From a virus, in the IMG/VR virus record IMGVR_UViG_3300026078_000024, positions 1 to 64,000 of that record: 64,000 nt of DNA; one strand, given 5' to 3'. Within the stretch, counting starts at the first letter, position 1; the number at the start of each line of letters is the position of its first letter. The translations under genes were made by a program, and so were the position numbers. The notes beneath the pieces are model-generated. The model saw only the letters and a list, made by a program, of their open reading frames with translations. It did not search any database and had not been told where the DNA came from. This document shows, in pieces, positions 1 through 64,000 of the stretch.

Positions 1-166
1 GAAAGAGCTTGATCAACAACTGAGCGTTCTCCGGTGGAAGGTCCCGGGCGGCAGCCGGTTCGAGGACGTGGAGATCGAGGAAGGCGCACCGTCCTGGTGG
101 GCGGGTGACGAGGAGGCGTCCCAGTCGAGCCTGGCAGCGATGCGGGCGATGGGAGCGAAAGTCTGA
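1..166 (+). CDS. C-terminal part of probable tail assembly chaperone (5' truncated)
   Basis: Frame 2 is open (...APSWWAGDEEASQSSLAAMRAMGAKV*); its TGA overlaps the ATG of the tape measure gene, which is the usual chaperone position. Confidence 0.55.
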   Translation, partial: KELDQQLSVLRWKVPGGSRFEDVEIEEGAPSWWAGDEEASQSSLAAMRAMGAKV

Positions 167-3100
167 TGTCTGAGTCCATGGTGGTCGGGCGAGGTCTCGT
201 CGAGATCTTGCCCGACTTCCGGAAGTGGGGGAAGCAGCTCGCGGCCGACATGCGGGTTGCCCGGACTCAGCTGGTCACGCAGGGGCAGGGCTTCAAGGCG
301 GCTGCCGCAACCGTCGGCGCGTCCATGGTCAAGGTCGGCAAGGGCGCGTCCCTCGTCGGTCTCGGGGTGGCCGTGGCGGCTACCAAAATGGCCGGTGACT
401 TCCAGGCGGAGACGGCCGTCCTCCAGACGGCGGCCGGAGAGACGACCAAGGGCCTGGCCACGGTCCGGGCCGGGATCCTGAACATCTCGCAGAACACCGG
501 TACAGGGATCAAGAACCTGACCGACGGCATGTACACGATCGAGAAGGCCGGGTTCAGGGGCCGGGACGGTCTCAAGGTTCTCACCGCAGCGGCGCAGGGC
601 GCGCGTGAGGAGAATGCGAAGCTGGCCGACGTCACGAACGCCATGACGTCGATCATGGCGAGCTATCACCTCAAGGCCACGGACTCCGTCCGCGTCATGA
701 ACGGCATGAAGACTGCGGCGGGCGAGGGCAAGATCACCATGGAGGAATTCTCCGGGGCGATGTCCACGGTCCTCCCGATCGCTTCCGCCAACAAGATCGC
801 ATTTGAACAGGTGGCCGGTGCCGTGGCCACCCTCACCCAGCACGGCACGTCCGCCCGTGAGGCCACCCATGAACTCGGCGCGACCATCCGTGCCCTGGCG
901 TCCCCCAACATGGTGGCGCAACGCGAAATGGCCCGGTTCGGCCTGTCCTCCGTGGACGTCTCGCAGAACCTCGGAAAACGCGGCCTGACCGGCACGATCG
1001 AGCTACTGACCAAGACCATCCTGTCCAAGATGGGTCCGAGCGGCAAGATCCTCCTGAGTGCGTTCGAGGGGACCAAGCAGTCGGCCGAAGATGCCCGGAT
1101 CATGCTGTCCAAAATCCCGCCGGAGTTCCAGAAGACGGCGAAGGCGTTCATGGACGGGAAGATCGATGCGGACCAATGGAACGCGACGATCAAGGGAGCG
1201 CCGGTCAACATCGCCCCCATGCTGAGGGGCTTCAACACCCTGGTCAACCGGTCTCACGGTTTCTCCCGTGAGCTGAAGAGCGGCGGCCCGGCCGCCAAGA
1301 CCTACACCGACGCGCTCAAGAAAATGTCCGGCGGCGCTATCGGTCTCAACACGATCCTCCAACTGTCCGGCGAGTCGTTCGACGGGTTCAAAGAGAGGGT
1401 CGGCAAGGTCGGCGAGTCGTTCCACCACAGCTCGAAGGACGTCGAGGGGTGGAAGACGACACAGAAGCTCCTCAACGTCCAACTCGACATGGCCAAGCAG
1501 CGCCTCCAGGTGCTGATGATCACCATCGGGACCAAGCTGATCCCGGTGGTCACTGCGATTGTGAGGCTCTTCACCGAGCACAAAACGGTCACCATGCTCC
1601 TGGTGGCGGGCATGCTCTCCCTGGTCGGGATTCTCTCGGCCGCGTATATCGCGACCAAGGCATGGGCCGTGATCACCGGCATTGCCAGGACCGTCATGTT
1701 CGCGTGGAACGTGGCGACCATGGCACAGACCGAGTCGCTGGCGGTCATGCGCGCACAGCTCGCCGTTCTGTGGGTGATCCAGAAGGCGCAGGCCATTGCG
1801 ACCGGCATCGCCACGGCCGCGCAGTGGGCGTGGAACGCGGCCATGGACGCGAACCCGATCGGGTTGATCGTTCTGGCCATTGCCGCTCTGGTGGCTGGCA
1901 TCGTCTACGTGGCGACCAAGACCCAGTTTTTCCAGACGGTGTGGAAGGCGACCTGGGGTTTCGTAAAAAAGATCTTCACCGGGTTCGTCTCGTGGTTCAA
2001 GAAGAACTGGCAACTGATCACCTTCACGATCATGACCTTGGGTATCGGTCTGGCCGTGGCCATGATCGTGCGGCACTGGCAGGGTGTGAAGCACGCGTTC
2101 AGTGCCACGATCGATTGGATCAAGCACAACTGGCCCCTGCTCCTCTCGATCCTTCTCGGGCCCATTGCGGCAGCCGCGTATCAGATCTACAAGCACTGGG
2201 ACTTGATCAGCAAGGGAGCGATGATCGCCTTCCATGCTGTGATCAATTTCGCTGTCCAACTGGGCAAGGATCTCGGGTCGTTCTTCTCCAAGCTCCCCGG
2301 TGAACTGGGCCATTTCTTCTCGTCGTTGCCTGGCATCGTGGGCCATTGGTTCGTGGTCCTCGGCCAGAACATCGCGAAATTCTTCACCCACATCCTGCCG
2401 GATGCCGCCAAGTCCCTGAACAACGCTCAGGTGGCCCTTCTCCACGTCGGAGAGGATCTGATCAAGGGTTTGTTCCACGGCGCGGCCAACTTCTTCACCA
2501 AGACCGTTCCGGACTGGGCAAAGAGTGTGTGGCATGGGATCACGAGCTACTTCAAGGCCGTGTTCGGGATCCAGTCCCCGTCCACGGTCATGGCTGCGCT
2601 CGGCGTCGATCTGATCAAGGGCCTGTTCCAGGGAATGTTGAAGATCGCCCTCACCGTGACCAAGTTCCTCGGTGACCACATCGGCAAGCCGATCATCAAC
2701 CTGTTCACAAAGACCATCCCCGACGGCGCGAAGACCTTCTCCTCCAGGGTGAGCGGGTCGTGGAGCGCCGTGCAGAGCAACGTGGGCAAGTTCTTCGGCC
2801 TCATGAAGCACTCGTCGATCGATCCCCTGGTCCGTCTGTTCAACGCCACGATCCCGGGCGCGGGCAAGTCGATGCGCGACCTGATCATCGGCTTCGTCCG
2901 GGCCATGGTCCTGCATGTGATCGACGGCTTCGGAACGATCATCCATGGGGCAACCAAGCTCTTCGGGTGGGTGCCGGGTGTCGGCGGGAAGCTCAAGAAA
3001 GCCTCTGCCGCGTTCGACCGGTTCCGAGACGACGTGAACCGGGCCCTCGGCGGGATCAAGGACCGGCACCCCACCGTCGGCGTCGGTATGAAGATCATGA

Positions 3101-4107
3101 CTGGCAAGGATGCCGGACTGGTCAACATCGGCGGTATCGCCCGTGCGACCGGTGGCGAGATCCCGGGTCATCTCGGGAAGAGGGGCAAGGACAGTGTCCT
3201 TGCGGCCCTCATGCCGGACGAGCACGTGTGGACCGTCCGGGAGGTCATGGCGGTGGGCGGCCACAAGGCCATGGAACGCCTCCGGAAGCTCGCCCTCATG
3301 GGGATGCTCAAGGGCTACTCGACCGGCGGACAGATCAAGGGATACGCCTCCGGCGGTGCGGTCGACGCAAATACGAAGGCGCCCGGCTACGGCTCGATCC
3401 TCTCCGGGACCAACACCGCGTTCGGAAGCCTGATGCGGTCCGCCCTCCCCGCCCTGATCAAGCAGTTCAAGGCGCAGTACGCGGCCGTCACGAACGTCGG
3501 CGCGGGTGTCGGCGGCGGGGTGAAGCGCTGGACCGGCATGGTCCATTCCGTCCTCGGACAGCTTCACGAGTCCCTGGGGTGGACGGCCACGGTCCTGCGC
3601 CGGATGAACCAGGAGTCGGGCGGTAACCCCACGGTGGTCAACCGGTGGGACTCCAACTGGAAAGCCGGTCACCCCTCGGTCGGCCTCATGCAGGTGATCG
3701 CCGGGACCTTCCGTGCCTACGCCGGTCGCTACCGGGGTGTGGGCCCGTTCATGTACGGCGTGTCCGTCAACCCGACGGCCAACACCTACGCCGGTCTCAA
3801 CTACGCACTGCACCGTTACGGCTCCCTCTCCGCCCTGAACCGTCCCGGCGGATACGACCTGGGCGGTCTTGCGCGGCGCGCGGGGACGATCTTCAAGGGG
3901 ACGAACCAGCCGGAGCGGATCCTCTCGCCACGCCAGACGGCCGCGTTCGAGCGTCTCGTGAGCCGTCTCTCCCCAGCCGGAGCGGACGGGGGAGTCACCG
4001 TCAAGGAACTCCACCTGCACAACCACGGGGTGATCGGTTCGAAGCACGAGGTGGAGAACTGGCTCGTGGTTTCGATCGACCAGCTCAAGCGCAAGGGGAG
4101 GTTCTAG
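166..4107 (+). CDS. Tape measure protein with C-terminal lytic transglycosylase (SLT) domain
   Basis: 1313 aa; TP901-type N-terminal region; hydrophobic/Trp-Phe repeats; C-terminal 'MNQESGGNP...NRWDSN...SVGLMQVI...NYALHRYG' SLT motifs. Confidence 0.95.
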   Translation: MSESMVVGRGLVEILPDFRKWGKQLAADMRVARTQLVTQGQGFKAAAATVGASMVKVGKGASLVGLGVAVAATKMAGDFQAETAVLQTAAGETTKGLATVRAGILNISQNTGTGIKNLTDGMYTIEKAGFRGRDGLKVLTAAAQGAREENAKLADVTNAMTSIMASYHLKATDSVRVMNGMKTAAGEGKITMEEFSGAMSTVLPIASANKIAFEQVAGAVATLTQHGTSAREATHELGATIRALASPNMVAQREMARFGLSSVDVSQNLGKRGLTGTIELLTKTILSKMGPSGKILLSAFEGTKQSAEDARIMLSKIPPEFQKTAKAFMDGKIDADQWNATIKGAPVNIAPMLRGFNTLVNRSHGFSRELKSGGPAAKTYTDALKKMSGGAIGLNTILQLSGESFDGFKERVGKVGESFHHSSKDVEGWKTTQKLLNVQLDMAKQRLQVLMITIGTKLIPVVTAIVRLFTEHKTVTMLLVAGMLSLVGILSAAYIATKAWAVITGIARTVMFAWNVATMAQTESLAVMRAQLAVLWVIQKAQAIATGIATAAQWAWNAAMDANPIGLIVLAIAALVAGIVYVATKTQFFQTVWKATWGFVKKIFTGFVSWFKKNWQLITFTIMTLGIGLAVAMIVRHWQGVKHAFSATIDWIKHNWPLLLSILLGPIAAAAYQIYKHWDLISKGAMIAFHAVINFAVQLGKDLGSFFSKLPGELGHFFSSLPGIVGHWFVVLGQNIAKFFTHILPDAAKSLNNAQVALLHVGEDLIKGLFHGAANFFTKTVPDWAKSVWHGITSYFKAVFGIQSPSTVMAALGVDLIKGLFQGMLKIALTVTKFLGDHIGKPIINLFTKTIPDGAKTFSSRVSGSWSAVQSNVGKFFGLMKHSSIDPLVRLFNATIPGAGKSMRDLIIGFVRAMVLHVIDGFGTIIHGATKLFGWVPGVGGKLKKASAAFDRFRDDVNRALGGIKDRHPTVGVGMKIMTGKDAGLVNIGGIARATGGEIPGHLGKRGKDSVLAALMPDEHVWTVREVMAVGGHKAMERLRKLALMGMLKGYSTGGQIKGYASGGAVDANTKAPGYGSILSGTNTAFGSLMRSALPALIKQFKAQYAAVTNVGAGVGGGVKRWTGMVHSVLGQLHESLGWTATVLRRMNQESGGNPTVVNRWDSNWKAGHPSVGLMQVIAGTFRAYAGRYRGVGPFMYGVSVNPTANTYAGLNYALHRYGSLSALNRPGGYDLGGLARRAGTIFKGTNQPERILSPRQTAAFERLVSRLSPAGADGGVTVKELHLHNHGVIGSKHEVENWLVVSIDQLKRKGRF

Positions 4108-4110
4108 ATC

Positions 4111-6522
4111 GTGGCGATCGGGTTCCGCTCCGTCGGCACTCGGACCAAGGCGGACGTGTCGGCCTCCGGCTCCCCGCAGTCGTTCGGCATGCCGCTCGGC
4201 CATGTCTCGACCGACTGGCTCCTCTGGGTAGTCGTCACGGACGACAACACCGGTCCGGCGGCCACTCCCTCCGGCTGGACCCTGCTCGGGCACTTCTCGG
4301 CCGGTACGTCCACGTCCTCGCCGTACGCCGGTCGGCCGCACGTCCACCTCTATCACCGGATCGACGACGGCACCCTTGGCTCGTCGCAGTCGATGACGTT
4401 CAACACCGGGTCCTGGCCGGGCGGAGACCCGTACGTTCTCGGGTTCATCGCGGCCTACACCGGGGCGGACCAGTCCTCACCGGTGGAGATCGTCTCCGGG
4501 GGAAACACCACCTCGACGGCCGCCGCGTTCGCGCACCCGCAGGTGACCACCGTGGCCCCGAACGACTGGCTGCTGTCCGTCCGGGGAGTCGTCTCGGACA
4601 ACACGAACCTGACCTTCACCGACTCGGTCGGCACGGACGTGGCCCGGGTGAACGAGGGCATGACCAACCCGTCATCTCCCTCCGTGGCGCTGTACGACTC
4701 GAACCTCGCCCTGACTGCCGGTCTCCAGACACAGAGGACGACGACCGCCTCCAATACCGTCACGTACGGTTCCGTCGGCATCACCCTCGCGCTCAAGCCC
4801 GCGAACGCGGCGAACGCGGTGACGGCGATCGCCGGAGTGGCGTCGATCTCGTTCCAGGCCAAGCAGGCGTCCTCGTCCGGCACGTCCGGCCCGTGGGATC
4901 TCTGCGGCACCGGCGGCCTGCCCATGTACGAGTTCGCGATCGACTGGAACAACGACGGGAACTTCACCACCTCGAACGCCATGCTGATGCTCGGGATCAT
5001 GGGCACCGGCGGGGTGGACGACGCGACCAACGAAGTGATCAGTGACATCTCGATCACGTACGGCCGGGACCAGGACCGGCAGTTGAACCCGGCGGCTGTC
5101 GGCAGCGCCGCGCTCTCATTGATCAACGTGTCCCGGAAGTACTCCCCGGAGTGGGTCTCGTCCGTCCTGTACGGCAACCTTGAACCGGCCCGTCCGTTCC
5201 GCGCTCAGGTCACGTGGGGCGGGTCCGTCTTCCCCCTCTTCCGTGGCCGAATCGACGACTTCAACGTCAAGGCGGACATGGCGGACCGGTCCGTCGATTT
5301 CACGTTCCTGGACGCGCTGAACGATCTCTCCAACGTCAAGCTGAGCACGCCGGTGTACGAGGAGATGCGCACCGGCGATCTGATCGATGTGATCTTGGAC
5401 GCGGTGGGCTGGACGGCCGGTCGGCAGATCGATCTCGGTGCCACTTTCGTGAGGTACTGGTGGGCAGAGGGGCAGAGCGCGTTCGACGCGATCAGTGACC
5501 TGGTCAAATCGGAGGGGGCCCCGTCGATCGCCTACGTGGCGCCGGACGGCACATTCGTCTTCCACGACCGGCACCACCGGATCCAGAACTCCTCGTCGAC
5601 CACGTCTCAGGCGACGTTCGCCCAGTCGGCCGTGTTCGACTGCGCCGTGGCTCCCCCTGCCGGTCTGCACTTCACCGCCCCGTTCACGTACCAGCACGGG
5701 TGGAGAGACATCGTCAACTCGGTCACGTTCGACGTGTCGGAGAGGACGGCGGACACCGACCTCTCCGTGGTGTGGACGTCGGACGACACGGTGAACCTGT
5801 CCAGCGGGCAGAGCGCCTCGATCGATATTTCGGGGTCGGACCCGTTCATCGGAGCGGTGCTGCCGGTGAGCGGCACGGACTACCTGAAGTCGGGACCCGG
5901 CACAGAAGTGATCAGCATCAGCCGGACGTCCGGCGCATCACTGACGATCACCGTTCTGGCCACGGGCGGAGCGGTGTCTCTTCAGAACTTCCAGCTCCGC
6001 GCGTTCGCGATCCCGGTCCGGAACACGATCAAGGTGCACCGGGAGGACTCCGGCTCGATCTCCATCCATGGAGAACGGGACTACCCGGACCAGGCACCGT
6101 GGGCGAACGCCAACGATGCCGAAGCGATCGCCGGAGCCATTCTCCTGCGGTACGCGCAGAGGCGCCCCACGGTCGATCTGCGGGTCGTGACGGAGGACCC
6201 GGTCCACTTCCTCCAGGTGGTGTCCCGGACGGTCGGAGACCGGATCCACATCCTCAACGGAGAGATGGGTCTCGACGACGACTTTTTCATCGAGAAGATC
6301 ACCCATCAGATTCAGCGGGTGAACGTGCCGGGACGGCCGCCGGTGCATGCAGTCATCTTCGGGTGCGAGAAGGCGGGGGTGCAGTCGGCCAACCCCTTCC
6401 GGTTCGACGTCCGGGGCGCGGGGTTCGATCAGGGTATCTTCGATCCAATCCAATCAGATAACCCGTTCACTGTGTTCCGGTTCGATCAGTCCGCGTTTGA
6501 CTCGTCACAGTTCGGGACGTGA
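4111..6522 (+). CDS. Minor tail protein (Ser/Thr-rich N-terminal beta domain plus tail hub-like domain)
   Basis: 803 aa directly after the tape measure gene; 'IDWNNDG', 'ITYGRD', 'LFRGRIDD' typical of actinophage minor tail proteins. Confidence 0.8.
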   Translation: MAIGFRSVGTRTKADVSASGSPQSFGMPLGHVSTDWLLWVVVTDDNTGPAATPSGWTLLGHFSAGTSTSSPYAGRPHVHLYHRIDDGTLGSSQSMTFNTGSWPGGDPYVLGFIAAYTGADQSSPVEIVSGGNTTSTAAAFAHPQVTTVAPNDWLLSVRGVVSDNTNLTFTDSVGTDVARVNEGMTNPSSPSVALYDSNLALTAGLQTQRTTTASNTVTYGSVGITLALKPANAANAVTAIAGVASISFQAKQASSSGTSGPWDLCGTGGLPMYEFAIDWNNDGNFTTSNAMLMLGIMGTGGVDDATNEVISDISITYGRDQDRQLNPAAVGSAALSLINVSRKYSPEWVSSVLYGNLEPARPFRAQVTWGGSVFPLFRGRIDDFNVKADMADRSVDFTFLDALNDLSNVKLSTPVYEEMRTGDLIDVILDAVGWTAGRQIDLGATFVRYWWAEGQSAFDAISDLVKSEGAPSIAYVAPDGTFVFHDRHHRIQNSSSTTSQATFAQSAVFDCAVAPPAGLHFTAPFTYQHGWRDIVNSVTFDVSERTADTDLSVVWTSDDTVNLSSGQSASIDISGSDPFIGAVLPVSGTDYLKSGPGTEVISISRTSGASLTITVLATGGAVSLQNFQLRAFAIPVRNTIKVHREDSGSISIHGERDYPDQAPWANANDAEAIAGAILLRYAQRRPTVDLRVVTEDPVHFLQVVSRTVGDRIHILNGEMGLDDDFFIEKITHQIQRVNVPGRPPVHAVIFGCEKAGVQSANPFRFDVRGAGFDQGIFDPIQSDNPFTVFRFDQSAFDSSQFGT

Positions 6523-6531
6523 GGAGAGACG

Positions 6532-6924
6532 ATGCCCAACATCACACCCCTGCCCCAGCCGGTCGTACCGGAAGAACCGGCCCGGCCGCAGGTTGCATGG
6601 GCGTACGTGTACGAGGGCGAATGGGTGGCCGACTGCCCGCGCGGCTGCAACAACGTGGAATATCTGTTCACCCAGTCGCGAATGGGCGGACCCCGGGACC
6701 AGAGGCGCCCGTTCTACCTCTGCTCCTATTGCGGGTACTCCTGCGAAAAGATCGTCTGGCCCCGCCAGGAGCACGAGATCATGCGCATCCTCATGCTCCG
6801 GCCGATCCCCCGGAACAGGAACTGGTACCCCCAAGATCACCCGGTGGCTCTGAAGTTCAACATCCCGCACGGTCAGTCTCCGGCCGACCTCCTGGCCGAG
6901 AACGAAGAGCACGGAGTGAGGTAA
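6532..6924 (+). CDS. Hypothetical protein with CxxxC/CxxC motifs (tail region)
   Basis: RBS GAGGAG; CPRGC and CSYC motifs; tight packing with neighbours. Confidence 0.7.
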   Translation: MPNITPLPQPVVPEEPARPQVAWAYVYEGEWVADCPRGCNNVEYLFTQSRMGGPRDQRRPFYLCSYCGYSCEKIVWPRQEHEIMRILMLRPIPRNRNWYPQDHPVALKFNIPHGQSPADLLAENEEHGVR

Positions 6925-6927
6925 GCC

Positions 6928-7470
6928 ATGACGTGGTCGGCACCCATGACGGCAGTGGCGGGATCAACGTTCTCCGCCGCTCAGTTCAATCAGTACGTCC
7001 GGGACAACCTGAACGAAACCGCCCCGGCGAAGGCCACGGCCGCCGGGCAGTTTTTCGTGGCCACGGGTGCCAATGCCATTGCCGCGCGGACCCCCACCTC
7101 CGCCACGGTGGCCACGTCCGAGACGACCACCAGCACCAGCTACGCGGATCTTGCGACGGTCGGCCCGGCCGCGACCGTCACGACCGGAGTGGCAGCCATG
7201 GTCTTTATCAAGTCAGGCATCGACAACAACACGGCCAACATCGGGACGTTCATGAGCTTCGCCGTCTCGGGTGCGTCGTCCCAGGCGGCGGCCGACGCCA
7301 GCGCGGTCAACATCGCCGGGGTCACGGCGGCGAACCGGGTCAGGATCGGGGCCGCGTTCCGGGTGACCGGCTTGAACGCAGGGTCGAACATCTTCACCGC
7401 GAAATACAAGGTGGCCAGCGCCAGCACCGGGACCTTCACCCAGCGCGATCTGATCGTGCTGCCGTTCTGA
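6928..7470 (+). CDS. Tail fibre/virion protein paralogue 1 of 4
   Basis: MTWSAPMTAVAG...VRDNLNET N-terminus and GSNIFTAKYKV...VLPF C-terminus shared with three downstream genes. Confidence 0.8.
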   Translation: MTWSAPMTAVAGSTFSAAQFNQYVRDNLNETAPAKATAAGQFFVATGANAIAARTPTSATVATSETTTSTSYADLATVGPAATVTTGVAAMVFIKSGIDNNTANIGTFMSFAVSGASSQAAADASAVNIAGVTAANRVRIGAAFRVTGLNAGSNIFTAKYKVASASTGTFTQRDLIVLPF

Positions 7471-7480
7471 GGATCTGATC

Positions 7481-7789
7481 ATGCCCACCATCCCGCAGTA
7501 CGTGAAGATCATGAGAGACGCTGCCTGGGACGTCGCGGAGCGGTTCGGGGTGGACATCACCCAGGAGCCGAAGGCGTCCCGGGCTGAGCTGCTGTCCATT
7601 CTCGCGGTGCAGAGCGTCTTGATCAAAGCCCTGGTGGACAAGGGTGTGATCACGGACACGGAGCTTCTGGCTGCGGTCAACGCCATGCGTTCGTCTCCGT
7701 GGTCCCCCGGTCCTCTTCCGGTCCGTCCGGTCGACTGGGACACGGTCCCGGTCACAGGCGTCGGGGTCATCCCGGTTACGGGGGCATGA
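7481..7789 (+). CDS. Hypothetical protein
   Basis: 102 aa, GATCATG start, fills the gap between paralogues. Confidence 0.7.
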   Translation: MPTIPQYVKIMRDAAWDVAERFGVDITQEPKASRAELLSILAVQSVLIKALVDKGVITDTELLAAVNAMRSSPWSPGPLPVRPVDWDTVPVTGVGVIPVTGA

Positions 7790-7790
7790 C

Positions 7791-8321
7791 GTGGCGTGGA
7801 CAGCTCCCATGACGGCGGTCGCCGGTGCCTCGGTACTGGCGGCCGACTTCAACACGTTCGTGCGCGACAACCTCAATCAGACGGCCCCTGCCATTGCCAC
7901 CTCGGTCAGTTCATGGTTCCCGCACAGCGGGGTCAACACGCTGGCGGAGCGCTTCCCCACGCAGAACAACGCGACCGGAGCCAGCACCACCACCAGCACG
8001 ACGTACGGCAACCTGGCCGACACGGTGACCACCTCGGTTACGGTGACCACCGGAGTCCTGGCCCTGGTGCTGCTCTACTCGAACCTGAACAACTCTGCCG
8101 GTGGCAACCGGACTTGGTGCGCCTATGACATCTCCGGTGCGACCACCCGCGCGGCCGATGACACCCGGTCGGTGAACCATTCGTCGGCCGCCGGTATGCG
8201 GTGGGGAGCGACGTTCCTTGAATCGCTCAACGCCGGATCGAACACCTTCACGATGCGATACCGGGTCACCGCCGGTACCGGCACCTTCTCCGCCCGTCGT
8301 ATCGGCGTGATCCCTTTCTAG
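7791..8321 (+). CDS. Tail fibre/virion protein paralogue 2 of 4
   Basis: MAWTAPMTAVAG...VRDNLNQT; GSNTFTMRYRV...VIPF. Confidence 0.8.
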   Translation: MAWTAPMTAVAGASVLAADFNTFVRDNLNQTAPAIATSVSSWFPHSGVNTLAERFPTQNNATGASTTTSTTYGNLADTVTTSVTVTTGVLALVLLYSNLNNSAGGNRTWCAYDISGATTRAADDTRSVNHSSAAGMRWGATFLESLNAGSNTFTMRYRVTAGTGTFSARRIGVIPF

Positions 8322-8330
8322 GAGGCAGCC

Positions 8331-8864
8331 ATGGCATGGACGGCACCCATGACCGCCGTGGCGGGCGCGGTGTTCTTCTCCGCCGACTACAACACGTACG
8401 TGCGGGACAACATGATCGAACTGGGGGTGGCGAAGGCGACCGTCCCCGGGAGCATCATCGCGGGCGCCGGGCCCAACACGGTGGAGCAGCGCACTCCCGC
8501 ATGGTCGGCGACCACTGCCGGATCGACCACCACCTCGACCTCCTACACGGATCTCGACGCCGGGGCGGGTCCGTCGTTGACGGTGCAGTCAGGATCGGTC
8601 ATCGCCATTTGGATCTTCTGCAATCAGTACAACACGAACGGCACGGCCGCATGGATGTCCTTCGCGATCTCCGGTGATTCGTCGATCTCCGCAGACGACA
8701 CCTGGGCGATCCAGTTCCAGGGGACGGACGGAGACCGGAACGGCGCCGGGTTCGTGTTCGACGGCCTGACCAAGGGATCGAACACGATCACCGCCAAGTA
8801 CCGGGTGTCGACGGCCGGTACCGGCTACTTCAGTCAGCGGCGGCTCGCCGCATGGCCGTTCTGA
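8331..8864 (+). CDS. Tail fibre/virion protein paralogue 3 of 4
   Basis: MAWTAPMTAVAG...VRDNMIE; GSNTITAKYRV...AWPF; RBS AGGAGG. Confidence 0.8.
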   Translation: MAWTAPMTAVAGAVFFSADYNTYVRDNMIELGVAKATVPGSIIAGAGPNTVEQRTPAWSATTAGSTTTSTSYTDLDAGAGPSLTVQSGSVIAIWIFCNQYNTNGTAAWMSFAISGDSSISADDTWAIQFQGTDGDRNGAGFVFDGLTKGSNTITAKYRVSTAGTGYFSQRRLAAWPF

Positions 8865-8876
8865 GAGGAGTGGGTC

Positions 8877-9434
8877 ATGGCGTGGAGTTCTCCCATGACG
8901 GCCGTGGCCGGTTCCGTGTGGACGGCGGCTCAGTGGAACACGTTCATCCGGGACAACCTGAACGAGTCCGAGACGTCGAAGGCGTTGACCACGAGCGGCT
9001 ACAGCGTGGTGACGTCTCTGCACCGGCTCTCCGAACGGGTCCCCCAGGTGGTCAACGACGCGGCCGAAGTGGTCACCGCAGAGACGTCCTACTCGGATCC
9101 CGAGACACTCGCAGCCGGGTCGCCGGTGGTACCGGGCCCGAGCATCACCGCGTTCACAGGGCAGAAGGCCCTCGTTGCGATCTACGGCGCTCCGCGCACG
9201 TCCGGCGGCACGGCCGCATGGATCAGTGTGGAGGTCTCCGGCGCGACGGACATACAGGCGGACGACACCCACTCGATCCAGAACCACGTCACCGACCCCG
9301 ACTCCTGGCGCTCCGGCGCCACCTTCGGCCTCGATCTCACCGAGGGGCTGAACACCTTCACCATGAAGTACCGGGTGTCCACGTCCGGCACCGGCCATTT
9401 CACCTCGCGCCGGATGGTGGTGATCCCGTTCTAG
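8877..9434 (+). CDS. Tail fibre/virion protein paralogue 4 of 4
   Basis: MAWSSPMTAVAG...IRDNLNES; GLNTFTMKYRV...VIPF; RBS GAGGAG. Confidence 0.8.
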   Translation: MAWSSPMTAVAGSVWTAAQWNTFIRDNLNESETSKALTTSGYSVVTSLHRLSERVPQVVNDAAEVVTAETSYSDPETLAAGSPVVPGPSITAFTGQKALVAIYGAPRTSGGTAAWISVEVSGATDIQADDTHSIQNHVTDPDSWRSGATFGLDLTEGLNTFTMKYRVSTSGTGHFTSRRMVVIPF

Positions 9435-9442
9435 GGGAGATC

Positions 9443-10711
9443 ATGTCTGTTTCCTCAGTGATCGAAGCTCTCGCCAACTGCGCGGTCACCGACTCGTGGG
9501 AAGTCGGCATGTGCGGTCAGTTCTGCGCGGCGATGTACGGCTACGGCTTCTCCGGCTACCGGGACGCGGTGACCCAATGGGCCGAAACACCCTCCAGCAT
9601 CAAGCACGCGGCCAGCACAGAGGCTCCGGCGGGTGCCCTGGTGTTCTGGGGCGGGGGTTCCGCCGGACACGGCCACGTGGCCATAGCGGACGGAACGGGG
9701 AGTGTGTGGTCGATCGACATAGGCGGTCCCGGGACGGTCTCCCGTGTCTCCGCCGGTACGATCGCCTCCCGGTGGGGCCTTCCCTATCTCGGATGGTCGG
9801 CCCCGTACTTCCAGGGCGCGGAATGGAGCCCCCAGATGATCTATGGCGTGGACGTCAGTGCGTACCAGCCGATCAACTTCCCCCTCGTCACCCCGTCCGA
9901 CAACCACCCGGTCGACTTCGCGATCATCAAGATCACCGAGGGCATGTCGACGACGGCCGGTCAGGGGTACAACACGAAGTGGGTCAGCCAGCGGCAGTGG
10001 GCCCGTGATCACGGCCTGGTTGTGGGTTTCTACCACTTCGCCCGTCCCGGAGACATGGTTTCCCAGGCCGATCACTTCCTCTCGCAGATCAACCTCGCCC
10101 CCGGCGACGTTCTCGCGTTCGACTGGGAGGACACCGGGGTCACGAACGCGCAGAAGGACGCGTGGATCTCGTACGTGCAGGGACGCGCACCCGGCCACAA
10201 GGTGATCTTGTACTGCAACAAGGACTTCTGGCTGAACCGGGACCGGACGTCCTTCGCCGGGGACGGTCTGTGGATCGCCACCGGCGGGATCCCTGCCGGG
10301 TCTCCGGGGATCAAATCCCCGTGGCTGGTCCACCAGTACTCCACGTCCGGGAACCTCGATCACGACGTGGCACAATTCGCAGGCCGGGCAGACATGCTCA
10401 CATGGGCCGGAGGAGACGACATGGCACTCAGTGCGGACGACAAGGCGTGGATCAAGGATCTGTTCCTGGCGACGTCGCTGGTGGACAACAAGGCGCACGG
10501 TCTCGGGTACTACGCGGCGCATGCCGAGCAGGCCCTCGCGGCGGTCCTCGCGCAGGCGAGGGCGAACGGAACGGGGATCTCTGCGGCCGGGCTCAAGCTC
10601 GACGCGATCAAGACCGTCCTCGACGGCCTCGACCTCTCCGGCGTCTCGGACGCGGTTGCGGAGAAGATCAAGACGATCAAGTTCATCGTCACGTCCGAGC
10701 AGGGAGTCTGA
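9443..10711 (+). CDS. Endolysin: N-terminal CHAP/NlpC-P60-like peptidase plus GH25 muramidase
   Basis: GMCGQFC...PAGALVFW...GHGHVAI (Cys/His dyad); YGVDVSAYQ, IKITEG, GFYHFARP, AFDWED (GH25); start reassigned to ATG 9443 after GGGGAG. Confidence 0.9.
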   Translation: MSVSSVIEALANCAVTDSWEVGMCGQFCAAMYGYGFSGYRDAVTQWAETPSSIKHAASTEAPAGALVFWGGGSAGHGHVAIADGTGSVWSIDIGGPGTVSRVSAGTIASRWGLPYLGWSAPYFQGAEWSPQMIYGVDVSAYQPINFPLVTPSDNHPVDFAIIKITEGMSTTAGQGYNTKWVSQRQWARDHGLVVGFYHFARPGDMVSQADHFLSQINLAPGDVLAFDWEDTGVTNAQKDAWISYVQGRAPGHKVILYCNKDFWLNRDRTSFAGDGLWIATGGIPAGSPGIKSPWLVHQYSTSGNLDHDVAQFAGRADMLTWAGGDDMALSADDKAWIKDLFLATSLVDNKAHGLGYYAAHAEQALAAVLAQARANGTGISAAGLKLDAIKTVLDGLDLSGVSDAVAEKIKTIKFIVTSEQGV

Positions 10712-10713
10712 TC

Positions 10714-10962
10714 ATGTCCGATGAGCCCGAGGTCCGGGTGTTCGATTCGATCACGGCGGCGGTCGAGAATTCCGCCCAGCCCGCCCCTCCGCCGTACTCA
10801 GAGATCCAAAACCCACAGCTGCCCGTCTCCGGGCCCGAGGGGGAGGGGGAGGTACCCCCGCCTCGGAAGGGTCCTGCTCGCAAGCCAGCGACCAAAGCAG
10901 GCGGCGTGACGGCCCATGCTGGAGCGGCGCGGACCCAGGTGAAGGCGAAGGACCCTGAGTGA
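10714..10962 (+). CDS. Small Pro-rich hypothetical protein
   Basis: MSDEPEVRVF...; coupled to both neighbours (TGATCATG, GTGA overlap). Confidence 0.6.
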   Translation: MSDEPEVRVFDSITAAVENSAQPAPPPYSEIQNPQLPVSGPEGEGEVPPPRKGPARKPATKAGGVTAHAGAARTQVKAKDPE

Positions 10963-12128
10963 AGATCACTGTCTATCCGGCGGACAGCGGCGGGTGTGGA
11001 TTTTTCCGGCTCATCTGGGCGGCCGAGGAGCTGAAGCGGCAAGGGCATGACATTGATCTCAAACCGCCGGACAAGCGGGACATCCGCCTCCAGACGTCCG
11101 GGATCAAGAGGCTCAATCAGCGCCGGGACAGAGACGCGCGCACCGAGGACGTTCTCGATCTTGAGACGGACGTCATCGTGCTCCAGCGGATCACCCATCA
11201 GTTCATGGCCGAGGCGATCCCGATCATGCGCCGGAAAGGGATCGCGGTCGTCCTCGACGTGGACGACGACCTCACGTCGATCCACCCGAGCAATCCGGCT
11301 TACAACGGGTACCACCCCCGGAACGAATGGCGGATCGACCGGACCACCGGCGAGTACTCGCGCAACTCCTGGCACCACCTCGTCACGGCCGCCCGTGAGT
11401 CGACCGTGGTCACCGTCTCCACCCCGGCCCTCCTCGACGTCTACGGCCGCGCCGGGAACGGCCGGGTGATCTACAACCACCTGCCCTCCCACTACTACGA
11501 CGTGGATCATGCCGACAGTGAGCTGATCGGGTGGCCCGCCGCTCTCGTCTCCCACCCGGACGACCCGTCGGCCATGGGAGGGGCATTGGCACGTCTGCTC
11601 GGCCAGCCACGGGAGTTTCAGGTCGTGGGTGATGCAACCGGGTGCGGGTACGCATTCGGTCTTGTCTCCGACCCGTCCGGCTACGACGAGGTGATCGACC
11701 TCATGGCGTGGCCGGAGGCGGTCGCGCGTCTCGGGATCGGCGTGGCTCCCCTGGCCGACACGAAGTTCAACCGGTGCAAGTCGTGGCTCAAGCCGCTGGA
11801 GCTGTCCGCGTTGCGGGTGCCGTGGGTGGCATCACCCCGGGCGGAGTACACCCGGTGGTACAAGGAGGGCCTGAAGGAGGGGTACGTGATCGGCGCGCTG
11901 GCCGACACACCCCGCCGGTGGTTCAACGAACTCAAGAGGCTCAAGAACTCTCCGGCCCTGCGCCAGGAGCGGGCGGAGGGCGCCCGGCTGATCGCGGAGA
12001 AGTACCGGCTGGAGGCGAACGCGTGGCGCTGGCTGGAGGCGTGGCACGGAGCCTACGATCTTGAGCGGCGCGGGGACCGGGCGACCGCTGTGATCGACCT
12101 CGCGACCGGGCACCCGGTCGTCGGTTAG
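10959..12128 (+). CDS. GT-B fold glycosyltransferase
   Basis: 'DSGGCGFFRL', 'LDVDDD', 'VTVSTPAL', 'GIGVAPLADTKFNRCKSWLKPLELSALRVPWVASP'. Confidence 0.85.
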   Translation: MKITVYPADSGGCGFFRLIWAAEELKRQGHDIDLKPPDKRDIRLQTSGIKRLNQRRDRDARTEDVLDLETDVIVLQRITHQFMAEAIPIMRRKGIAVVLDVDDDLTSIHPSNPAYNGYHPRNEWRIDRTTGEYSRNSWHHLVTAARESTVVTVSTPALLDVYGRAGNGRVIYNHLPSHYYDVDHADSELIGWPAALVSHPDDPSAMGGALARLLGQPREFQVVGDATGCGYAFGLVSDPSGYDEVIDLMAWPEAVARLGIGVAPLADTKFNRCKSWLKPLELSALRVPWVASPRAEYTRWYKEGLKEGYVIGALADTPRRWFNELKRLKNSPALRQERAEGARLIAEKYRLEANAWRWLEAWHGAYDLERRGDRATAVIDLATGHPVVG

Positions 12129-12370
12129 AGCGTCACCACGGGAATGGGCCCGGTGCCGCTGTCGGCGTGCGCCTCGCGCTCCTTGGTCATCCGGAGGGCC
12201 TGGCGCTCCAGCTCTCGGAGACGCGGTTCCAGGCAGTCGATCTCGTACCCGAGGGCGGCGCCGGTGACCGGGTCAGTGAAGATCATCCGCTCCAGACACG
12301 CCTTCTTCACTTCAAGATCTTCTCTTACCCGGGCGATGTGTCCATTGAGATCATTCAGGGACATGGTCAC
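12125..12370 (-). CDS. Hypothetical coiled-coil protein
   Basis: Overlaps the WhiB stop by 4 nt; convergent with the late operon. Confidence 0.6.
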   Translation of the reverse strand: MTMSLNDLNGHIARVREDLEVKKACLERMIFTDPVTGAALGYEIDCLEPRLRELERQALRMTKEREAHADSGTGPIPVVTL

Positions 12371-12750
12371 GATGCCGCCTCCAAGCGAAGATCAACGCGC
12401 CAGGAGACGGCGCACGCAATGCAGACCTGATAGGGGGTGTCCCCCACGGTCTCGATCATTGATTTGCTTCCGCACGCCGGGCACTTGGCCCGGTGCCGGG
12501 TGCGCGACATGGCGCGGCGTGTGGCCGTGGACGTGCCACCCCAGAAGCCGGTGTCTTGGTTGATCAGTGCGCTGTTGAGGCACTTCGCCTTGACGGGACA
12601 GAGATCACAGAAAAGAGACCGGACCTTGGTCAGGCGGGCCTCCGTTTCTTCGGCGGGAAAGAACAAATAGTCGGCGGCGCCCCCGCAGAGTGCGTCACCG
12701 TGCCAATCGGTCTTGATCGATGCATAGATCGTTTCGTCCGTCCCGTGCAC
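12367..12750 (-). CDS. whiB: WhiB-family transcription factor with extra C-terminal CxxC..CxxC zinc ribbon
   Basis: W..ALC...FFP...CDLCPVKAKC...GFWGG; then CPAC...CIAC; start set at GTG 12750 (RBS AAGGGG) downstream of the terminator. Confidence 0.9.
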   Translation of the reverse strand: MHGTDETIYASIKTDWHGDALCGGAADYLFFPAEETEARLTKVRSLFCDLCPVKAKCLNSALINQDTGFWGGTSTATRRAMSRTRHRAKCPACGSKSMIETVGDTPYQVCIACAVSWRVDLRLEAAS

Positions 12751-12806
12751 CGGGCACCCCCTTGGGCACGGCTGGGTTATATGCCAAAGATGCTCTCGAA
12801 TTGAAC

Positions 12807-12855
12807 AAAAGAAAAGCCGCCGTCCCATGGTCTTTTGGACCATGGAACGGCGGCT
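12807..12855 (-). terminator. Intrinsic terminator ending the long minus-strand early operon
   Basis: AGCCGCCGTTCCATGGTC-CAAAA-GACCATGGGACGGCGGCT followed by TTTCTTTT. Confidence 0.85.
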
Positions 12856-12868
12856 CCGGAACTTCTGA

Positions 12869-13189
12869 TCAGGCTTGGCCCTGCCCCCGTTTCTTGAGAG
12901 TGGGCAGGACGTCTCCGGTGACCACGGCGTCACGGACGCGCGGGGACCACCGGAACCGGGGGTAGTAGGTGCGGGGAGCCATCCACTCCTCGCCCGACTG
13001 GGGGTCCCGCCGGACGCGCGGCGCGACCTCGGACGCGTACCAGGTACCGAAGTTGGTCACGGTGACGCGACCCTTCTCGATCACGGTACGGCCGATCACG
13101 TCGAACGTGGCCCGGAGGACCTTCGCGACGATCTTCTCTGATTCGCCGGACTCCTTCGCCACGGCTTCGATCAACTGGGTGTGGTTCAT
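12869..13189 (-). CDS. HU/IHF-family DNA-binding protein
   Basis: MNHTQLIEAVA...VTVTNFGTW...RVRRDPQSGE...PRFR (HU signature). Confidence 0.9.
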   Translation of the reverse strand: MNHTQLIEAVAKESGESEKIVAKVLRATFDVIGRTVIEKGRVTVTNFGTWYASEVAPRVRRDPQSGEEWMAPRTYYPRFRWSPRVRDAVVTGDVLPTLKKRGQGQA

Positions 13190-13203
13190 GATCCTCGTTC
13201 TCT

Positions 13204-13473
13204 CTACGACCAACCACCGGGAGTGTACGACGGGTTGTCCCCCGGCTTCGGGTTGGCCGGGAACGGCGCCTGCCCGGGATGCAGGAGGCGGTAGGTCCGC
13301 CCGTCGTGGTGGCCGTTCTCGTCGCGCGCCGGAACGACGCGCGGCGCGAACAGGAGCGGTACGACGGCGAGCACGAGACCGATGATCGCGGCGGGGAGCG
13401 CGAGCTTCTCGTCGAGACCGATCACGATCACGAGGATCGCCCACACGAACGCGTTCGTTTTGACGGCCCTCAT
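13204..13473 (-). CDS. Small membrane protein (2 TM)
   Basis: Two hydrophobic stretches; operon packing. Confidence 0.65.
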   Translation of the reverse strand: MRAVKTNAFVWAILVIVIGLDEKLALPAAIIGLVLAVVPLLFAPRVVPARDENGHHDGRTYRLLHPGQAPFPANPKPGDNPSYTPGGWS

Positions 13474-13742
13474 TCCCTGACCTCCCCGACGATCCCCCGG
13501 CCCGCTTCCAGTTCCTTGATCTGCTCGTCGAGCTGAAGATCACGGACCTTGCGCAGGACGGCCGCCCATTCGGTCATGTCCAGGAGGGTGTTGGTCACGA
13601 CCAGTGCCGAGACGAACCGGTGGCACGTGGCCGGTCCGTATCCCATCTTCGCTGCGAAGGCCACGGCCGTGACCACTTCCTCGGACACGGCCGCGTGCTT
13701 GCCGACGTCCACGGCGGAGAGGGTGAGATCTTCGATCTTCAC
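13470..13742 (-). CDS. Hypothetical protein
   Basis: 4-nt overlaps on both sides. Confidence 0.65.
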   Translation of the reverse strand: MKIEDLTLSAVDVGKHAAVSEEVVTAVAFAAKMGYGPATCHRFVSALVVTNTLLDMTEWAAVLRKVRDLQLDEQIKELEAGRGIVGEVRE

Positions 13743-13969
13743 CGGACGCGCCCCCTGACGATGTTGACCGTCTGGGACACCGTGGTTCCGGCGTCCTCCT
13801 CCGGGTCGGCCTCGATCTCCGCCCGGGACATGCGCGAGACCCGGTGGATCCCGTCGATCCCGGCGTGCTTCCCGTCGGACCCGTACGAGCCCTGAACGGC
13901 TTCCATGATCGCGGCACCGGCGGCGGTGAAGTCACCGGCCGCCAGCGCCTTGCGGTACTCCTCTGACAT
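13739..13969 (-). CDS. Hypothetical protein
   Basis: MSEEYRKAL...; RBS GAAAGGG. Confidence 0.6.
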   Translation of the reverse strand: MSEEYRKALAAGDFTAAGAAIMEAVQGSYGSDGKHAGIDGIHRVSRMSRAEIEADPEEDAGTTVSQTVNIVRGRVR

Positions 13970-14152
13970 TTCTTGATCCCTTTCCTGTCCGGGTGGTGCT
14001 GGCATGGCGGAGGCCCGGCCACGGGGCAACGTGACCGGGCCTCCTGGCGCCGGAGCGTTAGGGTTCTCCGACGGCTTCCCCGCCTTCAGGCAGGCGGGGC
14101 GTATGTGTCTCCGGCCGGGTGCCCTCGCCGGAGCGGCTGACCGGCGGCCGGA

Positions 14153-14503
14153 TCAGTACACGAACGGTTCCGGGGACGGCGTCCCGAGGACCACGTTCCG
14201 GTTGCGCCGGAACTGCGGAGGCTCGCCCGTCCGGGCGATCTCCACGAACCTCCAGGACGTCCAGGTGTAGATCACCTTGCGCTTCATCCGGTCGTCGTAC
14301 CCGTACACGAACAGGACCGGGACGAGGGCGCCCCGATAGAAGACCGTCCCGTACGTGACCTTCTCGATCACCACGTCCCGGGAGTTGCTGCCGAGGCCCT
14401 CGTTGCTGAACGTCTCGGTGTAGACGTCTCCGCGCCGGAGTTGGTGCGGCCTGACCACGGTGAGGTAGGTGCCCGGCCGGACGTCTGTTTCGGTGTCACT
14501 CAT
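14153..14503 (-). CDS. Hypothetical protein
   Basis: 116 aa, purine-rich RBS, operon packing. Confidence 0.65.
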   Translation of the reverse strand: MSDTETDVRPGTYLTVVRPHQLRRGDVYTETFSNEGLGSNSRDVVIEKVTYGTVFYRGALVPVLFVYGYDDRMKRKVIYTWTSWRFVEIARTGEPPQFRRNRNVVLGTPSPEPFVY

Positions 14504-14897
14504 GTTGATCCCTTTCCTCCCGCCACCGGCGGGTGCTCTCGCGGCGCTCCTCGCGCATGCGCCGGATGTTCTCCCGGCGCGCGGCCATACGGGCGCGCAA
14601 CGCCTCTCGCTGCGCGTCTCGCTGACGCTCTTCCTCGGACCGGCCCCGGTGGTCCGGGGGCGTCTCGGAACGCCCCCGGTGGCGACCGGCCGCCCGGCTG
14701 GCGGGCGTGGTCACCTTCCGGATGCTCGCCGGTCCGGGGCCTGAGACCGAGGTGGTGTGCCGACCGTTGGTCGACCGGGTGTGAGACACCGGTCCGATCT
14801 TGGTCGTCACGGAGACCGATTTCTTGTTGAGGTTCAGGGTGAACAGGCCACCCAGGAACGACTTCCGCTTGGTGAAGCGGAGATTCCAGCCGCCCAT
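14496..14897 (-). CDS. DUF4236-like protein
   Basis: MGGWNLRFTKRKS...TLNLNKKSVSVT...TTSVSGPG pattern. Confidence 0.65.
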   Translation of the reverse strand: MGGWNLRFTKRKSFLGGLFTLNLNKKSVSVTTKIGPVSHTRSTNGRHTTSVSGPGPASIRKVTTPASRAAGRHRGRSETPPDHRGRSEEERQRDAQREALRARMAARRENIRRMREERRESTRRWREERDQHE

Positions 14898-14899
14898 GA

Positions 14900-15385
14900 T
14901 CAGCTCTCTTTCAGGTAGTCGGACCAGCACCGGGCGCACAGGAAACCGGTCCAGGGGGTGTCGTCGGGCTTGACGATCTCGTGTGTCTCGGAGGTCGCCT
15001 CCCACGTGCGATCCGTGGTGTGCGAGCACATGTGGCACCGGGGCCGGTGCAGGGACCGGAACACCGGCGCGCCCGGCCGGGAGTTCAGCTCCCGCCGGAC
15101 GTCGTGCATGTGGCCGTAGATCTTGGACGAGGACCGGACCCGGTCGTCGTCGTGGAACCAGTCGAACACCTCCAGGCGCCGGACCAGCTCCTCCGTGGTG
15201 ATCTTCTTCCAGGCGGCGGTGAACGTGAGCCCCCGTTCCGCCTTGGCCAGGAACACGGACAGTTCGTCTCGGGTCGGCTCACGGAAGTTGGCCGGTGGCC
15301 AGACGATGTGACGCGCGGCGTAGGGGCCGCGCGTCAGGGCCGGAGACGTCTCGGTGTGGAGCATCCCGCCGGGGGGCTGGCTCAT
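14900..15385 (-). CDS. Hypothetical protein with C-terminal CxxC..CxxC
   Basis: CHMC...CARC; operon packing. Confidence 0.55.
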   Translation of the reverse strand: MSQPPGGMLHTETSPALTRGPYAARHIVWPPANFREPTRDELSVFLAKAERGLTFTAAWKKITTEELVRRLEVFDWFHDDDRVRSSSKIYGHMHDVRRELNSRPGAPVFRSLHRPRCHMCSHTTDRTWEATSETHEIVKPDDTPWTGFLCARCWSDYLKES

Positions 15386-15540
15386 GACCGGCCGTCCGTC
15401 CACCACGGCCGCACCCATACCGGGGTGTCGTCCTCGTCGTCCCACGGGGCGCTGTTGGCGTCAACCGCGTCGTACGACCGGTCGTTGTCGTCGGCCGGGG
15501 AGTCGTCGAACATGATCGGTCTTCCTATCCGGGTGGAAGA

Positions 15541-15801
15541 TCAGTTCCAGAGACTGATCTTGTGCTGATTCCTGATCCACTGGTCCACGGTCGTCTGTAG
15601 CTGCTGACCGCCCTCGCACAGAAGACCGTAGAGGTGATCCATCTCCTCCGGCGTCTCCGGCGGGTGGATCTTCGAAAGCTGATTGACGTGTTCGCACTGC
15701 ACGCACGCCGTGGTGTGATCCGTCCACTCCGCGAACGCGGGGACGTACGGCAGAGGGCTCTCACCTTCGAACGTGATCACCCTGATCTTGATCGCATGCA
15801 T
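15541..15801 (-). CDS. Hypothetical protein
   Basis: RBS AGGAGG then GATCATG; HxxxCxxC. Confidence 0.6.
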   Translation of the reverse strand: MHAIKIRVITFEGESPLPYVPAFAEWTDHTTACVQCEHVNQLSKIHPPETPEEMDHLYGLLCEGGQQLQTTVDQWIRNQHKISLWN

Positions 15802-15817
15802 GATCCCTCCTAGGTCG

Positions 15818-15891
15818 TGGTCCCGGTCGGACTCGAACCGACGCGGACGGAGGTTAAGAGCCTCCCGCTCTGCCAACTGAGCTACGGGACC
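15818..15891 (-). tRNA. tRNA-Lys(CTT)
   Basis: GGTCCCG TA GCTC AGTTGGCA GAGC G GGAGG CT-CTT-AA CCTCC ... GTCGG TTCGAGT CCGAC CGGGACC A; CCA not encoded. Confidence 0.92.
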
Positions 15892-16010
15892 GATCCCGGC
15901 CGCCGGGTGGGATAGAGAACCGGCGGCCGGTGTTGCGCCCGGGAAAGGTACGAAACCGGACGGCTTCCTGATCTTTCAACCCACGGTCGGAACGCGGGCA
16001 GACCAGGCGA

Positions 16011-16193
16011 TCATGAAACCTGTGCGACGCTCCAGTCGATGACGTTGTAGGTCGTCTCGTCCACGTCGACCGTACCGGGGTCCGCGTCCTGGATTGCCTG
16101 CTCCAGTTGATCGGCCATCTCGTCACGGGAAACGAACTTCCCGGACTCCCGTTCCAAGGTGACCTCAACGGTGAAGGTGAAGACGTGCGCCAT
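16011..16193 (-). CDS. Small hypothetical protein between the two tRNAs
   Basis: RBS GAAAGGA, GATCATG start. Confidence 0.65.
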   Translation of the reverse strand: MAHVFTFTVEVTLERESGKFVSRDEMADQLEQAIQDADPGTVDVDETTYNVIDWSVAQVS

Positions 16194-16232
16194 GATCGTG
16201 ATTCCTTTCGGTCGGTTGTCGATCGTGGTGGG

Positions 16233-16305
16233 TGCCCGCAGAGGGATTCGAACCCCCGGCCCCCGCGTCCGTAGCGCGGCGCTCTGTCCTCTGAGCTATG
16301 CGGGC
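16233..16305 (-). tRNA. tRNA-Arg(ACG)
   Basis: GCCCGCA TA GCTC AGAGGACA GAGC G CCGCG CT-ACG-GA CGCGG GGGCC GGGGG TTCGAAT CCCTC TGCGGGC A. Confidence 0.92.
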
Positions 16306-16377
16306 GGGTGGCCGGTCCCTCCCGGGAAGCGGCCGACCGAGATGCAGACATGCACCCCGGAGATTGTGGATCACGTC

Positions 16378-16635
16378 CTAGTTCGTCCGGCCCTCGCGGA
16401 GCCGGTCCTCGTAGCTCATCCATGGCCGGGCGGATGCCGCCTTGCCGGGGCTGAGCGGGATCACCGGAGGAAGATCGTCGATCCCCTCGTGATCGGCCTG
16501 AACGCACGCGTCCGAGCAGTAGGTCGCGGACGTGACCGGGGGCGGCACTTCGCCCCCGCACCACGTGCAGCCCTTCTGGACCTTGGCCCGGAGGTTCCGG
16601 GCGTAGTCCTTGCGCCGTGCCGGACCCATGGTCAC
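16378..16635 (-). CDS. Small zinc-finger protein
   Basis: CTWCGG...YCSDAC. Confidence 0.65.
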   Translation of the reverse strand: MTMGPARRKDYARNLRAKVQKGCTWCGGEVPPPVTSATYCSDACVQADHEGIDDLPPVIPLSPGKAASARPWMSYEDRLREGRTN

Positions 16636-17465
16636 TTCTCGTCGAGACCGGGCAGGCCGAGGGCCTCCCCGAGAGCCGCGAGGGCGCCGAGCAGATCGGC
16701 CGGGTCCTCCCCCGGCTCGACCGGGAGAGGAGTCTTCTCGGTTCCGTGCCGGTCGTGGGAGAGGAACTCCTCCAGCTCCCGGCGGTGGTTGTCCGCGTCC
16801 TCCTTGTTCTCCGCCAGGAACGCGGCGACCGTCTCCGGCGTCTCGTTCGGGTCCTCCGCGAGGGACTTCTCGTACATCTCCGGGGTGATCTTCTGGGCGA
16901 GGGAGACGTGGAGGGCGGTGAGGCCGTTGCAGAACCGGGTCATCTGCATGCCCTCGATCAGAAGACCGAAGATCTCTGCCTCCGTGGCCTTCGACGTGTC
17001 CTCACCGGCGGCGAGCCGGTCGAACAGCTCCCGGGCGTGGTGCCGGTAGACCGGCTCCGGCGCCAGGAGATCCGTGTGTTCCAGGGCGGGCTTGACGATC
17101 ATGAACTCATCGTCGAACTTCTGCGGGTCCGTCTCCGGGTGCCGCTCCTTCGCGGCCTTCAGCTCCTGAGCCGCCCACTTGAACTGCTGGAACGACGTGC
17201 GCATGTGCTGGACCTCCGGCGGTTCGCCCCCGAGACCGAGAAGGGCCACGACCTCCGGGGGCAGACCGACCGGGCCCCCGAGACCGGCGAGGGCGCTCGC
17301 TCCCAGCCCGTCGAGGGCGGAGACCGGGAAGGCGACGGCCCTGAAGTCGTCGTCGTCAAAGATCACCTCTGCCCCCGGCAGGTCCGACGGGTCGAACGAG
17401 GGAGCGGACGATGACAGTTCGGGCAGGTCTTCGGCGCCCTCGGGGCGCTCGTTGCGTTCGGACAT
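16632..17465 (-). CDS. Acidic hypothetical protein
   Basis: MSERNERPEG...; 277 aa; RBS AAAGGG plus GATCATG. Confidence 0.7.
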   Translation of the reverse strand: MSERNERPEGAEDLPELSSSAPSFDPSDLPGAEVIFDDDDFRAVAFPVSALDGLGASALAGLGGPVGLPPEVVALLGLGGEPPEVQHMRTSFQQFKWAAQELKAAKERHPETDPQKFDDEFMIVKPALEHTDLLAPEPVYRHHARELFDRLAAGEDTSKATEAEIFGLLIEGMQMTRFCNGLTALHVSLAQKITPEMYEKSLAEDPNETPETVAAFLAENKEDADNHRRELEEFLSHDRHGTEKTPLPVEPGEDPADLLGALAALGEALGLPGLDEK

Positions 17466-17630
17466 GATCCCTTTGCTTCCTTCTCGGGTGACCCCGTCTC
17501 CGGCGGAGACGGGACGTGCTTGGTGGTGAGGCTCTGATAGATCGCCATGACTCCGCAGAGGAACATCACAACGAACAGGATGGGCATGATCCAATGGACC
17601 CACAGGCCGAAGACCCACAGGAGTTGATCA

Positions 17631-17978
17631 TCACTCATGATCATCGCCCTCGTAGTGGTTCTCGTGGACGTCGGACGTCTCGGACGCGAGGAGTTCCAGC
17701 GCCCGGGTGAACGAGATCTTCCCTTCGCTCTGATGTGTCCACGGCGTCCGCACCCGGGTGTAGATCACGGTGGGAACGCGGTCACGAGAGTGCCAGACGA
17801 ACGACATGAACTCGATCGAGTTGTAGGCGGGACCGGGGTACCACTCGTTCTTGATCGCGAACTCCGGCGTGACGTGCTCGCGCATCCGGCGCACGGTCGG
17901 CTGGCCGGGAACGATCTCCCAGCCACGGCCGACGGCGTCTTTGATCGCCTCAAGGGTCTGGGCGTAACGGTCAGCCAT
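17631..17978 (-). CDS. Hypothetical protein
   Basis: MADRYAQ...; overlaps the upstream stop. Confidence 0.6.
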   Translation of the reverse strand: MADRYAQTLEAIKDAVGRGWEIVPGQPTVRRMREHVTPEFAIKNEWYPGPAYNSIEFMSFVWHSRDRVPTVIYTRVRTPWTHQSEGKISFTRALELLASETSDVHENHYEGDDHE

Positions 17979-18330
17979 CGATCCCACCCCTCCGGGGTCC
18001 GCCACCGGCGGGACGTGTCTTGCGTCCACGCCTGACGAACGGGTGATCGCGCATACCCCATGCGTTCAGTACGAGGTACTGATGCTGAGACGTGGTCAGG
18101 GAGTACCCGACGTCCGGGACGATGGGGGTTCCGTCCGGCATGGTCCACCCAATCGGGGTGTCGTACGAGAGAACGACGTAGACCGCCTCTTGAAGGCTCT
18201 GCCAGTAGTTGATCGGCAGTTCGCCGTAGTCGACCCGGTCCCATCCTTCGATCCCGCTGAGTGTGTCGCGCATCCGGAACGGAACGCGGTTCTTGATCGC
18301 AACCTCTGCGGTCGCGAGAGTGTGCCCCAT
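17971..18330 (-). CDS. Hypothetical protein (YVVLSYDTPIGW...YSLTTSQHQ type)
   Basis: Motif I associate with small actinophage early proteins; GATCATG start. Confidence 0.65.
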   Translation of the reverse strand: MGHTLATAEVAIKNRVPFRMRDTLSGIEGWDRVDYGELPINYWQSLQEAVYVVLSYDTPIGWTMPDGTPIVPDVGYSLTTSQHQYLVLNAWGMRDHPFVRRGRKTRPAGGGPRRGGIDG

Positions 18331-18608
18331 GATCTTGTACCTCTCCGGGTGAGAGACCGGCCCCCGCCGGGGGGACAACGGGGACCGGTCGTACGGGACC
18401 GGTCAACGCCGGTCGTGCGGGACGGAGTCACCTCCGCCCTGGTACCAACCGCCCTCGGAGTTGCCGCCGCATGCGGCGCAGACACCGAGGGTCAGGATGG
18501 TGATCGCGACCCAGGCCAGAACCATGACCATGAACCGCTTCGTGATCATCTGACGGGCGATCGTGCTGTGCATGTGATCCCTTTCGTCCGTGGTGATCTT
18601 GTGGTGCG

Positions 18609-18745
18609 TACCCCCGGCCGGATTCGAACCGGCGCGGTCACGGCGGAATGCCGAGACGATCCCGGCTGCCGTGCCATGGGAGGGGCCTGGCGTTCCTCTC
18701 CCGTCCCGTTGTTAGGCGGCGCTCTGACCACTGAGCTACGGGGGC
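18609..18745 (-). ncRNA. 137-nt tRNA-shaped RNA: canonical acceptor, D and T arms, with an ~86-nt structured domain replacing the anticodon/variable arms
   Basis: GCCCCCG TA GCTC AGTGGTCA GAGC G [86 nt] GCCGG TTCGAAT CCGGC CGGGGGT A. Confidence 0.75.
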
Positions 18746-18746
18746 A

Positions 18747-18970
18747 TGGTGGGCGCTCTTGTCGGCGTGCGCCCGTCGGCCGTCCGGCGCGGGAGTCGGG
18801 AACCTCCCCGTATCTTCGAGACGGTTCGACCATACACCGGGCCGGGCCGAACCTGCGGAACGGGTCCGAGCCGGGGCGTGGCTGGCGTCTCCCGGGTTTT
18901 CACCCGGAGTTGGACCGGTTGTATCAACCCTGCCCTGCGCGGCCTGGAGACGGCCGCACAGAGGATCCGG
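18747..18970 (-). ncRNA. Putative structured RNA ending in ACCA directly upstream of the tRNA-shaped RNA
   Basis: Series of hairpins (CTCTGTGCGGCC/GGCCGCGCAGGG; GGTTG/CAACC; CCGGGT-GAAA-ACCCGG; GGGAG-GTTCCCGA-CTCCC; GGGCGC/GCGCCC-ACCA); no credible ORF. Confidence 0.5.
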
Positions 18971-18972
18971 AT

Positions 18973-19071
18973 CTAGTACGGAAGTCGGATCTTGCCGGAA
19001 GGGGACCGGTGGTCCTCGGGGACCGGTTCGGACGGTCGGCGGGTCTGTGTCTGGACCTTGACCTGTTTCAT
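18973..19071 (-). CDS. 32-aa peptide MKQVKVQTQTRRPSEPVPEDHRSPSGKIRLPY
   Basis: RBS AAGGAAG plus GATCATG; overlaps the upstream stop; below the ORF-track cutoff. Confidence 0.5.
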   Translation of the reverse strand: MKQVKVQTQTRRPSEPVPEDHRSPSGKIRLPY

Positions 19072-19339
19072 GATCTCTTCCTTCCGACCACCCGGTCCCT
19101 CTTGGGGATCGAGTCGGCATAGATCACATCCGACGCGGCGGGAGCTTCGAGGGCGAGCTTATGCGCCAGGCGGAACCGGCCGCGCGCGACCGCCCAGTAG
19201 TACTCGCCCTCGACCAGAGAGAAATTCCGGTAGTACCGGGGACCGGGTTCGCCGGGGTCCCTCTCGAACCACCGGCGCCGGTATCGGCGAAACATGATCA
19301 TCACCTAGATCCCGGATCTCGGTCACCCGCGAGCGGGTC

Positions 19340-19675
19340 TCACGCATGACCAAGATCCCCTCTTTGGAGGTATTCGCGGTAGGTCATCGTGCAGTCCGGG
19401 GACCCTTCGCACATCGATCCGTACGTAAGATCATCCGGGTTGAAGACGTGCTCATGATCCGATTTCCGGACCATGGTCCATGCCCGCGAGTACTCCGCCA
19501 CCGGTGTCAACGCGACCTTGAGGACGTACCGGGTGCCGTACTCCCCGTGGTGCCCGTCCTTGATCGCCTTACCGGCCGATTCGGGGGAGACGTACTCCGT
19601 GGGCGTCTCCTCGTCGGCAGGTTCGATCCGGTGCGGGGACTCCGAGACGATGTAGGTCTGGTGAACCGTTTCCAT
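19340..19675 (-). CDS. Hypothetical protein
   Basis: METVHQTY...; TGATCATG coupling. Confidence 0.6.
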   Translation of the reverse strand: METVHQTYIVSESPHRIEPADEETPTEYVSPESAGKAIKDGHHGEYGTRYVLKVALTPVAEYSRAWTMVRKSDHEHVFNPDDLTYGSMCEGSPDCTMTYREYLQRGDLGHA

Positions 19676-19889
19676 GATCACGCCGCCTTCTCGACCGGCG
19701 GCTGACCGGTCCACAGGAGTTCGTCGATCGACCCGTCCAGGTTCGGGCTGTAGTCGATCAAGTGAGTGAACGGCTGGAGAACAACGATCTCCAGGATCGC
19801 CACTGCCTGCTCGCGCCGGTCGGTTTCTGCCAGTACGCGGGTGGACGGCGTGGTCGACACGTCGCGGTAGATGATCGAGTACGTCATGA

Positions 19890-20372
19890 TCACTTCTCCT
19901 CGTTGAGTGCGTACGGGGTGGGCAGGTAGGGCACCGGCGCGTCGGGGTCGTACTGGCTTTCCAGCCATGCGCCCCATTCCTCGTCGAGGGCGTCGGCGGT
20001 GGGTTCCCCGAGACCGTCGGGGGCGGAGAACGATCCGACCGGGTCGTCCCATTCGGTGACCGAGGGGACGACCACGGGGGAGGCGTCCGGGCGCGGCACC
20101 CGGAACCGGCCGGATGCGTTCGCGACGCGGTACGCGTACAGGCGGTCGAACCGGAACGTCCGGTACTCGCGCGTCCGGCGGTCCATGGCCCGGAAGTACG
20201 GGTGCTTCACGCCGGTGTCCGCGCCCTGCACGACGAACGGCTCCACGACACGGACCGTGCGGGATCCGTCGGCCTTCTCGTAGTCGATCGTGACCGGTCG
20301 GCCGAGGATCATGGCAACGGTGACGTCTGCCTCGGTCGTCGTCGCGTTCGTGTTCCTGATCATTTCATCCAC
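19890..20372 (-). CDS. Stand-alone WYL-domain protein
   Basis: VTIDYEKADGSRTVRVVEP...YFRAMDRRTREYRTFRFDRL. Confidence 0.85.
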   Translation of the reverse strand: MDEMIRNTNATTTEADVTVAMILGRPVTIDYEKADGSRTVRVVEPFVVQGADTGVKHPYFRAMDRRTREYRTFRFDRLYAYRVANASGRFRVPRPDASPVVVPSVTEWDDPVGSFSAPDGLGEPTADALDEEWGAWLESQYDPDAPVPYLPTPYALNEEK

Positions 20373-20453
20373 TCCTATCCGGGGAGGTGGTTCGGGTTGA
20401 TCACCCGTGGCCGGGGACCGGACCCGAAGGATCCGGCCCCCACCATGCTGTGA

Positions 20454-21647
20454 TCAGCTCTCGCGCCCGGAGACGTTGCCGAATCCGGCCGCTACGAGGG
20501 CGTCCGCGTCCATCTCGTACGCCCTGTCCGCGTCGATCTCGGGGGACTGGCTGTACGCGGTGATCGCGTTGACGAGGCCACCGCGCGTGCGGTCGCCTCC
20601 GTCCATGAACGCGGCCAGGAGACCCTTCGCGTCGGCCTTGGTGAAGGCCGGGCGGGTGGTGATCTCCGTGATCGTCTTCTCCACGTCGTCGATCGTCTCG
20701 TCCGACCCGGCTTCCAGCTGCCGGAGGACCCGGTTGAGGTAACCGGCGTCGAGGAAGGTGTCCATGGCGTCCTTGACCTGAGACGCGACGAGCTGGAGGT
20801 TCAGCCGCCGGGTCTCGTCACTGATCTTGGTCAGACCCTCGTCCAGCTTGCTGCCGAGGTGGGTCTTCCGGATCATGTCCTTCTTGATCGTCAGACCGTT
20901 GGTGCAGATCTGGACGACCAGCTCCGGGGTGATCGTGAACGCCCCGCCCCCGGTCTCGGAGTTGGAGATCACGATCCCCGCCTCCACGACCGGGTTGTCC
21001 GCTCCGCGCGCCCCGCCGTAGGGAGAGACGTAGTTGTGGAGGAGACCCGGGGCGAGGGCGGTGATCTCGGGGACCGACACCCGGAGGTACATCCGGTCGT
21101 CGGTGAGGTCCGCCTGCCGGACCACGTGCCCGTCAAACCCTGCGGCCGACAGACCCTTGATCACGGTCCAGAGAACGTCCCAGTTGTCGATGGGGCGGTA
21201 GGAGTCGGACAGGATCGCACGGGCGTAACCGTTCTGACCCGGCACGACCGGGGAGAACGTCCGCACGAAGAAGTTGCGCGAGTCGGGGTCCGCCTCGACC
21301 CCTCCGCCGGTGTGGCCGTGCAAGAGACCGTTGTAGACCGAGTCGACGATGTCCACCCGGCCGGTGTCGCGCAGGCCACGGATGAACTTCTGGCCGAGGG
21401 GACGACCGGGGGTGTAGAGCTTGCTGACCATGCCCGTGTCGAACACGCGCGACGGGGTGAGGGTCAGGTGACCGTCCTTCACGTCGTTGTCCGTGATGAC
21501 CGGGTCCCCGTAGCCGGAGAGGACGACGTTCCCGTTGTGGGACCACAGCTTGGACGCGGGGACGACGAGGTCGACCTTGTGCTCCTGCTGCTCCTGAAGC
21601 TCGTTCGCGAGATCTTCGAGGGTGCCCTTGCGGATCGTGAGCTGCAT
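20454..21647 (-). CDS. DUF932/DUF945-like phage protein
   Basis: RAILSDSYRPIDN...GIVISNSETGGG...VQICTNGL...GLVNAITAYSQ. Confidence 0.75.
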   Translation of the reverse strand: MQLTIRKGTLEDLANELQEQQEHKVDLVVPASKLWSHNGNVVLSGYGDPVITDNDVKDGHLTLTPSRVFDTGMVSKLYTPGRPLGQKFIRGLRDTGRVDIVDSVYNGLLHGHTGGGVEADPDSRNFFVRTFSPVVPGQNGYARAILSDSYRPIDNWDVLWTVIKGLSAAGFDGHVVRQADLTDDRMYLRVSVPEITALAPGLLHNYVSPYGGARGADNPVVEAGIVISNSETGGGAFTITPELVVQICTNGLTIKKDMIRKTHLGSKLDEGLTKISDETRRLNLQLVASQVKDAMDTFLDAGYLNRVLRQLEAGSDETIDDVEKTITEITTRPAFTKADAKGLLAAFMDGGDRTRGGLVNAITAYSQSPEIDADRAYEMDADALVAAGFGNVSGRES

Positions 21648-21659
21648 GATCGTGTCCTT

Positions 21660-21823
21660 TCACTGATCTTGCCGGGTGGTTGGCCACCGGTCGGAAGCGA
21701 GTCGGTGTTGCGGGTCGCATGTCCGGCCGGTGGGTCTTGCTGACGCGGGCCCCGGGGGTCTTCCCGCCCGTGGGCCCGTGTCTCGTGCCCGGGGGAGGTT
21801 CGACCCTCCCCCGGGCTGAGCAA
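21660..21823 (-). ncRNA. Structured intergenic RNA / 5' UTR (three-way junction plus long hairpin)
   Basis: TTGCT...AGCAA closing GCCCGGGGGAGG-GTCGAA-CCTCCCCCGGGC and GACACGGGCCC/GGGCCCGCGTC; then CCACCGGCCGGA/TCCGACCGGTGG. Confidence 0.55.
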
Positions 21824-22017
21824 TCAGCGCTTGCTCTGGCGCTTCCGGCGAGGCGCCGGGTCGAACATCTTGAGGAAGGTCGTGACCGGCATGGACGCGG
21901 GTCCTCCGGGGGTGATCAGTGCAACGGAGATCCCGTCGTACGACCGGACCCACACATGATCATGTGGGGGAAGGTGGCGCCGGTAGCGTTCGCCCACGGT
22001 CACCTGAAGATCGTCGT

Positions 22018-22263
22018 TCATGATCCGGCCCCCAGGGAGAACCGGGGCGTGTACGTCGCCTTCGCGGAGTTGTACCCGCGTTCCCATCCGTCGTTCCATT
22101 CGGCGCTCTCGACCACCCGGAGCAGCTTGATCGCGTCCTCGTAGGACTCACCCGCGTCGTGCAGGACCGAGATGATGAAGTCCCGGGCGGCCTCCCGGTC
22201 CTCCTTGGACGGCGCCTCTGCCGCGCGGTAGTTCTTGATCGCTTGCATTGCCTTGGCGTTCAT
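22018..22263 (-). CDS. Hypothetical protein
   Basis: Preceded by the repeated start cassette CACAGGAGCCGATCATG. Confidence 0.65.
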   Translation of the reverse strand: MNAKAMQAIKNYRAAEAPSKEDREAARDFIISVLHDAGESYEDAIKLLRVVESAEWNDGWERGYNSAKATYTPRFSLGAGS

Positions 22264-22283
22264 GATCGGCTCCTGTGCCCGTC

Positions 22284-22502
22284 TCAGATGATGATTCCGG
22301 CGTTCGCGAAGAACCGGGCCCGGTCGAAACCGGCCGGGTTGTCGTCCTCGAACGCGTCGGCGAGCTTGACGGCGATGTCCCGGATCGTTTCGAGCGACGC
22401 GTGGACCTCGTTCTCCGTCCACGTCTCGCGGTTCGAATCGATCTTCTCGATCTCGTCCGCGAGGACGTCGGCCGTGGCGGTGTATGCCTTGACTGATCGC
22501 AT
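22284..22502 (-). CDS. Hypothetical protein
   Basis: ...LADAFEDDNPAGFDRARFFANAG motif; operon packing. Confidence 0.65.
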   Translation of the reverse strand: MRSVKAYTATADVLADEIEKIDSNRETWTENEVHASLETIRDIAVKLADAFEDDNPAGFDRARFFANAGIII

Positions 22503-22677
22503 GATCAGCTCCCGGGGTGGTACGTGACGATGATCAAGGCGACCAGAGAGATGATCGCCATGCCGAACCGGTACGCGCACTGCACGTAGTACCGGCGATC
22601 ACTGATGTGCTGCCGCCGGGCCTTGCGCCCGGCGGCCTTGCGGGTCTTGGTCAAGGTGGTCATGACGCGTGGTCCAC

Positions 22678-22857
22678 TCACGTGAGGTTGAAGCGCTTGA
22701 CGCTGGTGAGTTGCTGGCGCTCCGAGAAGGTCAACTCTGATTCGCGCTGGCCGGAACCCTCGGCCTGGACGACGGCCTCGACGGTCTGTCCGTCGACCCC
22801 GAGACGGGTGAGGGTGTCGGTGAGGCGTCGACTGAAGTCGTTGCTGCGAGTGCTCAT
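22678..22857 (-). CDS. Hypothetical protein
   Basis: Preceded by the start cassette. Confidence 0.6.
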   Translation of the reverse strand: MSTRSNDFSRRLTDTLTRLGVDGQTVEAVVQAEGSGQRESELTFSERQQLTSVKRFNLT

Positions 22858-23004
22858 GATCGGCTCCTGTGTCCGTATCTGCGGGTGGGTGATGATGCCA
22901 GCCACGCGGCCCGACTCGAACAGGGGCCGTACTCAAACGTGGACCAGATCAATGGCAACGCGCGCATCCTCGAACGGGCCGGAACCCGTTCTCCGCTGTA
23001 GCGC

Positions 23005-23077
23005 GTGGCTGGCATCATCAGGACCGGGGCACCACCCCCGGCCGACGGCAGGCCCTCCCGGGCGGCCGTTTCGCCAT
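23005..23077 (-). ncRNA. Type II hammerhead ribozyme, copy A (predicted GUC cleavage between 23044 and 23043)
   Basis: UGGC GAAA CGGC..GCCG UC^ GGCCGGGG GUGGUG CCCCGGUC CUGAUGA U GCCA GCCAC: full core, three stems, loop I GUGGU pairs with the 3' tail GCCAC. Confidence 0.85.
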
Positions 23078-23079
23078 GA

Positions 23080-23283
23080 TCATTCGTGCCACACCATGTA
23101 GATCAACATGGGCCGCTCCGCCCCGGGGCGGAACACGCTCGCCATGTAAAACGCCCGGTCCCACAGGCGGCGGACGACGTATCCGCCTCCTTCGGAACCG
23201 TCGATGATGCCGTCCGCAAGCGCCGGGTCGATCTCGCGGATCTCGCCGGTCCGGACCACGGTTTCCGTCACGGTTGCGTTCAT
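23080..23283 (-). CDS. Small hypothetical protein between the two hammerheads
   Basis: RBS GGAGGAG plus GATCATG; stop immediately precedes hammerhead A. Confidence 0.7.
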   Translation of the reverse strand: MNATVTETVVRTGEIREIDPALADGIIDGSEGGGYVVRRLWDRAFYMASVFRPGAERPMLIYMVWHE

Positions 23284-23342
23284 GATCGTCTCCTCCACTG
23301 ATGATCCGTGGCCACGGCCCCGAAGGGCCGGACCAAAGATGA

Positions 23343-23579
23343 TCAGAAGTTCTTGCTCACCAGGCGCCACGAGTTGCGGTGGATCGCCAGGGCCGCCGTG
23401 TTCTCCGCGAACTGCCGGTCGTCCGTCTCGACCTTGATCAGTTCGTCGGTCTTACCGGCGACCAGGTGGAAGATCTCGACGGTGAAGATCTCTGCGGTGA
23501 GGGTGCCGTGCTCGTCGATGTCCTCGCGGCCCTGTTCGGTGAGACCCTCGTAGTACAGGTTCAGGTCGTAGTCGTTCAT
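23343..23579 (-). CDS. Small acidic hypothetical protein between the two hammerheads
   Basis: Start cassette directly follows hammerhead B. Confidence 0.7.
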   Translation of the reverse strand: MNDYDLNLYYEGLTEQGREDIDEHGTLTAEIFTVEIFHLVAGKTDELIKVETDDRQFAENTAALAIHRNSWRLVSKNF

Positions 23580-23606
23580 GATCGGCTCCTGTGTCCGTAT
23601 CGGTTC

Positions 23607-23677
23607 GGCTGGCATCATCAGGACCGGGGCACCACCCCCGGTCGACGGCAGGCCCTCCCGGGCGGCCGTTTCGCCGT
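23607..23677 (-). ncRNA. Type II hammerhead ribozyme, copy B (predicted GUC cleavage between 23644 and 23643)
   Basis: CGGC GAAA CGGC..GCCG UC^ GACCGGGG GUGGUG CCCCGGUC CUGAUGA U GCC; two substitutions relative to copy A. Confidence 0.8.
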
Positions 23678-23679
23678 GA

Positions 23680-23877
23680 TCATTCGTCGTAGTCGCCCGT
23701 CATGGCCCCGACCCACTCGGTGGCGTCCATGCCGTCCAGGGTGGGGAACCCGTCATCGTTCACGAAGTCGAGCGTCGTGAGCTGGATACCGGCGTCGGCC
23801 GCCTTGGTGATCAATGCGTACACCTTGGCCTGGAACTCGGGGGTTTCGTTCTCGATGTGAAACACGGTGTGCGCCAT
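23680..23877 (-). CDS. Small hypothetical protein
   Basis: RBS GAAAGG, GATCATG; stop immediately precedes hammerhead B. Confidence 0.65.
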   Translation of the reverse strand: MAHTVFHIENETPEFQAKVYALITKAADAGIQLTTLDFVNDDGFPTLDGMDATEWVGAMTGDYDE

Positions 23878-24041
23878 GATCGTTCACCTTTCCGTTTTGG
23901 TCTTGGACGGTCCGTACGATGCGGCCAGAACGATCAGTTCGGACGCGATCTCGTCTGTCGGTGCCATGTTGCACGCGGCTTCGCATGTGAAGACCGTGAT
24001 CGTGAACTGGCGGATCTCGTTGATCTCTTCCGGGGTGCGCA

Positions 24042-24230
24042 TCAGACCGCCTTGAATTCGATCATGTCTGCGTTCCGGTGGGTCTCACGGATCTTGCGGA
24101 GTAGCGCATCGGCCGCCCTCTGCTCGGACGACGCTCGGACCGTGGCGACCCTGCGCCGGACATCTCCGGGGGCCCATTCGGGGTCGGGGCGGTAGTCGAG
24201 GGTTACGCGGTAGTTGAACTGGATTCGCAT
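24042..24230 (-). CDS. First ORF of the early operon, hypothetical
   Basis: Preceded by the start cassette. Confidence 0.6.
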   Translation of the reverse strand: MRIQFNYRVTLDYRPDPEWAPGDVRRRVATVRASSEQRAADALLRKIRETHRNADMIEFKAV

Positions 24231-24317
24231 GATCGGCTCCTGTGTCCGTCTCGTGCTCGTGCATGGGGAGATCCACCGGCTTCCCCGTTCGAGATACGGT
24301 CGCGGCCGGTGGATCAG

Positions 24318-24778
24318 TAGCAACGGCGGGGATCGAACCCGCTAGACGCCTCTCGGTCCCCGGTTCCCCCGGGTGTTTATCGTCTCGCTGCCATGTGCGC
24401 CGGGTGTTTAACCGCAGACCCGGCGAAAGCGTTTGGTCCGTCAGTCACGCGATCAACGCGTGCATGTGATGACGGAATGTCGGTCCGATCCGCCGTTTGG
24501 GTTTCCGCCTCCGCCATCTGCCTTGATCTCTCAGCGCCGGTATGGCGGTGGTTTGTGATCAAGACCGTCCGGGTTCGATTCGGTCCGTCCCATTGGATCT
24601 TCCGGGATTTTTGGGGGCCCCCGGTGGGGCCGTCATCCCCGCATTGCAGCTCTTCGATCAGTCTCCCGACGATCAAGGCGGTGGGTTGTCTGCCTTCTTA
24701 GAAGATCACCCGCCGTGGTGGCCGGTGCGACGTCCGGTTTAAGATCACCGGGGCCGATCTTCCGTCGTTCTTTGGTAC
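24318..24778 (-). ncRNA. Putative ~460-nt structured RNA with a pseudoknot and a 3' tRNA-like module (24318-24392)
   Basis: Begins just after a consensus promoter; no RBS-supported ORF; ends GGCAGCG [..] GCGGG TTCGATC CCCGC CGTTGCT A. Confidence 0.65.
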
Positions 24779-24784
24779 ATCTCA

Positions 24785-24813
24785 AACATACGGCCGCTGG
24801 GGGCCCATGTCAA
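24785..24813 (-). promoter_or_regulatory. Strong sigma70/HrdB-type promoter
   Basis: TTGACA-N17-TATGTT, with a relatively AT-rich stretch upstream. Confidence 0.85.
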
Positions 24814-24881
24814 ATGTTGAGAACCCCCTCTGACCTGCGAAGACAAAAGTCAATACAATCAATTTCTGCGTGTCCACGGTC

Positions 24882-24910
24882 AAGAAAACGGGCCCCCGAG
24901 AGGGCCCGTC
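24882..24910 (-). terminator. Intrinsic terminator insulating the early promoter
   Basis: GACGGGCCC-TCTCGG-GGGCCCGTT followed by TTCTT. Confidence 0.75.
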
Positions 24911-24962
24911 GTTACCAATCTGTTATGAACCTTTTTCTGATCAAGCGCTGACCTGCGGTGCT

Positions 24963-25370
24963 TCACCTCCTACGCGCGCGCGTACGTCCGCGTTCCATCA
25001 CCTTGGCCTCGGTTCTCGTGATCCTCAGAGACCGGACGGCCGCCGCGACGGCCACGGAGCACACCGCCGTGGCGATCAAGAGCGTCTCGATCATGGGGAC
25101 GATCATCACGAGAATGACCGCGAAGATCCCGGCGATGATCGTGAACCCGAGGTACAAGATCATGTACGGGGTGTACTTCGCGAGGGGATCCGGCGGAGGC
25201 GCCACCGGCGCCGGACGCGGCGCCTCGTTGATCGTGATGTTGATGATCGGTCGGCCGCTCTCGACGGCGCGGCGGACTTGATCGCCTTTGAGGTACTCGA
25301 CAAGATCCGGGAGCCGCTCGCGGTACAGCTCCACCGCGTGATCGTTTTCCCGTCCGTCTGCCATGGTCAT
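24963..25370 (-). CDS. Membrane protein (2 TM), possibly Spd-like
   Basis: Long hydrophobic segments, RBS GAGGAG; adjacent to traB. Confidence 0.7.
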   Translation of the reverse strand: MTMADGRENDHAVELYRERLPDLVEYLKGDQVRRAVESGRPIINITINEAPRPAPVAPPPDPLAKYTPYMILYLGFTIIAGIFAVILVMIVPMIETLLIATAVCSVAVAAAVRSLRITRTEAKVMERGRTRARRR

Positions 25371-25465
25371 CTCCTCGTTTCCGGCAGTGAGTGAAGATCT
25401 GAGAGAGCCCAGGTGGGAGGAGGTTCACTGGTCGGTTCACTCCGGGGTCTCACTGGCCATTCACA

Positions 25466-25700
25466 GTTATGCAGAATCATGTTGTACGGCGTAAGCGTTG
25501 ATCCGAATGATCAAGCGCTGACCTGCGAAAACTCTTTTGATCTTAGGGGTGGACCACTTATACCTTGGACCCTAAACGATCTCGTTAGCGGGGCGTACAG
25601 AGGTTTTCTCACCCTACGTGTTGGTAACTTCTCTTATTCTTACGCTGGGCAACCGGATAACCGGTCGGATGGCTGCATAACCATCCGACCGGCGTTGATC
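25466..25700. repeat. ~235-bp non-coding direct repeat, copy 1 (partner 38671-38905)
   Basis: Ungapped offset 13205; identical blocks of 21 bp (25574-25594) and 41 bp (25598-25638); terminal 12-bp hairpin. Confidence 0.9.
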
Positions 25701-27639
25701 AGCCCTCTTCCTTCTCGATCATCGAAACGATCTCGTACTTCGCCGCCTTGCCCGGCACCCGGCGCAGTTCCTTGATCTCTACTCGGCGCGCCAGCTCCTT
25801 GAAGATCCACGTCCGGCTCTTCGGGAGGTCAAGATCGGCGAAGTCGTCCTTGGTCAACTCGGTGACTCCGGAGTCCGCCAGCTCCTTGATCCGCATGGTG
25901 ACAAGATCGCGGGCCTCGTTGTCGGCGTCGGCCGTCTCCACCCCTCCCTTGATCAGATACGGCCGGACGGCCGCGCCGGTGCGGAGGGGAGCCGGAGAAA
26001 GATCCACGTCCTCCGGCGGCTCCGGCCACTCGGGGAACGCGACGGCGGAGGAGACGGACGGCCGGACGGGGAGAGTGATCCCCCGGCTGAGCAGGTCGAA
26101 CGTCCCCGGGTCGCACTTCGCCCACCCGGCGCCCTGGGCCATCTCGATCACGGCCTGGATCTTCTCGTCCGATGCCTTGAAGGTCCGGTGGACCATGGGC
26201 CACTCGTCGGACGGGACCCCCGTGACCTCCTCGTAGTGGCGGCCGGGATGGTTGTTCGCCCACCTCGACGGGTCGGCACCGGCGTTCAGGGTCTCGTCGA
26301 GGAGCGCGAACCGGGCGTCGATCAGTTCACGCACGCCGAACGCGAGGGAGTTGCCGAACTGTGATCGGACTGCCCGGTCGATCTGCCGATAGCCCGCGAC
26401 CTGCAAAGACGCGCTCACCGGCATGCCGAGGGCCCGGCACAACGTGATCGCCTTCTGGAATGCGGGGGAGTTGGCCAGGTAGCCGGATGCCTCCTCCACG
26501 TGGATCGGCTGGACCGGGATCCGGAACCGCGTCCACGCCTCCGGCACCCACCCCTTGTGGAACCCGTGCTGTCCGAGAAGCCGGGCCCGGTACCGCATGG
26601 CGTCCGGCAGGTTGCTGATCAGCTGTGCCGTGTCGTCCGGCCCGTCCGCGTAGAGATCAAAGACGTGCATGACGTGTCCGAAGGACAGCATGAACTTCTC
26701 CGGGTCGGCCACGATCGGCGGGGCGCAGTCCGTCCGGGTGATCATCTCCAGCATCGCCAGGATGAACGCCTCGGTCTTGCCGGACCCCGTCATGCCGGAG
26801 TAGAGGGTCGCGGACGCGGCGCGGGACTGTTCGTCCGACCCGGTGATCCAGTGCCCGGACTCCTGTCCGTCCTCCCGGCGTCCGGTCCGCAGCGGTCCGG
26901 CGGTGATCGACTGTCCGGGCCTGGACGGACCCTCGTACTCGATCACGTCCGTCGTCGGGTTGGTCAGGCGGATGGTCACGCGTGTCTGGTCACCCCGTCC
27001 GTCCACCTCGGACACCCGGACATTGTCCGGTCCGACGGAGTGGAGTCCGGCGATGTTGTCCTTCCGGCGCCGGACGTCCTTCGTGGTGTTCCGTCCGTCC
27101 GGGTGGTTCAAGATGATCTCCACCCGCTTCCCGGCCTTGTCCGTGATCTCCTTCACCTTGCCGGTGACGGTGTTCTTCAGGCCCTTCACCTTGGAGATCG
27201 AATCGACCGGCCCCTCCTTCACCCCGTCGTGCTTGTTGGTCGGCGTGATCCCGGCGTAGCGGATGTTCCACGCCAGGCAGAGGTAGGCGCCCCCGAAGAT
27301 CCACGACCACACGATGGCCGAGGTCAGGGGGCCGAGGGCGGTAGCCAGGGCGAGCCATACACCCATGCCGACCACGAAGGCGGTCGCGGCCAGGCGGGCG
27401 TGTTCGTGGCGGCGCCCCCAGGTCTCCCAGGTCCACCACCCGAGACCGGGGCCCATGGTCGCGAGGAACGCCTGAGCGACCGGCCCGTGGGCGAAGTGGT
27501 GCGTGACCAGCGCCGCAAGGAAGATCAGCCCCATGATCGCCCACGGAGTGAGGAACGGCTGCACCCGGTACCGCAGCGGCAGGTGACGGAGGCGGGTGAC
27601 CTTCACCGAGGTCTCGTCCGTCATGGCGGTCTTGCTCAT
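25699..27639 (-). CDS. traB: TraB-like FtsK/SpoIIIE dsDNA translocase (Streptomyces plasmid transfer type)
   Basis: N-terminal multi-TM region, Walker A SGMTGSGKT, Walker B-like IHVEEAS, 'GADPSRWANNHPG', C-terminal wHTH-like 'KSRTWIFKELARRVEIKELRR'. Confidence 0.8.
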   Translation of the reverse strand: MSKTAMTDETSVKVTRLRHLPLRYRVQPFLTPWAIMGLIFLAALVTHHFAHGPVAQAFLATMGPGLGWWTWETWGRRHEHARLAATAFVVGMGVWLALATALGPLTSAIVWSWIFGGAYLCLAWNIRYAGITPTNKHDGVKEGPVDSISKVKGLKNTVTGKVKEITDKAGKRVEIILNHPDGRNTTKDVRRRKDNIAGLHSVGPDNVRVSEVDGRGDQTRVTIRLTNPTTDVIEYEGPSRPGQSITAGPLRTGRREDGQESGHWITGSDEQSRAASATLYSGMTGSGKTEAFILAMLEMITRTDCAPPIVADPEKFMLSFGHVMHVFDLYADGPDDTAQLISNLPDAMRYRARLLGQHGFHKGWVPEAWTRFRIPVQPIHVEEASGYLANSPAFQKAITLCRALGMPVSASLQVAGYRQIDRAVRSQFGNSLAFGVRELIDARFALLDETLNAGADPSRWANNHPGRHYEEVTGVPSDEWPMVHRTFKASDEKIQAVIEMAQGAGWAKCDPGTFDLLSRGITLPVRPSVSSAVAFPEWPEPPEDVDLSPAPLRTGAAVRPYLIKGGVETADADNEARDLVTMRIKELADSGVTELTKDDFADLDLPKSRTWIFKELARRVEIKELRRVPGKAAKYEIVSMIEKEEG

Positions 27640-28484
27640 GATGCGCGTCCCTTCTCGAACCTCTTCCGTGCGACGTAAAAGGTGTTGTCCGGCGTGCCGG
27701 GGTGGAGCTTCCGCATGGCCTCGTACAGATCGTCATTCGGCGCGTCCGGGTGGTCCGTCAGGTACTGCCGGACGTCCGACGCGGGGGAGCCCCGGCCTAT
27801 GTCCGGTGTCCGGGCGGACGCTCCAGCCGTCCGGTTCGCGGCGTCCGTCTCGGCGTGTCCGGTCCACGTGGCCATGTCCGGCGTCTCGTGTCCGGTCCAC
27901 GTGACCATGTCCGGCGCGGTGTCCGGCGCGGTGTCCGGCGCGGTGTCCGGCGCGGTGTCCGGCGTCTTGACCGGCCGCTTGTCAGCTTTCGGACGTGCTG
28001 TCCGGCGCACCTTCGGCGCGGCGGCGCCCATGTGCAGGAGATGTCCGAACACGGCGGCCGGGATGCAGCTCACGATGATCGTGAGAATGAACCGGTGTCC
28101 GGTGATCAACTGCTGCTCGTAGAGGTGCGCGACCGGCTGCGCGGCCATGGCCACCAGGATCGACAGAACGGCCCCTGTAACGGCCGTCATCCGGCCCGGC
28201 GCCCCTTTGGGCCGCTTGGTGGCCACGACGGCGGAGATGCCCGCGTAGGCCGTCAGGGCGGCCGGTGTGAGCCACGCCATGCCCCTGGTCCATCCGGCCA
28301 TGACTCCGAGGTAGTGCTCACCCGGGGCACACATGACCAGGATCATCACTGCGACAACGGGACGGCCGACGTCGAGCATGAGGGTGACCCACCAGGGGTC
28401 ATGATCGTCACGTCCGTTCTGACGCTGTTCGATCTTGTCCTTCAGCCACCGGACGAACCGGCGCGTCCTCGTTTCGGTGTCCAT
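27636..28484 (-). CDS. Spd-like (DUF2637-type) membrane protein with PDTA repeats and a C-terminal HTH-like segment
   Basis: 4 TM with 'EHYLGVMAGW...AWLTPAAL..YA', '..CIPAAVFGHLLH'; coupled to traB by an ATGA overlap. Confidence 0.75.
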   Translation of the reverse strand: MDTETRTRRFVRWLKDKIEQRQNGRDDHDPWWVTLMLDVGRPVVAVMILVMCAPGEHYLGVMAGWTRGMAWLTPAALTAYAGISAVVATKRPKGAPGRMTAVTGAVLSILVAMAAQPVAHLYEQQLITGHRFILTIIVSCIPAAVFGHLLHMGAAAPKVRRTARPKADKRPVKTPDTAPDTAPDTAPDTAPDMVTWTGHETPDMATWTGHAETDAANRTAGASARTPDIGRGSPASDVRQYLTDHPDAPNDDLYEAMRKLHPGTPDNTFYVARKRFEKGRAS

Positions 28485-28780
28485 GATCCCAGTTTGCCTA
28501 TCTTTTGGTCGGTCCAATGAACGTCCACTGTGGCACGAAAATGTCCGGCCGTCCAACTGACGGCCGGACATTGTCCGTTGTGGCTGGTCAGCGTGTCAGG
28601 GATGCCTCCCGGTCCGCTGCGTCCCGCGAAACGAACTGATCTACGAAGGACATGATGTCCGGCACGGTGTCCGGGTCGGCGGACACCCCGGGGAGAGCGG
28701 ACACGGCCTGACGGAGAGCCTCGCGGGCGGACATGATGTCCGGCGCATGGGCGATCGTCCGGCGCGCGGCCTCTGTCCGG
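27686..28780. repeat. Cluster of 18 same-orientation TGTCCGG motifs (candidate clt/TraB-recognition locus) plus a 14-bp inverted repeat at 28540-28572
   Basis: Counted by eye at 27686, 27800, 27807, 27856, 27875, 27889, 27908, 27920, 27932, 27944, 27956, 27999, 28096, 28542, 28656, 28668, 28737, 28774. Confidence 0.7.
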
Positions 28781-28827
28781 CGCGCATGCTTCGCGGCCAC
28801 GTCCGCGAAGACTTGATCTCTGCTCAT
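28588..28827 (-). CDS. Small hypothetical protein
   Basis: ATGA overlap with the upstream GT2 gene. Confidence 0.6.
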   Translation of the reverse strand: MSRDQVFADVAAKHARRTEAARRTIAHAPDIMSAREALRQAVSALPGVSADPDTVPDIMSFVDQFVSRDAADREASLTR

Positions 28828-29486
28828 GATCCCGGCTTTCCGGCTGTTGAGTTGGGATTTACCATCCAGTACCAGGTGCGCTGATCAAGGTGCTCGAACA
28901 CCGCCCCGGCGTCCAGGAGATTGATCAAGTACCGCTCGTCCTCACCCTGGTACCGGCCGTTGTCCAGGGTGCGGCCCTCGGGGAAGCCGCCGACGCGGCG
29001 CACGGTCTCGGTCCGCACGAGGTGCGTGATCGGGATGAACGATCCGACGTGCTTGATGTGCGCGGCCATCTCGGGAGTGAACCTGAGTCCCCACGGAGAG
29101 ACCGGGAACCGGCCTTGATGGGTGACGGCCGTCGGGTCCCTCCCGTTGACCATCTGCGGCCGGGGGTAGACAAGATCGACAGCAAAGCTGTTCTCGATCA
29201 CCCGCATGCACGCCTTGAGGTGGTTCGGCCGGAGCCAGTCGTCATCGTCCAGCCAGGCGATCACGTCCGACTCGACCCGCTCCAGGAGACGGTTCCGGGT
29301 CGCGGCGGCGCCGGTGCGGTCCTTGTCGACCTCGATCAAGAACTGGTCCGGCTGCCGGTCCTGCTTCATCACGCTCATCTCGGCGCGCATGAGGTCGACC
29401 TCGCGGCCGGGCAGGGTTGGAATGCATACGGCCACCGTGAGGTGCCTCGGGTTGGGCCGGTTCCCCCGGCGCTTCGCTTCACCCAT
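28824..29486 (-). CDS. Family 2 (GT-A) glycosyltransferase
   Basis: VAVCIPT, GAAATRN, AWLDDDD, VGGF, GEDE. Confidence 0.88.
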   Translation of the reverse strand: MGEAKRRGNRPNPRHLTVAVCIPTLPGREVDLMRAEMSVMKQDRQPDQFLIEVDKDRTGAAATRNRLLERVESDVIAWLDDDDWLRPNHLKACMRVIENSFAVDLVYPRPQMVNGRDPTAVTHQGRFPVSPWGLRFTPEMAAHIKHVGSFIPITHLVRTETVRRVGGFPEGRTLDNGRYQGEDERYLINLLDAGAVFEHLDQRTWYWMVNPNSTAGKPGS

Positions 29487-29706
29487 GATCTTCCTTACTT
29501 CCCGAACCGGACGGCCTGGCACACCGGGCACGGACAAGACGGTACGGGGGTCCCGACGTCTCCGATGTGGCCGGACCATTCCAAGATCTCTGCGTTGTAC
29601 GCGTCCCTGATCGCCTGGTTGAACTCCCGGGCGGTCATGACGCGGCGGCTCCGCCGGGCATGCCTGGCGGCACGGTCCGGCGACGTCCACCTGATGATCG
29701 TCCGGG

Positions 29707-30297
29707 TCACCACATATCACCCCGTTGGAGCATGATTGCGTTTCGGGCCGCGCTCCGGTTCGCGTAGCCAACCTCTTTGGCTACTTGATCAAATGTCATC
29801 CCTTGATCCCTGAGTTCCACGGCCTTGATCCGTTTGAGTTCCAGCTCTCGTCTGTGTGGTGCAGGCTCCCCCACTCGGCGGCACGCACGGCAGAACTTCT
29901 TTCCGCGATGCCAGTACGTGTTCGCCTCGTCGTAGGCATGACCCCGGAGACATTGATCGACTGGCCCTGATCTTCCGGCCAGATCGTTTTCCCGGTGGGT
30001 AGCCAGCCGCATGTGACGTTTCCAGTTCATGCACATCCGGTGCGGGCAGGTACTCCCGCCCTCGCACTCCGGATCTTCGTTGTGGCATGTGTGGTCGACT
30101 TCGAGTCCCTCCGGGATCTCGCCGACCATGAGCAGCCAGGCTGCTTTGTGGGCACCCACGTAATGACCACGGAGCCAGAAGTTCCCGTAACCGTGGCCTG
30201 TCTTGGCTCCGATGAACGGCCAGCAGGCATCCGGCCCGCCCGATTGATCAATCTTGGACAGGAGACGCGCTCTGTCGTCCCCGGTGATCCTTACCAT
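29707..30297 (-). CDS. HNH homing-type endonuclease with C-terminal HTH
   Basis: CWPF.G....GYG...AHKAAW...EVDHTC...CMN...EN; CLRGH...CRAC. Confidence 0.85.
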   Translation of the reverse strand: MVRITGDDRARLLSKIDQSGGPDACWPFIGAKTGHGYGNFWLRGHYVGAHKAAWLLMVGEIPEGLEVDHTCHNEDPECEGGSTCPHRMCMNWKRHMRLATHRENDLAGRSGPVDQCLRGHAYDEANTYWHRGKKFCRACRRVGEPAPHRRELELKRIKAVELRDQGMTFDQVAKEVGYANRSAARNAIMLQRGDMW

Positions 30298-30890
30298 CTG
30301 TCTCCCCGGCCGCTCGTATTACCAGGATGCCAATGATAATACCAAGTGCGCTCGTTCAGATGGTGGAACGTCGCCCCGGCGTCCAGGAGCTTGAGCCACA
30401 ACCCCCATTCGTCGCATGGGCTCGCGCCCGGCTCCCTGCTCTTGTTCCGGTCCTCGAACCCGCCGACGGACATAGCCAGCTCGGTACGAACCAGGAGAGT
30501 CACCGGAATGTAGTTCTGGATCTTCCTGAGCGCATGCTCGTTGAACGGTTGCCCCTCGTACTCCGGGAAAGGATCCCACCCGGACGGCACGGTGAACCAC
30601 GGATAGATCACATCGGCGCCGGACTCCTGTGCGGCCCGTAGCAGAGATCCAATGTGCCCCGGGCGCAGTGTGTCGTCGTCGTCCAAAAACGCAGTCCATT
30701 CGGTCGTCACGCCAGCGAGAGCCCGGTTTCTGGTGATGGCCGAACCTTCATGCGCCGTATCCACAGCAATGCTGATCCCGTCCACCGGATGTTCTTGCCG
30801 GAGAACGGAATCCATCGCCCTGGGCAGAAGGGTACGGGCCCGGGGCGGGATGCTCGGAGTGACCACGGTCACACCTGGCCTGTAGATCAC
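30291..30890 (-). CDS. Family 2 glycosyltransferase
   Basis: VTVVTPS, GSAITRN, AFLDDDD, VGGF, DEWGLWL. Confidence 0.88.
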   Translation of the reverse strand: MIYRPGVTVVTPSIPPRARTLLPRAMDSVLRQEHPVDGISIAVDTAHEGSAITRNRALAGVTTEWTAFLDDDDTLRPGHIGSLLRAAQESGADVIYPWFTVPSGWDPFPEYEGQPFNEHALRKIQNYIPVTLLVRTELAMSVGGFEDRNKSREPGASPCDEWGLWLKLLDAGATFHHLNERTWYYHWHPGNTSGRGDRW

Positions 30891-31020
30891 GGCTTCCTCC
30901 GGTCCTTGATGTCCCGTGCGACAAGACCGGCGATCGCCCCCAGGCAGACACCGATCACTCCCATCACGATCAACCCGAGGACCGGGCCGTAGAAGCCGGT
31001 GAAGTAGTCGATCACGGCGG

Positions 31021-32280
31021 TCACAGTTTCCTCCCCAGGCGGATCAAGGTAACGCCGGACTGGTCGACGATGATCCCCGTCGGATCGATGACCACGGATC
31101 CGGGGGCGAACCGCAGAGACCGGAACTCCTCATGCCCGCATCCGATCACGAACACCGACCGGTGCTGGACCACCTCCGGGTTCCAGTGATCGTCAGTGTG
31201 CGGGTCCGTGGTATAGACCGGCACGATCTCCGCGAGTTGCTGGAAGAGAAGGAGCGCGGCCGACCCACCGGCGAGATCACTGCCCGGCCGGTACGCGTTG
31301 CCGAGGATCACCACGGGAAGGTCGGTGAGGGCGTGGTAATCGATCGCGAGGGACGCGATCCACGACGACTGCGCCTCCCGCGCCCTCTGGAGGAACCCGA
31401 AGATATCGGCGGAGAGATCCAGCCGGTCGGCGAGATGCGACATGGCCACCACGTCCCGGGGGTGGCAGTACCCGCCTCCACCCATGCCGCCCTTGAGATA
31501 CCTCCGGCTCATCAGGTTCGTGGTGGCGAGGGCGAGGGTGGTGGAGACGTCGTCCACGTCCGCGCCGGTCTTCTCGGCCAGCTCCAGCATCGTGTTCGCG
31601 AAAACGATCTTCATGGACGTGTACGTGTTGTACGCGACCTTGGTCAACTCCGCCGACGGGATCCTCATGGTCCTGATCGGCCGGGAGTGCAAGGACGTGT
31701 AGATCTCCGTCACCGCGAGGGCGTCCTCGTAGGTGTCGGCACCCACGATCACGAACTCCGGGTTGAGGAGATCGTCGGCCACAGACCCGAGGGAGATCAG
31801 GGACGGGGTGTAGACCAGTCGGGTGTGATCGTTGAGGAGCGGCCGGAGCAACCTGTCGCACGTGCCGGGGAGCACTGTGGAGATCACCGCGATCGTGATC
31901 GTCTTGTGTGCCATGTCGGCCGCGCGCGCCAGCGACCGGACGGCGTTGATCAGGTAGGCGTAATCGAAGTCGCGCCGGGTCTCGGGGTCGAGGTTCGGCA
32001 CGGTCCCGTCGAGGTGCGCCGGGTGCGGAGTCTGCACCGCTACAAAGATCGTGTCGGCGTTCGCGACGAGGGTCGCCGGGTCGTTGACGACGTTCATGCG
32101 GTTCAGGGCGAGGAGGTTGTCGATCTGTACCTCCTGCGGCGGCACGGCCTTGCCGGAGATGATGTCGAGGGGGTGCCGGGACATGTCGCACCCGGTCACC
32201 CGGTGTTTCCCGTGGACGTCGAGAACGAGGGCAAAGACGAGGCCCAGCTTCCCGAGACCGAGGACACCGACGTCAGCCAT
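31021..32280 (-). CDS. UDP-glucose/GDP-mannose 6-dehydrogenase family protein
   Basis: GLGKLG Rossmann, AVQTP, STVLPG, AELTKVAYN, GGYCHPRD. Confidence 0.92.
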   Translation of the reverse strand: MADVGVLGLGKLGLVFALVLDVHGKHRVTGCDMSRHPLDIISGKAVPPQEVQIDNLLALNRMNVVNDPATLVANADTIFVAVQTPHPAHLDGTVPNLDPETRRDFDYAYLINAVRSLARAADMAHKTITIAVISTVLPGTCDRLLRPLLNDHTRLVYTPSLISLGSVADDLLNPEFVIVGADTYEDALAVTEIYTSLHSRPIRTMRIPSAELTKVAYNTYTSMKIVFANTMLELAEKTGADVDDVSTTLALATTNLMSRRYLKGGMGGGGYCHPRDVVAMSHLADRLDLSADIFGFLQRAREAQSSWIASLAIDYHALTDLPVVILGNAYRPGSDLAGGSAALLLFQQLAEIVPVYTTDPHTDDHWNPEVVQHRSVFVIGCGHEEFRSLRFAPGSVVIDPTGIIVDQSGVTLIRLGRKL

Positions 32281-32282
32281 GG

Positions 32283-33041
32283 TCAGTCCTTCCGGGTGAG
32301 GATCGCGGCGCAGTACCGCCGGTCCGGGGTGAGGTAGTCGAAGTCGGTGATCGTGAACAGGTCTCCGAACCGCCGGTCGAGCTTCTCGCGGTCGTACCAC
32401 GTGGCGTAGGTCCCGGTACCGTCGAAGAACCGCACGAATTGATCGAACTTCTCGTGCTCCTCCACCGGCTCCCGGGGCGGCTCGGTGCCGGTGGCGATCC
32501 TCCAGCCCTCGTCGCTGTAGACCATGAGCCGGATCTTCCCGTCCGGAGCCAGCATGAGATCGAACATTTCCATGGTCAGGCGGGCCTTGCGGATGTGGTG
32601 CAGCACCCCGCAGCAGTGGATCTCGTCGTACGTGTCGGTCAGGGCATGGATGTACGGCCACTCTTCAGTGATCTTGTACATGTTCTTCGGGCCCCGGCCG
32701 GTCTCCAGACTCATCACGTGCGCGGCCAGTTCCACGTTCGCGGAGGACAGGTCGGCGATCGAGACGATGGCGCCGGTCCTGGCGATCTCCGCCGCTTCCA
32801 TGCCCACCCCGCAGCCGTACTCCAGCACCCGTTGCCCGTACCGGTTCTCGTCCAGTGCCATGTAACGGCGCCACAGGCCGTCGTGGTTGCGCCAGCCGGT
32901 GTAACGGGTCTGGCGCATACGCTCGATCACTTCGTGAAGGTGATCATCGTTCCACGTGAGCATCTCGGCGGACGAGAGATACCCGACGTCGTCCACCGGC
33001 GGCAGGGACCATGCAGTCACGGTGTCGGCCCACTCGGTCAT
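32283..33041 (-). CDS. Class I SAM-dependent methyltransferase
   Basis: VLEYGCGVG, ADLS, GVLHHI, LAPDG. Confidence 0.88.
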   Translation of the reverse strand: MTEWADTVTAWSLPPVDDVGYLSSAEMLTWNDDHLHEVIERMRQTRYTGWRNHDGLWRRYMALDENRYGQRVLEYGCGVGMEAAEIARTGAIVSIADLSSANVELAAHVMSLETGRGPKNMYKITEEWPYIHALTDTYDEIHCCGVLHHIRKARLTMEMFDLMLAPDGKIRLMVYSDEGWRIATGTEPPREPVEEHEKFDQFVRFFDGTGTYATWYDREKLDRRFGDLFTITDFDYLTPDRRYCAAILTRKD

Positions 33042-34309
33042 GACTTCCCCACGATCTCGAAGTGCGGCAAAGGAAAGATCATCCGGCCGCCGTTCTTCAG
33101 GTAGTCGGCTTCCCGTTCGAGGAACACGGACCGGAAGAACCACGGGGAGATCAGGAGGTACTCCGGGTGGACGGCCCGCATGCCGGACTCATCCATGATC
33201 GGAATCCCGGTCGCGGACATGATCTTTCCGACCTTGGCCGGTGACCGTTCCACGGCGTACGGCAGGAGATCCGGCCCGGCGTCGATCATCTGGAGGAACG
33301 TCCCGCCCCGGGTGGACGCGCCGTACAGATAGACCGTCTCGCCCCGGTCGGCCGCCTTCTCCAGGAACGCCCGGGTGAGATCGAGTTCCTGCTTGACCGA
33401 CCGGCCCCACTCCTGCCACACCTCCGGTCGTTGCAGCCCCTTGATCACCTCGGTCTCGTACACGTCCTGCACGCTGGCCGACTGCGGCCGGTCTCCGATG
33501 CGGGACACGGCCGTCCGGATGCACCCGCCGTTGACGGACGAGAAGGTGACATCGTTGATCTCCAGGCCGTGACGCTCCAGGAGGATCATGAGGGGGAGGA
33601 GCGCGAAGTACGTCACGTGTTCGTGGCACACGTTGTCGACTGCGTTCCGGCGGAGCATGTCCCCGGCGTAGTTCTGCTGAATGATCCACACCCCGCCGGG
33701 GGCGAGGCACTGCTCCACCCCGTGGACGAACCGGTTCGGATCATCGAGGTCGTAGAACATGGACACGGACGTGATCACGTCGAACTCGCCGGGCTGGAAG
33801 AACCGGGGAGAAAAGTAGTTGTAGATCACCCGGTCGGCCGCGCCGGTCCGGCGCGCGTCCCGGGCGATCACGTGGACCGGGTCGATCCCCGTGCGGGTGA
33901 TCCCTGCCGGGACGTGACTGAGGAGGGTCCCGTCGTTGCAGGCGATGTCCAGCCACCGGCGCGGGTCGTGGCGGAAGGCGAGGGCGTAGTCGACCACGTC
34001 TTTGAGGTCCCGGACGATCGCCTCGTTCGTGCCGGACCGGAAGCCGTATCGATCATGGTAGAGCTTCTCGCGCGGCGTCGACTCCCCGAGCTGAAGAAGG
34101 GTGCAGTCGAGGCAGATCTTGAGCTTGAGGGGGTACGTCTCGGCGTCCGACCGGTAGTCGTCCGGGTCCACGAAGTCGGGGAGGCGGTGATTGCCGAGAT
34201 CGATCACGTCCACGAGGTGGAGGGAGCCGCAGGACCGGCACACCACCCCGGGAACGCCCTCAATCAACGCCTGCATGTTCCGCAGGCCCGCATCCGTGGT
34301 CTTGCTCAC
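33038..34309 (-). CDS. NDP-hexose C-methyltransferase (zinc-binding N-terminus)
   Basis: CRSCGS..IDLG, YPLKLKICLDCTLLQL, LDIACNDGTLL, HEHVTYF, NGGCIR, YGASTRG. Confidence 0.88.
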   Translation of the reverse strand: MSKTTDAGLRNMQALIEGVPGVVCRSCGSLHLVDVIDLGNHRLPDFVDPDDYRSDAETYPLKLKICLDCTLLQLGESTPREKLYHDRYGFRSGTNEAIVRDLKDVVDYALAFRHDPRRWLDIACNDGTLLSHVPAGITRTGIDPVHVIARDARRTGAADRVIYNYFSPRFFQPGEFDVITSVSMFYDLDDPNRFVHGVEQCLAPGGVWIIQQNYAGDMLRRNAVDNVCHEHVTYFALLPLMILLERHGLEINDVTFSSVNGGCIRTAVSRIGDRPQSASVQDVYETEVIKGLQRPEVWQEWGRSVKQELDLTRAFLEKAADRGETVYLYGASTRGGTFLQMIDAGPDLLPYAVERSPAKVGKIMSATGIPIMDESGMRAVHPEYLLISPWFFRSVFLEREADYLKNGGRMIFPLPHFEIVGKS

Positions 34310-35196
34310 TGGCTCCTCCAGTAGCTCATGACGTCGGACAACATGGAATGCAGGGAGGTGGTCGGCCGCCAGCCGGTCACCGTCTTGATCTTCGCGTTGC
34401 TCGGGACCGGCCAGACCTGCGCGTCCCGGTGGACCAGGAGCGGATCTTCCTTCAGCTCGATCTCCGCCGTGGACATGCTCGCGAGGGTGTGCATGACGTG
34501 TTCCATGGTCACGTTGTTGGCCGAGCACACGTTGTAGATCCCCGGCTCCGCGTCGATCACGGCCGCGTATGCCTGCACCACGTCCCGGACCGAGGTGAAG
34601 TTGCGGTACGCGGAGAGATCACCGTGTGAGACGAAGTCGGCGTGGCCCCGCTCCACGGCCACGATCCGGCGCGCGAAAGACGACTCCGCGTTCGCCGACT
34701 GGCGGCCCCACCCCGTATGGTTCCAGGCCCTCGTGCAGACGACGTGCATTCCGTACCGGCGCGCGTACGCCTGACCGGCCGTCGTCGCCCCCAGCTTCGC
34801 CGCTCCGTACGGCGTGGTCGGGAAGCATGGGGACAGCTCGGTGATGATCTCCGCCCCGTCCGGCCGCTCGTATCCGTACTCCTCCGACGTGCCGGTGATC
34901 AGGATCCTCGCGTGTGCGCCGGTGGTCCGGACGGCCTCCAGGGTGTTCAAGGTTCCGCCCACGTTGACGTCGAACACCCGGCGCGGATTGCGGAGCGACT
35001 CTCCCGGCCACGAGACGGCTGCCAGGTGGAAGATCTTGTCAGGCTGGAACTCGCTGACCATGTGCCGGACGGTCTCGAAGTCGCGGACGTCGCACGCGGC
35101 GAGGGTGCACCCCTGAACGGTGTGCCCCTGGTTCTCCAGCAGCTTGCGGAGGTGAGGCCCAACGAAGCCCCCCGCGCCCGTGATCATTGCTTTCAC
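34306..35196 (-). CDS. GDP-mannose 4,6-dehydratase/reductase-like NAD-dependent epimerase (extended SDR)
   Basis: TGAGGFVG, HLAA, TSEEYG, PYGAAK, NHTG, RNF..VRDVV. Confidence 0.9.
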   Translation of the reverse strand: MKAMITGAGGFVGPHLRKLLENQGHTVQGCTLAACDVRDFETVRHMVSEFQPDKIFHLAAVSWPGESLRNPRRVFDVNVGGTLNTLEAVRTTGAHARILITGTSEEYGYERPDGAEIITELSPCFPTTPYGAAKLGATTAGQAYARRYGMHVVCTRAWNHTGWGRQSANAESSFARRIVAVERGHADFVSHGDLSAYRNFTSVRDVVQAYAAVIDAEPGIYNVCSANNVTMEHVMHTLASMSTAEIELKEDPLLVHRDAQVWPVPSNAKIKTVTGWRPTTSLHSMLSDVMSYWRSQ

Positions 35197-35903
35197 TGCG
35201 CCGCCTTACTGATCGCGTTCATGAGCTTCCCGACGTCTTCCTGACGTTTCGGAAACAACTGGTTCCACAGTTGATCGACATTGTCTTGGCTGTGCCGTGC
35301 CAGTCGATCTTGGTGGGTTTGATCGAGCGGGCCTTTGCCGACGGCGGGATGTAGATGTTCGGTGAACACGTCCGGGAGGAAGTGCAACCGGCCGACGCCC
35401 TGCGCCACCTGGTGGAGCCAGAGATCGTTGTAGTCGGACGAGAAGTACGGCGGGACGAAGTACCCGACGGCGTCCACCCAGGCCCGGGTGATGAACCCGT
35501 GAGTGGCCAGATTCTGATCATGGATTCCGTCGCGGCCGTAGACGAGCCCGATCTTGTCCGGCCAGAGATCGAACGCCTCCCGTACCCGGATGTCCCAGTG
35601 ATCGGTGCGGTAGACCGTCTCGTCGCACGAGTGCTGCATGATCATGCTGCTCTCGTCGGCGATCGCATAGCACTCGTTCCACAACTGGGAGAGGTTCAAT
35701 GTGCCCCGGGGCCCGTGGGTCCAGAACACATCCCCGCCCTCGTTGTGCAGCGTGATCGCCATGTCCCGGGAGGGGGTGTCATCATCGTCGATGTAGAACA
35801 CGTACTCCACCCGGTCACCGCACGTGACCCGGCCGGAGTCGACCATGCGTCGCATGTTGTGCGGACGGCCGCGCGTCGGCACGAGGACACTGATCACGGG
35901 CAT
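35193..35903 (-). CDS. Family 2-like glycosyltransferase
   Basis: ISVLVPTRGRP, YIDDDD, WNEC, YNDLW, EHLHP. Confidence 0.82.
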   Translation of the reverse strand: MPVISVLVPTRGRPHNMRRMVDSGRVTCGDRVEYVFYIDDDDTPSRDMAITLHNEGGDVFWTHGPRGTLNLSQLWNECYAIADESSMIMQHSCDETVYRTDHWDIRVREAFDLWPDKIGLVYGRDGIHDQNLATHGFITRAWVDAVGYFVPPYFSSDYNDLWLHQVAQGVGRLHFLPDVFTEHLHPAVGKGPLDQTHQDRLARHSQDNVDQLWNQLFPKRQEDVGKLMNAISKAAQ

Positions 35904-36133
35904 GGACTCCCCGTCTCGGCCGTCCACAGGGTCTCGTTCGTCCCCTGATCGATGCACCGCTTCGCCTCCCCGGCCTCCCGGAGACGGAAGAGGGAGAGGT
36001 AGGCGAGTTGGGGGGTGATGTCCAGGGCGGCGGCGATCTCGTTCCGGGAGGCCATTCTGTGATCTTTCAGGTACGCCTTGACCGCCTTGTCCCGGTCCAC
36101 CACGTCCTGCGGCCGTGTTCCCTTCCAAGCCAT
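35894..36133 (-). CDS. Small winged-HTH protein
   Basis: SRNEIAAALDITPQLAYLSLFRLREAG. Confidence 0.7.
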   Translation of the reverse strand: MAWKGTRPQDVVDRDKAVKAYLKDHRMASRNEIAAALDITPQLAYLSLFRLREAGEAKRCIDQGTNETLWTAETGSPCP

Positions 36134-36245
36134 GTGTGGCTCCTGTTCTTTCGCTTGGTTCGATCATACGACATGGGGGAGCCCGCGCCGGGGAGCTGGG
36201 AGAGTCACTCCGGCACGGGCTCATCATGGACGCGCACGAACCATA

Positions 36246-37190
36246 TCAGGGAGCGTAGCGGTAGCACGTCAACCATGAAGTCAGCACGTCCACCGAAGAT
36301 CCCTTGGCGGCGTACGCACCGGCCAGCGCGGATTCGTTCTGGAGCACCCAGTCCGCCCGGTCCGGGAAGTCGGCGTGCACCGTCTTGAAGAGCTTCCCGT
36401 CGTAGTAGAACCTCACCGAATTCGGCACGATCTCCGTGCTGTAGGTGTGCCATCCGGTCCAGGCGGCGTTACCGGCGGCGTCACTGCCGGACTCGGCGAA
36501 CCCGTGAGTGAACTCGCTGATGGGATCACTATCGAAGTTGCCCCCGGCCTCGGGGTAATCCACCTCGTTCGGCGTGTAGCGCAGGTGCGCCATTTTGTAC
36601 CCCGGCGTCCGTGCCGAGACGCGGAAGCGCTCGGTGAACTTCCCGTATCGCAGACCCATGCACCGAAGGGGAACGGGAGCGGACACGTGGTTGGAACCAC
36701 CGGAGGACGAACGCCACATGTGGACCCGCATGATCCCGTCACCGGTGGACGATTTGACGACGCTGATCGTGGTGGGAGGGTCGTACCACCCGCCGAAGGT
36801 CCGGTCGTTCCCGTTGGAGTGGTTCGTGGGGTTGGCGGTGTCTCCCCACCCGTTGGGATAAGCGCCAAGGGTGGCGTAGTAGTGGGGGTAAGCAGACTTG
36901 AGCCCTGCACACCGGAAGTCCCCGTCTCCGGCGCAGTGGTTGAACGCCCCGAGGGGGACAGAAGCGACCACGCCACCGGGGTTGAAGCTATCCCGGTAGA
37001 GCTGGTGGAACGGTCCGCAGTTGCCGACGGGGGTTGCGTTGTTCGTTGTGTGGCATGCGTCCTGGCTTGGGGTGACCGCTCCGGCGGGGGAGGGCCCCAG
37101 AAAGAGGGCACCGACAAGAGCCAGCACCCCCATCACCCCCGTGATCAGATAGCGCCACTTCGGACGGCGGCGCGCGTGCTTGCCGGTCAT
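36246..37190 (-). CDS. Secreted GH16-like glycoside hydrolase
   Basis: Basic plus hydrophobic signal peptide; YGKFTERFR, EVDYPE (ExDxxE), WHTYSTE, FYYDGK. Confidence 0.75.
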   Translation of the reverse strand: MTGKHARRRPKWRYLITGVMGVLALVGALFLGPSPAGAVTPSQDACHTTNNATPVGNCGPFHQLYRDSFNPGGVVASVPLGAFNHCAGDGDFRCAGLKSAYPHYYATLGAYPNGWGDTANPTNHSNGNDRTFGGWYDPPTTISVVKSSTGDGIMRVHMWRSSSGGSNHVSAPVPLRCMGLRYGKFTERFRVSARTPGYKMAHLRYTPNEVDYPEAGGNFDSDPISEFTHGFAESGSDAAGNAAWTGWHTYSTEIVPNSVRFYYDGKLFKTVHADFPDRADWVLQNESALAGAYAAKGSSVDVLTSWLTCYRYAP

Positions 37191-37289
37191 GTCCGGCTCC
37201 TCTCACTCAGCCGGGCATGATACGGCCCCCGGCGACAGAGCATGCACCGGGGGCCGTAGCGGAGGGGCGTCTCCGAGAGGGACGATACC

Positions 37290-37592
37290 TCAGCCGTTCT
37301 TGCGCACCTGACTGTAGTCGATCGCGTGCTGCTTGAACTGCTCGCAGAACTTGTCCAGCTTGGGGACCAGGTGCCAGGCTCCGGCGCCGGTGCGGGTCGT
37401 GGTCATGACGGCCACACCCCGGATGCACTGAAGCGTCGTGTTCGGATACTGATCACCGTTCGTGTAGGTCTCGGAGTAGTCGGCGTCCCACGACTTGATG
37501 TTCTCCTGGTCGCGGGTGTTGTTGGCTCCGCACCCGGTCAGAACACCGGCCCCGAGCAGCAGGGCCGCAACAGCGGCAACGGTCTTCTTCAT
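37290..37592 (-). CDS. Lipoprotein
   Basis: MKK-hydrophobic-LTGC lipobox. Confidence 0.8.
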   Translation of the reverse strand: MKKTVAAVAALLLGAGVLTGCGANNTRDQENIKSWDADYSETYTNGDQYPNTTLQCIRGVAVMTTTRTGAGAWHLVPKLDKFCEQFKQHAIDYSQVRKNG

Positions 37593-38670
37593 GATCCGTT
37601 CTCCCCTCGGAGGACTTTCTCGAACTCATGAGCGGCACGCTTCACAGTGCCGATCTTGTACTCCTCCGACTCGATCCCGGATGCGAGATGGGGGAGGGCG
37701 GCCACGGCCTGATCAAGGGCGACCATGCGGATCCTGAGATCCCATTCCCGCTCCTCTGCGGCGGCCCGGTCGATCTCGGGACGGTAGGGAGCCCACTCGT
37801 CCTCGCCCGGAGAATCCGCTTCAAATTTTTCGGTCATTGATCTTTTTCCTCGTTTCTTTTGGTCGGTCGAACGATACACCGGCGGTCGATGCTACTCGTA
37901 GGAACGCCAGCGGTGGTAGTTCTCACAGGAGTTGAGCCATCCGGGGCCGGACCGGGTGGACCGCACCTGCACCACGGCCTCACACGTCGGGCACCAGTCC
38001 TTGACGGTGACCTGAGTGATCGGCCCGAGAACGCGCGCGAGACGATCCTCGTCCGACTCCTTCTGGATTCCCGGCCCGGCGACACACTCGGGGCAGCCGC
38101 ACGGATCCGAGACGATCGGCTTGCTTCCGGGTTTGGCCGGTGCGTACGCCGGTCCGTCGGCTGCCCCCATGATCAGTCCTTCCGGGTGATCTCGACGCCA
38201 GTCAAGCCGTCCTTGTCGAACGTGAACAGGCACGATATCCGCTCATCCATGGTCACGTTCGCGGCGGCCGTCGCCTCCTTGAACATCCGGGTCATGTCCC
38301 GGAGGAGATGCGGGTGGGTCTCGGGGGTGAAGCCCATTGCGTACAGATGATCGACCAACTGCCGGGGAGGATTCGGATCCGTCGGATCGAGCCGATGGTC
38401 CATGATCAGTTCCCCCAGTGCGGATGCGGGATGTGCCGGAGGAGCTTCTTGACCGGCGGGGGGTTCTCGGATCCCCGGCAGTTCGGGCAGCGGTCGTTCC
38501 CGTTGGCGGCGTGCACCCACCCCTTCAGGCGAGCGTCGTACCGTGCGTCCACCACCCCGGACGGGGCGGGAACGACCAGGTGGACAAGATCCCGGAGGGT
38601 CATGCCCGGGGCGAGTGCGGTGATCCCGCACCCGTCACACTTCAAGATCACTACCTTGTGGGCCGTCATG

Positions 38671-38905
38671 GTTATGCGGTCTCCTCGTTTACGGTGTATG
38701 GGTTGATCCGATTGATCATGTCTTGACCTGGGCAAATCCCGCTCAGCACCACCCCTATCCACTCATAGGGGGGACCTCAAACGATCTCGTTAGCGGGGCA
38801 GCCAGAGGTTTTCTCACCCTACGTGTTGGTAACTTCTCTTATTTTCACGCTGGGTGTCCGGATACCCGGCCGCATGGACGCATATCCATGCGGCCGGGTG
38901 TGGAT
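38671..38905. repeat. ~235-bp non-coding direct repeat, copy 2 (partner 25466-25700)
   Basis: Identical blocks 38779-38799 and 38803-38843; terminal 14-bp hairpin with compensatory changes. Confidence 0.9.
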
Positions 38906-39714
38906 CACGCCTCGATCCGCTTCGACCTGCGGTTCGCGTTGTAGATCTCCACCGTCCGGTAGTACGCGGCCTGCGGGAGGGACAGAGACGGCCACGCGCG
39001 GTAGGTGTCGTGCACCTGGCTGAAGAACTTGTTGAAGCCGAGCTTCGCCAGCTTGGTCACGAACCCCGCCGTGTCGAGGCCACCGTGGGAAGCGTAGAGG
39101 CCCCCGATACCGTTGATCGACTCACCGCACACCGCGCCGACCTGACCCGGCCATGCAGCGTCGATCACCGCGAAGGTCCGGTCGAGGGTGGCGCCGGTCC
39201 CGTCGGCGAAGTAGATCTTCTTTGCGGCAGAGATCGCGTTGAACCGGCGCTGCCCCTTCTCCGCCGTACCGGCAACCGCCCAGTTGTACTTCGCGGCGAT
39301 GTTCCGGATGTTGACCGCCCACTCCTCCTCCGCCACGAGAGCGATGCGGAAGGTGTCCAGCGGGGTGACCGCCTTCCGGTTGTTGTGCTTGAGGAACATC
39401 GCGGCCTCCTCCTGGAGGGTGAGGCCGGTGTAGACGTCCGCCGGGATCGTGCACGTGGTGGTGTCCACCCCGCACACCGCCTTGAGGGCGTTCCAGCGAG
39501 TCTGCCCGTCGAGGATGATCCATTCCTCCTTGGCGTCTCCACCGATCATCGCCAGGCCGGGGACGCGGTGCGAGACGGTGATCGTCCCGACGTAGAGATC
39601 GTTCCAGTTGGCGGCGATCTCTGCGACCCGGCGCGGGTCCACAATCCGCTGAACGCGCGGGTCTATCGAGAGCTGGGCTGCGGACAGCTCCAGCGTTTCC
39701 TTGGTGATCCCCAT
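38905..39714 (-). CDS. ParB/Srx-superfamily protein (DUF6551-like)
   Basis: IDPRVQR...GTITVS...ILDGQTR...LTLQEEAAMF. Confidence 0.75.
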   Translation of the reverse strand: MGITKETLELSAAQLSIDPRVQRIVDPRRVAEIAANWNDLYVGTITVSHRVPGLAMIGGDAKEEWIILDGQTRWNALKAVCGVDTTTCTIPADVYTGLTLQEEAAMFLKHNNRKAVTPLDTFRIALVAEEEWAVNIRNIAAKYNWAVAGTAEKGQRRFNAISAAKKIYFADGTGATLDRTFAVIDAAWPGQVGAVCGESINGIGGLYASHGGLDTAGFVTKLAKLGFNKFFSQVHDTYRAWPSLSLPQAAYYRTVEIYNANRRSKRIEA

Positions 39715-39720
39715 GATCCC

Positions 39721-40716
39721 TTACTTGCCTTCCTCGGTTCCCTCGCCGTTCTTCGCGGCCAGGTCGATCTTGTTGAGTGCGGTGGAGAGGAGCGCGGGCT
39801 GCTTGCCCGGCAGGGTCCACTCCGGGACCAGAACCTCGGACAGGAGGGTGAGGAGCTGGGACGCGGCGCGGCGCGACTCCTCAAGATCCTTGACGAACGA
39901 CCGGAGATCGTCTCCGTCCAGTTCCTTGATCTTGTCCTTGTTGTCGGTCCAGAACTTGTTGATCAGGACCACGTCCCGGATGCCGGACTGGTGGCCGGTC
40001 ATGTGGCCCTTCATGGACAGGACCGGGTTGACCTTCCTCGCCGGGGACTGCTTGGTCTTGAGGGTCTCGCGCCGGGTCACCGCGTCGGCGGGCTTCGAGT
40101 CGGCCATGACCTCTTCCTGCTCCTCCGGCGGAAGATCGGCGATCCGGTCGGCCGCGTTGAGGGTGAGGTCCCCGTCGCGGACGGCCTTCTGAACCTTCGG
40201 GGTGGCCCGCTTGCGGACCTTCGCGGCCTTCGCCATGCCCCGGACCGTGGCGCCGGTCTCCTTCGCGATCACCTTCCGGGTCTTGGGCTCATCCGTGGTG
40301 CCGGGCTGCATCTCGGTCTTGCTCTTCGCGGCGTTCCGGTTGCCCGGCTTCCCGCCCCACCCCAGTTCTTCGAGGGCCTGGGCGGCGAAGTCGATCTGTC
40401 CCTGGGAGAGGTGACGCCGGACCACGTTGTGTGACCAGACGTAGTCGGCCGGGTCGCGGCCCGGCCACTTCTGGTCGAACTTGATCTCCGTGTGCGGCAT
40501 CCGCTCGGCGACCGGCAGGTCCTTGTTGATCTCTTCGATCGCCAGGTACCGGTTGCGGCCGTCGAGGATCAGGCCCTCGAACATCACGATGGGGTCCATC
40601 TGGCCGTTGGCCCGGATGTCCTTGACCAGTTCGGCGAACTCCGCTTCTCCCAGGAGGGGGAAGACGTTCGCGAGACGGTGGAACCGAGGGTTTTCCTCGG
40701 GGGAGGTGGTGGTCAT
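39721..40716 (-). CDS. ParB N-terminal domain plus HTH protein
   Basis: FPLL..EF..LVKDIRANGQMDPI...ILDGRNRY...SHNVVRRHLS. Confidence 0.85.
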   Translation of the reverse strand: MTTTSPEENPRFHRLANVFPLLGEAEFAELVKDIRANGQMDPIVMFEGLILDGRNRYLAIEEINKDLPVAERMPHTEIKFDQKWPGRDPADYVWSHNVVRRHLSQGQIDFAAQALEELGWGGKPGNRNAAKSKTEMQPGTTDEPKTRKVIAKETGATVRGMAKAAKVRKRATPKVQKAVRDGDLTLNAADRIADLPPEEQEEVMADSKPADAVTRRETLKTKQSPARKVNPVLSMKGHMTGHQSGIRDVVLINKFWTDNKDKIKELDGDDLRSFVKDLEESRRAASQLLTLLSEVLVPEWTLPGKQPALLSTALNKIDLAAKNGEGTEEGK

Positions 40717-40943
40717 GAACGGTGCCCCTTCTGGGCGAGGTAGTCGGCGGTCAGGCGGACCAGGGTCTCCTGGTCCAGTGGATCGTGCGTCTCCAGCCAT
40801 TCCTTGATCGCCTGGCGCACGATGTATCCGAGCTTGGTTTCCCGGCGGACGGCGACGTCGTCGAGATGAGCGCGTGTCACGGGGTTGGTGACCACGGTCA
40901 ACATCTCCGTGAGGCGCTCCTCTTCCTGTAGCTTCTTTGGCAT
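40713..40943 (-). CDS. Ribbon-helix-helix-like regulator (probably leaderless)
   Basis: LTVV...LDDVA...LGYIVRQAIKEWL; TATGAT 6 nt before the ATG. Confidence 0.65.
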   Translation of the reverse strand: MPKKLQEEERLTEMLTVVTNPVTRAHLDDVAVRRETKLGYIVRQAIKEWLETHDPLDQETLVRLTADYLAQKGHRS

Positions 40944-40997
40944 ACCCCCATCATACGACACCACCCCAGAAGATAAGAGATCTTGTTGGAGGGCACC

Positions 40998-41573
40998 ATG
41001 CGGATCATGGGCGTTGATCCATCGATCAGTTCCACCGGCGTCTCGTTCCCGGACGCGGAAACCATGGCGATCAAACCCCGGTCCAAGGGCGATCTCCGGC
41101 TCACCGAGATCGGTGATCAGCTCATGTTCGGCGTGCGGACGGCCCTGCCGGACCTCGTGGTGATCGAAGATCTCGCCGGGGTGTACCCGGGGAAGTCGGC
41201 GCGGATCATCCCCATGCTCCACGGGGTGATCAGAGACCGGCTGCAACAGGACCGCGTCCCGTTCATGCTCCTCAACCCGAGAACCGTCAAGATCTTCGCC
41301 ACGGACAACGGCGGGGCCGACAAGGACGAGATGGCGCTAGCTGCCCGTCGGAGGCTCGGCCGGACGTACGGGACCGATGACGAGTGCGACGCGGACTGGT
41401 GCCGGGTAGCGGGCCGTACGGCCTACGGTCTCGGGGAATGGACCGGGTACGACGACTGGCTCCGCATCCCGGTCGAACAGACCGGCTACCTGCGGGTGAC
41501 CAAGGGCGGGGAACGGATCGTGTGGCCGGTGGTCGGCAATCACCGGCCGTGGCCGAAGGTCGTTCTGCGGTGA
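40998..41573 (+). CDS. RuvC-like Holliday junction resolvase
   Basis: IMGVDPSISSTG, VVIED, NPRTVKIFAT..G.ADKDEM, DDECDA. Confidence 0.88.
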   Translation: MRIMGVDPSISSTGVSFPDAETMAIKPRSKGDLRLTEIGDQLMFGVRTALPDLVVIEDLAGVYPGKSARIIPMLHGVIRDRLQQDRVPFMLLNPRTVKIFATDNGGADKDEMALAARRRLGRTYGTDDECDADWCRVAGRTAYGLGEWTGYDDWLRIPVEQTGYLRVTKGGERIVWPVVGNHRPWPKVVLR

Positions 41574-41580
41574 TCATGCG

Positions 41581-41615
41581 GAAGGCCCCGCCGGATGGTG
41601 GACGGCGGGGCCTTC
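41581..41615. terminator. Hairpin between convergent genes (likely bidirectional terminator)
   Basis: GAAGGCCCCGCCG-9nt-CGGCGGGGCCTTC. Confidence 0.65.
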
Positions 41616-41628
41616 GGTCAGGGGAAGA

Positions 41629-42294
41629 TCAGAACGGAGGTTCCGAGTCGTCCCCGCCCTCCCACGGGGAATCGTCGTCCGGCCCGGCGGCGGAGTCGAC
41701 CATCTTGTCCTGGTACGCCGGGTTGTGCGCAGCCGGGGTCCACACCACCTCGTAGGTGTAGGCGTAGTAGTCGTTCGGCTTCTTCACGTCCTCGCCGCGC
41801 GTGATCGCCACGTGCGCGCCGACCTCCAGGGGCGCGAACTGGCGGCCGAGGTTGTACTTCTGTGCGGCGGCCTGGCGGCCCTTGCGGAACGCCTTCGCCA
41901 GTTCGCCATGGATGTACGCGGTACGGACACCGTCGTCATCCGGCAGTTCACGCCGGATGTACCGGTTCGACTCCCAGGTGTAGCCGGTCGGCTCGCACTG
42001 GAGGTCCACGGTGATCTGCATGCACGGGTTCTGCTTCGACGTCTCCGGGAACCGGAGCTTCGACTCGATCACCCGCTTCTTACCCTCCCAGTACTGGGGC
42101 TCGCCGGTGTCCTTGTCGGTCATCTGGACCTCGGTGGGGGACCACCCGATCACGTCCCCGACCACCTTGGCCCCGACCTTCGGCCACTTCGCCGCGACGG
42201 ACGCGCCACCGTCGAGATACTCCTCGGCACTGCGCACCTGACGCTGTGGTTCGACCCGCTGCCGACCGGCGAACGGGCCCGTGGATGTCGTCAT
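41629..42294 (-). CDS. Probable ssDNA-binding protein
   Basis: Acidic C-terminus ...DDSEPPF; follows the exonuclease; 'DDDGVRTAYI' pattern. Confidence 0.65.
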   Translation of the reverse strand: MTTSTGPFAGRQRVEPQRQVRSAEEYLDGGASVAAKWPKVGAKVVGDVIGWSPTEVQMTDKDTGEPQYWEGKKRVIESKLRFPETSKQNPCMQITVDLQCEPTGYTWESNRYIRRELPDDDGVRTAYIHGELAKAFRKGRQAAAQKYNLGRQFAPLEVGAHVAITRGEDVKKPNDYYAYTYEVVWTPAAHNPAYQDKMVDSAAGPDDDSPWEGGDDSEPPF

Positions 42295-42490
42295 GATCTT
42301 CCTGTCTGCTTGAGTGCTTCGATCTTCTGTGGGGGCCCCGCGCAGCTACGAGGCTTGCCTGCCGTGATCTCGGATGCCATGTCACCACGGCCCAACTGCT
42401 ATCCCTTGATCACTGGCTTACAGACCAGGTACCTGATCTGCAATCGCCGGTAGGCGATGTCTCTATGATACGACCGCTTGGATCAGCCCG

Positions 42491-44944
42491 CTACGCCCTG
42501 GCCAGCCGGTCTTGCATGATCCGGACCAGCTTGTCCCGGTACTCCTTCGCGGCCGGTCGCTTCTCCTCCGGCATGGTCTTGATCTTGTCGTTGATCTCTT
42601 TGAACACGGCCGACGCTTCCGCCTTCGTCGTCACGGCATGGGCCCGGTCGGTCAGACTGCGTCCGTCCCGGGGCGTGGCTGGCGGCTCCGGGGTTTTCTC
42701 CGTCTCCTGGACCGGTTGGGTCGGGGAGGGGGTGTCGGGCCGGGAGACGGCCGTCTGTGCCTTTGGATCACCCAGCTTGACCAGCGCCACGAGGGCCTTG
42801 ATCGTGTCGTCCGGGACCCCGGCGCGCTTCGCCCTCCTCCAGAGATCGTTCGCCTGGTCCCGGGTCTCGGCGCTCTTGAATGCGTCCGTCCACTGCTGGA
42901 GGGACAGCTCCCCCCACTCCGGCATGGGTGCGGCCAGGTCGGGGTCAGGGCCGCATCCGTCGGTGTCGTGGTCGCAGGCGTTCGCGGTTTCGATGTTGTC
43001 CCACTTCGCCCCGCACGCGCACGTGTACTGATCCATCTCGTACATCTCGCGGGCGGCGGCTTCCTTGATCGCCCGGATCTTCTCCTTCTCCTCCTTCTCG
43101 CGCCGGACCGACTCCGCCCACTCCGGCCCCGATGCGACGGTGTGCGAGACGTGGCCGGGGTCCGGCCGTTCCGTTGCATCCGCCCCGGTGGCGTCCTCTT
43201 TGATCGATTCGACCAACTCGGCCATGGCGGCGTCCCGCTCCTCCTGGGTGATCATGGCGGCCATGGCTTCGTCGTCGGCCGCCCGGTTCTCCATGGCCAG
43301 CTGATCTACCGACGGCTCCTCCGGGGTCGACTCCGGTTCCTCCCCCTGCTCGTAGTCCACCTCGGACCCGACGTCCGTCGCGGAGAACGTCGCGAACGGC
43401 ACCTGGGGGAGTTCGATCTTCCAGAAGTCGCGGTTCGCCTTGCAGATCTGCGCACCCCGCCAGCCGGTGACGAGGTCGGCCGGGTAGAACTTGCACTCCC
43501 CCGACCCGTACGGGACGTGCATCACGACACCCACGTCCTCGCGCACCCGGGCGGGTTTGCCGTAGTCGGACAGACCGAAGTCCTCCAGCGGGGCCCACCG
43601 GAACGGGCCTCCCGGTTCGTCCTGCACGGCCACCCCGTTCTCGTTGATCGCGTGCGCGTAGATCGCCTCCTGGATCAGGATCTCCAGCCACGGGGATTCG
43701 ATGTTGTCCCCCGACTTCACGTCCCCGATCACGAACTCTCCGGCGTGAATGGTCGTCGCGCGGCCGTCGAGATCGAGAACCTCCGTGTCCCTCACGCATT
43801 CGAGGACCCGGTCGAACGTGCCGGAGACACCCAGCTCCGAGGAGTAGACGGACCGCTCGATCAACCCCTTCACCGGTCGGAAACCGCATTCGGCCAGGGC
43901 GAGACGGTAGGCGACGGCGTCCCGGTAGTAGTCCTCCGGGACGTCTTCCAACTCCCGTTGTCCCGCGTCGACTTCCTCGGTGTACTTGTGGAGGGTCGTC
44001 CCTTTCTCGGCCCGTTTCTTGGACCCGGCTGCCAGCATCGCTTCCTCCGCCCGGGAGTTGAGGAAGGCGCGGCGGACCTTGACGGCCTCCAGGGGTTCGA
44101 GGTTGCGGATGCCGGACGCGACCTTCTCCAAGATCTCCGGGTCCTGGAGGAGACCGATCAGGATCATCCGGTGGCGCCATTGGTCGAGGGCGTAGGAGTC
44201 GGCGATCCCCTCCGCGTACTTGCTGGCCCGGCTGCCGGAGATCGGTTTCCCCGTCTCGGGGTCCGGCAGCTTGTACCGGCCATTGACCACCGGCAGGGTC
44301 CGGGCGACGATCTTCGGACGGTCTTCCACCCGGTCCTGCTCCCGGGCGTACGGCCCGCAGCAGTCCTCGGCCTCGTAGCCGCCGTCCGCGCGCCGGATGT
44401 TCTCGCCTTCGAGGAAGTGTGATCCACAAGAGACACAGTTCCCGTCGTACCGGGCGGGCCAGAACCTCGGCCCATCGTCGACAACGTCCTCCCCCTCCTC
44501 CTCGTTCTCGTCCCCGTCGAGGAAGTCGTCCGCACCCCGGGGGACGTACGGCTCGGCCGCTGCGGGCCGCTCCGTCTCCCCCCGGTGGGATTGGGCGTTG
44601 TCGTGGAGTCCGCCCGGGAGCGGGTCGCGGAACGGGTTGGGCGGCGGCGGGACGTGGATCGAGGGATCGTCCGCCATGGTCGGGCCCTCGTCCGGTTCGG
44701 CCATGCCGCAGTCGTCCACGGTGCAGAAGGAGCCGGAGTGTCCGTTCTCGTCGTCGGCCCACGTGAACCGGTGGGTGTGCAACTCGGTGTTCTGGACGGG
44801 GAAGTTGGATCCCTCGGGGCATGCCGGGTTGTCCGGCCCCACCCTCTTGCCGTTCGGCGCGTGCGACCGCACCCGGCCATTGCGCGTCAACGTGAGATCG
44901 TCTCGGGTGCACCCCTGGCAGGAGTATGTTTGCCGGTCGGTCAT
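42491..44944 (-). CDS. PD-(D/E)xK RecB/Cas4-like exonuclease with Cys-rich N-terminus and long C-terminal extension
   Basis: GTTLHKYTE, ERSV, GTFDRV, IGDVKSG, IQEAIYA. Confidence 0.8.
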   Translation of the reverse strand: MTDRQTYSCQGCTRDDLTLTRNGRVRSHAPNGKRVGPDNPACPEGSNFPVQNTELHTHRFTWADDENGHSGSFCTVDDCGMAEPDEGPTMADDPSIHVPPPPNPFRDPLPGGLHDNAQSHRGETERPAAAEPYVPRGADDFLDGDENEEEGEDVVDDGPRFWPARYDGNCVSCGSHFLEGENIRRADGGYEAEDCCGPYAREQDRVEDRPKIVARTLPVVNGRYKLPDPETGKPISGSRASKYAEGIADSYALDQWRHRMILIGLLQDPEILEKVASGIRNLEPLEAVKVRRAFLNSRAEEAMLAAGSKKRAEKGTTLHKYTEEVDAGQRELEDVPEDYYRDAVAYRLALAECGFRPVKGLIERSVYSSELGVSGTFDRVLECVRDTEVLDLDGRATTIHAGEFVIGDVKSGDNIESPWLEILIQEAIYAHAINENGVAVQDEPGGPFRWAPLEDFGLSDYGKPARVREDVGVVMHVPYGSGECKFYPADLVTGWRGAQICKANRDFWKIELPQVPFATFSATDVGSEVDYEQGEEPESTPEEPSVDQLAMENRAADDEAMAAMITQEERDAAMAELVESIKEDATGADATERPDPGHVSHTVASGPEWAESVRREKEEKEKIRAIKEAAAREMYEMDQYTCACGAKWDNIETANACDHDTDGCGPDPDLAAPMPEWGELSLQQWTDAFKSAETRDQANDLWRRAKRAGVPDDTIKALVALVKLGDPKAQTAVSRPDTPSPTQPVQETEKTPEPPATPRDGRSLTDRAHAVTTKAEASAVFKEINDKIKTMPEEKRPAAKEYRDKLVRIMQDRLARA

Positions 44945-44946
44945 GA

Positions 44947-46593
44947 TCAGACCTTCCTCATGTGGTGATCGAACTTCTCGGAGGCCGCCCCGATCGCGAT
45001 CAGGTCGGCCATGTCTCCCTTGGTTGGGTTCTCGGGGATCATGAACCCGTACTGCCGTGCCTTGCCGATCATCACCGGGTGCGCGGCCTCCTTCCGCCAC
45101 CGGGCCGACTTCTCGCCGGTGCGCGACTTGTACGCGGTCAGATCGTCCGCCTCCGTCTCCGCCCACGCCTGTGCGGTGCCGAGGGGGAGGGAACGGTGGA
45201 GGCGGCGCCATTTGCCGCGCGCCGGTGCGGCGCACACGTCCCACCGGCCGTTTCCGTCGGCCCAGAGGAACACGAACCCGTGGCCGACCGGGATGAACAA
45301 CACCCCGGCGTCCGTGCGCAGCCACGCCTTGGACGAGGACGCGAACATGTCCATGTCCCGGTGCTTCAACGCGAACGCCAGAGACCCGGCCTCGTAGATC
45401 GTGTCCTGTTCCGTCTCGTACCGGATCGCGGCCTGCGCGAGGCTCTCGCCGGAATGGACGGTGTCCACCTCGCCGGGGGCGAGATCGATCAACGTGGAGA
45501 GACGGCCGCCGGTCCCGGCGACGTCGAGAACCAACGCGTCCTGCTTGCCCGGCCACGGGCGCAGCACCCGGCCGACCATTTGCTGATAGAGGGCCGGGGA
45601 CTTGGTGGGGCGGGCGATGACCACGCAGTCGGCCCAGGGGGCGTCGAATCCCTCCGTGAGAACCATGCAGTTGACGATCACCCGGAGTTCACCGGTCTCG
45701 AACCTCTTGTAGATCAGCTGTCGCTCTTCCACCGGCGTCCCGCCGGTGACCACGACCGCACCCCGGCCGATCGCGCGCATCGTCGCGACCGCACTGAACA
45801 CGTCGGGACAGAAGACGATCGATCTCCGGTGCGGCGCGTACTTCCGCAGGGCCTCGGCCACGAGGGTCGGGGATCCCGCGTCCACCATGGCGGACCCGAG
45901 AGCACCGGCTTGATAATCCCCGGCTGTGGTCCGGATCCGGGAAAGATCGAGATCGTCCAGTTCGATCCGCTGCCCGCGCACGTCCACCAGGTAGTTCCGG
46001 GAGATCATCCACAGGACGGACTTGGAATAGACCACGTCCTCCCACACCGACCCGAGACCCGTTCCGTCGCCCCGGGAGAGGGTCGCGGTGAACCCGGCGT
46101 TCAACGTGTCGGGGAACGCGTCGTAGATCTTCCGGTACGACGGCGCGGCGGCATGATGGCACTCGTCGGTGACGATCAGGCCGATCTCGCCGTACATGTC
46201 CTGATCATGGATCAGGCGCTCCAGGCGGCTGCCCCGTGAGAGGGTCTGGACGGACGCGACCATGACCGTGGCCCCGGTGTCGTCCGACTCGGCCTTGATC
46301 AGACCGGTGTCGAGATCCGGCGCGACCATGGCGAGCTTGTCGAGGGTCTGGCGGGCGAGTTCGTCCCGGTGCACGAGGATCACCTGACGGCGCGGATCCC
46401 GTTCCGTCCCGGCGGCGTCGGCGTAGGTGCGCCATTGGTAGAAGTCACGGGCGAGGGCGGAGAAGACGATCGTCTTTCCGGCCCCGGTCGGCAAGACCTC
46501 CGCCGGTCGGCGCATCCCGTCACCCCAGGCGCGGAACAACGCCCGGACGGCTTCCTCCTGGTAGTCCCTCAAGGTGATCAAGCCGTGGCTCAC
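44947..46593 (-). CDS. SF2 DExH helicase
   Basis: LRDYQ, LPTGAGKT, DECHH, FTAT, LTEGFDAP, QMVGRVLR. Confidence 0.95.
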   Translation of the reverse strand: MSHGLITLRDYQEEAVRALFRAWGDGMRRPAEVLPTGAGKTIVFSALARDFYQWRTYADAAGTERDPRRQVILVHRDELARQTLDKLAMVAPDLDTGLIKAESDDTGATVMVASVQTLSRGSRLERLIHDQDMYGEIGLIVTDECHHAAAPSYRKIYDAFPDTLNAGFTATLSRGDGTGLGSVWEDVVYSKSVLWMISRNYLVDVRGQRIELDDLDLSRIRTTAGDYQAGALGSAMVDAGSPTLVAEALRKYAPHRRSIVFCPDVFSAVATMRAIGRGAVVVTGGTPVEERQLIYKRFETGELRVIVNCMVLTEGFDAPWADCVVIARPTKSPALYQQMVGRVLRPWPGKQDALVLDVAGTGGRLSTLIDLAPGEVDTVHSGESLAQAAIRYETEQDTIYEAGSLAFALKHRDMDMFASSSKAWLRTDAGVLFIPVGHGFVFLWADGNGRWDVCAAPARGKWRRLHRSLPLGTAQAWAETEADDLTAYKSRTGEKSARWRKEAAHPVMIGKARQYGFMIPENPTKGDMADLIAIGAASEKFDHHMRKV

Positions 46594-48563
46594 GTGATCG
46601 CCTCCTGGCGGTTGTGCATCTCGGCCATGCCGAGAAGGAGACGGTAGTCGGAAGCGCGGGCTTCGAGATCCCGGACCCGGCGACCGGCGGCCGACGCATG
46701 CGGAGATGTGGGGACCAACCCCCGCCAGTACGACCGCTGTTGCTCTGCCCTGAGTTCCAACTCGGCCACTTTCGACCGGAGTTCGGCCATGGTGAGAGTG
46801 GAGAGTCTCATTCCCGCCCCCTGACGATGTGGGTTTCACCCGTGTCGGCCACCGGCGTGCTCTCCTGCAACCGGCGCAACCTCGGGCCGGTCCGGGCGGA
46901 GATCTCGGCGCTGATCAGATCGAGGAGGGTTTCGACGTTGTCCCGGAAAGCCCTCAGCTCTCCGTCGAGGAACTGCTCGTGGATCCGTTCGGCCGCCGCT
47001 TCGGTGCGGCCTTCCAGGACGGCGTGGAGAATGGTGCCTTCAACCGAGTTGATCATTCTTTGTCCTTCCGGTGCATGAAGGCCATGTGGCCGTTCCCGCA
47101 CGTGACGATCCATGTCTTGCTCCCGGCGCCCTCGGTCACCTCAAGATCGATGGACGTGCAGTCCTTCGCCGGACACTCAACGACGATCGGTGCGCCGGTG
47201 GAGTCGACCGGCAGGGGCGCGGTCTTGGATTCGGTCACCCGGAATCCCTGGGGGAGTTCGTAACCACGGTCCTCATTCATTCGTCCTGGGCCTCCAGTCC
47301 GTGTTGCTGTCCTTGCAGAACATGCACCGGGCCTCCCGCTCGGGGTGACCGCAGTAGGCGCAGCGCTTGTCGGGGTTCTCGGAATGCTCGGCGCCCCGCA
47401 GGTCGGCGAGACGGAGAGCGACCGCTTCACCGGACGACCGGGCGTAATGCCCGGAGCGCTGCCAGCCGCAGGTGCAGACGACCGCCCACCACCCGCCCCC
47501 GTCCGCGTCCGGGTGCGTGTCGGCCGTGGTGTGGTGGAAGATCTCCGGGTCCTCCTGATCGAGGGCGGCCCTGACCCGGGCGGCCTCCTGCGCCTCCTTC
47601 AGGTCGGCGTCCCGTTCCAGGGCCTCCCAGCATTTCGGGCAGTCGAACGCCTCCCCCAGCTGCCGGGTGCGGGTACCGATGCACACATGGTCTTTTACGG
47701 TCATGACGTCCTCCTCCGCCCCGTGGGGCGCGTCAGGAGCTGGGATGCGATGACCATGATCACGCCGAGTGATCCGAACAGGATCATGATCCACATCTGG
47801 AACGGGGTGACGGTGAGAGAACCGGACCGGCGGTGCCTGCCCCTCATGCGTCCTCCTCCGGGTGGTTCTTCACCCAGTCGCGGATGACGGATTCGAGGGC
47901 GAGGAGCTTCTCGTTCCCGAGGTTGATCGCGAGGTTGTTCTCGGGGGTGCCGGTGCCGGTCCTCTGGGCGGTCCGCCACTGGACCCGGAACTCCTCGCTC
48001 AACCCGGCGAGCTGGTCCTTGAGGCGCATCAGCTCGCGGATCCGCAGATGATCGGTTACCAAGATTTGAGACATCTTGAGATGCAGGGCTGCATGTTCGT
48101 CCCGGAGTGCCTCGTCGTAGTGGTGCGCGTGCATCGAACTGCCGTGGCTGCTCCCGCACTTGGCGCACACCGGGACGGAGAACGAGGAGATCAGATTGGT
48201 CTTGACCGTCCCGCATTCGCACGTCCACCTCACGCACAACGGGCACGGCGGGACGTACCACCGGCCTTTACGACTGGGCACGGTGCGGTCCCCTCCGGAC
48301 CGGACGGTGACCGAGGTCGGCGGCATCCGTGGGGGACGGGACGCATCGGGGGCACCGGCGGTGTTCCGTCGGCGCGGCGGTGAGGTACGGGCGGAACGTC
48401 CACGCCCCGCACGTGTCGCACCGTGGGCCTCTCGCGGTGATCGCCGCAAGAGTGGCTTGCCAGTTCATGTTGATCCCTTCTCCGGGCCGTTGTTTCGCAT
48501 GTACCAAGAATACGTCCCAGTGACTGATCACCACAAACGCATGCGGGGGGTCATAATGGATGC

Positions 48564-48785
48564 ATGACCCTTACGCGCGCCCGGACGGGCACCCCAGACG
48601 TTCTCATCTCACGGCGGGACGCGGCCGACCGGCTCGGATGCCATATCCGGTCGATCGACTACTACCTCAACACCCGGAAGCTGACACGGTACAAGGACGG
48701 ACGCGGCCGGGTGGGGATCGACCCGGAAGAGCTGGACCGCCTCACTTCCTTCACTCCGGCGGTAATCTCTCCGAACCCCCGCTGA
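48564..48785 (+). CDS. Excisionase-like HTH DNA-binding protein (probably leaderless)
   Basis: ISRRDAADRLGCHIRSIDYY...KL...RVGI..EELD; CATAAT 6 nt before the ATG. Confidence 0.75.
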   Translation: MTLTRARTGTPDVLISRRDAADRLGCHIRSIDYYLNTRKLTRYKDGRGRVGIDPEELDRLTSFTPAVISPNPR

Positions 48786-48815
48786 CCGCCCCGCACCCGG
48801 AAAGGCAAGATCACC

Positions 48816-49052
48816 ATGGACTTTCTGACGTGGTGCCGGTCGAGCGACCGGTGGCGTTCGCATGCATGGGCCAATGATCGTCGTGTCCGGCTGCCCGCAG
48901 ACACCCCCGAGACCCGGGAGGCGTACGAGGAGACCTTCGTCTCCGCCGGGTACGGCGGATACCTGCACCGGCTCGCGGAGGAGACGGTGCACACCGGGTC
49001 GTCCGCATGGGCGGAGTACGTCACGGCCATGGGTGCGGAGGGCGGCTCATGA
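48816..49052 (+). CDS. Hypothetical protein
   Basis: RBS GAAAGG; ATGA overlap with the primase-polymerase gene. Confidence 0.55.
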   Translation: MDFLTWCRSSDRWRSHAWANDRRVRLPADTPETREAYEETFVSAGYGGYLHRLAEETVHTGSSAWAEYVTAMGAEGGS

Positions 49053-52000
49053 CCACGGATGCGGAGATCGCTCAGCAGAACGGTCATGTGGAGGGGGCTC
49101 AGGAGAGGGTCCTCGACGCCCTCGGGCACCCGTTCTCCCCCGAGTCGCTGCGAGTGCTGGCGGAGTCGGCGATCACACCGGAGACGGCGGCACGGTACGG
49201 GATCACCGCCGTGGCGGATCCCGATCACATCCCTGACGAGATCTTCGGATCGTGGCACGCGTTCCTCGGCGAGGCCGAGACCGGCATGATCTTCACCTGG
49301 CGGGACACCGACCGGGAGATCCCTCAGTACCGTCCGGACGTGGCGGTGCAGACGCCGGACGAGAAGATCCACAAATACCTCGTCCCGCGCGACTCCGGCA
49401 CCTTCCTCAACCATCTGCGGAACCCCGTCGGCCCGGACGACCCGGTGTTGTTCGTGGAGGGGTCGAAGCAAGGCGTGGCTGCGGCAGCGTGGGCCCCGGA
49501 GGGGTGGGGGGTTGTGGCGGTACCCGGGTGCAACAACTGGGTCGGCACAGACCTCTCATGGGCCGACGGCCGCAAGGTGATCATTCTCTTCGATGCGGAC
49601 TTCACGTCGAACCGTGACGTGTACGACGCGGCAGCCGGGCTGAAGGAGGCGCTGGAGGTCGAGGGCGCGGCGGAGGTGCGGTTCGCGCATCTCGCCGGGG
49701 CACGCAACAAGGACGGTCTCGACGACGTTCTCGGACGGCGGCCGGAGAACCGGCGGACCCTGTACATCGAACGGATCGCCGACATGGCGGCCGACCGTCT
49801 CGGACGGCGGCCCACCCGTTCCGTGCGCGCATCCGCGTATTTCGACGAGAAGGGCCTGTTGGCCCGGACGTCCGCCCTCACCGTTCTCGGCAATCAACCG
49901 GCGGCCCTCGCGGACGGATCCATGATCGCTCTGTACCGGGACGGCGTGTACCGGATCGATCTCGGGGACGAACCGCTGATCGAACAGGTCAAGGATCTCC
50001 TGGGTGAGGACTACCGGCCCGCGCACCGGAAGACGATCGAGGAATATCTCGTCGGCGAGCTGTCCGGTCGAAACCTCCGGGTCGGGCAGAGGTCCACGGA
50101 ACCGCTCCTGAACACCGCGTCGTGCATGATCGACCTCCGCACCGGCGAGGTACTGGATCATGATCCGAAATACCTGAGCACGTTGCAGATCCCGGTCCCG
50201 TGGGTGCCGGACGCGGCGTGTCCGACGTACGAGGCGTGGCTTGAGGACGTGATCCCCGGCCAGGCCGAGGCACTGGAGGAACTCGCGTCCACGATGCTCG
50301 ACCCGTCCCGGACGCCCTTCAAGGCGGCGTTCCTCTACGGGCCGACGCACTCCGGCAAGTCGACGTTCCTGCGGATCATGGAAGCGGTCGCGGGTGCGGC
50401 GAACCGGTCGGCCGTCGATCTCCACCAGCTCGTCGATGATCATTTCATGTCTGCCGAGCTGTATCAGAAGATCTTGAACATCGGGTCCGACATGTCAGCC
50501 GCCCACATCTCCGACGTCTCCCTGTTCAAGAAACTCACCGGCGAGGACCCGGTGCAGGCGAACCGGAAATACGGCCGGACGTTCACCTTCACGAACCGCG
50601 CCCTGTTCGCCTTCTCCGCAAACGAGATCCCCACCGTCGGCGAGACCTCCCGGGCGTACGTGCAACGCATGATGCCATTCCACTTCTTCAACTCGTTCGC
50701 CGGTAACGAACGGCCGGAAATTGAAGAGCGGATGCTCCGCGAGGAACTCCCGGGGATTCTCCGCCGCTGGGTCTCGGCGTGGCGCCGGTTCTCCGAACGC
50801 GGGATCTACCTACCGGTTCCGGAGGACGTGCAGACGGAGTTCGAGACGTCGAGCGACCGAGTCGCCCGGTGGGTGCAGCTCCGGTGCGACGTGCACCCCG
50901 AGGCAATCGGGCAGATGGTCGGCGCGGACAAGGGAGAGACGATCTCCGCTCTCTACTCCTCATTCAAGATCTGGGCGAGGGAGGACGGACCGGCAAACGT
51001 CATGTCACGGCAGAAGTTCTCGGAGCGTCTCCGGCGCATGGATGGGGTCGGGGAGGTACGTCTCGCGCACCGGAACAAGAACCGGGGTCTGAACATCACC
51101 ACGCGGACCGGAGAGGACCGGGAGATCGTTCATGTCCGTTCTGCCCCAGTGACTGACGGAGATGACCGGAATGCCCCGGTGACTGACGCGGATGACCCGA
51201 AGGCTTCCGGTACTGACGGAGATGACCGGAATGCCCCGGTGACTGACGCGGACGCACCAAATGAACCGGTGTCTACCAAGAACGTACGGAATGACAGCAA
51301 TGTCGGTGTCCGTTCTGCCCCAGTCTCTACCGGAAACGTGACGGTTCGTCCCGGTGTGGGTGTGGGTGGTGTTGGTCGAACCCCGGTAAAGGGCATAGCA
51401 GTGGTTCAGAACAAGATCAACGATCTTTCCTCTGAAACTCCCTCATGGACCGAATTCTCTGATAAGACCCACACCGCCAACACCGCCCAGGTCAGAGATG
51501 GTTCTTATACTCACACCGAAGTCACACCCCCCAGGTCAGGGGCCACACCAAGACCCACACCGGGGCAAACCGGTACATCTCCGATAGACACTGGGGCAAA
51601 ACCGGACACCCCCGCTCCCGCGCCCCCCGACAAGACAGGACCGGCCGTGACTTCGAAAACACCCACACTTCCCACACCCCCCAGGTCAGAGCACTGCCCC
51701 GACCCGTTCGCCGACCACACCCCGCCTCCGTCCGCCGTGCCGGTGGGTCTCGACCTGGAGGCATGGGACGCGGAAGATCTCTTCCGTCACGACACCCCGG
51801 TCCTCGGTCCGTACGTCCGTCTCGTGGGTGCCGGTCCGGTCGGAGACGTGGCCACCGGTCGCGCGGAGGTTCTCGAACGCATCCGGGGAGACAACCCGAT
51901 CGTGGGCGTGAACCTCGCCCTGTTCGATCTCCCCGCCCTTGACGTGCACGAGGGGATCCCGGTGGAGGAGACGATCCCCCGGGCGCATGACATCCGGTTC

Positions 52001-53464
52001 GTGGCATTCCAGGACGACCCGCCGACGAGTTACGAGACGAAAGCCGGGCCGCATTACAAGCACTACAACCTGGAATCGCTCGCCAATCGGTATCTCGACG
52101 ACCACAAGTCGGATCTCGGAAAGGCACTCGCCAAAGAATACGGCGGGTGGGGACATATCGCGTACGAGGACGCGCGGTATCACGACTACTGCCGGGACGA
52201 CGTAAACAAGGCTCTCCGTCTCGCGGACGTCCTCCCCATGACCGACTACGACCGGCGGGAAATGCGCGTGGCCGCGATCCTGGCGCGCGCGTCCATCGAG
52301 GGGTTCCGGGTGGACGTCCCGGCCCTCGAACGGCGGATCACGGAGCAGGCGGAGCAGACGGCCGCCGGTCGGCAGATGCTCCACGACCGGTTCGGGTTCC
52401 CCACCCACACCGCCGACGGGAAGAACGTTTCGAAGGCCCCGCAACGGACGGTGGCGGGGAAGAGGGCGTTCGAGGAGGCGCTGAAGTCGTTCGGTGTGGA
52501 TCTAGGTGACTGGCCCCGTGGCAAGGACGGGTCCCTCTCCCTCGGCAAAGAGATCATGGCCGAGGCGATCGTGTGGGCGGAGACGGAGAACCATCCCGCC
52601 CTGGCGATCATGAAGGCGGTCGCCGAGATGAACGGCCTCCGCTCGAACGCGGCCAACATCATGCGGTGCGTGGTGGGGGACCGGGTCCACCCGAGGTTCG
52701 AACCGTTCCAAGCGTTCGGCCGGTGGTCGGTCACCGAGCCGGGCCTGACGGTGCTCAAGAAGAGCTACGAGGACTCCGACCGGATCTTCATGCTGCCCGA
52801 CCCGGGCGAGGCTCTCGTGTCGTTCGACGCGGACCAAGTGGACATCCGGTGCGTGGCGTTCCACTCCCAGGACCCAGGTCTCCTCGCGATCATGCAGGAC
52901 CCGGACCGGGACATCCACTCCGAGATCTCCGATCTCGCGTTCGGCGATCATGAACCCGATCACCGGTTCCACGCCAAGTCGTGCGACCTGGGATGGCTGT
53001 ACGGCCGCACCGTCAACGGTCTGGCCAACACCCCGGGGATCACCCGCGAGGCGGCCGAACGGGTGGACATGACGATGCGGACGCAGTTCAACTCCGTGCC
53101 GGACTGGCAGCATGACGTGCGGCGGGCGGCAGAGGGCCGCGCGTTGCTCGACAACGGGTTCGGGAGGCACTTCCGGTGCGACGAGGGCAGGGAGTACACC
53201 CAGGCACCGGCGGGACACGGTCAGTCGATGACACGGGACGTGGTGGCCGAAGGACTCCTGCGCATGAAGGACCGGCACCCCGAACTGATCCCCCGTCTCC
53301 GCGTCGTCGTCCATGACGAGATCGTGATGTCCATCCCCAGGGCTGATCTTGAGGACGTGAAGCGGGCGGTGATCGAGGATATGACGATCGAACGGGGCGG
53401 CGTGCCGTTCACGTGGGGATCTTCCCCCGCCGGAGACAACTGGGCCGAGTGCTACAAGAAGTGA
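49049..53464 (+). CDS. Fusion of TOPRIM-type primase, D5/SF3 helicase and family A DNA polymerase
   Basis: FVEG..K / FDAD / GLDD (TOPRIM); GPTHSGKS, FSAN (SF3); DLE..., YCRDDV (3'-5' exonuclease); DADQVDIR, RFHAKSCDLGWLYG, VHDEIV (PolA motifs A, B, C). Confidence 0.92.
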   Translation: MTTDAEIAQQNGHVEGAQERVLDALGHPFSPESLRVLAESAITPETAARYGITAVADPDHIPDEIFGSWHAFLGEAETGMIFTWRDTDREIPQYRPDVAVQTPDEKIHKYLVPRDSGTFLNHLRNPVGPDDPVLFVEGSKQGVAAAAWAPEGWGVVAVPGCNNWVGTDLSWADGRKVIILFDADFTSNRDVYDAAAGLKEALEVEGAAEVRFAHLAGARNKDGLDDVLGRRPENRRTLYIERIADMAADRLGRRPTRSVRASAYFDEKGLLARTSALTVLGNQPAALADGSMIALYRDGVYRIDLGDEPLIEQVKDLLGEDYRPAHRKTIEEYLVGELSGRNLRVGQRSTEPLLNTASCMIDLRTGEVLDHDPKYLSTLQIPVPWVPDAACPTYEAWLEDVIPGQAEALEELASTMLDPSRTPFKAAFLYGPTHSGKSTFLRIMEAVAGAANRSAVDLHQLVDDHFMSAELYQKILNIGSDMSAAHISDVSLFKKLTGEDPVQANRKYGRTFTFTNRALFAFSANEIPTVGETSRAYVQRMMPFHFFNSFAGNERPEIEERMLREELPGILRRWVSAWRRFSERGIYLPVPEDVQTEFETSSDRVARWVQLRCDVHPEAIGQMVGADKGETISALYSSFKIWAREDGPANVMSRQKFSERLRRMDGVGEVRLAHRNKNRGLNITTRTGEDREIVHVRSAPVTDGDDRNAPVTDADDPKASGTDGDDRNAPVTDADAPNEPVSTKNVRNDSNVGVRSAPVSTGNVTVRPGVGVGGVGRTPVKGIAVVQNKINDLSSETPSWTEFSDKTHTANTAQVRDGSYTHTEVTPPRSGATPRPTPGQTGTSPIDTGAKPDTPAPAPPDKTGPAVTSKTPTLPTPPRSEHCPDPFADHTPPPSAVPVGLDLEAWDAEDLFRHDTPVLGPYVRLVGAGPVGDVATGRAEVLERIRGDNPIVGVNLALFDLPALDVHEGIPVEETIPRAHDIRFVAFQDDPPTSYETKAGPHYKHYNLESLANRYLDDHKSDLGKALAKEYGGWGHIAYEDARYHDYCRDDVNKALRLADVLPMTDYDRREMRVAAILARASIEGFRVDVPALERRITEQAEQTAAGRQMLHDRFGFPTHTADGKNVSKAPQRTVAGKRAFEEALKSFGVDLGDWPRGKDGSLSLGKEIMAEAIVWAETENHPALAIMKAVAEMNGLRSNAANIMRCVVGDRVHPRFEPFQAFGRWSVTEPGLTVLKKSYEDSDRIFMLPDPGEALVSFDADQVDIRCVAFHSQDPGLLAIMQDPDRDIHSEISDLAFGDHEPDHRFHAKSCDLGWLYGRTVNGLANTPGITREAAERVDMTMRTQFNSVPDWQHDVRRAAEGRALLDNGFGRHFRCDEGREYTQAPAGHGQSMTRDVVAEGLLRMKDRHPELIPRLRVVVHDEIVMSIPRADLEDVKRAVIEDMTIERGGVPFTWGSSPAGDNWAECYKK
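51133..51690. repeat. Iteron-like repeats in the helicase-polymerase linker (candidate origin)
   Basis: 41-bp repeat at 51152 and 51212; ACTGACG every 30 bp (4x); TGTCCGTTCTGCCCCAGT at 51133 and 51307; CACACCCCCCAGGTCAG at 51523 and 51673. Confidence 0.7.
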
Positions 53465-53520
53465 TCATGCGCCGACCGGTCGTATGATGGTGATGGACGA
53501 GAGATAGGACACAAGGGATC

Positions 53521-53964
53521 ATGACGCACAGCATGGACGGGTACGACGACCCCCACGGGCGTGAGTTGGATCTTGCACCCCGTTGGGACGCGGCCCCCGG
53601 TGGGTGGGGGATCGTTCAGGTGAGGATCGCGGGTGCATCGGCCCGCCGGACCTACGCGTACGAGACGGACGAACCGCTGATGATCGGTGACTGGGTGACC
53701 ATCCCCGGCAACGTGGTCAACGAGTTCGGAGGGTTCGGGGTGGTCAAGAGCTATGGCCGCGACGGGTACACCGGTCCCCTGAAGAAGATCATGGCGAAGA
53801 TCCCCGAACCGCCGGAGCTGATGATCCGCATGTCCGTGGTCAAGAGCAAGGACCGGGCGGCGGAGATCTACGATCAGGCGGTGCGCGATGGGTGGCGCGG
53901 TGACCGGCTCACCGCGCTGGCGGTCCTCGGTGAGTCGCGTCTGCGGTCGCGGGGTGTGCGATGA
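53521..53964 (+). CDS. Hypothetical protein
   Basis: Own promoter motif GTCGTATGAT at 53479; GATCATG start. Confidence 0.7.
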   Translation: MTHSMDGYDDPHGRELDLAPRWDAAPGGWGIVQVRIAGASARRTYAYETDEPLMIGDWVTIPGNVVNEFGGFGVVKSYGRDGYTGPLKKIMAKIPEPPELMIRMSVVKSKDRAAEIYDQAVRDGWRGDRLTALAVLGESRLRSRGVR

Positions 53965-54878
53965 TCCTTCTCTGGTTCAAGATCATCTCGTACAAGATCT
54001 ACAAGATGATCACCAAGGAACCCTCGAACCGTGCCGACACAGGGGCAGAGATCGATGTTCCGCGCGCACACGTGAGCTGTGATCATTGCCTGCACGAGGC
54101 GCACGACCGGTCGTGTGCGGAGTGCGGGTGCACGGCGCGACCGGACCTCCCGGACGGGGATGCAGGCGTGCATGTCGGCCTCGACCCGTCCGCTCCCGGC
54201 GGTATCGCTCCGGTGTTCGCCCGGGACGCCCTCCGTCTGGCGGCTCTCGACGAGGACCGCCGGGCGCGGGAGGAGGCCGCCGGTCTCGACCCGTCACGGT
54301 GCCCGTGCGGCGGCCGTCACTTCCCCTCCGCCGACGCGTGCCGGTGGTGCCTGTGCCACGACCCGAGCCGGGTGAACCACCTGAGCCAGGAAGCGGTGGA
54401 CCGTCTCCGGTACGACATGAGCGTCCCCCCGTTCCCGACCCACCCCGTGGCAGAGATCATCCGGAACAGCTACCGTCCGTGCTCGGTGTGCGGCGCGCCG
54501 GACCATGCCGGGGTGACCCACCCCGGGACCGTGGACGGGATCATGGACACCGGGCGCGAGCGGTTCCCCGGACTGGAGACGATCACCCCGGAGGACGTCC
54601 ACGCCGAGATCATGGACAGCTCGCCCGCTAAAGAGATCGTTGTGTGTGGCAGGTGTGGTCACCCCGACCACGGGGCCGGAGACGGCCGCTGCGCCTTCCA
54701 GGTGGCAAGCCGGATGCAGGACGAGGGGTTCCACATGTGCCCCTGCACCGTTCCCCGACATGACCCGCACAAGTGCGAGCATCAGGTGAGTGAGCATGTG
54801 GACAGCGGCTGCATGGTGACCGGCTGCCGGTGCGAGTCCTCGTACGGCACGGCTTGCGGCCGGGAGGGGAACTCATGA
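53961..54878 (+). CDS. Cys/His-rich multi-zinc-finger-like protein
   Basis: Repeated CxxCxH..H...CxC units. Confidence 0.6.
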   Translation: MILLWFKIISYKIYKMITKEPSNRADTGAEIDVPRAHVSCDHCLHEAHDRSCAECGCTARPDLPDGDAGVHVGLDPSAPGGIAPVFARDALRLAALDEDRRAREEAAGLDPSRCPCGGRHFPSADACRWCLCHDPSRVNHLSQEAVDRLRYDMSVPPFPTHPVAEIIRNSYRPCSVCGAPDHAGVTHPGTVDGIMDTGRERFPGLETITPEDVHAEIMDSSPAKEIVVCGRCGHPDHGAGDGRCAFQVASRMQDEGFHMCPCTVPRHDPHKCEHQVSEHVDSGCMVTGCRCESSYGTACGREGNS

Positions 54879-55273
54879 TCTTCCTTGAGGTTCTCGCGGC
54901 TGCGTGCTGGATCTTCTACACCTTCTGGAAGTTGATGAAGGTGGTCCTCGACCCGCGTCTCGACTGGTCCGTCTCGCCCCTCGCCCTCATGTTCCTCACC
55001 GTCCTCGACGTGCGCAGGAAGCTGGCGTGATGTGGTGGTGGGTGGTCGGCATGCCGGTCCTGTGGTTCCGCCGGTTGCTGTGCCGCGCCGGTCTCCACGA
55101 CGACATGACCGACGAGTTCGGCGGCTACTCCCCGGTGTGTTTCCGGTGTCACGAGAGGATCTGACCATGAAGGTGTGCTGCCCCAACTGCCACAGCGAGG
55201 ACGTGAAGGCATCCCCGTCCGGCACGATCTTCCGGTGTCTCGCGTGCCTCTACTCGTGGGTGGTGGCACCGGC

Positions 55274-55741
55274 ATGAGGGCGCGCCGTGCCGAGCACCCG
55301 GGGATCACGTTCCGGTCCAAGCTCGAAGCCCAGTGGTCGGCGATCTTCGATGAGATGGGGTGGACATGGGAGTACGAGCCCGTCCGGTTCGATCTTCCGT
55401 CCGGGATCTACATTCCCGACTTCAAGATCCGCCCACGGGCCGGTGATCCGTTCTGGGTGGAGATCAAAGGACCATGGCCGAACGCCCGTGAGTTCGAGGT
55501 GGCGACGGAAGTCAACATCTACGCACAGACTCCGTTGATCATTCTGTCCGGAGACGTGCCACGGCAGATCAACGGCGGCACGGCGTGGTGGTTCGACCCG
55601 GCAACCGACCGGTGGTCCATGCTGCGCTCCGAGGAGGGCCTGATCCGGGTGTTGTGGCCGGACGCGGCCGACCGGCCGGAACGTCTCGCCGGGTGGGATG
55701 ACGTCCTGGAGAACGGACGCCGGGCGGAGATCATCACATGA
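55274..55741 (+). CDS. PD-(D/E)xK nuclease-like protein
   Basis: FRSKLEAQW..IFD...WEYEP...YIPDF...WVEIKG. Confidence 0.8.
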   Translation: MRARRAEHPGITFRSKLEAQWSAIFDEMGWTWEYEPVRFDLPSGIYIPDFKIRPRAGDPFWVEIKGPWPNAREFEVATEVNIYAQTPLIILSGDVPRQINGGTAWWFDPATDRWSMLRSEEGLIRVLWPDAADRPERLAGWDDVLENGRRAEIIT

Positions 55742-56304
55742 GGCGACGTGGTCGCCGGACCTACTCAACGAGGAGCCCTGATGGATCATGTGCTACATCC
55801 CGCGCTGGTACGAGACGGTTCGCGAGGCGAATGAGATCATGCTCCGGCAGTGGCGCCGGGGCGACTGGCGGTTCGGTCATGTGGAGTGGTGTGCGCAGCA
55901 CCACGCCTACCACCTCATGAAGGGCGTGGTCCGTGTTTGAGGAACTGAAGATCAGGATCAGACAACGGGGGATCGATGTGTTCGGCACGGTGCACGTCGT
56001 GCAGCTCGAAATGCCGATGATCGATTACGACACGGACGGTGTGCCGGAGAACGTGGAGGCGTTGATCCGGAAGATCTTCGAAGAGAAGTTCCCCGGCGCG
56101 GTGCAGGACCCGTTCACCGAGGTGGACCGGGATACCCTCCGGCCATGAACAATCCTTCGGATGTTCTTCCGAACAAAGAACTGAAGGCACTGGCGGCACA
56201 TCACCGCCGGTGCCTTCTCTGCCGCTATCTGTTCGGGTGCCGTGTCTCCGACCGTCTCCTCACCGCATATCATCACTCCGTTCACATCCCCATGGAGGCG
56301 CCCG

Positions 56305-57690
56305 GTGCTCCGGTTCCTGCGGTACGAGAAGATCCCCCTCGACGAGCTTGATCTCTTCCCCGGCAACGCGAACGTCGGCAACGTCCCGGCGATCGTGGAG
56401 TCCTTGATCGAGAATTCACAGTTCCGCAGTCTGATCGTTCGCGAGGTGGACGGGCGGCACGTGGTCATGGCCGGGAACCATACGAAGCTGGCCATGGTCG
56501 AACACGGCGCACAGCTCTGCGACCGGGCGCGGCGGCACGCCGAGAACCCGGACGACAACCCTGCGTGCGGCCTGTGCGTGGACGATCAACCGTTCGACGG
56601 TCGGCCACGGTGCGAGATCTACGAATGCGACGACGACGATGCGATCAAGGTCAACGTCGCGGACAACCGGATCCAGGAGTTCGGGCACCGGGACGATCAG
56701 CTTCTGGCCGACCAGCTCGGCACGTTGGAAGATCTCGCGGGCACCGGTTACGACTACCACGACTACGAGTCGATCACGCACCGCCTCTTGGAGGGCAGCT
56801 ACATAGATCAGCAGACGGCGGAGGTACTGGCCACCCAGGAACCGGTGAGCGCCCCGGAGCCGGGAAGCCAGGCACCACCCGACCCCCCTCGGGTCATCTC
56901 CCGCACCGTCCCCCTCGACGCCATGTTCTGTTGCCGCTACAACTCGATCTCCCTCGCGGCGTACGAGATGGGTTTCCTGCCCGGCATGATCTCGTCCAAG
57001 ACCGATGCCTGGCGCAAGATCCTGGACCGCAACCCAGGCATCCGTATCGGTCTCATGGACAACGACTGGCACGACTACGATCATGCCGCGCACATCGCCG
57101 GGGTGACGGAGGCGAAACCGAAATACGCCACGGTCCGGGACGTCATGACCAAGGCGCAGTGCGAGGCGGCCGGGGTGGAGTTCTTCCCGGTCGAACAGAT
57201 CCTGGACATGGCGGCCGAGGTCGCGGAACACGCCGACCACGTGATCGTGATCCCGAAGTACGACTGCCTTGACAAGATCCCCGAAGAGTACGTGATCGGG
57301 TTCTCCGTGCCCACGTCCTACGGCGGTACCCCCATGCCCGCCTCGATGCTCCAAGGACGCCGGGTCCACCTCCTCGGCGGATCATGGAAGAACCAGCGCG
57401 CGTTCCTGGAGATCCTCGGCGAGGACGTGGTGTCTCTGGACAACAACCACGTCTTGAGGATCTGCGAGTTCGGGAACTTCTCGTTCCCCGACGGGTCCAC
57501 GTCCCGTCTCGCCAATCTCGACCCACGGATGCCGCGCACCTGGCAGGCCGCCGCGATCTTGTCTCTTGCCTCCATCCGGGACGAACTCAACGCCCGGTAT
57601 GCGGCAGGGATCACGTCGGCGGCCGACGAGGTGCCGGACGTGACGGAGTACGTGCACGACGATCAAGAGGACAACGAGGAGACGGAATGA
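56305..57690 (+). CDS. ParB-like N-terminus fused to a TGT/DpdA-like C-terminal domain (candidate DNA 7-deazaguanine transglycosylase)
   Basis: PGNAN.G.V..I.ESL..N.Q, MAGNHT, VADNR (ParB); MDND, VRDV, VIPK, VHLLGGS, VSLDNN (TGT-like); first gene of the que operon. Confidence 0.65.
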   Translation: MLRFLRYEKIPLDELDLFPGNANVGNVPAIVESLIENSQFRSLIVREVDGRHVVMAGNHTKLAMVEHGAQLCDRARRHAENPDDNPACGLCVDDQPFDGRPRCEIYECDDDDAIKVNVADNRIQEFGHRDDQLLADQLGTLEDLAGTGYDYHDYESITHRLLEGSYIDQQTAEVLATQEPVSAPEPGSQAPPDPPRVISRTVPLDAMFCCRYNSISLAAYEMGFLPGMISSKTDAWRKILDRNPGIRIGLMDNDWHDYDHAAHIAGVTEAKPKYATVRDVMTKAQCEAAGVEFFPVEQILDMAAEVAEHADHVIVIPKYDCLDKIPEEYVIGFSVPTSYGGTPMPASMLQGRRVHLLGGSWKNQRAFLEILGEDVVSLDNNHVLRICEFGNFSFPDGSTSRLANLDPRMPRTWQAAAILSLASIRDELNARYAAGITSAADEVPDVTEYVHDDQEDNEETE

Positions 57691-58079
57691 CCAAGGTTCT
57701 CGGAGAACGCACGAGCGCCCCGATCAAGGCGGCGGATCTCGACGTGATCGACGTCGACAACCTCGCCCGGCCGGTGCGCTACACCACCAAGGAGCTGAAC
57801 GCCCTCTGCCCGGTCACCGGCCAGCCGGACCAGTACGAGGTGATCATTCAGTACGACGCGCCGGGGAAGACGATCGAGTCCAAGTCCCTGAAGCTCTACC
57901 TCTGGTCGTTCCGGGACCGGGGGATCTTCGCGGAGGATCTCGCCGCGACGATCGCGAAAGATCTCTGCAAGGCGTTGCGGTTCCCGGTCCGGGTGCATCT
58001 CACGCAACAGGTCCGGGGCGGGTTGGTCCTGGAGGTCGACGCGTTCGGAGAACCGGTCATGGGGAGTGACGACGTATGA
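57687..58079 (+). CDS. queF: preQ0 reductase (preQ1 synthase)
   Basis: LCPVTGQPD, ESKSLKLY QueF motif, RGG. Confidence 0.9.
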   Translation: MTKVLGERTSAPIKAADLDVIDVDNLARPVRYTTKELNALCPVTGQPDQYEVIIQYDAPGKTIESKSLKLYLWSFRDRGIFAEDLAATIAKDLCKALRFPVRVHLTQQVRGGLVLEVDAFGEPVMGSDDV

Positions 58080-58759
58080 AGGCGATCATCTGTTTCTCCG
58101 GCGGGATGGACTCCACCGTCCTCGCCACGTCGTACCTCCACCAGGGGTACAAGCTGGGCCTGTTGTCGTTCGACTACGGGCAACGCCACAAGGCGGCCGA
58201 GCTGGCGGCCGGTGCGCGCGTCGCCGGGTATCTCGACAACCTCGGCATCGCGCCCGTGTCCCGCCAGGTGGTCGATCTCGGGGTCCTCGGGGATCTCCTC
58301 CCCGGTTCCGCGTTGACGGATCCGGAGGTCGACGTGCCGGACGGGCATTACGCGGCCGAGACGATGCGCGCCACCGTGGTCCCGAACCGCAATGCGATCA
58401 TGGCGAACATCGCGATTGGGGTTGCGTCGGCGGTGGAGGCGGACGTGATCGCCCTCGGGATGCATGCCGGGGACCACGCGATCTACCCCGACTGCCGACC
58501 CGAGTTCGTCCGGGCGTTGCGTCAGACCATGGTCCACGCCCTCAAGGGGTTCCACACCCCGCGTCTCGACACGCCGTTCATCGGCATCAGCAAGACCAAC
58601 ATCGCCCGCCTCGGGGACACCCTCGGCGCGCCGGTGCATCTCTCCTGGTCCTGCTACAAGGGCGGCGATTTGCACTGCGGCACCTGTGGCACGTGCACAG
58701 AGCGCAAAGAGGCGTTCAAGGACGCCGGTGTCCATGATCCGACGGAGTACCTGGCGTGA
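58076..58759 (+). CDS. queC: 7-cyano-7-deazaguanine synthase
   Basis: SGGMDS, FDYGQRH, VPNRN, YPDCRPEF, SCY..CGTCGTC.ER. Confidence 0.97.
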   Translation: MKAIICFSGGMDSTVLATSYLHQGYKLGLLSFDYGQRHKAAELAAGARVAGYLDNLGIAPVSRQVVDLGVLGDLLPGSALTDPEVDVPDGHYAAETMRATVVPNRNAIMANIAIGVASAVEADVIALGMHAGDHAIYPDCRPEFVRALRQTMVHALKGFHTPRLDTPFIGISKTNIARLGDTLGAPVHLSWSCYKGGDLHCGTCGTCTERKEAFKDAGVHDPTEYLA

Positions 58760-59133
58760 GCTACACGATCTGCAAGACGTTCCGGTTCGAGGCCGCGCAC
58801 CAGTTGCACGGCCTCCCGCCGGACCACCAGTGCGCCCGGATGCACGGCCACTCCTACCGGATCGACCTGGAACTCACTGAGTTGGGTGCCGAGTTGGACT
58901 ACCCCGGGTTCGTGGTCGACTTCGGGCGCCTGAAGCCGTTCAAGGAGTGGATCGACAAGACCCTCGATCACCGCGTCCTGAACGAGATCCTGCCGGTCGA
59001 ACCGACAGCGGAGAACCTCGCCGCATGGATCTTCTCCGTGGTCGAGATCGCCCTCCCGGAATGGATCTCCGGCAAGGTCGCGGCCGTGAGGGTCCACGAG
59101 ACCGAGACATCCTGGGCGGAGTACCGGCCGTGA
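58756..59133 (+). CDS. queD: 6-carboxy-5,6,7,8-tetrahydropterin synthase
   Basis: FEAAH.L, CARMHGHSY, VVDFG, LDHRVLN, PTAEN, ET. Confidence 0.97.
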   Translation: MSYTICKTFRFEAAHQLHGLPPDHQCARMHGHSYRIDLELTELGAELDYPGFVVDFGRLKPFKEWIDKTLDHRVLNEILPVEPTAENLAAWIFSVVEIALPEWISGKVAAVRVHETETSWAEYRP

Positions 59134-59777
59134 GGCCCGACTCCGTGGACAAGATCGTCGTCCAGTACTTCGGTGCCGTGACGGCGCAGCGGTTCGAGTA
59201 CCGGGGCGTGGTGCACGACGTGCCGCGCCTCACCGTCTCCCCCGGCCTCCTGCGCGGTTACACCTGCCCGGCCGGATGCGGCGGGTGCTGTCCCCGCTTC
59301 TCGTTGGACTACCTGCCGACCGAGACGCGGCCGGACGGCACCACGCCCCGGATGATCGACTTCAACGGGTACCAGGTGGAGATCTTCTCGGATCTCCAGG
59401 ACGACCACCGTTCCGACCGCTGCCGGAACCTGATGCCCGACGGCCGGTGCGGCATCCATCCGGTCCGCCCGTTCTCGTGCGACTTCGAGCTGATCCGGTT
59501 CATGGCCCGGCCGGGCACGGCGCACATGAATCAGCGCCTGTTCTCCCGTGGGTGGAACATGAAGCGCACCGACGGCGGCCGGGGCGCCAAGTGCGAGATG
59601 CTCCCGGCCGACCCGTCCACCGTGGCGGACGTGATCCGTAAGCTCGGCCGTCTGGCGGAATGGGCCGACCACTTCGGGATCTCCACCCGCACCGGCCTGA
59701 TCGTCGACTGGGTGGAGAAGATCAAGGACGATCCCATGTCGGCCGACAACCTCGTCCTTCCGGGGAGGTCGCGGTGA
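59130..59777 (+). CDS. CxxxCxxCC (YkgJ/FliB-like) Fe-S or zinc cluster protein
   Basis: CPAGCGGCC ... CRNL...RCGIHPVRPFSC; coupled between queD and queE. Confidence 0.75.
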   Translation: MRPDSVDKIVVQYFGAVTAQRFEYRGVVHDVPRLTVSPGLLRGYTCPAGCGGCCPRFSLDYLPTETRPDGTTPRMIDFNGYQVEIFSDLQDDHRSDRCRNLMPDGRCGIHPVRPFSCDFELIRFMARPGTAHMNQRLFSRGWNMKRTDGGRGAKCEMLPADPSTVADVIRKLGRLAEWADHFGISTRTGLIVDWVEKIKDDPMSADNLVLPGRSR

Positions 59778-60529
59778 GCTACCAGGACAACCACGACACC
59801 GTGACCCCGTCTCTCGTCGTCTCGGAGATCTTCGGGCCGACCGTGTCCGGCGAGGGCGCGACGTTGGGGCGCCGGTGCGGCTTCCTCCGCCTCATGGGCT
59901 GCAACCTTCACTGCACGTGGTGCGACACGGCGTACACCTGGGATGCGCGCCGGTTCGATCTCGTCGCGCAGGGCCACCGGATGACATGGCCGGTGATCGT
60001 GGAGCAACTGATCGCGATGAACGTCGACCTGGTGATCGTCTCCGGCGGAGAACCTCTCCTCCACCAGGACCAGCGGGCTTGGGAGTTGATCCTCCGCTCC
60101 CTGACCGGCGCCGGTATCGGGGTCGAGGTCGAGACGAACGGTACGAAGATCCCGAACCAGGCCAGCCGGGACTTCGTGCGCCGGTTCACCGTCTCCCCCA
60201 AGCTGGCGCACGCCGGTGATCCCGAGTCGGCGCGCATCGTGCCGGAGGCGATCGGTGCCTTTCGGCTGATCATGGACCAGCTGGGTGAGTGGAAGGACAG
60301 GGTGATCTTCAAGTTCGTGTGCGCCACCCCGGAGCACGTGGCCGAGGTGCAGCGCTGGGTGAAGATCTTCCAGATCAGGCCGGAGTGCGTATGGATCATG
60401 CCGGAGGGCGTCGACACTCCGGCCTTGTGCGATCATCTGGCTGTGATCACGGATCCTGCCGTGGCTGCCGGGTTCAACGTCACGACCCGCCTCCACATCC
60501 ATGTGTGGGGCGACGAAAGAGGCCACTGA
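59774..60529 (+). CDS. queE: 7-carboxy-7-deazaguanine synthase (radical SAM)
   Basis: EIFGPT..GEG, GCNLHCTWCDT, SGGEPLL, ETNGT, VSPKL, RLHI..WG. Confidence 0.96.
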   Translation: MSYQDNHDTVTPSLVVSEIFGPTVSGEGATLGRRCGFLRLMGCNLHCTWCDTAYTWDARRFDLVAQGHRMTWPVIVEQLIAMNVDLVIVSGGEPLLHQDQRAWELILRSLTGAGIGVEVETNGTKIPNQASRDFVRRFTVSPKLAHAGDPESARIVPEAIGAFRLIMDQLGEWKDRVIFKFVCATPEHVAEVQRWVKIFQIRPECVWIMPEGVDTPALCDHLAVITDPAVAAGFNVTTRLHIHVWGDERGH

Positions 60530-60531
60530 TC

Positions 60532-61167
60532 ATGTGCACTGACGCCTGTTCCGAGATGCATACCTACATCCCCGGTTGTGATCTCTCCGTGGGTTTCGCC
60601 GCGCCGACGGCGGCCGACATGTTCCGCGACGGCATGCGCGGCATGTTCTCGTACCTCGGTCTCGACCCGGACGGCGAGGAACTGGTGGACACCCCCGGCC
60701 GGTGGATCCGGGCCATGGAAGAGTTCACGCAGGGGTATCAGGAAGATCCCGGTCGGATCCTGGAACGGACCTTCCCCGTGGCCCGGTCCGGCGCGGAACC
60801 AATCGGCGTGTCCCATATCCCGTTCACGTCCATCTGTGCCCACCACCTGTTGCCGTTCTCCGGCACGGCGATGATCGCCTACATGCCCGGCGAGGGTGAC
60901 CGGGTGGTGGGTCTCTCCAAGCTCCCGCGTCTTCTCGACGCGTTCGCCCGACGTCTCCAGACCCAGGAACGGATCACGGTGCAGATCACCGAAGCGATCG
61001 ACAAGCATCTGTCGCCCCGGGGTGCGGCGTGCGTGATCCGGTCCGAACACGGGTGCCTCGCGCACCGGGGAGCACGGAAGCCCGGCGCGGTCATGGTGAC
61101 CTCGTCCTTTACGGGATACTTCAGAGATCCGGACCGTCGGCGGGAGCTTCTCGACCTCATGCGGTGA
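60532..61167 (+). CDS. folE: GTP cyclohydrolase I
   Basis: TPGR, SICAHHLLPF, GLSKLPR, RLQTQE, HGCL..RG. Confidence 0.96.
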   Translation: MCTDACSEMHTYIPGCDLSVGFAAPTAADMFRDGMRGMFSYLGLDPDGEELVDTPGRWIRAMEEFTQGYQEDPGRILERTFPVARSGAEPIGVSHIPFTSICAHHLLPFSGTAMIAYMPGEGDRVVGLSKLPRLLDAFARRLQTQERITVQITEAIDKHLSPRGAACVIRSEHGCLAHRGARKPGAVMVTSSFTGYFRDPDRRRELLDLMR

Positions 61168-61194
61168 GATTTGGATCTAGAAGGAAATTGAATC

Positions 61195-61791
61195 ATGACG
61201 GCACCCGAACGATTCGAAGATCCCGAGCGGTTGGAACGGATCAGGCAGGCCGCACACCTGAAGGTGGTCGTCGGCATGACCTGGGACGATGCGGCGCGCG
61301 CCACCGGCTTCAACTCCCCCCAGGCGTGTTCGGCGGCGGTGAAGGCGCACGTCAAGAACCTCGCCCGGGAGACGGAGAAGGAGTTGGAGGCCCTCGTCCA
61401 GCAGTCGGACATGCGGTACGACGCCATGCGGCGCCGGGCTCACGCGATCATGGTGGCCGACCATCCGTTGGTGCAGGGCGGAGAGATCGTGAGGGACGAC
61501 CAGGGGCGGCCGTTGCGGGACGCCGGTCCACAACTCGCGGCGCTCAATGCCCTGTTGAGAATCGAGTCGCAGTGGTCCGATCTGCACGGGATCAACGCCT
61601 CCAAAAAGCTGGAGATCGCCCTCAACGTCCGGGCCGACGTGGAGTCGAATCTTGTGGCAGAGGCGGTTCTCGCGGCGGCTGAAGCCCTTGGCTTGGAACC
61701 CCAACAGCGCATGCTCGCCCTGGAAGCGGCAGCGGCGCGTCTCGACGCGGTGGACGGAGAGGTGATCTCGGATGAGCAGACCCCTGAGTGA
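61195..61791 (+). CDS. Probable terminase small subunit-like HTH protein
   Basis: N-terminal HTH (GMTWDDAARATGF), 'D.GP.LAA..ALLRIE...L.G.NA' pattern typical of actinophage genes in the TerS position. Confidence 0.6.
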   Translation: MTAPERFEDPERLERIRQAAHLKVVVGMTWDDAARATGFNSPQACSAAVKAHVKNLARETEKELEALVQQSDMRYDAMRRRAHAIMVADHPLVQGGEIVRDDQGRPLRDAGPQLAALNALLRIESQWSDLHGINASKKLEIALNVRADVESNLVAEAVLAAAEALGLEPQQRMLALEAAAARLDAVDGEVISDEQTPE

Positions 61792-61930
61792 AGACGATGC
61801 GGCGGCCCGGCGGAAAGACGAGAACGGTTCATGGGGCGTGATCGTCATGTGCGACACCGAACAGCAGCAGATCGAGCTGCTCCAGCGCATGATCGACGAA
61901 GGCCGGGTCGTCCGCGCCCTGATCAAATGA
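61772..61930 (+). CDS. 52-aa protein (WGVIVMCDTEQQQIELLQRMIDEGRVVRAL)
   Basis: ATGA-coupled to the GNAT gene; below the ORF-track cutoff. Confidence 0.55.
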   Translation: MSRPLSEDDAAARRKDENGSWGVIVMCDTEQQQIELLQRMIDEGRVVRALIK

Positions 61931-62457
61931 CCGGGTTCACGTGGCACCGGTCGACCGGCCATCCATTCGTCCCGTTGTGCATTCACAAGATCGACCGGTC
62001 CCTGTGGCCCATGTTCTCCCGCCACCACTACCTGAGCGCCGATATCAACTCCTCCGCACAGTGTTACGGCGGGTTCATCGGGGAAGATCTCGTGGCGTTC
62101 ATGGCGTACATCCATTTCCCCCATCCCAAGGTCCGGAACATCAAACGCGGGCATCGCACCGTCGTCCTCCCCGACTTCCAAGGGCTCGGGATCTCCGGGG
62201 TCATGGCGGAAACCATCGGCCAGATGCTGCACGATCAAGGCTTCCGTTACCGGCGCGTCATCGCCCACCCGGCAGTGATCTCCTACTGCTCCCGGTCACC
62301 GCGTTGGAGGGAAACCACCAACACCTCTCGCAAGGTTCCTGACCGGCCGACCGGAGACAGGTGGAGTGTGGCGGGAGAACGGACCCCGGTGAAACGGATC
62401 ATCGATCCCCGCGTCCTGTCCATGAGATCGTTCGAGTATGTGCCGGTGATCAGGTGA
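61927..62457 (+). CDS. GNAT (Mom-like) acetyltransferase
   Basis: W.MFSRHHYL, RTVVLPDFQGLGI (acetyl-CoA motif A). Confidence 0.8.
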   Translation: MTGFTWHRSTGHPFVPLCIHKIDRSLWPMFSRHHYLSADINSSAQCYGGFIGEDLVAFMAYIHFPHPKVRNIKRGHRTVVLPDFQGLGISGVMAETIGQMLHDQGFRYRRVIAHPAVISYCSRSPRWRETTNTSRKVPDRPTGDRWSVAGERTPVKRIIDPRVLSMRSFEYVPVIR

Positions 62458-63128
62458 AGAGGGACATCGAGGTCTTTACGGAGATCAACGTCACGCCCCG
62501 GGTTCTCCAGGTGTCCGGCATGTTCGACGTCCCGGCGTCCGGCAGGGTCACCGCCCAGTGGAGTGTGGATCTTCCCATCGAGGACCGTGAGTGGAATGTC
62601 GGTCTTATCGTCGGCCCGTCCGGTTCGGGCAAGTCGGTCATGGCGCGCACATTGTTCCCCGAGGCGACCCGTGCCGTTCATTCCTGGGACGACCGGGCCC
62701 TTGTCGACTGCTTCCCTCCCGGTATGGGGATCAAAGACGTGGTCGGCCTCCTCACCTCGGTGGGTCTCGGTTCTCCCCCGGCGTGGATACGCCCCTACCG
62801 GACCCTCTCCACCGGTGAGGCGTTCCGCGCCTCCGTCGCCCGTACATTGGCCCAGGCCGAGGGAGTGTGCGTGGTGGACGAGTTCACGTCCACCGTGGAC
62901 CGGCAGGTTGCGAAGATCGCCAGTCATGCGATTCAGAAGACAGTGCGGCGGCGCGGCCAGCAACTGATCGCCGTCACCTGCCACTACGATGTGATCGACT
63001 GGCTTCAGCCGGATTGGATCTACGACACCGGAACGTCACACGCGGCACTCGGCGGAGAAGATCCGGCGGTCATTGAGAAGATCAACCCCACCGGCCCGTG
63101 CGTCCACCAGACAAGGATCTCCTCATGA
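62454..63128 (+). CDS. ABC-type ATPase (no membrane domain)
   Basis: GPSGSGKS, LSTGE, VVDEFTS, TCH. Confidence 0.9.
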   Translation: MKRDIEVFTEINVTPRVLQVSGMFDVPASGRVTAQWSVDLPIEDREWNVGLIVGPSGSGKSVMARTLFPEATRAVHSWDDRALVDCFPPGMGIKDVVGLLTSVGLGSPPAWIRPYRTLSTGEAFRASVARTLAQAEGVCVVDEFTSTVDRQVAKIASHAIQKTVRRRGQQLIAVTCHYDVIDWLQPDWIYDTGTSHAALGGEDPAVIEKINPTGPCVHQTRISS

Positions 63129-63466
63129 GTCCGAGTGACTTCAACCCGATCGGGCCGGACGCGTTCGATCTCGGTCATGATCATTGGGGCGCCTACTCCG
63201 CATGGGCACCGGACCGGGAACTGAATCCCCACCGTGCGCACCTGCCGGACGTGGAGAAGTGGGGGATCTTGATCTACCACAAGAACCCGGCCGGTAAGTG
63301 GTGCGCCGGGTTCTGCACCTTCGCCGGAGACGTGCAACGGGAGGTGGCACCGACGGCGGTCACGTGGGACGTGATCAGTTGGGAACCGTTGACGATCTCT
63401 CCGTCCGTTCTCTGTTCGTGCGGTGATCATGGTTATGTGCGCGAAGGGGCATGGGTGCCTGCCTGA
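63125..63466 (+). CDS. DUF6527-like protein
   Basis: W......LTISPSVLCSCGDHGYVREG.W. Confidence 0.6.
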   Translation: MSPSDFNPIGPDAFDLGHDHWGAYSAWAPDRELNPHRAHLPDVEKWGILIYHKNPAGKWCAGFCTFAGDVQREVAPTAVTWDVISWEPLTISPSVLCSCGDHGYVREGAWVPA

Positions 63467-63494
63467 CATTACGGGGATCACGTACCATTGATCC

Positions 63495-64000
63495 ATGGAT
63501 CAAAAGTGCTGCACCAAGTGCAAGACGATCAAGCCTCTCGATCAGTTCTACCGGCGCAAGCGTGCCAAGGACGGCCGGACATCAGAGTGCGCCGAATGCC
63601 GGAATGCTGCGGTGAAGCAGTGGAGGATCGACAACCCGGAGAGAGCCAAGAAGATCGAACACAACCGGGCGCGCGATTACTCGAAAGAGATCTCAAGAAC
63701 GAAGGCATACCGCGCGACCCCCGAAGGGAAGCGCCGGATGCGCGGGTACCGGTTGAAGGCCGAATACGGGATCAGCTTGGAGCAGTACGAAGATCTATTG
63801 GACGAACAAGGCGGGGTGTGCGCGATCTGCAAGCGTCCACCGTCCGGCGAGAATCACGCCAACACGTACCTGCATGTCGATCATGACCATGTGTCCGGCC
63901 ATGTCCGAGGTCTTCTCTGCCACCCGTGCAATACCGCAATCGGTCTGCTCGGCGATGATCCGGAACGAATCCAGGCGGCGGCCAGTTACGTGCATCACAG
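63495..64000 (+). CDS. Endonuclease VII-domain protein (3' truncated by the window edge)
   Basis: KCCTKCK..KPLDQF; YGISLEQY...QGGVCAIC...LHVDHDH..GHVRGLLC..CN..IG. Confidence 0.9.
   Translation, partial: MDQKCCTKCKTIKPLDQFYRRKRAKDGRTSECAECRNAAVKQWRIDNPERAKKIEHNRARDYSKEISRTKAYRATPEGKRRMRGYRLKAEYGISLEQYEDLLDEQGGVCAICKRPPSGENHANTYLHVDHDHVSGHVRGLLCHPCNTAIGLLGDDPERIQAAASYVHH

What the first reader, a model, noticed from the sequence alone, without database searches (positions are those of the whole stretch)
18609..18745. tRNA scaffold carrying an ~86-nt structured domain in place of the anticodon arm
Seen: acceptor stem GCCCCCG/CGGGGGT+A, U8A9, D arm GCTC-AGTGGTCA-GAGC and T arm GCCGG-TTCGAAT-CCGGC are all intact. 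The middle holds three helices: CCG-CCTAACAA-CGG, GGGAG..CTCCC, and CACGGC..GCCGTG enclosing GCCGGGA/TCTCGGC. It is too short for a group I intron or tmRNA, and too well paired to look like decay. Inference: a natural tRNA-scaffolded RNA matured by RNase P/Z, perhaps a decoy for anticodon nucleases or a synthetase/ribosome ligand.
Basis: partly seen in the sequence, partly recalled or inferred. Interest (0 to 1): 0.75.

Follow-up and report, generated by a model that had tools for sequence, protein, structure and literature searches.

The report
Arginine-tRNA-derived RNA module in phage
This gene in a Streptomyces-type phage encodes a conserved tRNA-shaped RNA, descended from an arginine tRNA, that can probably no longer read codons; its tail matches a small RNA element, found in no catalogue or paper searched, that sits between genes on Streptomyces plasmids, so it most likely marks where a long transcript is cut.

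Summary
On the minus strand of 18609-18745 there is a 137-nt RNA gene with intact acceptor, D and T arms. It scores 41.2 bits against the Rfam tRNA model (threshold 29). 87 nt lie between the D arm and the T arm.

It is not a random insertion. Two related metagenome contigs carry the same gene, and their changes rebuild the extra helices rather than break them.

It descends from tRNA-Arg(CCG). The acceptor stem and the anticodon stem ACGGC/GCCGU match the Streptomyces tRNA-Arg(CCG). The CCG anticodon is locked in a helix by a 16-nt extension. A 47-nt two-hairpin block sits between nt 26 and 27.

No excision gives a normal anticodon arm, and the only anticodon-like loop differs in length between relatives. 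I therefore read it as a non-decoding tRNA-like RNA, not an intron-bearing tRNA.

New here: its 3' 49 nt belong to a covarying "minihelix" family (acceptor-like stem plus T arm). That family matched no Rfam model in the four loci scanned and lies between co-oriented genes in Streptomyces conjugative elements and plasmids.

Best mechanism, inferred only: a cis-acting RNase P/RNase Z cut site in the operon. A trans-acting tRNA-mimic role is not excluded. The scan has noted other tRNA-shaped phage RNAs elsewhere, but not this one.

The parts
18609..18745 (-). The 137-nt tRNA-like RNA gene (G1 at 18745, discriminator A73 at 18609). No CCA is encoded.
   Evidence: Rfam RF00005 at 41.2 bits, model positions 1-71. 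Fold. Conserved in L154:7222-7360 and L156:2649-2785.
18720..18745 (-). tRNA frame, 5' part: acceptor 5' strand GCCCCCG, U8 A9, D arm GCUC-AGUGGUCA-GAGC, G26.
   Evidence: Sequence. The acceptor strand is identical to Streptomyces tRNA-Arg(CCG). 21/23 identical to the phage's own tRNA-Arg(ACG) through GCCGC. Invariant in the three relatives.
18673..18719 (-). Insert 1 (47 nt) between nt 26 and 27. Hairpin 1 is CCG-CCUAACAA-CGG. Hairpin 2 is GGGAG.GG-loop-CC.CUCCC. A short linker follows.
   Evidence: Folds. L154 has one extra C in the hairpin 1 loop. L154 rebuilds hairpin 2 as an 8-bp helix GGGAGAGA/UCUCUCCU, including G-C to A-U. No similar sequence in the Streptomyces loci.
18640..18672 (-). 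Anticodon arm of tRNA-Arg(CCG) origin. The stem is ACGGC/GCCGU. The loop is extended to 23 nt (AGCCGGGAUCGUCUCGGCAUUCC), so that CCG and G37 form the 5' strand of a 7-bp inner helix capped by UCG.
   Evidence: Stem identical to host tRNA-Arg(CCG) ACGGC-CUCCGGA-GCCGU. Inner helix. In L154 a G.U becomes G-C, and a pair lost at one end of the outer helix is regained at the other.
18609..18657 (-). 3' 49 nt, homologous to the Streptomyces 'minihelix' family: GUCUCGG-CAUUCCGCCGUGACCGC-GCCGG-UUCGAAU-CCGGC-CGGGGGU-A.
   Evidence: Covariance model R1 matches 18606-18661 at 52.7 bits, E 1.7e-8, over the full model. The phage's normal tRNAs score only 13-14 bits.
18746..18969 (-). Conserved ~224-nt non-coding block directly upstream. 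It ends in the hairpin GGGCGC..GCGCCC followed by ACCA and U(-1).
   Evidence: Part of the 401-nt stretch 18575-18975, which has 96% mean column identity in three relatives, against 83-88% for the larger L154 alignment blocks. No Rfam family.
18403..18573 (-). Downstream 56-aa small membrane/lipoprotein-like ORF. Its ATG lies 35 nt after the tRNA-like 3' end, behind an AAAGGGA ribosome-binding site.
   Evidence: GC3 of 0.86. Translation. Conserved in L154 and L156.
18970..19071 (-). Upstream 33-aa ORF. Its ATG overlaps the stop of the preceding gene. It is the first element of the conserved cassette.
   Evidence: Alignment. Upstream of it L154 is non-homologous, so the conserved cassette starts here.

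Best explanation
The gene encodes a conserved, non-decoding tRNA-like RNA that descends from tRNA-Arg(CCG).

Anatomy. The parts that tRNA-processing enzymes read are kept almost unchanged: the 7-bp acceptor stem, A73, U8, the D arm with G18 and G19, the T arm with UUCGAAU, and the G15/C48 positions. The decoding end is disabled. The anticodon CCG and G37 are paired into a 7-bp helix by a 16-nt extension. Positions 32-33 are AG (GG in L154) instead of CU. A 47-nt two-hairpin block is inserted between nt 26 and 27.

Relatives. The 3' 49 nt are a member of a tRNA-Arg(CCG)-derived minihelix family (acceptor-like stem plus T arm). That family sits between co-oriented genes in the transfer and spread operons of Streptomyces conjugative elements and plasmids.

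Mechanism (inferred, not shown). The RNA acts in cis in the minus-strand transcript. RNase P cuts before G1 and RNase Z cuts after A73. This separates the upstream leader and 33-aa ORF from the downstream 56-aa ORF, much like tRNA punctuation. It releases a stable ~137-nt RNA that cannot enter translation. The two hammerhead ribozymes about 4.3-5 kb upstream on the same strand show that this phage has other self-cutting RNA elements between genes.
For: Shown here:
- The tRNA frame is intact and significant.
- The acceptor stem and the anticodon stem are identical to Streptomyces tRNA-Arg(CCG).
- No single excision gives five anticodon-stem pairs together with nt 26 and U33.
- The only loop with a canonical C32-U33...A37 pattern (CUAACAA) gains a base in L154.
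- Two relatives keep the gene. The 67 tRNA-homologous positions differ at 2 sites from L154. The 70 inserted positions differ at about 12 sites, and those changes are pair-preserving.
- The 401-nt stretch 18575-18975 is 96% identical, against 83-88% for the larger L154 blocks. Upstream of it L154 is non-homologous, and downstream of about 18330 it diverges sharply.
- Model R1 hits the 3' part at 52.7 bits.
- The minihelix family has 54 distinct copies, 98.9% of cells paired and 7 of 12 pairs with compensatory changes; 0 of 500 shuffles reach this.
- Family copies lie beside DUF2637 and FtsK/TraB-type genes. All 36 are followed by a co-oriented ORF within 200 nt. In L166 a 67-aa ORF is bracketed by two copies.
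- Like the phage's three ordinary tRNAs, the gene encodes no CCA and is followed by a short spacer and a ribosome-binding site.

From established knowledge: an acceptor/T-arm minihelix is a sufficient RNase P substrate, and CCA-less bacterial tRNA precursors are cut by RNase Z.
Against: No RNA data were available, so neither transcription nor cleavage is shown.

A plain tRNA or a plain minihelix would serve as a cut site. The processing model therefore does not explain why two extra structured arms are kept by compensatory change.

Only three sequences of the full-length form exist, and two of them are nearly identical. Covariation for the inserted arms rests mainly on one comparison.

The role of the minihelix family in Streptomyces elements is itself inferred from position alone.
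Confidence: 0.45

Rival explanations
1. A trans-acting tRNA mimic. After release by RNase P/Z, the ~137-nt RNA binds a host or phage factor that recognises the tRNA body, such as a tRNA-targeting defence protein, a modification enzyme, the CCA-adding enzyme or EF-Tu. The extra arms serve as a handle or as a block to ribosome entry.
For: The frame is under much stronger constraint than the inserts: 2 of 67 against about 12 of 70 differences from L154. The inserts are kept as helices with a conserved loop motif GCCAGG, which a mere cut site would not need. Other tRNA-shaped phage RNAs with replaced anticodon ends are on record as earlier notes of this scan (unchecked leads) and as YrlA (PMC4201824).
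Against: No partner is identifiable. The phage has no TROVE/Ro60 protein, and the YrlA model does not match this gene. The anticodon is buried, so a decoy for anticodon-loop nucleases is unlikely. The D loop has U, not A, at the position I number as 20 (my reading); A20 is an ArgRS identity element from my own knowledge, so ArgRS binding is doubtful.
Confidence: 0.25
2. A decoding tRNA with intron(s). One version is tRNA-Val(AAC) with a 64-nt intron after nt 37, as ARAGORN draws it. The other is tRNA-Arg(CCG) with two intervening sequences (47 nt at 26/27 and 16 nt after G37). Either would be spliced by an unknown cut-and-rejoin route.
For: ARAGORN in intron mode calls Val(AAC) at default stringency. 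CGG is the phage's most used arginine codon (28.8 per 1000) and no intact tRNA-Arg(CCG) is encoded. Many other phage tRNAs in IMG/VR carry 30-60-nt inserts, and some give perfect tRNAs once the insert is removed. The U-to-C change in L154 improves ARAGORN's exon-exon stem from G.U to G-C.
Against: ARAGORN's product lacks nt 26, has a C.C mismatch in a 5-bp stem and has a 6-nt variable loop. GUU, the codon for AAC, is rare at 4.4 per 1000. L154 has an extra base in that loop, which would give an 8-nt loop or a different anticodon. The Arg(CCG) version needs two excisions and leaves AG or GG at positions 32-33 instead of CU. There is no group I intron match and no RtcB.
Confidence: 0.05
3. A decaying tRNA-Arg(CCG) pseudogene, or a recombination relic such as an attP-like site or the product of imprecise excision from a tRNA-Arg(CCG) target. 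It would have no RNA function and would be conserved only because the relatives are recent.
For: tRNA-Arg(CCG) looks like an integration hot spot in Streptomyces: pairs of 3'-end copies lie 11-22 kb apart in several genomes, and an integrase gene sits next to one such copy in G001. The anticodon-loop region looks like a partial duplication. Only close relatives of the full-length form were found.
Against: The cassette is much better conserved than its flanks. The changes in L154 are concentrated in helices and preserve pairing. The frame is nearly invariant. No tyrosine or serine recombinase was found in the phage. The T arm differs from the host tRNA-Arg(CCG) T arm, so there is no long identity segment for integration.
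Confidence: 0.12

Closest known systems
Streptomyces tRNA-Arg(CCG), e.g. L215:1503-1575 (minus strand)
   Same: Identical acceptor stem GCCCCCG/CGGGGGC with A73 (the 3' strand ends in U in the window and L156, giving G1.U72). Identical D stem GCUC/GAGC. Identical anticodon stem ACGGC/GCCGU. CCG followed by G at the anticodon position. A UUCGAAU T loop.
   Different: The odd gene has 47 nt inserted between nt 26 and 27. Its anticodon loop is 23 nt with CCG base-paired. It has AG instead of CU at 32-33. The D loop has U, not A, at the position I number as 20. Its T stem is GCCGG/CCGGC instead of GCAGG/CCUGC. Its variable loop is 5-6 nt instead of 4.
Streptomyces 'minihelix' element found here (model R1; loci L157, L159-L192, L195-L209). 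It matched no Rfam model in the four loci scanned (L161, L165, L177, L186). I found no description of it in the three literature searches made.
   Same: The 3' 49 nt align over the whole model at 52.7 bits. They share the derived connector CAU(U/C)(C/A)C between CGG and GCCGUG. Both sit a short distance upstream of a co-oriented small ORF on a mobile element that carries Streptomyces conjugation-type genes.
   Different: In the family, the 5' strand GCCCCGG pairs with the 3' acceptor strand, giving a stand-alone 49-nt minihelix with no D arm. In the phage RNA that strand pairs with the anticodon region instead. The 3' acceptor strand pairs with a true tRNA 5' end 130 nt upstream. The minihelix conformer is 20-28 kcal/mol less stable.
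YrlA / bacterial Y RNAs (Rfam RF02553; Chen et al. 2014, PMC4201824)
   Same: A non-decoding RNA with a tRNA-like D/T/acceptor module. The family is known in actinobacteria and mycobacteriophages, and the M. smegmatis member is cut by RNase P and receives CCA.
   Different: The topology is opposite: YrlA ends lie in the Ro60-binding stem. The RF02553 model does not match this gene. No TROVE/Ro60 gene is in the phage.
Phage T5 RNA1/RNA2 and other tRNA-shaped phage RNAs noted earlier in this scan
   Same: As those notes describe them: a tRNA frame with a structured module at the anticodon end, encoded by a phage, with unknown function.
   Different: Known to me only from unchecked notes. No sequence comparison was made here. 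The module here is not similar to any phage record: INPHARED and IMG/VR searches were negative.
'Enigmatic' introns in Lak megaphage tRNAs (Devoto et al. 2019, PMC6784885)
   Same: Phage tRNA genes interrupted by short, conserved inserts with no ribozyme core.
   Different: For the Lak genes a tRNA type, anticodon and intron were predicted after re-running tRNAscan with eukaryote settings. Here no excision restores a normal anticodon arm.

Membership tests
tRNA (Rfam RF00005), as a structural frame | Cloverleaf frame with acceptor, D and T arms, scoring above the family threshold | tested here: met
   41.2 bits against a gathering score of 29, model positions 1-71
Decoding tRNA | 5-bp anticodon stem closing a 7-nt loop with U33 and a purine at 37, directly or after one excision | tested here: not met
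   All excisions were enumerated. The best has 4 of 5 pairs, no nt 26 and a 6-nt variable loop. The Arg(CCG) parse has AG/GG at 32-33 (sequences).
Decoding tRNA | The same anticodon in close relatives | tested here: not met
   The loop CCUAACAA becomes CCUCAACAA in L154
tRNA with group I intron | Group I catalytic core within the insert | tested here: not met
   No intron family appears even at E up to 10. The insert is only 64-87 nt.
tmRNA | tRNA-like domain without a D stem, plus a tag reading frame | tested here: not met
   ARAGORN with -m finds no tmRNA in the genome. A full D arm is present.
YrlA / Y RNA | Match to RF02553 and a neighbouring Ro60 (TROVE) gene | tested here: not met
   No RF02553 hit at this gene. 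No TROVE gene in the genome.
Streptomyces minihelix family (model R1, defined here) | Full-length match to the covariance model | tested here: met
   18606-18661 (minus strand) at 52.7 bits, E 1.7e-8. L154 scores 56.4 and L156 scores 51.3.
Streptomyces minihelix family (model R1, defined here) | A local 7-bp acceptor-like helix forms and dominates the fold | tested here: not met
   6 of 7 pairs are possible, but enforcing them costs 20-28 kcal/mol relative to the cloverleaf-like fold
Streptomyces minihelix family (model R1, defined here) | Position between co-oriented genes on an actinobacterial mobile element | tested here: met
   The phage gene lies 35 nt before a co-oriented ORF. In the family, 36 of 36 copies are followed by a co-oriented ORF within 200 nt.
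RNase P / RNase Z substrate | Cleavage at G1 and after A73 | not testable with these tools
   Only the sequence prerequisites are seen: a 12-bp acceptor/T stack, U at -1, and no encoded CCA

The most novel reading that the evidence does not exclude
The phage RNA and the Streptomyces minihelices together form an undescribed class of tRNA-Arg(CCG)-derived RNA modules. Actinobacterial plasmids, integrative conjugative elements and at least one phage lineage would use them to punctuate operons through the host's tRNA-processing enzymes. The full-length phage form would have gained a second, trans-acting role as a tRNA mimic whose extra arms bind a specific factor.
Probability: 0.25. Interest if true: 0.7.

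Novelty: new variant of a known kind. Interest (0 to 1): 0.55.

Why it matters
If the module is cut by RNase P and RNase Z, bacterial mobile elements would be using tRNA punctuation of operons. That strategy is textbook for mitochondria and little documented in bacteria.

It would also give a function to a conserved Streptomyces RNA element that matched no Rfam model where tested. That element sits inside conjugation operons of plasmids used in antibiotic-producer genetics.

The phage form is a natural example of a tRNA frame carrying two foreign structured arms. This is relevant to tRNA-scaffold RNA engineering and to how tRNA genes turn into non-coding RNAs.

The result also warns annotators. 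ARAGORN's intron mode calls this gene tRNA-Val(AAC), which is almost certainly wrong.

Tried and rejected
Searches that found nothing:
- INPHARED phages by DNA and by neighbour protein.
- IMG/VR by neighbour protein, by an exact 20-mer and by the minihelix pattern.
- The metagenome protein scan.
- The first genome contigs pattern.

A design error of mine: the first IMG/VR tRNA-with-insert pattern used a gap too short to match this gene. The corrected gap returned mostly adjacent tRNA pairs and no relative.

The contigs of the neighbour-protein homologues P0001, P0003 and P0004 could not be fetched. The L154 contig has the same length (10,933 nt) as P0002's longest contig and is probably the same one.

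Readings rejected:
- Val(AAC) with an intron.
- A YrlA/Ro60 handle.
- RtcB-based splicing encoded by the phage.
- An attP site.
- A two-state switch between the cloverleaf and minihelix folds.
- Kinship with the insert-bearing tRNA L155/L025, which shares the D and T arms but folds differently and not significantly.
- ARAGORN's 138-nt-intron call on L197, which is weak and was not pursued.
- Homology of the downstream small ORF to ORFs that follow minihelices in Streptomyces.
- Similarity of insert 1 to any Streptomyces locus.

Full report
WHAT IS THERE. The window is the first 64 kb of a 92,877-nt IMG/VR virus record with 65% G+C. The feature lies on the minus strand of 18609-18745. The minimum-energy fold gives exactly that architecture at -68 kcal/mol, with z = -2.0. 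Rfam's tRNA model matches end to end at 41.2 bits against a threshold of 29. ARAGORN misses it by default. In intron mode at default stringency it is one of only four calls in the genome; the others are Lys-CUU, Arg-ACG and Pro-CGG. No other Rfam family matches the gene or the 224 nt upstream of it.

RELATIVES. INPHARED and IMG/VR hold no relative. A pattern scan of JGI metagenomes found two: L154 (10,933 nt) and L156 (3,353 nt). They are about 84-88% and 91% identical to the phage overall.

L156 differs from the window gene at 2 of 137 positions. L154 differs at about 14. Only 2 of those lie in the 67 positions homologous to a tRNA. Both are U-to-C: one turns G1.U72 into G1-C72, and the other changes the anticodon-stem 3' strand from GCCGU to GCCGC.

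The other roughly 12 differences lie in the 70 inserted positions:
- Hairpin 2 is rebuilt from GGGAG.GG/CC.CUCCC into an 8-bp helix GGGAGAGA/UCUCUCCU. This includes a G-C to A-U double change and a former bulge that is now paired.
- The inner helix of hairpin 3 changes a G.U pair to G-C.
- The outer helix loses A-U at one end and gains G-C at the other.
- The hairpin 1 loop gains one C.

The per-sequence folds keep the same six-helix layout. The insert is therefore neither recent nor random. With only three sequences, two nearly identical, this remains a small sample.

ORIGIN. A covariance model built for another purpose (see below) hit one locus in about half of 151 Streptomycetaceae genomes at about 39-42 bits. 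The four loci inspected are all the host tRNA-Arg(CCG): GCCCCCG-UA-GCUC-AGGGGAUA-GAGC-A-ACGGC-CUCCGGA-GCCGU-GUGC-GCAGG-UUCGAAU-CCUGC-CGGGGGC-A.

The odd gene has the same acceptor stem, D stem and anticodon stem (ACGGC/GCCGU), and it has CCG-G after that stem. Its loop has grown to 23 nt, so that CCG and G37 pair with UCUCGGC. A 47-nt block (hairpins 1 and 2) sits between nt 26 and 27. The 5' 30 nt also resemble the phage's own tRNA-Arg(ACG), 21 of 23.

NOT A DECODER. I enumerated every single excision that would leave a normal-length region between the D and T arms. None gives five stem pairs. The best is ARAGORN's Val(AAC): it lacks nt 26, has a C.C mismatch and has a 6-nt variable loop. Its codon GUU is rare in the phage, at 4.4 per 1000. 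L154 has an extra base in that loop. The Arg(CCG) reading would need two excisions and would leave AG or GG at positions 32-33.

CGG is the phage's commonest arginine codon, at 28.8 per 1000. A former decoding tRNA-Arg(CCG) is therefore a plausible ancestor. The phage encodes no RtcB.

THE MINIHELIX FAMILY. A weak BLAST hit in a Streptomyces plasmid led to a pattern taken from the 3' part of the gene. That pattern matched 36 places in 34 loci of GTDB genomes, nearly all Streptomyces.

The copies share a 49-nt element: GCCCCGG, a 17-nt connector (CAUCaCGCCGUGAGGGC), the T arm GCCGG-AUCGAAU-CCGGC, then CCGGGGC-A. This amounts to a 7-bp acceptor-like stem plus a T arm, with no D arm and no anticodon arm. 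Four of these loci scanned against Rfam gave no match to any family.

Model R1, built from 31 copies, recovered 64 matches, 54 of them distinct. Of the paired cells, 98.9% form standard pairs. Seven of 12 pairs show compensatory changes, and none of 500 shuffles reaches this. That alignment is fitted to the model, which favours pairing, but the slid-partner control is clearly lower.

Distribution and context:
- About 20 of 151 sampled Streptomycetaceae genomes have strong copies.
- Nine Streptomyces plasmids carry it, with up to four copies each.
- No INPHARED phage or IMG/VR contig carries it.
- Copies lie beside DUF2637 and FtsK/TraB-type genes, that is, in conjugative transfer and spread modules.
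- All 36 are followed by a co-oriented ORF within 200 nt.
- Several loci hold two or three copies. In L166 two copies bracket a 67-aa ORF.

R1 matches the phage gene's 3' end (18606-18661) at 52.7 bits, E 1.7e-8. The phage's ordinary tRNAs score 13-14 bits. The phage RNA and the family share the derived connector CAU(U/C)(C/A)C, which the host tRNA lacks, so they share an ancestor that was already not a normal tRNA. In the phage RNA the minihelix conformer is 20-28 kcal/mol worse than the cloverleaf-like fold, so I do not propose a switch.

CONTEXT. The gene is part of a conserved cassette on the minus strand:
- a 33-aa ORF (19071-18970)
- a 224-nt non-coding block ending in a hairpin plus ACCA and U(-1)
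- the tRNA-like gene
- a 35-nt spacer with a ribosome-binding site
- a 56-aa membrane/lipoprotein-like ORF (18573-18403)
- a G+C-rich hairpin

Aligned, the stretch 18575-18975 is 96% identical in the three relatives. The sequence upstream of the cassette in L154 is unrelated, and the next gene downstream diverges sharply.

The consensus fold predicts a long-range helix between 18908-18900 and 18596-18587 that encloses the block and the tRNA-like gene. L156 carries four substitutions there, and all of them preserve pairing, including one U-A to C-G double change. The phage's Lys and Arg tRNAs are likewise each followed by a small ORF. Two type II hammerhead ribozymes lie between genes about 4.3-5 kb upstream on the same strand. 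The phage has no tyrosine or serine recombinase, no TROVE protein and no RtcB by Pfam.

MECHANISM. Three things are shown: the anatomy, the descent from tRNA-Arg(CCG), and the kinship with an intercistronic element of Streptomyces mobile DNA. The rest is inference.

The frame is kept because RNase P and RNase Z must recognise it. From established knowledge, an acceptor/T-arm stack of 12 bp is a sufficient RNase P substrate, and CCA-less precursors are trimmed by RNase Z. Cutting would separate the upstream and downstream cistrons. The buried anticodon and the altered D loop would keep the released RNA out of translation.

This does not explain why two extra arms are maintained. A trans-acting tRNA-mimic role is therefore the main rival. 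An intron-bearing decoder and a functionless relic are less likely, for the reasons given above.

NOVELTY. tRNA-like non-coding RNAs of phages and bacteria are known as a kind; YrlA is the clearest case (PMC4201824). Short inserts in phage tRNA genes have also been reported (PMC6784885). Earlier notes of this scan list further tRNA-shaped phage RNAs, but none on this sequence or on the minihelix. I found no description of this RNA or of the Streptomyces minihelix in the three literature searches made. I file it as a new variant of a known kind.

LIMITS. There are no expression data. Only three full-length sequences are available. The host is inferred as Streptomyces or a close relative from the minihelix distribution and from distant homologues of the neighbour protein on actinobacterial plasmids. 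The function of the minihelix family is inferred from position alone.

Noticed in passing
L157, L159-L192, L195-L209 (Streptomyces genomes and plasmids); homologous stretch at window 18609-18657 (-): A 49-nt tRNA-Arg(CCG)-derived 'minihelix' (7-bp acceptor-like stem, 17-nt connector, T arm). It has strong covariation: 54 distinct copies and 7 of 12 pairs compensatory. It lies between co-oriented genes of conjugative elements and plasmids, often in several copies per element. Four loci scanned against Rfam gave no match.
   Followed up: partly
window 18900-18908 (-) with 18587-18596 (-): A predicted long-range helix UCCGGGUGA / UCACCACGGA encloses the upstream non-coding block and the tRNA-like gene and ends just before the ribosome-binding site of the 56-aa ORF. 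All four substitutions there in L156 preserve pairing, one by a U-A to C-G double change. A competing local hairpin (CUCCGGG-UGAAAA-CCCGGGAG) also changes in a pair-preserving way in L154.
   Followed up: partly
window 18746-18774 (-): The upstream block ends in the hairpin GGGCGC-12 nt-GCGCCC followed by ACCA and one U, immediately before G1 of the tRNA-like gene. An RNase P cut would therefore leave an upstream RNA with a tRNA-like ...ACCAU 3' end.
   Followed up: no
window 18970-19071 (-): A conserved 33-aa ORF (MKQVKVQTQTRRPSEPVPEDHRSPSGKIRLPY). Its ATG overlaps the stop codon of the preceding gene. It marks the 5' edge of the conserved cassette; upstream of it L154 carries unrelated sequence.
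   Followed up: partly
window 15817-15891, 16231-16305 (-); genome 64469-64542 (-): The phage's three ordinary tRNAs read its commonest codons: Lys-CUU reads AAG (30.1 per 1000), Pro-CGG reads CCG (39.8 per 1000), and Arg-ACG reads CGC/CGU. CGG, the commonest arginine codon, has no intact phage tRNA. Lys and Arg are each followed by a small ORF.
   Followed up: partly
G001:C1:6327922 and 6345039, and similar pairs in G060, G084, G101, G102, G110, G150: Pairs of hits 11-22 kb apart, of the same length and score as the verified tRNA-Arg(CCG) 3'-end matches (the pairs themselves were not inspected). In G001 an integrase gene lies next to one copy. tRNA-Arg(CCG) looks like a common integration site for Streptomyces integrative elements.
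   Followed up: partly
L004-L078 (IMG/VR): About 60 phage tRNA genes with a perfect 7-bp acceptor stem carry inserts of roughly 30-60 nt in the anticodon-arm region. In some (for example L014 and L004) the insert lies between nt 29 and 30, and its removal gives a perfect Lys(UUU) or Gln(UUG) anticodon arm. Several share a CAGCAAC motif near the 3' edge of the insert.
   Followed up: partly
L155:8768-8893 (-), with the same sequence in L025: Another insert-bearing tRNA-like gene with the same D and T arms as the window gene but an unrelated ~75-nt middle. It lies on a 532-kb metagenome contig and on a 46.8-kb IMG/VR contig. Its fold is not significant (z = -0.3).
   Followed up: partly
window 23003-23076 and 23603-23676 (-): Two type II hammerhead ribozymes, at 48.7 and 52.6 bits, lie 600 nt apart on the same strand as the tRNA-like gene. 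At least one is conserved in L154.
   Followed up: no
L164, L167, L168, L172, L177, L182, L188, L189, L196, L197: In one subgroup of Streptomyces loci the minihelix is preceded by a conserved ~110-nt non-coding stretch (...GGGAGGGCUUAGACCGAAAGGUCACGUCUCCAUACGCCU...). The minihelix may there be the 3' end of a longer RNA.
   Followed up: no

Follow-up and report, generated by a model that had tools for sequence, protein, structure and literature searches.

An exact antisense to the catalytic strand of a phage hammerhead ribozyme, a candidate kinetic gate or post-cleavage lock

A type II hammerhead ribozyme in the DNA of an uncultured actinobacterial phage, referred to here as HH A, is followed in its own presumed transcript by an exact 19-nt antisense to its catalytic strand. 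Folding models predict that the two would pair once both have been transcribed, at the expense of the active ribozyme, and we propose, with a probability of roughly 45%, that the antisense is a kinetic gate or a post-cleavage lock on HH A. The DNA analyzed, which we call the window, is a stretch of 64,000 nt with a G+C content of 65.5% and represents the first 64 kb of a 92.9-kb (92,877-base) IMG/VR virus record.

Among cultured phages, DNA similarity to the window was found in actinobacteriophages only. Streptomyces phages share just the ribozyme itself with it at the DNA level, and the similarity to Gordonia, Mycobacterium, and Nocardia phages (~70% identity) is limited to a helicase fragment. 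From ~24800 to 22000 on the minus strand lies a series of tightly packed small genes behind a consensus-like promoter, and we infer that transcription runs in this direction (Table 1). No relatives of X2 or X3 below 97% identity were found among 5.8 billion clustered proteins, and X1 and X3 had zero relatives in IMG/VR. A start module of 22 to 25 nt, ACGGACACAGGAGCCGATCATG, is present in four copies in the operon (at 24249, 23598, 22876, and 22282), before unrelated small genes; an exact match to it was not found in IMG/VR. The virus record contains no TROVE or RtcB gene, and a link to Y RNA/Ro or to RtcB was rejected on that ground.

Table 1. Coordinates of the ribozymes, the repeat arms, and the neighboring features in the window
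Feature	Position	Strand	Evidence or remark
Predicted sigma-70-like promoter, TTGACA-17-TATGTT	24785..24813	-	Consensus scan, 10/12 matches; would drive the operon with both ribozymes
HH B, twin of HH A without the insert	23603..23676	-	Rfam RF02276, 52.6 bits (gathering score 37); alignment
Gene X2, 67 aa, orphan	23080..23283	-	Stop codon 3 nt before HH A
HH A, type II hammerhead	23003..23076	-	Rfam RF02276, 48.7 bits (gathering score 37)
Arm 1, the ribozyme's own 3' strand, UGAUGAUGCCAGCCACGCG	23002..23020	-	Repeat finder, sequence, fold
93-nt spacer	22909..23001	-	Folds; hairpins given in the text
Arm 2, perfect antisense of arm 1	22890..22908	-	Ends ~113 nt after the ribozyme is completed at 23003
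Start module, GATACGGACACAGGAGCCGATCATG (ribosome-binding site and ATG)	22855..22879	-	In front of gene X3; common to 4 genes
Gene X3, 59 aa, orphan	22678..22857	-	Translation; first gene downstream of HH A

Some tRNA-like features lie elsewhere in the window. On the minus strand at 18609-18745 is a 137-nt tRNA-like gene, which matches the Rfam tRNA model with 41 bits and a 57-nt unaligned insert and which ARAGORN, with introns allowed and the default threshold, calls as tRNA-Val(aac), its anticodon loop enlarged by an insertion of 64 nt. Another feature, at 24326-24342 (minus strand), is a perfect T-arm-like hairpin, GCGGG-TTCGATC-CCCGC, within the ~460-nt noncoding leader that extends from the promoter (24813-24785) to the first start module; ARAGORN at default settings called no tRNA there.

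Both HH A and HH B match RF02276 over the full model (positions 1 to 66). The sequence of HH A displays CUGAUGA (with an additional U), GAAA, GUC, an 8-bp stem I hairpin, and a stem III hairpin, whereas stem II (UGGC/GCCA) is built from the two ends of the ribozyme and is open. By inspection, UGGU in loop I can pair with the GCCA of the tail, a pseudoknot that agrees with the type II consensus (PMC3088659). To judge from its Rfam score and core features, HH A is a genuine type II hammerhead, with cleavage predicted after GUC, between 23044 and 23043. On the plus strand, Rfam reported no hammerhead at the gathering threshold or at an E value of ≤10, the essential core C3 would be a G, and GAAAC is absent upstream, which together rule out an opposite-polarity hammerhead arm of the viroid type.

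HH A and HH B each begin 3 nt past the stop codon of the upstream gene. They differ in what follows: the distance from ribozyme to start codon is 149 nt for HH A and 27 nt for HH B. In an alignment of the two with their counterparts from a close relative, HH B runs from AGCC via five bases straight into the start module, whereas HH A has ~122 extra bases between AGCC and the start module, ending in the antisense. The original prediction had described HH B as lacking the insert, and the alignment agrees, placing the extra bases in HH A only.

The repeat itself was confirmed by a repeat finder and by the sequence, in line with the original prediction of an exact antisense to the HH A core strand. 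Positions 22890-22908 are the exact reverse complement of 23002-23020 (19 nt, 100% complementarity, 93 nt apart). When the whole record was scanned for perfect arms separated by loops of ≤200 nt, this was the longest perfect inverted repeat in the 92,877 bases, followed by repeats of 15 and 14 nt. The maximal inverted repeats of 40 dinucleotide shuffles were 12 to 16 nt long, and 19 nt was reached in none of the 40. The same record-wide scan found no comparable helix at other intergenic sites of the operon. Read from 23020 to 23002, arm 1 consists of core residues U4 to A9, the bulged extra U, the stem II strand GCCA, the pseudoknot tail GCCA, and CGCG, and 14 nt of it are ribozyme sequence held in common with the insert-free HH B. 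Contig Ga0157374_10015144, assembled independently of the window, contains the repeat as well, which excludes an assembly artifact.

The 93-nt spacer contains both of the elements described for it originally, a GAACGGG/CCCGUUC hairpin at 22991-22972 and a T-loop-like hairpin, CCCCUGUUCGAGUCGGGC, at 22926-22909, as well as a second hairpin around GCCAUUGAUC (22956-22947). As a whole, the interior is less stable than its shuffles (z = +1.55). No Rfam family was identified in the insert, the best match being a 27-nt fragment of 2dG-II on the wrong strand (18 bits versus a cutoff of 60). There was no second copy of the insert in the 92.9-kb genome, and no donor sequence for it was found in the genome or in databases. 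Neither a promoter-like site, on either strand of the segment, nor a terminator-like site at 22880-23020 was present.

Several other identities for the insert were considered and rejected. An intrinsic terminator would call for a G+C-rich hairpin with a U run, which is lacking at 22880-23020, where the helix is followed by CCCACCCGCA. A miniature inverted-repeat transposable element is contradicted by the single copy, the lack of a flanking duplication, and the lack of copies in virus and genome collections. With regard to coding potential, there was no credible coding signal or protein homolog in any frame. A minus-strand frame of 54 codons, from a ribozyme-internal AUG to an ATGA overlap with X3, has G+C fractions by codon position of 0.47/0.73/0.69, compared with ~0.6/0.4/0.87 in the real neighboring genes. 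A plus-strand frame of 38 codons (22885-23001) has no phage homolog, and its only match among 1.84 billion proteins, to a 23-residue repeat of a 3,714-aa repeat protein, was judged spurious. The spacer is not a recognizable remnant of an inverted cassette, its similarity to the start module being nonsignificant (P = 0.14). A second antisense, in which GCCAUUGAUC would pair with the 5' strand of stem II and the stop codon, was likewise dismissed, with a duplex energy of P = 0.07 versus shuffles.

We modeled the consequences of the repeat for folding of the minus-strand RNA. In the minimum-energy fold of 23090-22850 (241 nt), stems I and III are kept and a helix of 19 to 20 bp replaces stem II and the core; the predicted capture of the core, the stem II strand, and the pseudoknot tail in a 19-bp duplex is thus reproduced in silico. 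To represent the active fold, the three hammerhead stems were enforced with the core and the pseudoknot tail unpaired, and its cost was taken relative to the unconstrained minimum. For HH A, this cost was 0.7 to 7 kcal/mol for any transcript end before the antisense and 13 to 20 kcal/mol once the antisense was included, compared with 2 to 7 kcal/mol for HH B across the same lengths. The antisense therefore adds ~10 to 13 kcal/mol to the cost of the active fold, in HH A only and after its transcription, these being equilibrium values from a model that contains no pseudoknot, tertiary contacts, ribosomes, or kinetics. The background of a few kcal/mol is about what a 4-bp pseudoknot could repay, but the extra 10 to 13 kcal/mol would not be repaid in this way. 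The ribosome-binding site, ~20 nt past the helix, is predicted to be about as accessible as that of HH B, and no clear difference in its accessibility was seen between the A and B cleavage products.

The original prediction had included a kinetic switch, or a lock that prevents re-ligation; the A-only energy penalty fits either. The mechanism that we find most economical has the antisense compete with the active ribozyme fold. In our proposal, HH A, a type II hammerhead of a working type, occupies the leader of gene X3 in a minus-strand early operon, and a lineage-specific insertion of ~122 nt separates it from the start module. The hammerhead would fold and cut after GUC (23044/23043) during a further ~113 nt of transcription, an interval of a few seconds at ordinary bacterial elongation rates. 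In the active fold, the CGCG past the pseudoknot tail is unpaired and could serve as a toehold where the antisense nucleates; from there, the antisense would open the pseudoknot and stem II (4 bp each), invade the core, and form the 19-bp helix. RNAs still uncut at that point would be frozen uncut; in RNAs already cut, the leftover half of the ribozyme would be locked and the cut made irreversible. After the lock, the X3 message would begin, at its 5' end, with a structure of high stability. Overall, the arrangement would act like a timer that fixes which share of the mRNA is processed and which is not, and it would leave the 5' leader locked, with no ligand sensing.

Some observations argue against a gate or lock. 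HH B, the hammerheads of Streptomyces phages Alvy and Celia, and 64 hammerheads from IMG/VR all do without a distal antisense. Arms that are still perfect point to a recent duplication more than to a structure maintained over a long time, and the interior is not unusually structured. Selection cannot be shown, because the element is known from a single lineage sampled at an identity of at least 97%.

The IMG/VR hammerheads came from pattern scans for the type II class, in which 64 distinct examples with core CTGANGANGCCAGCC were recovered. A distal antisense was present in none of them: in the interval from 14 to 320 nt downstream, the longest complement to a hammerhead's own 3' strand was 10 nt. 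The hammerheads of Alvy and Celia lead directly into the ribosome-binding site, and for 61 other phage hammerheads of the subfamily the median distance from ribozyme to start codon is 27 nt. Searches of virus and species-representative genome collections for the same two arms with a spacer of 85 to 115 nt returned only chance matches in coding DNA. Within the sequences covered, then, the distal antisense is unique to this lineage.

The relative that shares the element, contig Ga0157374_10015144 (L132), is ~98% identical and has kept both ribozymes and the insert. Over the 131-nt element it differs from the window by two changes, matching the 2.1% divergence of the flanks; a third change lies just downstream. 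One is a U-to-C change in a predicted loop. The other is an A-to-G change in the antisense arm, by which a U-A pair of the minus-strand RNA becomes U-G; on the plus strand, a C-A mismatch would result. This second change is uninformative on selection: by chance, about half of all transitions in a perfect helix leave the pairing intact, and the change says only that the repeat was inherited and is no artifact. Conservation in homologs, which had been suggested as a check, can thus be affirmed insofar as the repeat is kept in L132; with one relative at 98% identity, the comparison is too close to speak to selection. HH B of L132 (1797-1811) has CUGACGA in place of CUGAUGA, a U7-to-C change at the sole freely variable position of the core, which fits a ribozyme under purifying selection.

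Comparison of the window with L132 also revealed turnover of cassettes at the start modules, with one gene missing, one extra, and the N terminus of X1 replaced. The gene at 24228-24042 is absent from L132, which carries an extra cassette of ~220 nt. Gain and loss of genes coincide exactly with start-module sites (window, 22255-24253; L132, 1376-1391 and 2686-2905), a pattern that fits start modules as recombination anchors. The N-terminal half of X1 (23343-23579 in the window) corresponds to a shorter, unrelated stretch in L132 (1841-2012). As a result of this replacement, the hammerheads are spaced 540 nt apart in L132 versus 600 nt in the window, so that a unit of exactly 600 nt is not conserved. 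In the X1-X2 intergenic region (23298-23307, minus strand) is GGAUCAUCAG, whose final 8 nt, AUCAUCAG, form the complement of CUGAUGAU in the core of either hammerhead; its counterpart in L132 is GGGUCAUCAG, and the complementarity may be due to chance.

The main rival explanation is that the element is a nonadaptive scar, in which illegitimate recombination or a template switch in a cassette-shuffling region copied 19 nt of the ribozyme in inverted orientation along with ~100 nt of junk, and which persists because the partial disabling of one of two ribozymes is cheap. We consider this doubtful, although much of the evidence is compatible with it. Comparison with the 98%-identical L132 marks the region as a hot spot where cassettes come and go, the perfect arms suggest a young event, and the interior is without a detectable fold, family, or homolog. 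The arrangement is also unique among the 64 related hammerheads, and the divergence of the element, two changes in 131 nt, equals that of its flanks. Against a scar stand the lack of a donor or second copy in the genome and databases and a resemblance between the spacer and an inverted start module that is not significant. In addition, the arm ends match the functional strand rather closely, from U4 to just past the pseudoknot tail.

It is also conceivable, though we think it improbable, that sequestering of the core strand by a 3' element is programmed throughout the hammerhead subfamily, as a timer before cleavage and a lock against re-ligation, with HH A as its long-range extreme. Of the two ribozymes in the twin unit, HH A is the downstream one, and with its leftover half locked, the ends of the excised two-gene RNA would be free to re-form a hammerhead, so that this RNA could be ligated into a circle.

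Among the surveyed loci (L003 to L187) with core CUGANGANGCCAGCC, many have a word complementary to the core right after AGCC (for example, L010, L020, L087, L164, L177, and L185). The tail words in question are GCAUC, GCAUCA, and CAUCAG, or CGUCAG when position 7 is C. A perfect tail/core helix of ≥5 bp, within the first 14 nt of the tail, was found in 21 of 64 hammerheads (33%), compared with 4.2% of control windows. Weighting by clusters of similar stems gave 19% versus 4.3% (9 of 39 clusters).

Some of the variation among tails and cores appears compensatory, with U7 accompanied by CAUCAG and C7 by CGUCAG, and with A at position 9a accompanied by GCUUC. C at 9a with GCAUC contradicts this pattern, the covariation is weak overall (P = 0.07 when cores were permuted among tails), and 31 of 64 tails would pair better with a variant core. 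In a subset, the tail word can alternatively pair with GAUGC or AUGCG 3 to 4 nt upstream of GGCGAAAC, which hints at a two-state tail; such upstream pairing showed no overall enrichment (17% versus 10%). These comparisons are suggestive, though no proof, of core-strand capture by a 3' element that recurs in the subfamily, and as such they count in favor of the gate or lock proposed for HH A. Alternatively, the tail word may be a conserved word with another role. No mention of core capture by a 3' tail word was found in the paper of Perreault et al. 2011 (PMC3088659).

An element of double-stranded RNA that acts independently of ribozyme control, either as a site for host RNase III or as a stabilizer of the X3 5' end, has in our estimate only a small chance of being the explanation. 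The predicted helix of 19 to 20 bp is perfect and spans about two turns, and the ribosome-binding site downstream of it is left about as accessible as in HH B. Early phage operons, such as those of T7 and lambda, employ RNase III hairpins between cistrons. A helix of 19 bp is at the lower limit for the enzyme. A second cutter would moreover be redundant with the ribozyme cut 40 nt upstream, and such a helix occurs at no other intergenic site of the operon.

We judge it very unlikely that the element is a tRNA-like or small-RNA module, in which a long acceptor-like stem is stacked on a T arm, followed by C-CCA, and is released by the hammerhead for RNase P, RNase Z, or a CCA-adding enzyme. The idea draws on a 17-nt sequence, CCTGTTCGAGTCGGGCC, that recurs unchanged as the T arm of real phage tRNAs at loci L121, L126, and L128, on the C and CCA (22889-22886) directly after the helix, and on the other tRNA-like oddities of this phage. 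The same 17-mer, however, occurs by chance in eight coding regions, its T stem has a C-C mismatch, and a 19-bp acceptor does not fit the 12-bp ruler of tRNA. ARAGORN at default settings and the Rfam tRNA model (E value of ≤10) found nothing in the insert. Lowering the ARAGORN threshold to 70% produced a weak "tRNA-Ser" whose D and anticodon arms are poor and which needs a 32-nt intron; that setting also gives spurious calls in controls. The originally suggested tRNA-like product was accordingly not borne out by either program.

Still less probable is a site that works at the level of DNA, with the 19-bp arms bound by a recombinase or a regulator, as in a tiny invertible segment. Perfect inverted repeats around a short segment are the signature of invertible DNA. 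A 93-bp segment is nonetheless very short for inversion, contains no promoter-like site on either strand, and has the same orientation in both assemblies. Furthermore, ribozyme sequence that HH B also has accounts in full for one arm, and the single substitution in L132 keeps the RNA pairing and breaks the symmetry of the DNA. Least likely of all is the ligand-controlled ribozyme switch of the original prediction, with an aptamer in the 93-nt loop. A multihairpin junction inside the switching helix is in its favor. Against it, the interior is less stable than shuffled sequence and matches no riboswitch family, and the sole relative, at 98% identity, is too close for a pocket to be delimited by conservation.

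How the many hammerheads of phage genomes function and are controlled has been an open question since they came to light in 2011. HH A, with its antisense at a fixed distance, offers a natural test case, and HH B in the same transcript offers a built-in control; the pair could reveal whether phages time or lock ribozyme cleavage by cotranscriptional folding. Should the gate-or-lock proposal hold, it would amount to a simple, protein-free means of setting how much mRNA is processed relative to how much is not, and the design of synthetic leaders would gain a principle from it. Should it fail, the element would show that recombination in a cassette region can disable a ribozyme.

Components of this arrangement resemble engineered ribozyme devices, in which an attenuator or antisense strand in cis, complementary to the core, switches the ribozyme off, and insulators of the RiboJ type, in which a hammerhead and a hairpin in the 5' leader standardize the 5' end of the downstream message. 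HH A has a core-complementary strand in cis and, like RiboJ, places a ribozyme and a helix in a leader. Engineered attenuator devices are synthetic and usually depend on an effector to release the attenuator, whereas HH A is natural, with no effector evident.

Among natural ribozymes, type II hammerheads are known from phages and prophages, where they flank one gene or a short block of genes (Perreault et al. 2011, PMC3088659; RF02276). HH A is like these in its class, in its pseudoknot between loop I and the 3' tail, and in the presence of several copies per phage transcript before ribosome-binding sites. It is unlike them in the ~122 nt that separate ribozyme and ribosome-binding site and end in a 19-nt antisense, an arrangement seen in 0 of 64 relatives. 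Regulated cleavage was only speculated on in that work, and a cis antisense was not described (PMC3088659). Hammerheads of Avsunviroidae viroids, such as ELVd, are active during transcription, after which a more stable alternative pairing hides them (PMC1636495), and an alternative structure of the plant satellite RNA sBYDV is cited there from Miller and Silver 1991. In viroids, the pairing partner is a hammerhead of opposite polarity and serves the replication of circular RNA, whereas HH A has no plus-strand hammerhead, belongs to a DNA genome, and lies in an RNA that would be an mRNA leader. What HH A would have in common with the viroid and satellite hammerheads is a catalytic strand paired to its complement in the most stable predicted fold, and hence transient activity, and by this analogy they are the closest natural precedent for antisense competition of the kind proposed here.

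Follow-up and report, generated by a model that had tools for sequence, protein, structure and literature searches.

Two genuine type II hammerhead ribozymes, predicted from their sequence to be self-cleaving, lie on the minus strand of a phage genome at either end of a two-gene unit, and they probably cut an early polycistronic mRNA into separate messages, one of which carries the two genes. The window analyzed here is the 64-kb stretch at the start of a 92,877-bp IMG/VR virus record, for which CheckV gives a completeness of 100%. A cmscan over the whole window returned two matches to Rfam RF02276 (Hammerhead_II), both full length (model positions 1-66) and both above the gathering score of 37 bits. 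Hammerhead B is located at 23603..23676 (minus strand; 52.6 bits, E 5.6e-8) and hammerhead A at 23003..23076 (minus strand; 48.7 bits, E 5.9e-7), the latter having the layout of B shifted by 600 nt. The original prediction had proposed that a repeated sequence folds as a minus-strand hammerhead and had named an Infernal search as the check; that search, now run, bears the proposal out. No third hammerhead was found in the whole 92,877-bp record, and a permissive scan of the window detected no other ribozyme.

The repeat in which the hammerheads reside had been described as a sequence of approximately 80 bp with two mismatches, and a repeat search agreed, delimiting an 81-nt direct repeat with an upstream copy at 23607..23687 and a downstream copy at 23007..23087. 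The copies are 98% identical (2 mismatches) and their starts are 600 nt apart. The upstream copy carries the last two codons and the TGA of the preceding gene. TGA stop codons are found at 23682-23680, before hammerhead B, and at 23082-23080, before hammerhead A, and in both cases the Rfam match begins 3 nt on, within the 2 to 3 nt that had been noted between the stop codon and the start of each copy.

Both copies present the same order of elements along the minus strand, and the structural details given earlier, namely the core, stems I to III, the GUC, and the pseudoknot between loop I and the tail, all proved accurate when read from the sequence. The TGA is followed by UCA and one further nucleotide (C or U), and then by GGC, which forms the 5' strand of stem II (23675-23673 in B), and by G12-A13-A14 (23672-23670 in B). 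Stem III (23669-23645 in B) is composed of the A15.1-U16.1 pair and CGGC/GCCG, an internal loop, and GCCC/GGGC under a GGGA loop. The GUC comes next, its C17 (23644 in B) being followed by the scissile bond, with predicted cuts at 23644/23643 in B and 23044/23043 in A. Stem I (23643-23622 in B) has 8 bp and the loop GUGGUG, and its 1.2-2.2 pair is G.U in A and A-U in B. Downstream of stem I are CUGAUGA (C3-U4-G5-A6-U7-G8-A9; 23621-23615 in B), one extra U between A9 and G10.1 (23614 in B), GCC as the 3' strand of a stem II that comprises the 3 bp GGC/GCC (23613-23611 in B), an A, and the tail (pseudoknot tail at 23609-23605 in B). In copy A, the pseudoknot is formed by five base pairs between GUGGU of loop I and GCCAC of the tail; in copy B, the tail sequence GCCG provides four pairs, of which two are wobble.

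The topology is that of type II hammerheads, with stem II open and stems I and III closed by loops. The published core consensus (PMC3088659) comprises C3 U4 G5 A6 N7 G8 A9, G12 A13 A14, A15.1-U16.1, H17, and paired N10.1-N11.1 and N1.1-N2.1; every core position and the flanking pairs G10.1-C11.1 and G1.1-C2.1 match it in both copies. Neither of the two mismatches that separate the copies does any harm, since one changes G.U to A-U in stem I and the other lies just outside stem II. Single-sequence minimum free energy (MFE) folding of the 81-nt elements did not yield the hammerhead fold, and the z-scores were unremarkable; such a failure is expected with a 3-bp stem II and a pseudoknot, and we did not take the result as evidence.

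We considered whether the two elements might be inactive relics, that is, hammerhead-shaped remnants that no longer cleave. The extra U between A9 and G10.1 could be viewed as a sign of decay, as could the weakness of the copy B pseudoknot. However, the catalytic positions are all intact, the scores are well above the Rfam cut-off, compensatory changes are found in relatives, and the extra U is present in half of the related hammerheads. The latter figure was obtained from 62 distinct type II hammerheads that we parsed from this phage, from its IMG/VR relative L122, from two cultured Streptomyces phages (Celia and Alvy), and from further viral contigs with the same 3' motif; 32 of the 62 carry the extra U. 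It is thus a routine variant and not a defect; the original prediction had been right about its presence. Stem II covaries among the 62 sequences, being GGC/GCC in 50, GCC/GGC in six, UGC/GCA in three, and GAC/GUC in three, and pairing is intact in every one of the 50 stem I and 31 stem III strand variants. The complementarity of loop I to its own tail averaged 4.39, as compared with 3.93 when tails were shuffled, and a value as high was reached in 0 of 2000 shuffles. In a five-sequence alignment confined to the lineage of this phage, 98% of helix cells form standard pairs, but only 32-52% do so when the partners are slid by 1-3 columns. Two double compensatory changes, G-C to C-G and C-G to A-U, were detected in the stem III extension, one-sided changes in the helices all yield wobble pairs, and pairing is kept at every substitution in the alignment. 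That the elements are relics is, in our judgment, extremely improbable.

The hammerheads are located among minus-strand genes that run in the same direction. A promoter-like sequence, TTGACA-17-TATGTT (24785..24813, minus strand), was identified as the candidate operon promoter by a consensus scan, in which its 10/12 matches are not evidence of function, and it is followed by an ORF-poor leader of approximately 550 nt. The order that follows is a (62 aa), b (52 aa), u1, hammerhead B, g1, g2, hammerhead A, a structured spacer of 145 nt, d1, and more genes. The u1 gene (23680..23877, minus strand; GC3 0.91) encodes an acidic protein of 65 aa and ends in a TGA located 3 nt ahead of hammerhead B. 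The bracketed unit consists of two orphan genes, g1 (23343..23579, minus strand; 78 aa, GC3 0.94, with an AGGAG site) followed by g2 (23080..23283, minus strand; 67 aa, GC3 0.87), the latter being also present in the relative L127 and having its TGA 3 nt before hammerhead A. The first gene past hammerhead A, d1 (22678..22857, minus strand; 59 aa), is conserved in L127. GC3 is 0.79-0.94 in all six ORFs, a third-position bias shared with genuine genes of this phage, and Shine-Dalgarno sites accompany most of the six; on these two grounds g1 and g2 look coding. A 22-nt initiation region, ACGGACACAGGAGCCGAUCAUG, is common, in identical or near-identical form, to a, g1, d1, and the gene starting at 22263, and in two of the four cases it comes after a hammerhead. 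The next start codon is 27 nt from hammerhead B. The layout of a joint is therefore stop codon, hammerhead, Shine-Dalgarno site, and start codon, with the hammerheads intergenic and on the same strand as the genes. Searches with u1, g1, g2, and d1 gave no significant Pfam or PHROG family, and protein atlas matches were below a usable score. Neither g1 nor g2 had a tblastn match in 50,697 phage records, and close homologues of g1 amounted to only a handful in 5.8 billion proteins.

The bracketing of two genes of a co-directional early operon leads one to expect a two-gene RNA of approximately 600 nt if both hammerheads cut. In the scheme we favor, each ribozyme would fold during transcription and cut after its GUC, at 23644/23643 and 23044/23043, giving rise to three products: an upstream piece comprising the leader, the two small genes, and u1; a 600-nt g1-g2 message; and a downstream piece with d1 as its first gene. 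The 3' end of an upstream piece would consist of the stem III hairpin followed by C17 with a 2',3'-cyclic phosphate, and the 5' end of a downstream piece would be a G with a 5'-OH, engaged from the outset in the G+C-rich hairpin of stem I (8 bp). It is the type II topology that would leave each product with a hairpin flush with its new end, and since the two halves are joined by the 3-bp stem II only, the products should separate and the cut would be effectively irreversible. The hairpin-capped ends should shield the pieces from exonucleases, so that neighboring cistrons could decay and be translated independently, a step for which we draw on general knowledge of bacterial mRNA decay. Work on the glmS ribozyme (Collins et al. 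2007) reportedly indicates that RNase J1 can be attracted by a 5'-OH end in Firmicutes/Bacillus, and the flush hairpin is therefore probably important. Copy B is expected to cut freely, and copy A would have to compete with an antisense arm described below, so that it may cut partly or only during transcription. The near-identical joints may also mark the points at which related phages exchange small accessory genes.

The virus, which has a G+C content of 65%, has been found repeatedly in rhizosphere and soil metagenomes, and its DNA is present in 22 public runs of these two kinds. Metagenome DNA contigs were observed to end at the 81-nt repeat. Two metatranscriptomes had a word share of 6-7%, but they yielded few RNA contigs at a depth of 2-3 (for example, at 23211-23361 and 24483-24763); neither RNA ends nor junctions appeared among them, and the coverage, which is almost nil, is uninformative on cleavage and on circles. 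Our guess is that the host is an actinomycete. A neighboring 397-aa protein had no relative among 185,579 species genomes, and the sole match to a 25-nt hammerhead pattern, in one Desulfovibrionaceae MAG, is uninformative on the host. A megablast search with the 3-kb region gave no match among cultured phages.

A metagenome scan with the g1 protein uncovered three informative relatives. The first, L126, does not differ from the window. In the second, L127, which is closely similar, the same pair of hammerheads flanks the same two genes, but at a spacing of 540 nt owing to a shorter g1. L128 is more distant, has a single hammerhead directly after its g1 homologue, and lacks u1, hammerhead B, and g2. 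Another phage, L122 (G002), has four hammerheads, which bracket units of 279, 300, and 459 nt; each of the four lies 0-4 nt past a stop codon, and 17-25 nt separate its tail from the following start codon. No hammerhead was found in L121 and L123 (G001 and G003), which share the neighboring 397-aa gene at 55-75% identity, indicating that hammerheads are dispensable. The spacing between adjacent copies in other phages ranges from approximately 70 to 2400 nt, with 382 nt among the values seen. The claim of an exactly 600-nt two-gene unit holds as far as the spacing of 600 and the two coding ORFs are concerned; the weight laid on the number does not, and the spacing of 540 nt in L127, the single copy in L128, and the values of 279, 300, 382, and 459 nt elsewhere argue that 600 is incidental.

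In related phages, the conserved blocks are separated by completely different DNA; this is a fast-changing region of accessory genes. One could ask whether the joints are a mobile or recombination module, spread and homogenized as repeats that serve as crossover points for accessory genes, with cleavage merely tolerated. Such a module would account for the near identity of copies within a genome (98% here, three identical copies in L122, and two in L109) and their difference between genomes, for the inclusion of the stop and last codons of the preceding gene in the repeat, for the patchy numbers of hammerheads in close relatives (0, 0, 4, 2, and 1), and for the fully different gene content between conserved blocks. 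However, the hammerheads are always on the gene strand and always intergenic, just past a stop codon, with none on the other strand, and neither terminal inverted repeats nor target duplications were seen. Furthermore, the cores are invariant and compensatory changes affect all helices and the pseudoknot, which speaks for selection on the RNA fold, something that a DNA recombination site would not need. We therefore consider it improbable that the joints are primarily recombination sites, and retain mRNA processing as the preferred explanation.

How efficiently the processing would take place at copy A is complicated by a 19-nt antisense arm in the spacer (22890..22908, minus strand), which is the exact complement of 23020-23002. 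Its target in hammerhead A extends from the second nucleotide of CUGAUGA through the extra U and the 3' strand of stem II to the pseudoknot tail, so that six of the seven CUGAUGA nucleotides are covered. The arm duplex has a predicted energy of -38.8 kcal/mol and encloses 93 nt with three hairpins. By MFE calculation on the 223-nt intergenic RNA, the fold in which the core is sequestered is favored by 23.8 kcal/mol for copy A, as compared with 3.5 for copy B. No comparable arm was found after any of approximately 75 other hammerheads examined. Because the arm sequesters the core, copy A must either cut within the approximately 110 nt of transcription that precede synthesis of the arm or be partly silenced. 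The original prediction that the phage self-excises a 600-nt two-gene RNA thus stands with respect to the cleavage sites and the bracketing of the genes; with the inactive fold favored by approximately 24 kcal/mol, one cannot take it for granted that the 600-nt piece is released efficiently, and the 3' cut may be partial.

A stronger version of this effect would be that copy B cuts constitutively and copy A is mostly off, or timed by the arm, the main products being a long message with g1, g2, d1, and the genes beyond and a regulated 600-nt fraction. A perfect complement of 19 nt is far beyond chance and unique among the approximately 75 hammerheads, and the stability of the duplex and the size of the preference for the inactive fold are in keeping with such gating. 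In addition, the arm is kept in L127, where one A-to-G change still pairs as G.U, on this strand only. On the other hand, the arm is transcribed approximately 110 nt later than the hammerhead, so a fast ribozyme could cut first; L128 is without the arm yet retains its hammerhead; and the arm could equally act after cleavage, as a 5' stabilizer of the downstream message or an RNase III site for it. We put gating forward tentatively, as a possible but rather unlikely refinement, and take cleavage at both copies into separate messages as the working scheme.

The hammerheads of retrozymes and viroid-like RNAs are of type III (or type I), and the RNAs themselves are non-coding and rod-like or branched, replicate or retrotranspose, and occur as circles. 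The original prediction had suggested, with retrozymes in mind, that the 600-nt RNA may be circularized. In this case the two ends of the g1-g2 RNA would be ligated to each other, either through an RtcB-type ligase of the host or through reversal of the hammerhead reaction, giving a stable and translatable circle. The predicted ends do have the chemistry required for RtcB ligation, a complete hammerhead would be restored by combining the 3' half of B with the 5' half of A, and retrozymes reportedly yield circles from paired hammerheads (PMC4918200). Against this, the rtcB search that had been proposed for the rest of the phage genome was carried out and gave no match to RtcB (PF01139) in the complete phage record. 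The ends would be held by the 3-bp stem II only, and a rebuilt hammerhead would re-cut the circle. The predicted fold of the 600-nt RNA is not rod-like and has no end-joining helix, only local terminal hairpins, with a modest z-score of -2.4, and its two ORFs bear a coding signature, unlike the non-coding circles of retrozymes and viroid-like RNAs. The length of the unit is not conserved (540 nt in L127), L128 has one hammerhead only, and Perreault et al., who searched for circles and splice products from clustered prophage hammerheads, detected neither (PMC3088659). Circularization is thus unsupported, and we regard a circular g1-g2 mRNA as very unlikely. The more elaborate idea that a host RtcB-type ligase makes the g1-g2 RNA into a translatable circle, the amount of which is set by the antisense arm, has in our opinion a minimal chance of being correct, although, if true, it would be the first case of a dsDNA phage using ribozymes to produce a circular mRNA that codes for protein.

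The type II class and its pseudoknot were reported by Perreault et al. in 2011, who described prophages in which several hammerheads flank single genes or short gene blocks (PMC3088659). Three polycistronic RNAs of approximately 2 kb with clustered prophage hammerheads were cleaved in vitro in that study, and one of them, a triple arrangement, was also cleaved in E. coli; the authors proposed processing into operon- or gene-length mRNAs, and also raised the ideas of circles and splicing, neither product of which was detected (PMC3088659). The same pattern was reviewed by De la Peña et al. (2017), who point to nearby ORFs that are small and non-conserved and to a persistent association with phages (PMC6155905), and Olzog et al. 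(2021) demonstrated that three type II hammerheads of Desulfovibrio vulgaris, including two that are approximately 313 nt apart, cleave in vivo (PMC8782182). Since the arrangement was described in 2011 and again in 2017 (PMC3088659, PMC6155905), the original suggestion that it was undescribed is incorrect, and of the self-processing early transcript proposed with it, the processing is likely and the novelty is lost. We conclude that the arrangement has been known for phages since 2011 and that the present locus is a clean but ordinary example of it.

The clustered prophage hammerheads (PMC3088659, PMC6155905) are the closest known counterpart. As in those cases, the phage carries at least two hammerheads that are co-oriented with the genes, intergenic, and flank a few genes; the coding strand, the small non-conserved ORFs, the bracketing of one or few genes of a polycistronic transcript, the predominance of the pseudoknot-bearing type II form, and the proposed role in producing gene-length mRNAs are shared. 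Nothing essential is different, although the copies here are 98% identical, the phage is uncultured, with a 93-kb genome of high G+C content, and an antisense arm downstream of a hammerhead, as at copy A, is unreported for the published cases. With the RF02276 family the two elements share the core, the open stem II, the capped stems I and III, a short stem II, and the pseudoknot of loop I with the 3' tail; they differ in having a bulged U after A9 together with a 3-bp stem II, and a stem III lengthened by a second helix under GGGA. The resemblance to retrozymes and viroid-like RNAs lies in a pair of hammerheads that enclose a few hundred nucleotides and leave ligatable ends (PMC4918200); here, in contrast, the hammerheads are of type II, the unit is a coding segment of the mRNA of a dsDNA phage, and there is no structure that would join the ends. 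Retrozymes have their origin in the type III hammerheads of plants and use small non-coding circRNAs to spread (PMC6155905).

Why phages carry self-cleaving ribozymes is an open question, and Weinberg et al. (2019) consider their biological purpose still unsettled (PMC6765202). The locus is a clean case, in that its two copies are nearly identical, its gene joints are well defined, and variants with a 540-nt spacing, one copy, or none occur naturally. Alone it adds no new principle, and its practical value lies in two leads. One is the natural antisense "off" arm at one of two copies. The other is provided by cultured phages. Among cultured phages, the sequences most similar to copy A (81-84% over 58-73 nt) come from Streptomyces phages, where they are intergenic and unannotated. 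At E<=0.001, Celia has 10 Hammerhead_II matches, 7 of them above the Rfam cut-off, and Alvy has 11, of which 10 are above it. In both phages, which belong to the Arquatrovirinae, all matches are on the gene strand and between annotated genes, bracket units of 1-4 genes, and are unannotated in GenBank. Our literature search found no paper linking hammerheads with actinobacteriophages, the Celia and Alvy arrays included. In Celia, an Ocr-like anti-restriction gene is flanked by two matches below the cut-off (31.3 and 29 bits), which recalls the ardA case of Perreault et al. (PMC3088659). The Celia and Alvy arrays have the same joint layout as the present phage, with many diverse copies in place of two near-identical ones, and these Streptomyces phages offer the same hammerhead subtype in a host that is tractable for genetics and end-specific RNA-seq.

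The core of hammerhead A, the type II hammerhead at 23003-23076 (-), is complementary, with no mismatch, to a 19-nt antisense arm (22890-23020 (-), arm and core together), and the arm can trap the core. The pairing encloses a 93-nt insert with three hairpins, one of which is T-loop-like (GUUCGAGUC). Among the roughly 75 hammerheads compared, only hammerhead A has such an arm. It is retained in L127, a close relative with the same hammerhead pair, where one change preserves pairing as G.U; L128, a more distant relative with one hammerhead, lacks it. A separate observation concerns stem I of copy A: a single contig, X16 (soil metagenome, depth 3), has T in place of C at position 23042, which turns the G.U into an A-U and matches copy B, the second hammerhead at 23603-23676 (-). 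The variant may be genuine, or the assembly may have switched from one repeat to the other.

Between the hammerheads, the spacer separating genes g1 and g2 contains two GAUCAUC blocks that pair, and nested in this larger pairing is a GGCCC-UUCG-GGGCC hairpin (23316-23329 (-)), which is kept in L127. We also observed in g2 a stretch, GGCAUCAUC (23203-23211 (-)), with 9-nt complementarity to the cores of both hammerheads. The structure predicted for the 600-nt g1-g2 product has this stretch base-paired to the core of copy B. The complementarity may be due to chance.

The operon has a promoter-like TTGACA-17-TATGTT site followed 3' by a leader of about 550 nt with few ORFs (site and leader, 24230-24813 (-)). 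The 3' end of the leader is a T-arm-like hairpin, GCGGG-UUCGAUC-CCCGC, with a perfect stem (24342-24326 (-)), and the segment 24306-24439 is conserved at the DNA level in the related contigs L121 and L122. Few metatranscriptome contigs matched the 5-kb stretch with which they were compared, and two of these lie at 24483-24763. Elsewhere, an Rfam tRNA match of 41.2 bits (18609-18745 (-)) has intact acceptor, D and T arms and about 80 additional nucleotides replacing the anticodon region; ARAGORN called no tRNA there.

The related phage contigs L121 and L123 have no hammerhead at any position. They share with the window phage the neighbouring 397-aa phrog_1362 gene (55-75% identity), and their small-gene region, lying between conserved blocks, is wholly dissimilar. 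Hammerhead_II matches were found in two cultured Streptomyces phages, Celia (MN062705.1, 41.3-49.0 kb; 10 matches, 7 above the Rfam cut-off) and Alvy (NC_054669.1, 42.5-51.5 kb; 10 of 11 above it). All of these matches are intergenic, lie on the same strand as the genes and lack annotation. In Celia, the Ocr-like anti-restriction gene (gp73) has a sub-threshold copy on either side.

A 22-nt translation-initiation block, ACGGACACAGGAGCCGATCATG, precedes four genes (the block starts at 24249, 23598, 22876 and 22282, all (-); three exact copies and one with a single mismatch) and within the window is restricted to the hammerhead operon. It also occurs 3' of hammerheads in L127, L128 and L122, a relative with four hammerheads, and we take it to be reminiscent of the 'start-associated sequences' known from some mycobacteriophages.

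Follow-up and report, generated by a model that had tools for sequence, protein, structure and literature searches.

A non-coding leader RNA bearing a tRNA-like module without an anticodon arm heads an early-type operon of an uncultured actinophage

The strongest promoter in the region analysed drives leftward transcription of a small-gene, early-type operon in the genome of an uncultured soil actinophage. The operon opens with a conserved, structured leader of approximately 540 nt that sequence comparisons indicate to be non-coding. Close to its 3' end, the leader carries a 75-nt module composed of an acceptor stem and a canonical T arm, with no anticodon arm. On balance, this module probably has a processing or 3'-end-forming role for the leader RNA, exerted via host tRNA-processing enzymes. 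The evidence for this view comprises the recurrence of an acceptor/T-arm stack at the same position across lineages, the presence of a ribozyme at that position in one relative, and the published edge of a transcript in mycobacteriophage L5, and it is these three observations together that make a processing role the best explanation.

The window, meaning the whole 64-kb stretch of DNA that was analysed, is the first part of a 92,877-bp IMG/VR virus record that is judged complete. It has a G+C content of 65%, and its phage genes include a tape-measure gene and a primase-polymerase. The closest cultured relatives, as identified via the primase-polymerase, are Streptomyces phages (35-37% amino-acid identity), and the source virus is accordingly an uncultured 93-kb actinophage that is distant kin of those phages. 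Neither the leader DNA, when searched by blastn, nor the upstream TraB/FtsK-like protein found a match among 50,697 cultured-phage records. The tetranucleotide GATC is evenly spread and occurs 982 times in the 64 kb, whereas base composition predicts approximately 205 occurrences and a Markov estimate gives 733; GATC was rejected as a leader-specific signal, since the approximately 5-fold excess spans the whole window without local enrichment. The features of the leader and its surroundings are listed below in order of transcription.

24883-24910, minus strand: GC-rich hairpin and U run, terminator of the preceding TraB-like/membrane-gene unit (CGGGCCC, 6 nt, GGGCCCG, then TTTTCTT)
24785-24813, minus strand: promoter TTGACA-17-TATGTT, with a probable transcription start near 24778
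24243-24778, minus strand: non-coding structured leader of ~540 nt, identified from its MFE, frameshifting indels and lack of an Rfam match
24499-24702, minus strand: conserved core of ~204 nt, defined by identity to relatives L008 and L013
24602-24639, minus strand: H-type pseudoknot module, found in nine leaders with five stem versions
24520-24565, minus strand: long hairpin with a variable insert, stem 1 of the pseudoknot originally predicted, identified by covariation
24437-24476, minus strand: hairpin TCCGTCA...TGACGGA, located where the leader is variable and alignment with L008 and L013 fails
24399-24424, minus strand: hairpin GCCGGGU/ACCCGGC just 5' of the tRNA-like module, with conserved loop CUGCGGUYAAAC
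24318-24392, minus strand: tRNA-like module of 75 nt without an anticodon arm, identified by its fold and covariation
24270-24315, minus strand: stable hairpin GAUCCACCGGC/GCCGGUGGAUC (z = -3.3), 3' of the tRNA-like module and 5' of the ribosome-binding site
24228-24249, minus strand: start-associated sequence ACGGACACAGGAGCCGAUC and ATG of the first small gene, from repeat family D3 and the ORF list
23603-23676 and 23003-23076, minus strand: type II hammerheads, both Rfam-significant (52.6 and 48.7 bits)

The promoter sequence TTGACA-17-TATGTT is the only match of at least 10/12 to the sigma-70 consensus in the 64-kb window, and its hexamers, together with the first transcribed bases, are kept in the related loci L002, L013, L042 and L012. 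The original prediction, which placed a structured RNA behind the strongest promoter of the window and proposed that it was the first RNA made from the operon, is borne out on both points, since a conserved, structured, non-coding region lies directly 3' of this promoter; the individual features that it had listed are likewise present on the minus strand where it had located them. The terminator hairpin of the preceding unit was read directly from the letters and is absent from the list returned by the consensus scan, and a comparable hairpin and T run is located 5' of the promoter in L008, L013, L042, L045 and L046. The leader itself has no terminator-like site on the minus strand according to the consensus scan. 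As transcribed, therefore, the 5' leader should be continuous with the mRNA, and would exist as a separate RNA only if processed.

The motif CAGGTCAGMG is present in five copies in the window, versus 0.36 expected. Three of these, at 24828-24837, 24946-24955 and 25516-25525 on the minus strand, are grouped just upstream of the leader promoter, and the remaining two are at 51488 and 51682 on the plus strand. Copies of the similar sequence CCAGGTCAGAG flank the promoters of L005, L008 and L012, and the motif is a candidate operator of some regulator. Further upstream, five tandem 12-nt units TGTCCGGCGCGG lie at 27896-27975, inside or beside the gene that precedes the TraB-like gene, and more copies of TGTCCGG reach as far as 28766 (families D1, D9 and D17). 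At the other end of the leader, the first small gene (24230-24042, minus strand) starts with an ATG at 24230 and is preceded by one of four copies of the ACGGACACAGGAGCCGAUC motif, each of which stands before a small gene. Start-associated sequences have been described in Cluster K mycobacteriophages (Pope et al. 2011, PMC3203893), and there too a conserved motif is located directly 5' of many small-gene starts, often after an inverted repeat, although the motif sequence is different and the likeness touches only the context of the leader and not the leader itself.

When folded as a whole, the 550 nt following the promoter gave an MFE z-score of -3.8 versus shuffled sequences. Open frames of 99 aa (minus strand, 24377-24676) and 102 aa (plus strand) cross the leader, the former having a TTG start and no ribosome-binding site. 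Comparison with L006, in which the TraB-like gene is 97% identical at the nucleotide level and its protein 98% identical at the amino acid level, revealed five 1-nt indels in the leader, and the conserved core has two 1-nt indels with respect to L008 and three with respect to L013. Since these indels shift the reading frame, the leader is considered to be non-coding, and the predicted non-coding status withstands the challenge that conservation of the 99-aa ORF would have posed. A mini-ORF (AUG GCA GCG AGA CGA UAA) that partly coincides with the acceptor strand, and is also present in L008 and L013, was rejected as a gene, having no ribosome-binding site, and is treated as a by-product of the conserved acceptor and D-like bases.

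The relatives comprise 13 related loci from viral and metagenome collections, anchored on the upstream TraB-like protein, of which 52 homologues were found. All loci that reach far enough contain, in order, a terminator, a promoter, a non-coding leader of 400-600 nt, and small genes. The leaders are mosaics, in which types A, B and C share different blocks: those of type A (the window, L006, L008, L013 and part of L012) have the 204-nt core in common, and those of type B (L002 and L042) and type C (L005, L011, L045 and L046) are built from other blocks. Hammerheads excepted, the leaders of the relatives match no Rfam family. Nucleotide identity of the core is 93% with L008 and 89% with L013, versus 71% for the adjacent TraB-like gene, and the core is still recognisable in L012, where the TraB-like protein is only 35% identical. 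The middle of the leader, meanwhile, is not alignable even in relatives with a TraB-like protein that is 64-67% identical. In pattern scans, one promoter pattern matched a known relative only, a core word matched L013 only, and one core pattern gave zero matches; an 18-mer searched for in genome contigs was discarded after returning 28 unrelated matches, which is about the number expected by chance. Two smaller shared elements were observed among the relatives. The block GGUUCGCUCGUACCYCUAAACGAYGC is present in three otherwise unlike leaders (L002, ~8900-8925; L045, ~7603-7628; L046, ~7545-7570), the copy in L046 falling within the extended stem III of a hammerhead, and a hairpin with the loop CCGAGGACAUACGGCACUGAC is common to L005, L046 and L049.

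The tRNA-like module has a 7-bp acceptor stem (GGCAGCG/CGUUGCU), a T arm of sequence GCGGG-UUCGAUC-CCCGC, and a discriminator A, with a central arm (AGACG/CGUCU) that encloses a hairpin with an NGGAA-type loop and replaces the D and anticodon arms. Folded alone, the module adopts this combination of acceptor, central arm and T arm as both its MFE and its centroid structure, and the attributes sought in a tRNA-like element, namely a 7-bp acceptor stacked on a 5-bp T stem, a UUCRANY loop and the G53-C61 pair, are all present. A full cloverleaf is not: the Rfam tRNA model (RF00005) had zero matches in 23500-25500 even at E values up to 10, and ARAGORN reported tRNAs in the window at 15817 and 16231 only, with neither a tRNA nor a tmRNA in the leader.

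Covariation of the module was assessed in an alignment of seven sequences, representing six distinct forms, that was fitted to the model (the window, L006, L008, L013, L049, L042 and L002). In this alignment the acceptor stem is 94% paired, with both sides changed in 5 of 7 pairs, and the T stem is 100% paired, with both sides changed in 3 of 5, as compared with 40-52% pairing in a control with slid partner columns. The closing G-C pairs are invariant in 7/7 sequences, as are the G53-C61 and 49-65 pairs. The equivalents in L008 (GGCAGCG/CGCUGCC; GGGAG/CUCCC) and L013 (GGCGGCG/CGCCGCU; GGGGG/CCCCC) illustrate these changes. The acceptor of L049 is imperfect, with two mismatches, and L042 and L002 have stripped-down forms of 47-49 nt that consist of the acceptor and T arm, in which a linker of only 15-16 nt joins the acceptor strand to the T arm, the form of L002 having a bulge or mismatch at the acceptor/T junction. 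The sequences are few and their alignment was fitted to the model, so that the support from covariation is good but not overwhelming; nevertheless, the tRNA-mimic 3' end that had been predicted folds as claimed, and its acceptor and T arm covary across the seven sequences.

The six distinct sequences (window/L006, L008, L013, L049, L042 and L002) share a position just 5' of the hairpin, start-associated sequence and ATG of gene 1. The stack of acceptor and T arm is the minimal unit for RNase P, RNase Z and the CCA-adding enzyme. The presence of the stripped forms of L042 and L002 at the shared position suggests that the conserved part of the module is the minimal RNase P/Z recognition unit. 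Features of the module that would favour such recognition are a 12-bp coaxial stack, the T loop, U-1 and A73; a U precedes G+1 in 5/7 of the module sequences, the A73 discriminator is present in the window, and an encoded CCA is absent. The loop of the central arm keeps a GG (GGGAA, CGGAA or CGGUA) that could mimic the contact between D-loop and T-loop.

The module is flanked by hairpins that are themselves maintained. That on the 5' side (24399-24424) matches L049 with an nhmmer E value of 2e-11, and its predicted GCCGGGT/ACCCGGC stem reads GCAGGGT/ACCCTGC there, a compensatory change from C-G to A-U that supports it. The hairpin on the 3' side (24270-24315) has compensatory changes from C-G to G-C in L013 and to A-U in L042. 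A long-range pairing proposed by RNAalifold between GAUCGGCCCC (24759-24750) and the ribosome-binding site GGAGCCGAUC (24240-24231) was set aside, since L045 keeps the 5' block and yet differs in the start region of the first gene.

The position just before gene 1 can be occupied in other ways. In L046, a Hammerhead_II with a long stem insert lies at the equivalent place, just before the start motif of the first gene, and scores 42 bits, which is above the Rfam cut-off. L005 and L045 have plain hairpins only, indicating that a cleavage module at this position is not obligatory. Tandem type II hammerheads are known to cut prophage polycistronic RNAs (Perreault et al. 2011, PMC3088659; Rfam RF02276). 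As in those prophages, self-cleaving modules punctuate the operon studied here, being located downstream in the window and at the leader/mRNA junction in L046, whereas the leader junction of the window has no ribozyme core and would need host enzymes. Indeed, Rfam found no type II hammerhead (RF02276) inside 24243-24778. The duplicated TAAACACCCGG to which the original prediction had drawn attention is present in the leader and is not conserved as a repeat; both copies carry UAAAC instead of the hammerhead GAAAC.

Comparison with Rfam by cmscan, using permissive filters and E values up to 10, returned only EBER1 and snoRNA matches for the leader, all at chance level. The leader is thus neither a tmRNA nor a Y RNA, neither family being among the Rfam matches and a tmRNA being absent from the ARAGORN output also. 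The tRNA-like domain of tmRNA does resemble the module in combining an acceptor and T arm with a diminished D region, in lacking an anticodon arm, and in belonging to an RNA that also contains pseudoknots, but in the window just 50 nt separate the acceptor strands, which do not lie at the two ends of the molecule, and there is no tag reading frame. Other RNAs in which tRNA-like structures act as processing signals include MALAT1/mascRNA, bacterial polycistronic mRNAs that are cut by RNase P, and stable RNAs C and D from the tRNA cluster of phage T4. There, as here, a tRNA-shaped module is located within a longer transcript, and enzymes cut it to define the end of another RNA; the module in the window differs in that it has no anticodon arm and lies between a phage leader and mRNA, and its cleavage is presumed.

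The closest known system is the Pleft leader RNA of mycobacteriophages L5 and D29. Previous work showed that the Cluster A phages L5, D29 and StarStuff make an extremely abundant and stable non-coding RNA of ~500 nt from Pleft (Dedrick et al. 2017, PMC5712189). At all times it exceeds every other phage transcript in abundance, and it stops before gene 89 without a terminator, the authors describing the formation of its 3' end as unclear; transcripts downstream of it are more than 90% lower (PMC5712189). Phage lacking 51,407-51,619 were viable, but attempts to delete 51,195-51,619 or 51,195-51,407 did not succeed, and the L5 leader locus proved toxic to M. smegmatis (PMC5712189). Northern analysis of L5 revealed smaller species that share the 5' end, and the left edge of the transcript peak lies near 51,133 (PMC5712189). 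The text of the paper names tRNA twice, in other contexts, and a tRNA-like element never (PMC5712189).

Model R1 matched L5 on the transcribed strand at the Pleft leader. The matching element (GGGUAG...UCGGG-UUCGAUU-CCCGA-CUACCC-A) extends from 51,226 to ~51,134 of the L5 record, and its 3' end falls at the edge that was published for the transcript peak. The D29 element has the T stem CCAGG/CCUGG, and across nine Cluster A phages there are five fully paired versions of the T stem around an invariant T loop, with a discriminator A in 8/9 elements and a G in that of Adzzy. The element recurs in 142 records, with no annotated feature under the match among the 30 matches listed, and against Rfam the L5 element scores only 22 bits, to tRNA-Sec.

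The leaders of L5 and D29 thus resemble that of the window in separating the early lytic promoter from the first gene by ~500 nt that are non-coding and contain no terminator, in having operator-type repeats around the promoter, and in ending with a tRNA-like element (acceptor, canonical T arm and discriminator A) that is followed by a hairpin and the first gene. A mini acceptor/T-arm element is also present in the next spacer of L5, as in relatives of the window. This unannotated element lies between genes 89 and 88 (L059, phage L5, 121-174, minus strand; ~50,420-50,473 of the record) and consists of GCCCCG, a 16-nt linker, GAGGG-UUCGACU-CCCUC, and CGGGGC. Conversely, the main L5 element is larger and has more arms than that of the window, being 83-105 nt in the eight phages that share the L5 acceptor and 77 nt in Adzzy, and the leaders have no detectable sequence homology; a search of L5 for the pseudoknot core of the window with model R2 found nothing significant. 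Abundance, stability, toxicity and essentiality have been demonstrated in L5 only.

The layout common to the window and L5/D29 implies that host tRNA-cutting enzymes probably shape the leader RNA. According to the processing model, host RNase P would cut 5' of the module, between 24393 and 24392; alternatively, or in addition, RNase Z or 3' trimming would act at the 3' side of the module, after 24318. Such a cut would sever the leader from the mRNA to give a discrete, nuclease-resistant leader RNA, for which a function in trans is conceivable, and the remaining mRNA would begin with a protective hairpin. Type II hammerheads would perform equivalent cutting between the downstream genes, and at the leader position in one relative. 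The hammerheads at that position in L046 and downstream in the operon, the lack of a terminator-like site in the leader, and the absence of an integrase are all consistent with processing. Several observations count against it. The high conservation of the core is left unexplained by the model, and the sharing of 5' ends by the smaller L5 species on northern blots does not on its own demonstrate that the cut is made at the tRNA-like element. Similarly, the acceptor mismatches in L049, the bulge or mismatch in L002, the lack of an encoded CCA, and the plain hairpins in L005 and L045 sit uneasily with a cleavage signal.

A broader proposal is advanced tentatively, and with somewhat less than even confidence, namely that unrelated actinophage lineages (the Streptomyces-phage-like group and the Cluster A mycobacteriophages) share an undescribed design, in which the earliest and most abundant of the early transcripts is a long leader RNA that has its 3' boundary set by an anticodon-less tRNA mimic that is processed by host RNase P/Z and is interchangeable with hammerheads. 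If correct, this design would explain the 3' end of the essential and toxic Pleft RNA of L5 and D29, and would establish tRNA-ended phage leader RNAs as a new class. The layout shared with an unrelated phage group, the covarying mimics and the hammerhead swap would together provide a concrete mechanism, in which host tRNA-processing enzymes free the leader, and which can be examined in cultured L5 or D29 in M. smegmatis.

The core of the leader contains structure that bears on a second reading. The H-type pseudoknot module at 24639-24602 comprises a GGG/CCC clamp, an AUGAC bulge, the stem GGCCC/GGGCC, and a CCGG loop that pairs with a downstream CCGG. It can form in nine leaders of types A and C, in each of which model R2 matches once, and across the relatives it maintains an (A/G)(U)GAC bulge, a 4-5-bp stem and an A-rich linker of 7-9 nt; the loop-tail helix changes from CCGG/CCGG to GAG/CUC in L013, which represents a single compensatory event. 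This module resembles the guanidine-III or preQ1-I aptamers, and membership of either family is not claimed because Rfam returned no match. It nonetheless adds a well-supported small pseudoknot in an uncatalogued RNA family, and is better supported than the knot at 24565-24511 that had been predicted. Of the latter, stem 1 (GTCTTGATC/GATCAAGGC, 24565-24557 with 24528-24520) is 93% paired and has two compensatory pairs, both from one relative (UU/AA to CC/GG in L012), so this part seems to be a real hairpin. Stem 2 (CCGCCAT/ATGGCGG, 24548-24542 with 24517-24511), on the other hand, has no compensatory change in five sequences, loses its A-U pairs in L008 and L013, is broken in L012, and competes with a local CGCC/GGCG hairpin that RNAalifold favours, leaving the knot itself unproven.

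These observations raise the possibility of a cis-regulatory leader, in which the core and its H-type pseudoknot would bind a protein or small ligand, or alter RNA polymerase in the manner of the HK022 put or EAR antitermination RNAs, in order to control expression of a long hairpin-rich operon, the tRNA-like module merely stabilising the RNA. Constraint on the core in excess of that on the adjacent gene is typical of binding sites, and the promoter-proximal position of the core, the resemblance of its pseudoknot to small riboswitch or autoregulatory pseudoknots, the many stable hairpins and ribozymes downstream, and the operator-like motif grouped at the promoter can all be accommodated. As the main role of the leader, however, this appears unlikely, if still the most credible of the alternatives: no riboswitch or antitermination family in Rfam matches, there is no expression platform beside the pseudoknot, which lies ~370 nt before the ribosome-binding site, and the type B leaders (L002 and L042) dispense with the core yet keep the tRNA-like end. 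Cis-regulation and processing are not exclusive of each other.

It is more doubtful that the module serves as a tRNA decoy, whereby an abundant acceptor/T-arm minihelix would titrate some host factor whose targets are the ends or elbows of tRNAs. Examples of such a factor are modification enzymes, enzymes for CCA addition or repair, and defence toxins by which acceptor ends are modified or cut; cleavage would then be incidental. The canonical T loop with its invariant G53-C61 and 49-65 pairs, expression from the strongest promoter, additional T-arm-bearing modules within the operon, and the toxicity of the L5 leader locus would suit a decoy. Lacking an anticodon arm, however, the module could not act on anticodon nucleases; its acceptor sequences vary freely among relatives, which argues against mimicry of one particular tRNA; and the substitution by a hammerhead in L046 fits cutting better than mimicry.

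The original prediction had proposed a large ornate RNA, either of a class such as GOLLD or ROOL or of a new one. On the GOLLD/ROOL reading, all 460-540 nt would assemble into a single elaborate particle, possibly a multimeric one. The size, strong predicted structure and phage origin of the leader agree with this, as does the occurrence of tRNA genes and tRNA-like elements in the same direction of transcription. The idea is nevertheless very improbable given that the cmscan search up to E = 10 yielded no match of the leader to GOLLD, ROOL or any other family, that the L046 leader has no GOLLD, ROOL or Y RNA match in Rfam, and that the leader is assembled from modules exchanged independently of one another, with a middle part that cannot be aligned with relatives at 64-67% TraB-like protein identity, as opposed to one co-varying architecture. 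Sequence from the 3' part of a tRNA gene is often duplicated in phage attachment sites, and the canonical T arm might accordingly be read as a DNA-level relic, either an attP core or a decayed tRNA gene. This is effectively excluded, since profile searches of the complete 92.9-kb record found neither a tyrosine nor a serine integrase, and the 5' acceptor strand, which neither attP nor decay would keep, is present and covaries with the 3' strand. Least credible of all is that the 99-aa or 102-aa frame is a real gene, which, for all that the frames are open, the non-triplet indels, the TTG start without a ribosome-binding site and the compensatory changes that preserve RNA stems effectively exclude.

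Downstream of the leader, hammerheads, hairpins, tRNAs and more T-arm-bearing modules separate the genes, both in the window and in its relatives. The two hammerheads of the window are located exactly 600 nt apart, between small genes, and each is directly 5' of the start-associated motif; L046 and L049 have four to five hammerheads each, L006 two and L008 one. This suggests that ribozymes, tRNA mimics and hairpins between cistrons are a general organisation of actinophage early operons. At 22890-23076 on the minus strand of the window, and at 6378-6535 of L008, the segment that follows the hammerhead includes 18 nt (window) or 14 nt (L008) complementary to the 3' part of the ribozyme, beside which are T-arm-like hairpins (CCUG-UUCGAGU-CGGG and GUCCG-UUCAAGC-CGGAC). 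The arrangement would give a second kind of acceptor-like helix and T arm heading the next mRNA. In L045, ARAGORN identified a tRNA-Ser(tga) at 9357-9428, which is intergenic within the same operon and under the Rfam tRNA threshold. Finally, a 137-nt match to the Rfam tRNA model (41 bits) at 18609-18745 on the minus strand of the window has intact acceptor, D and T arms, with ~86 nt of folded sequence in place of the anticodon arm.
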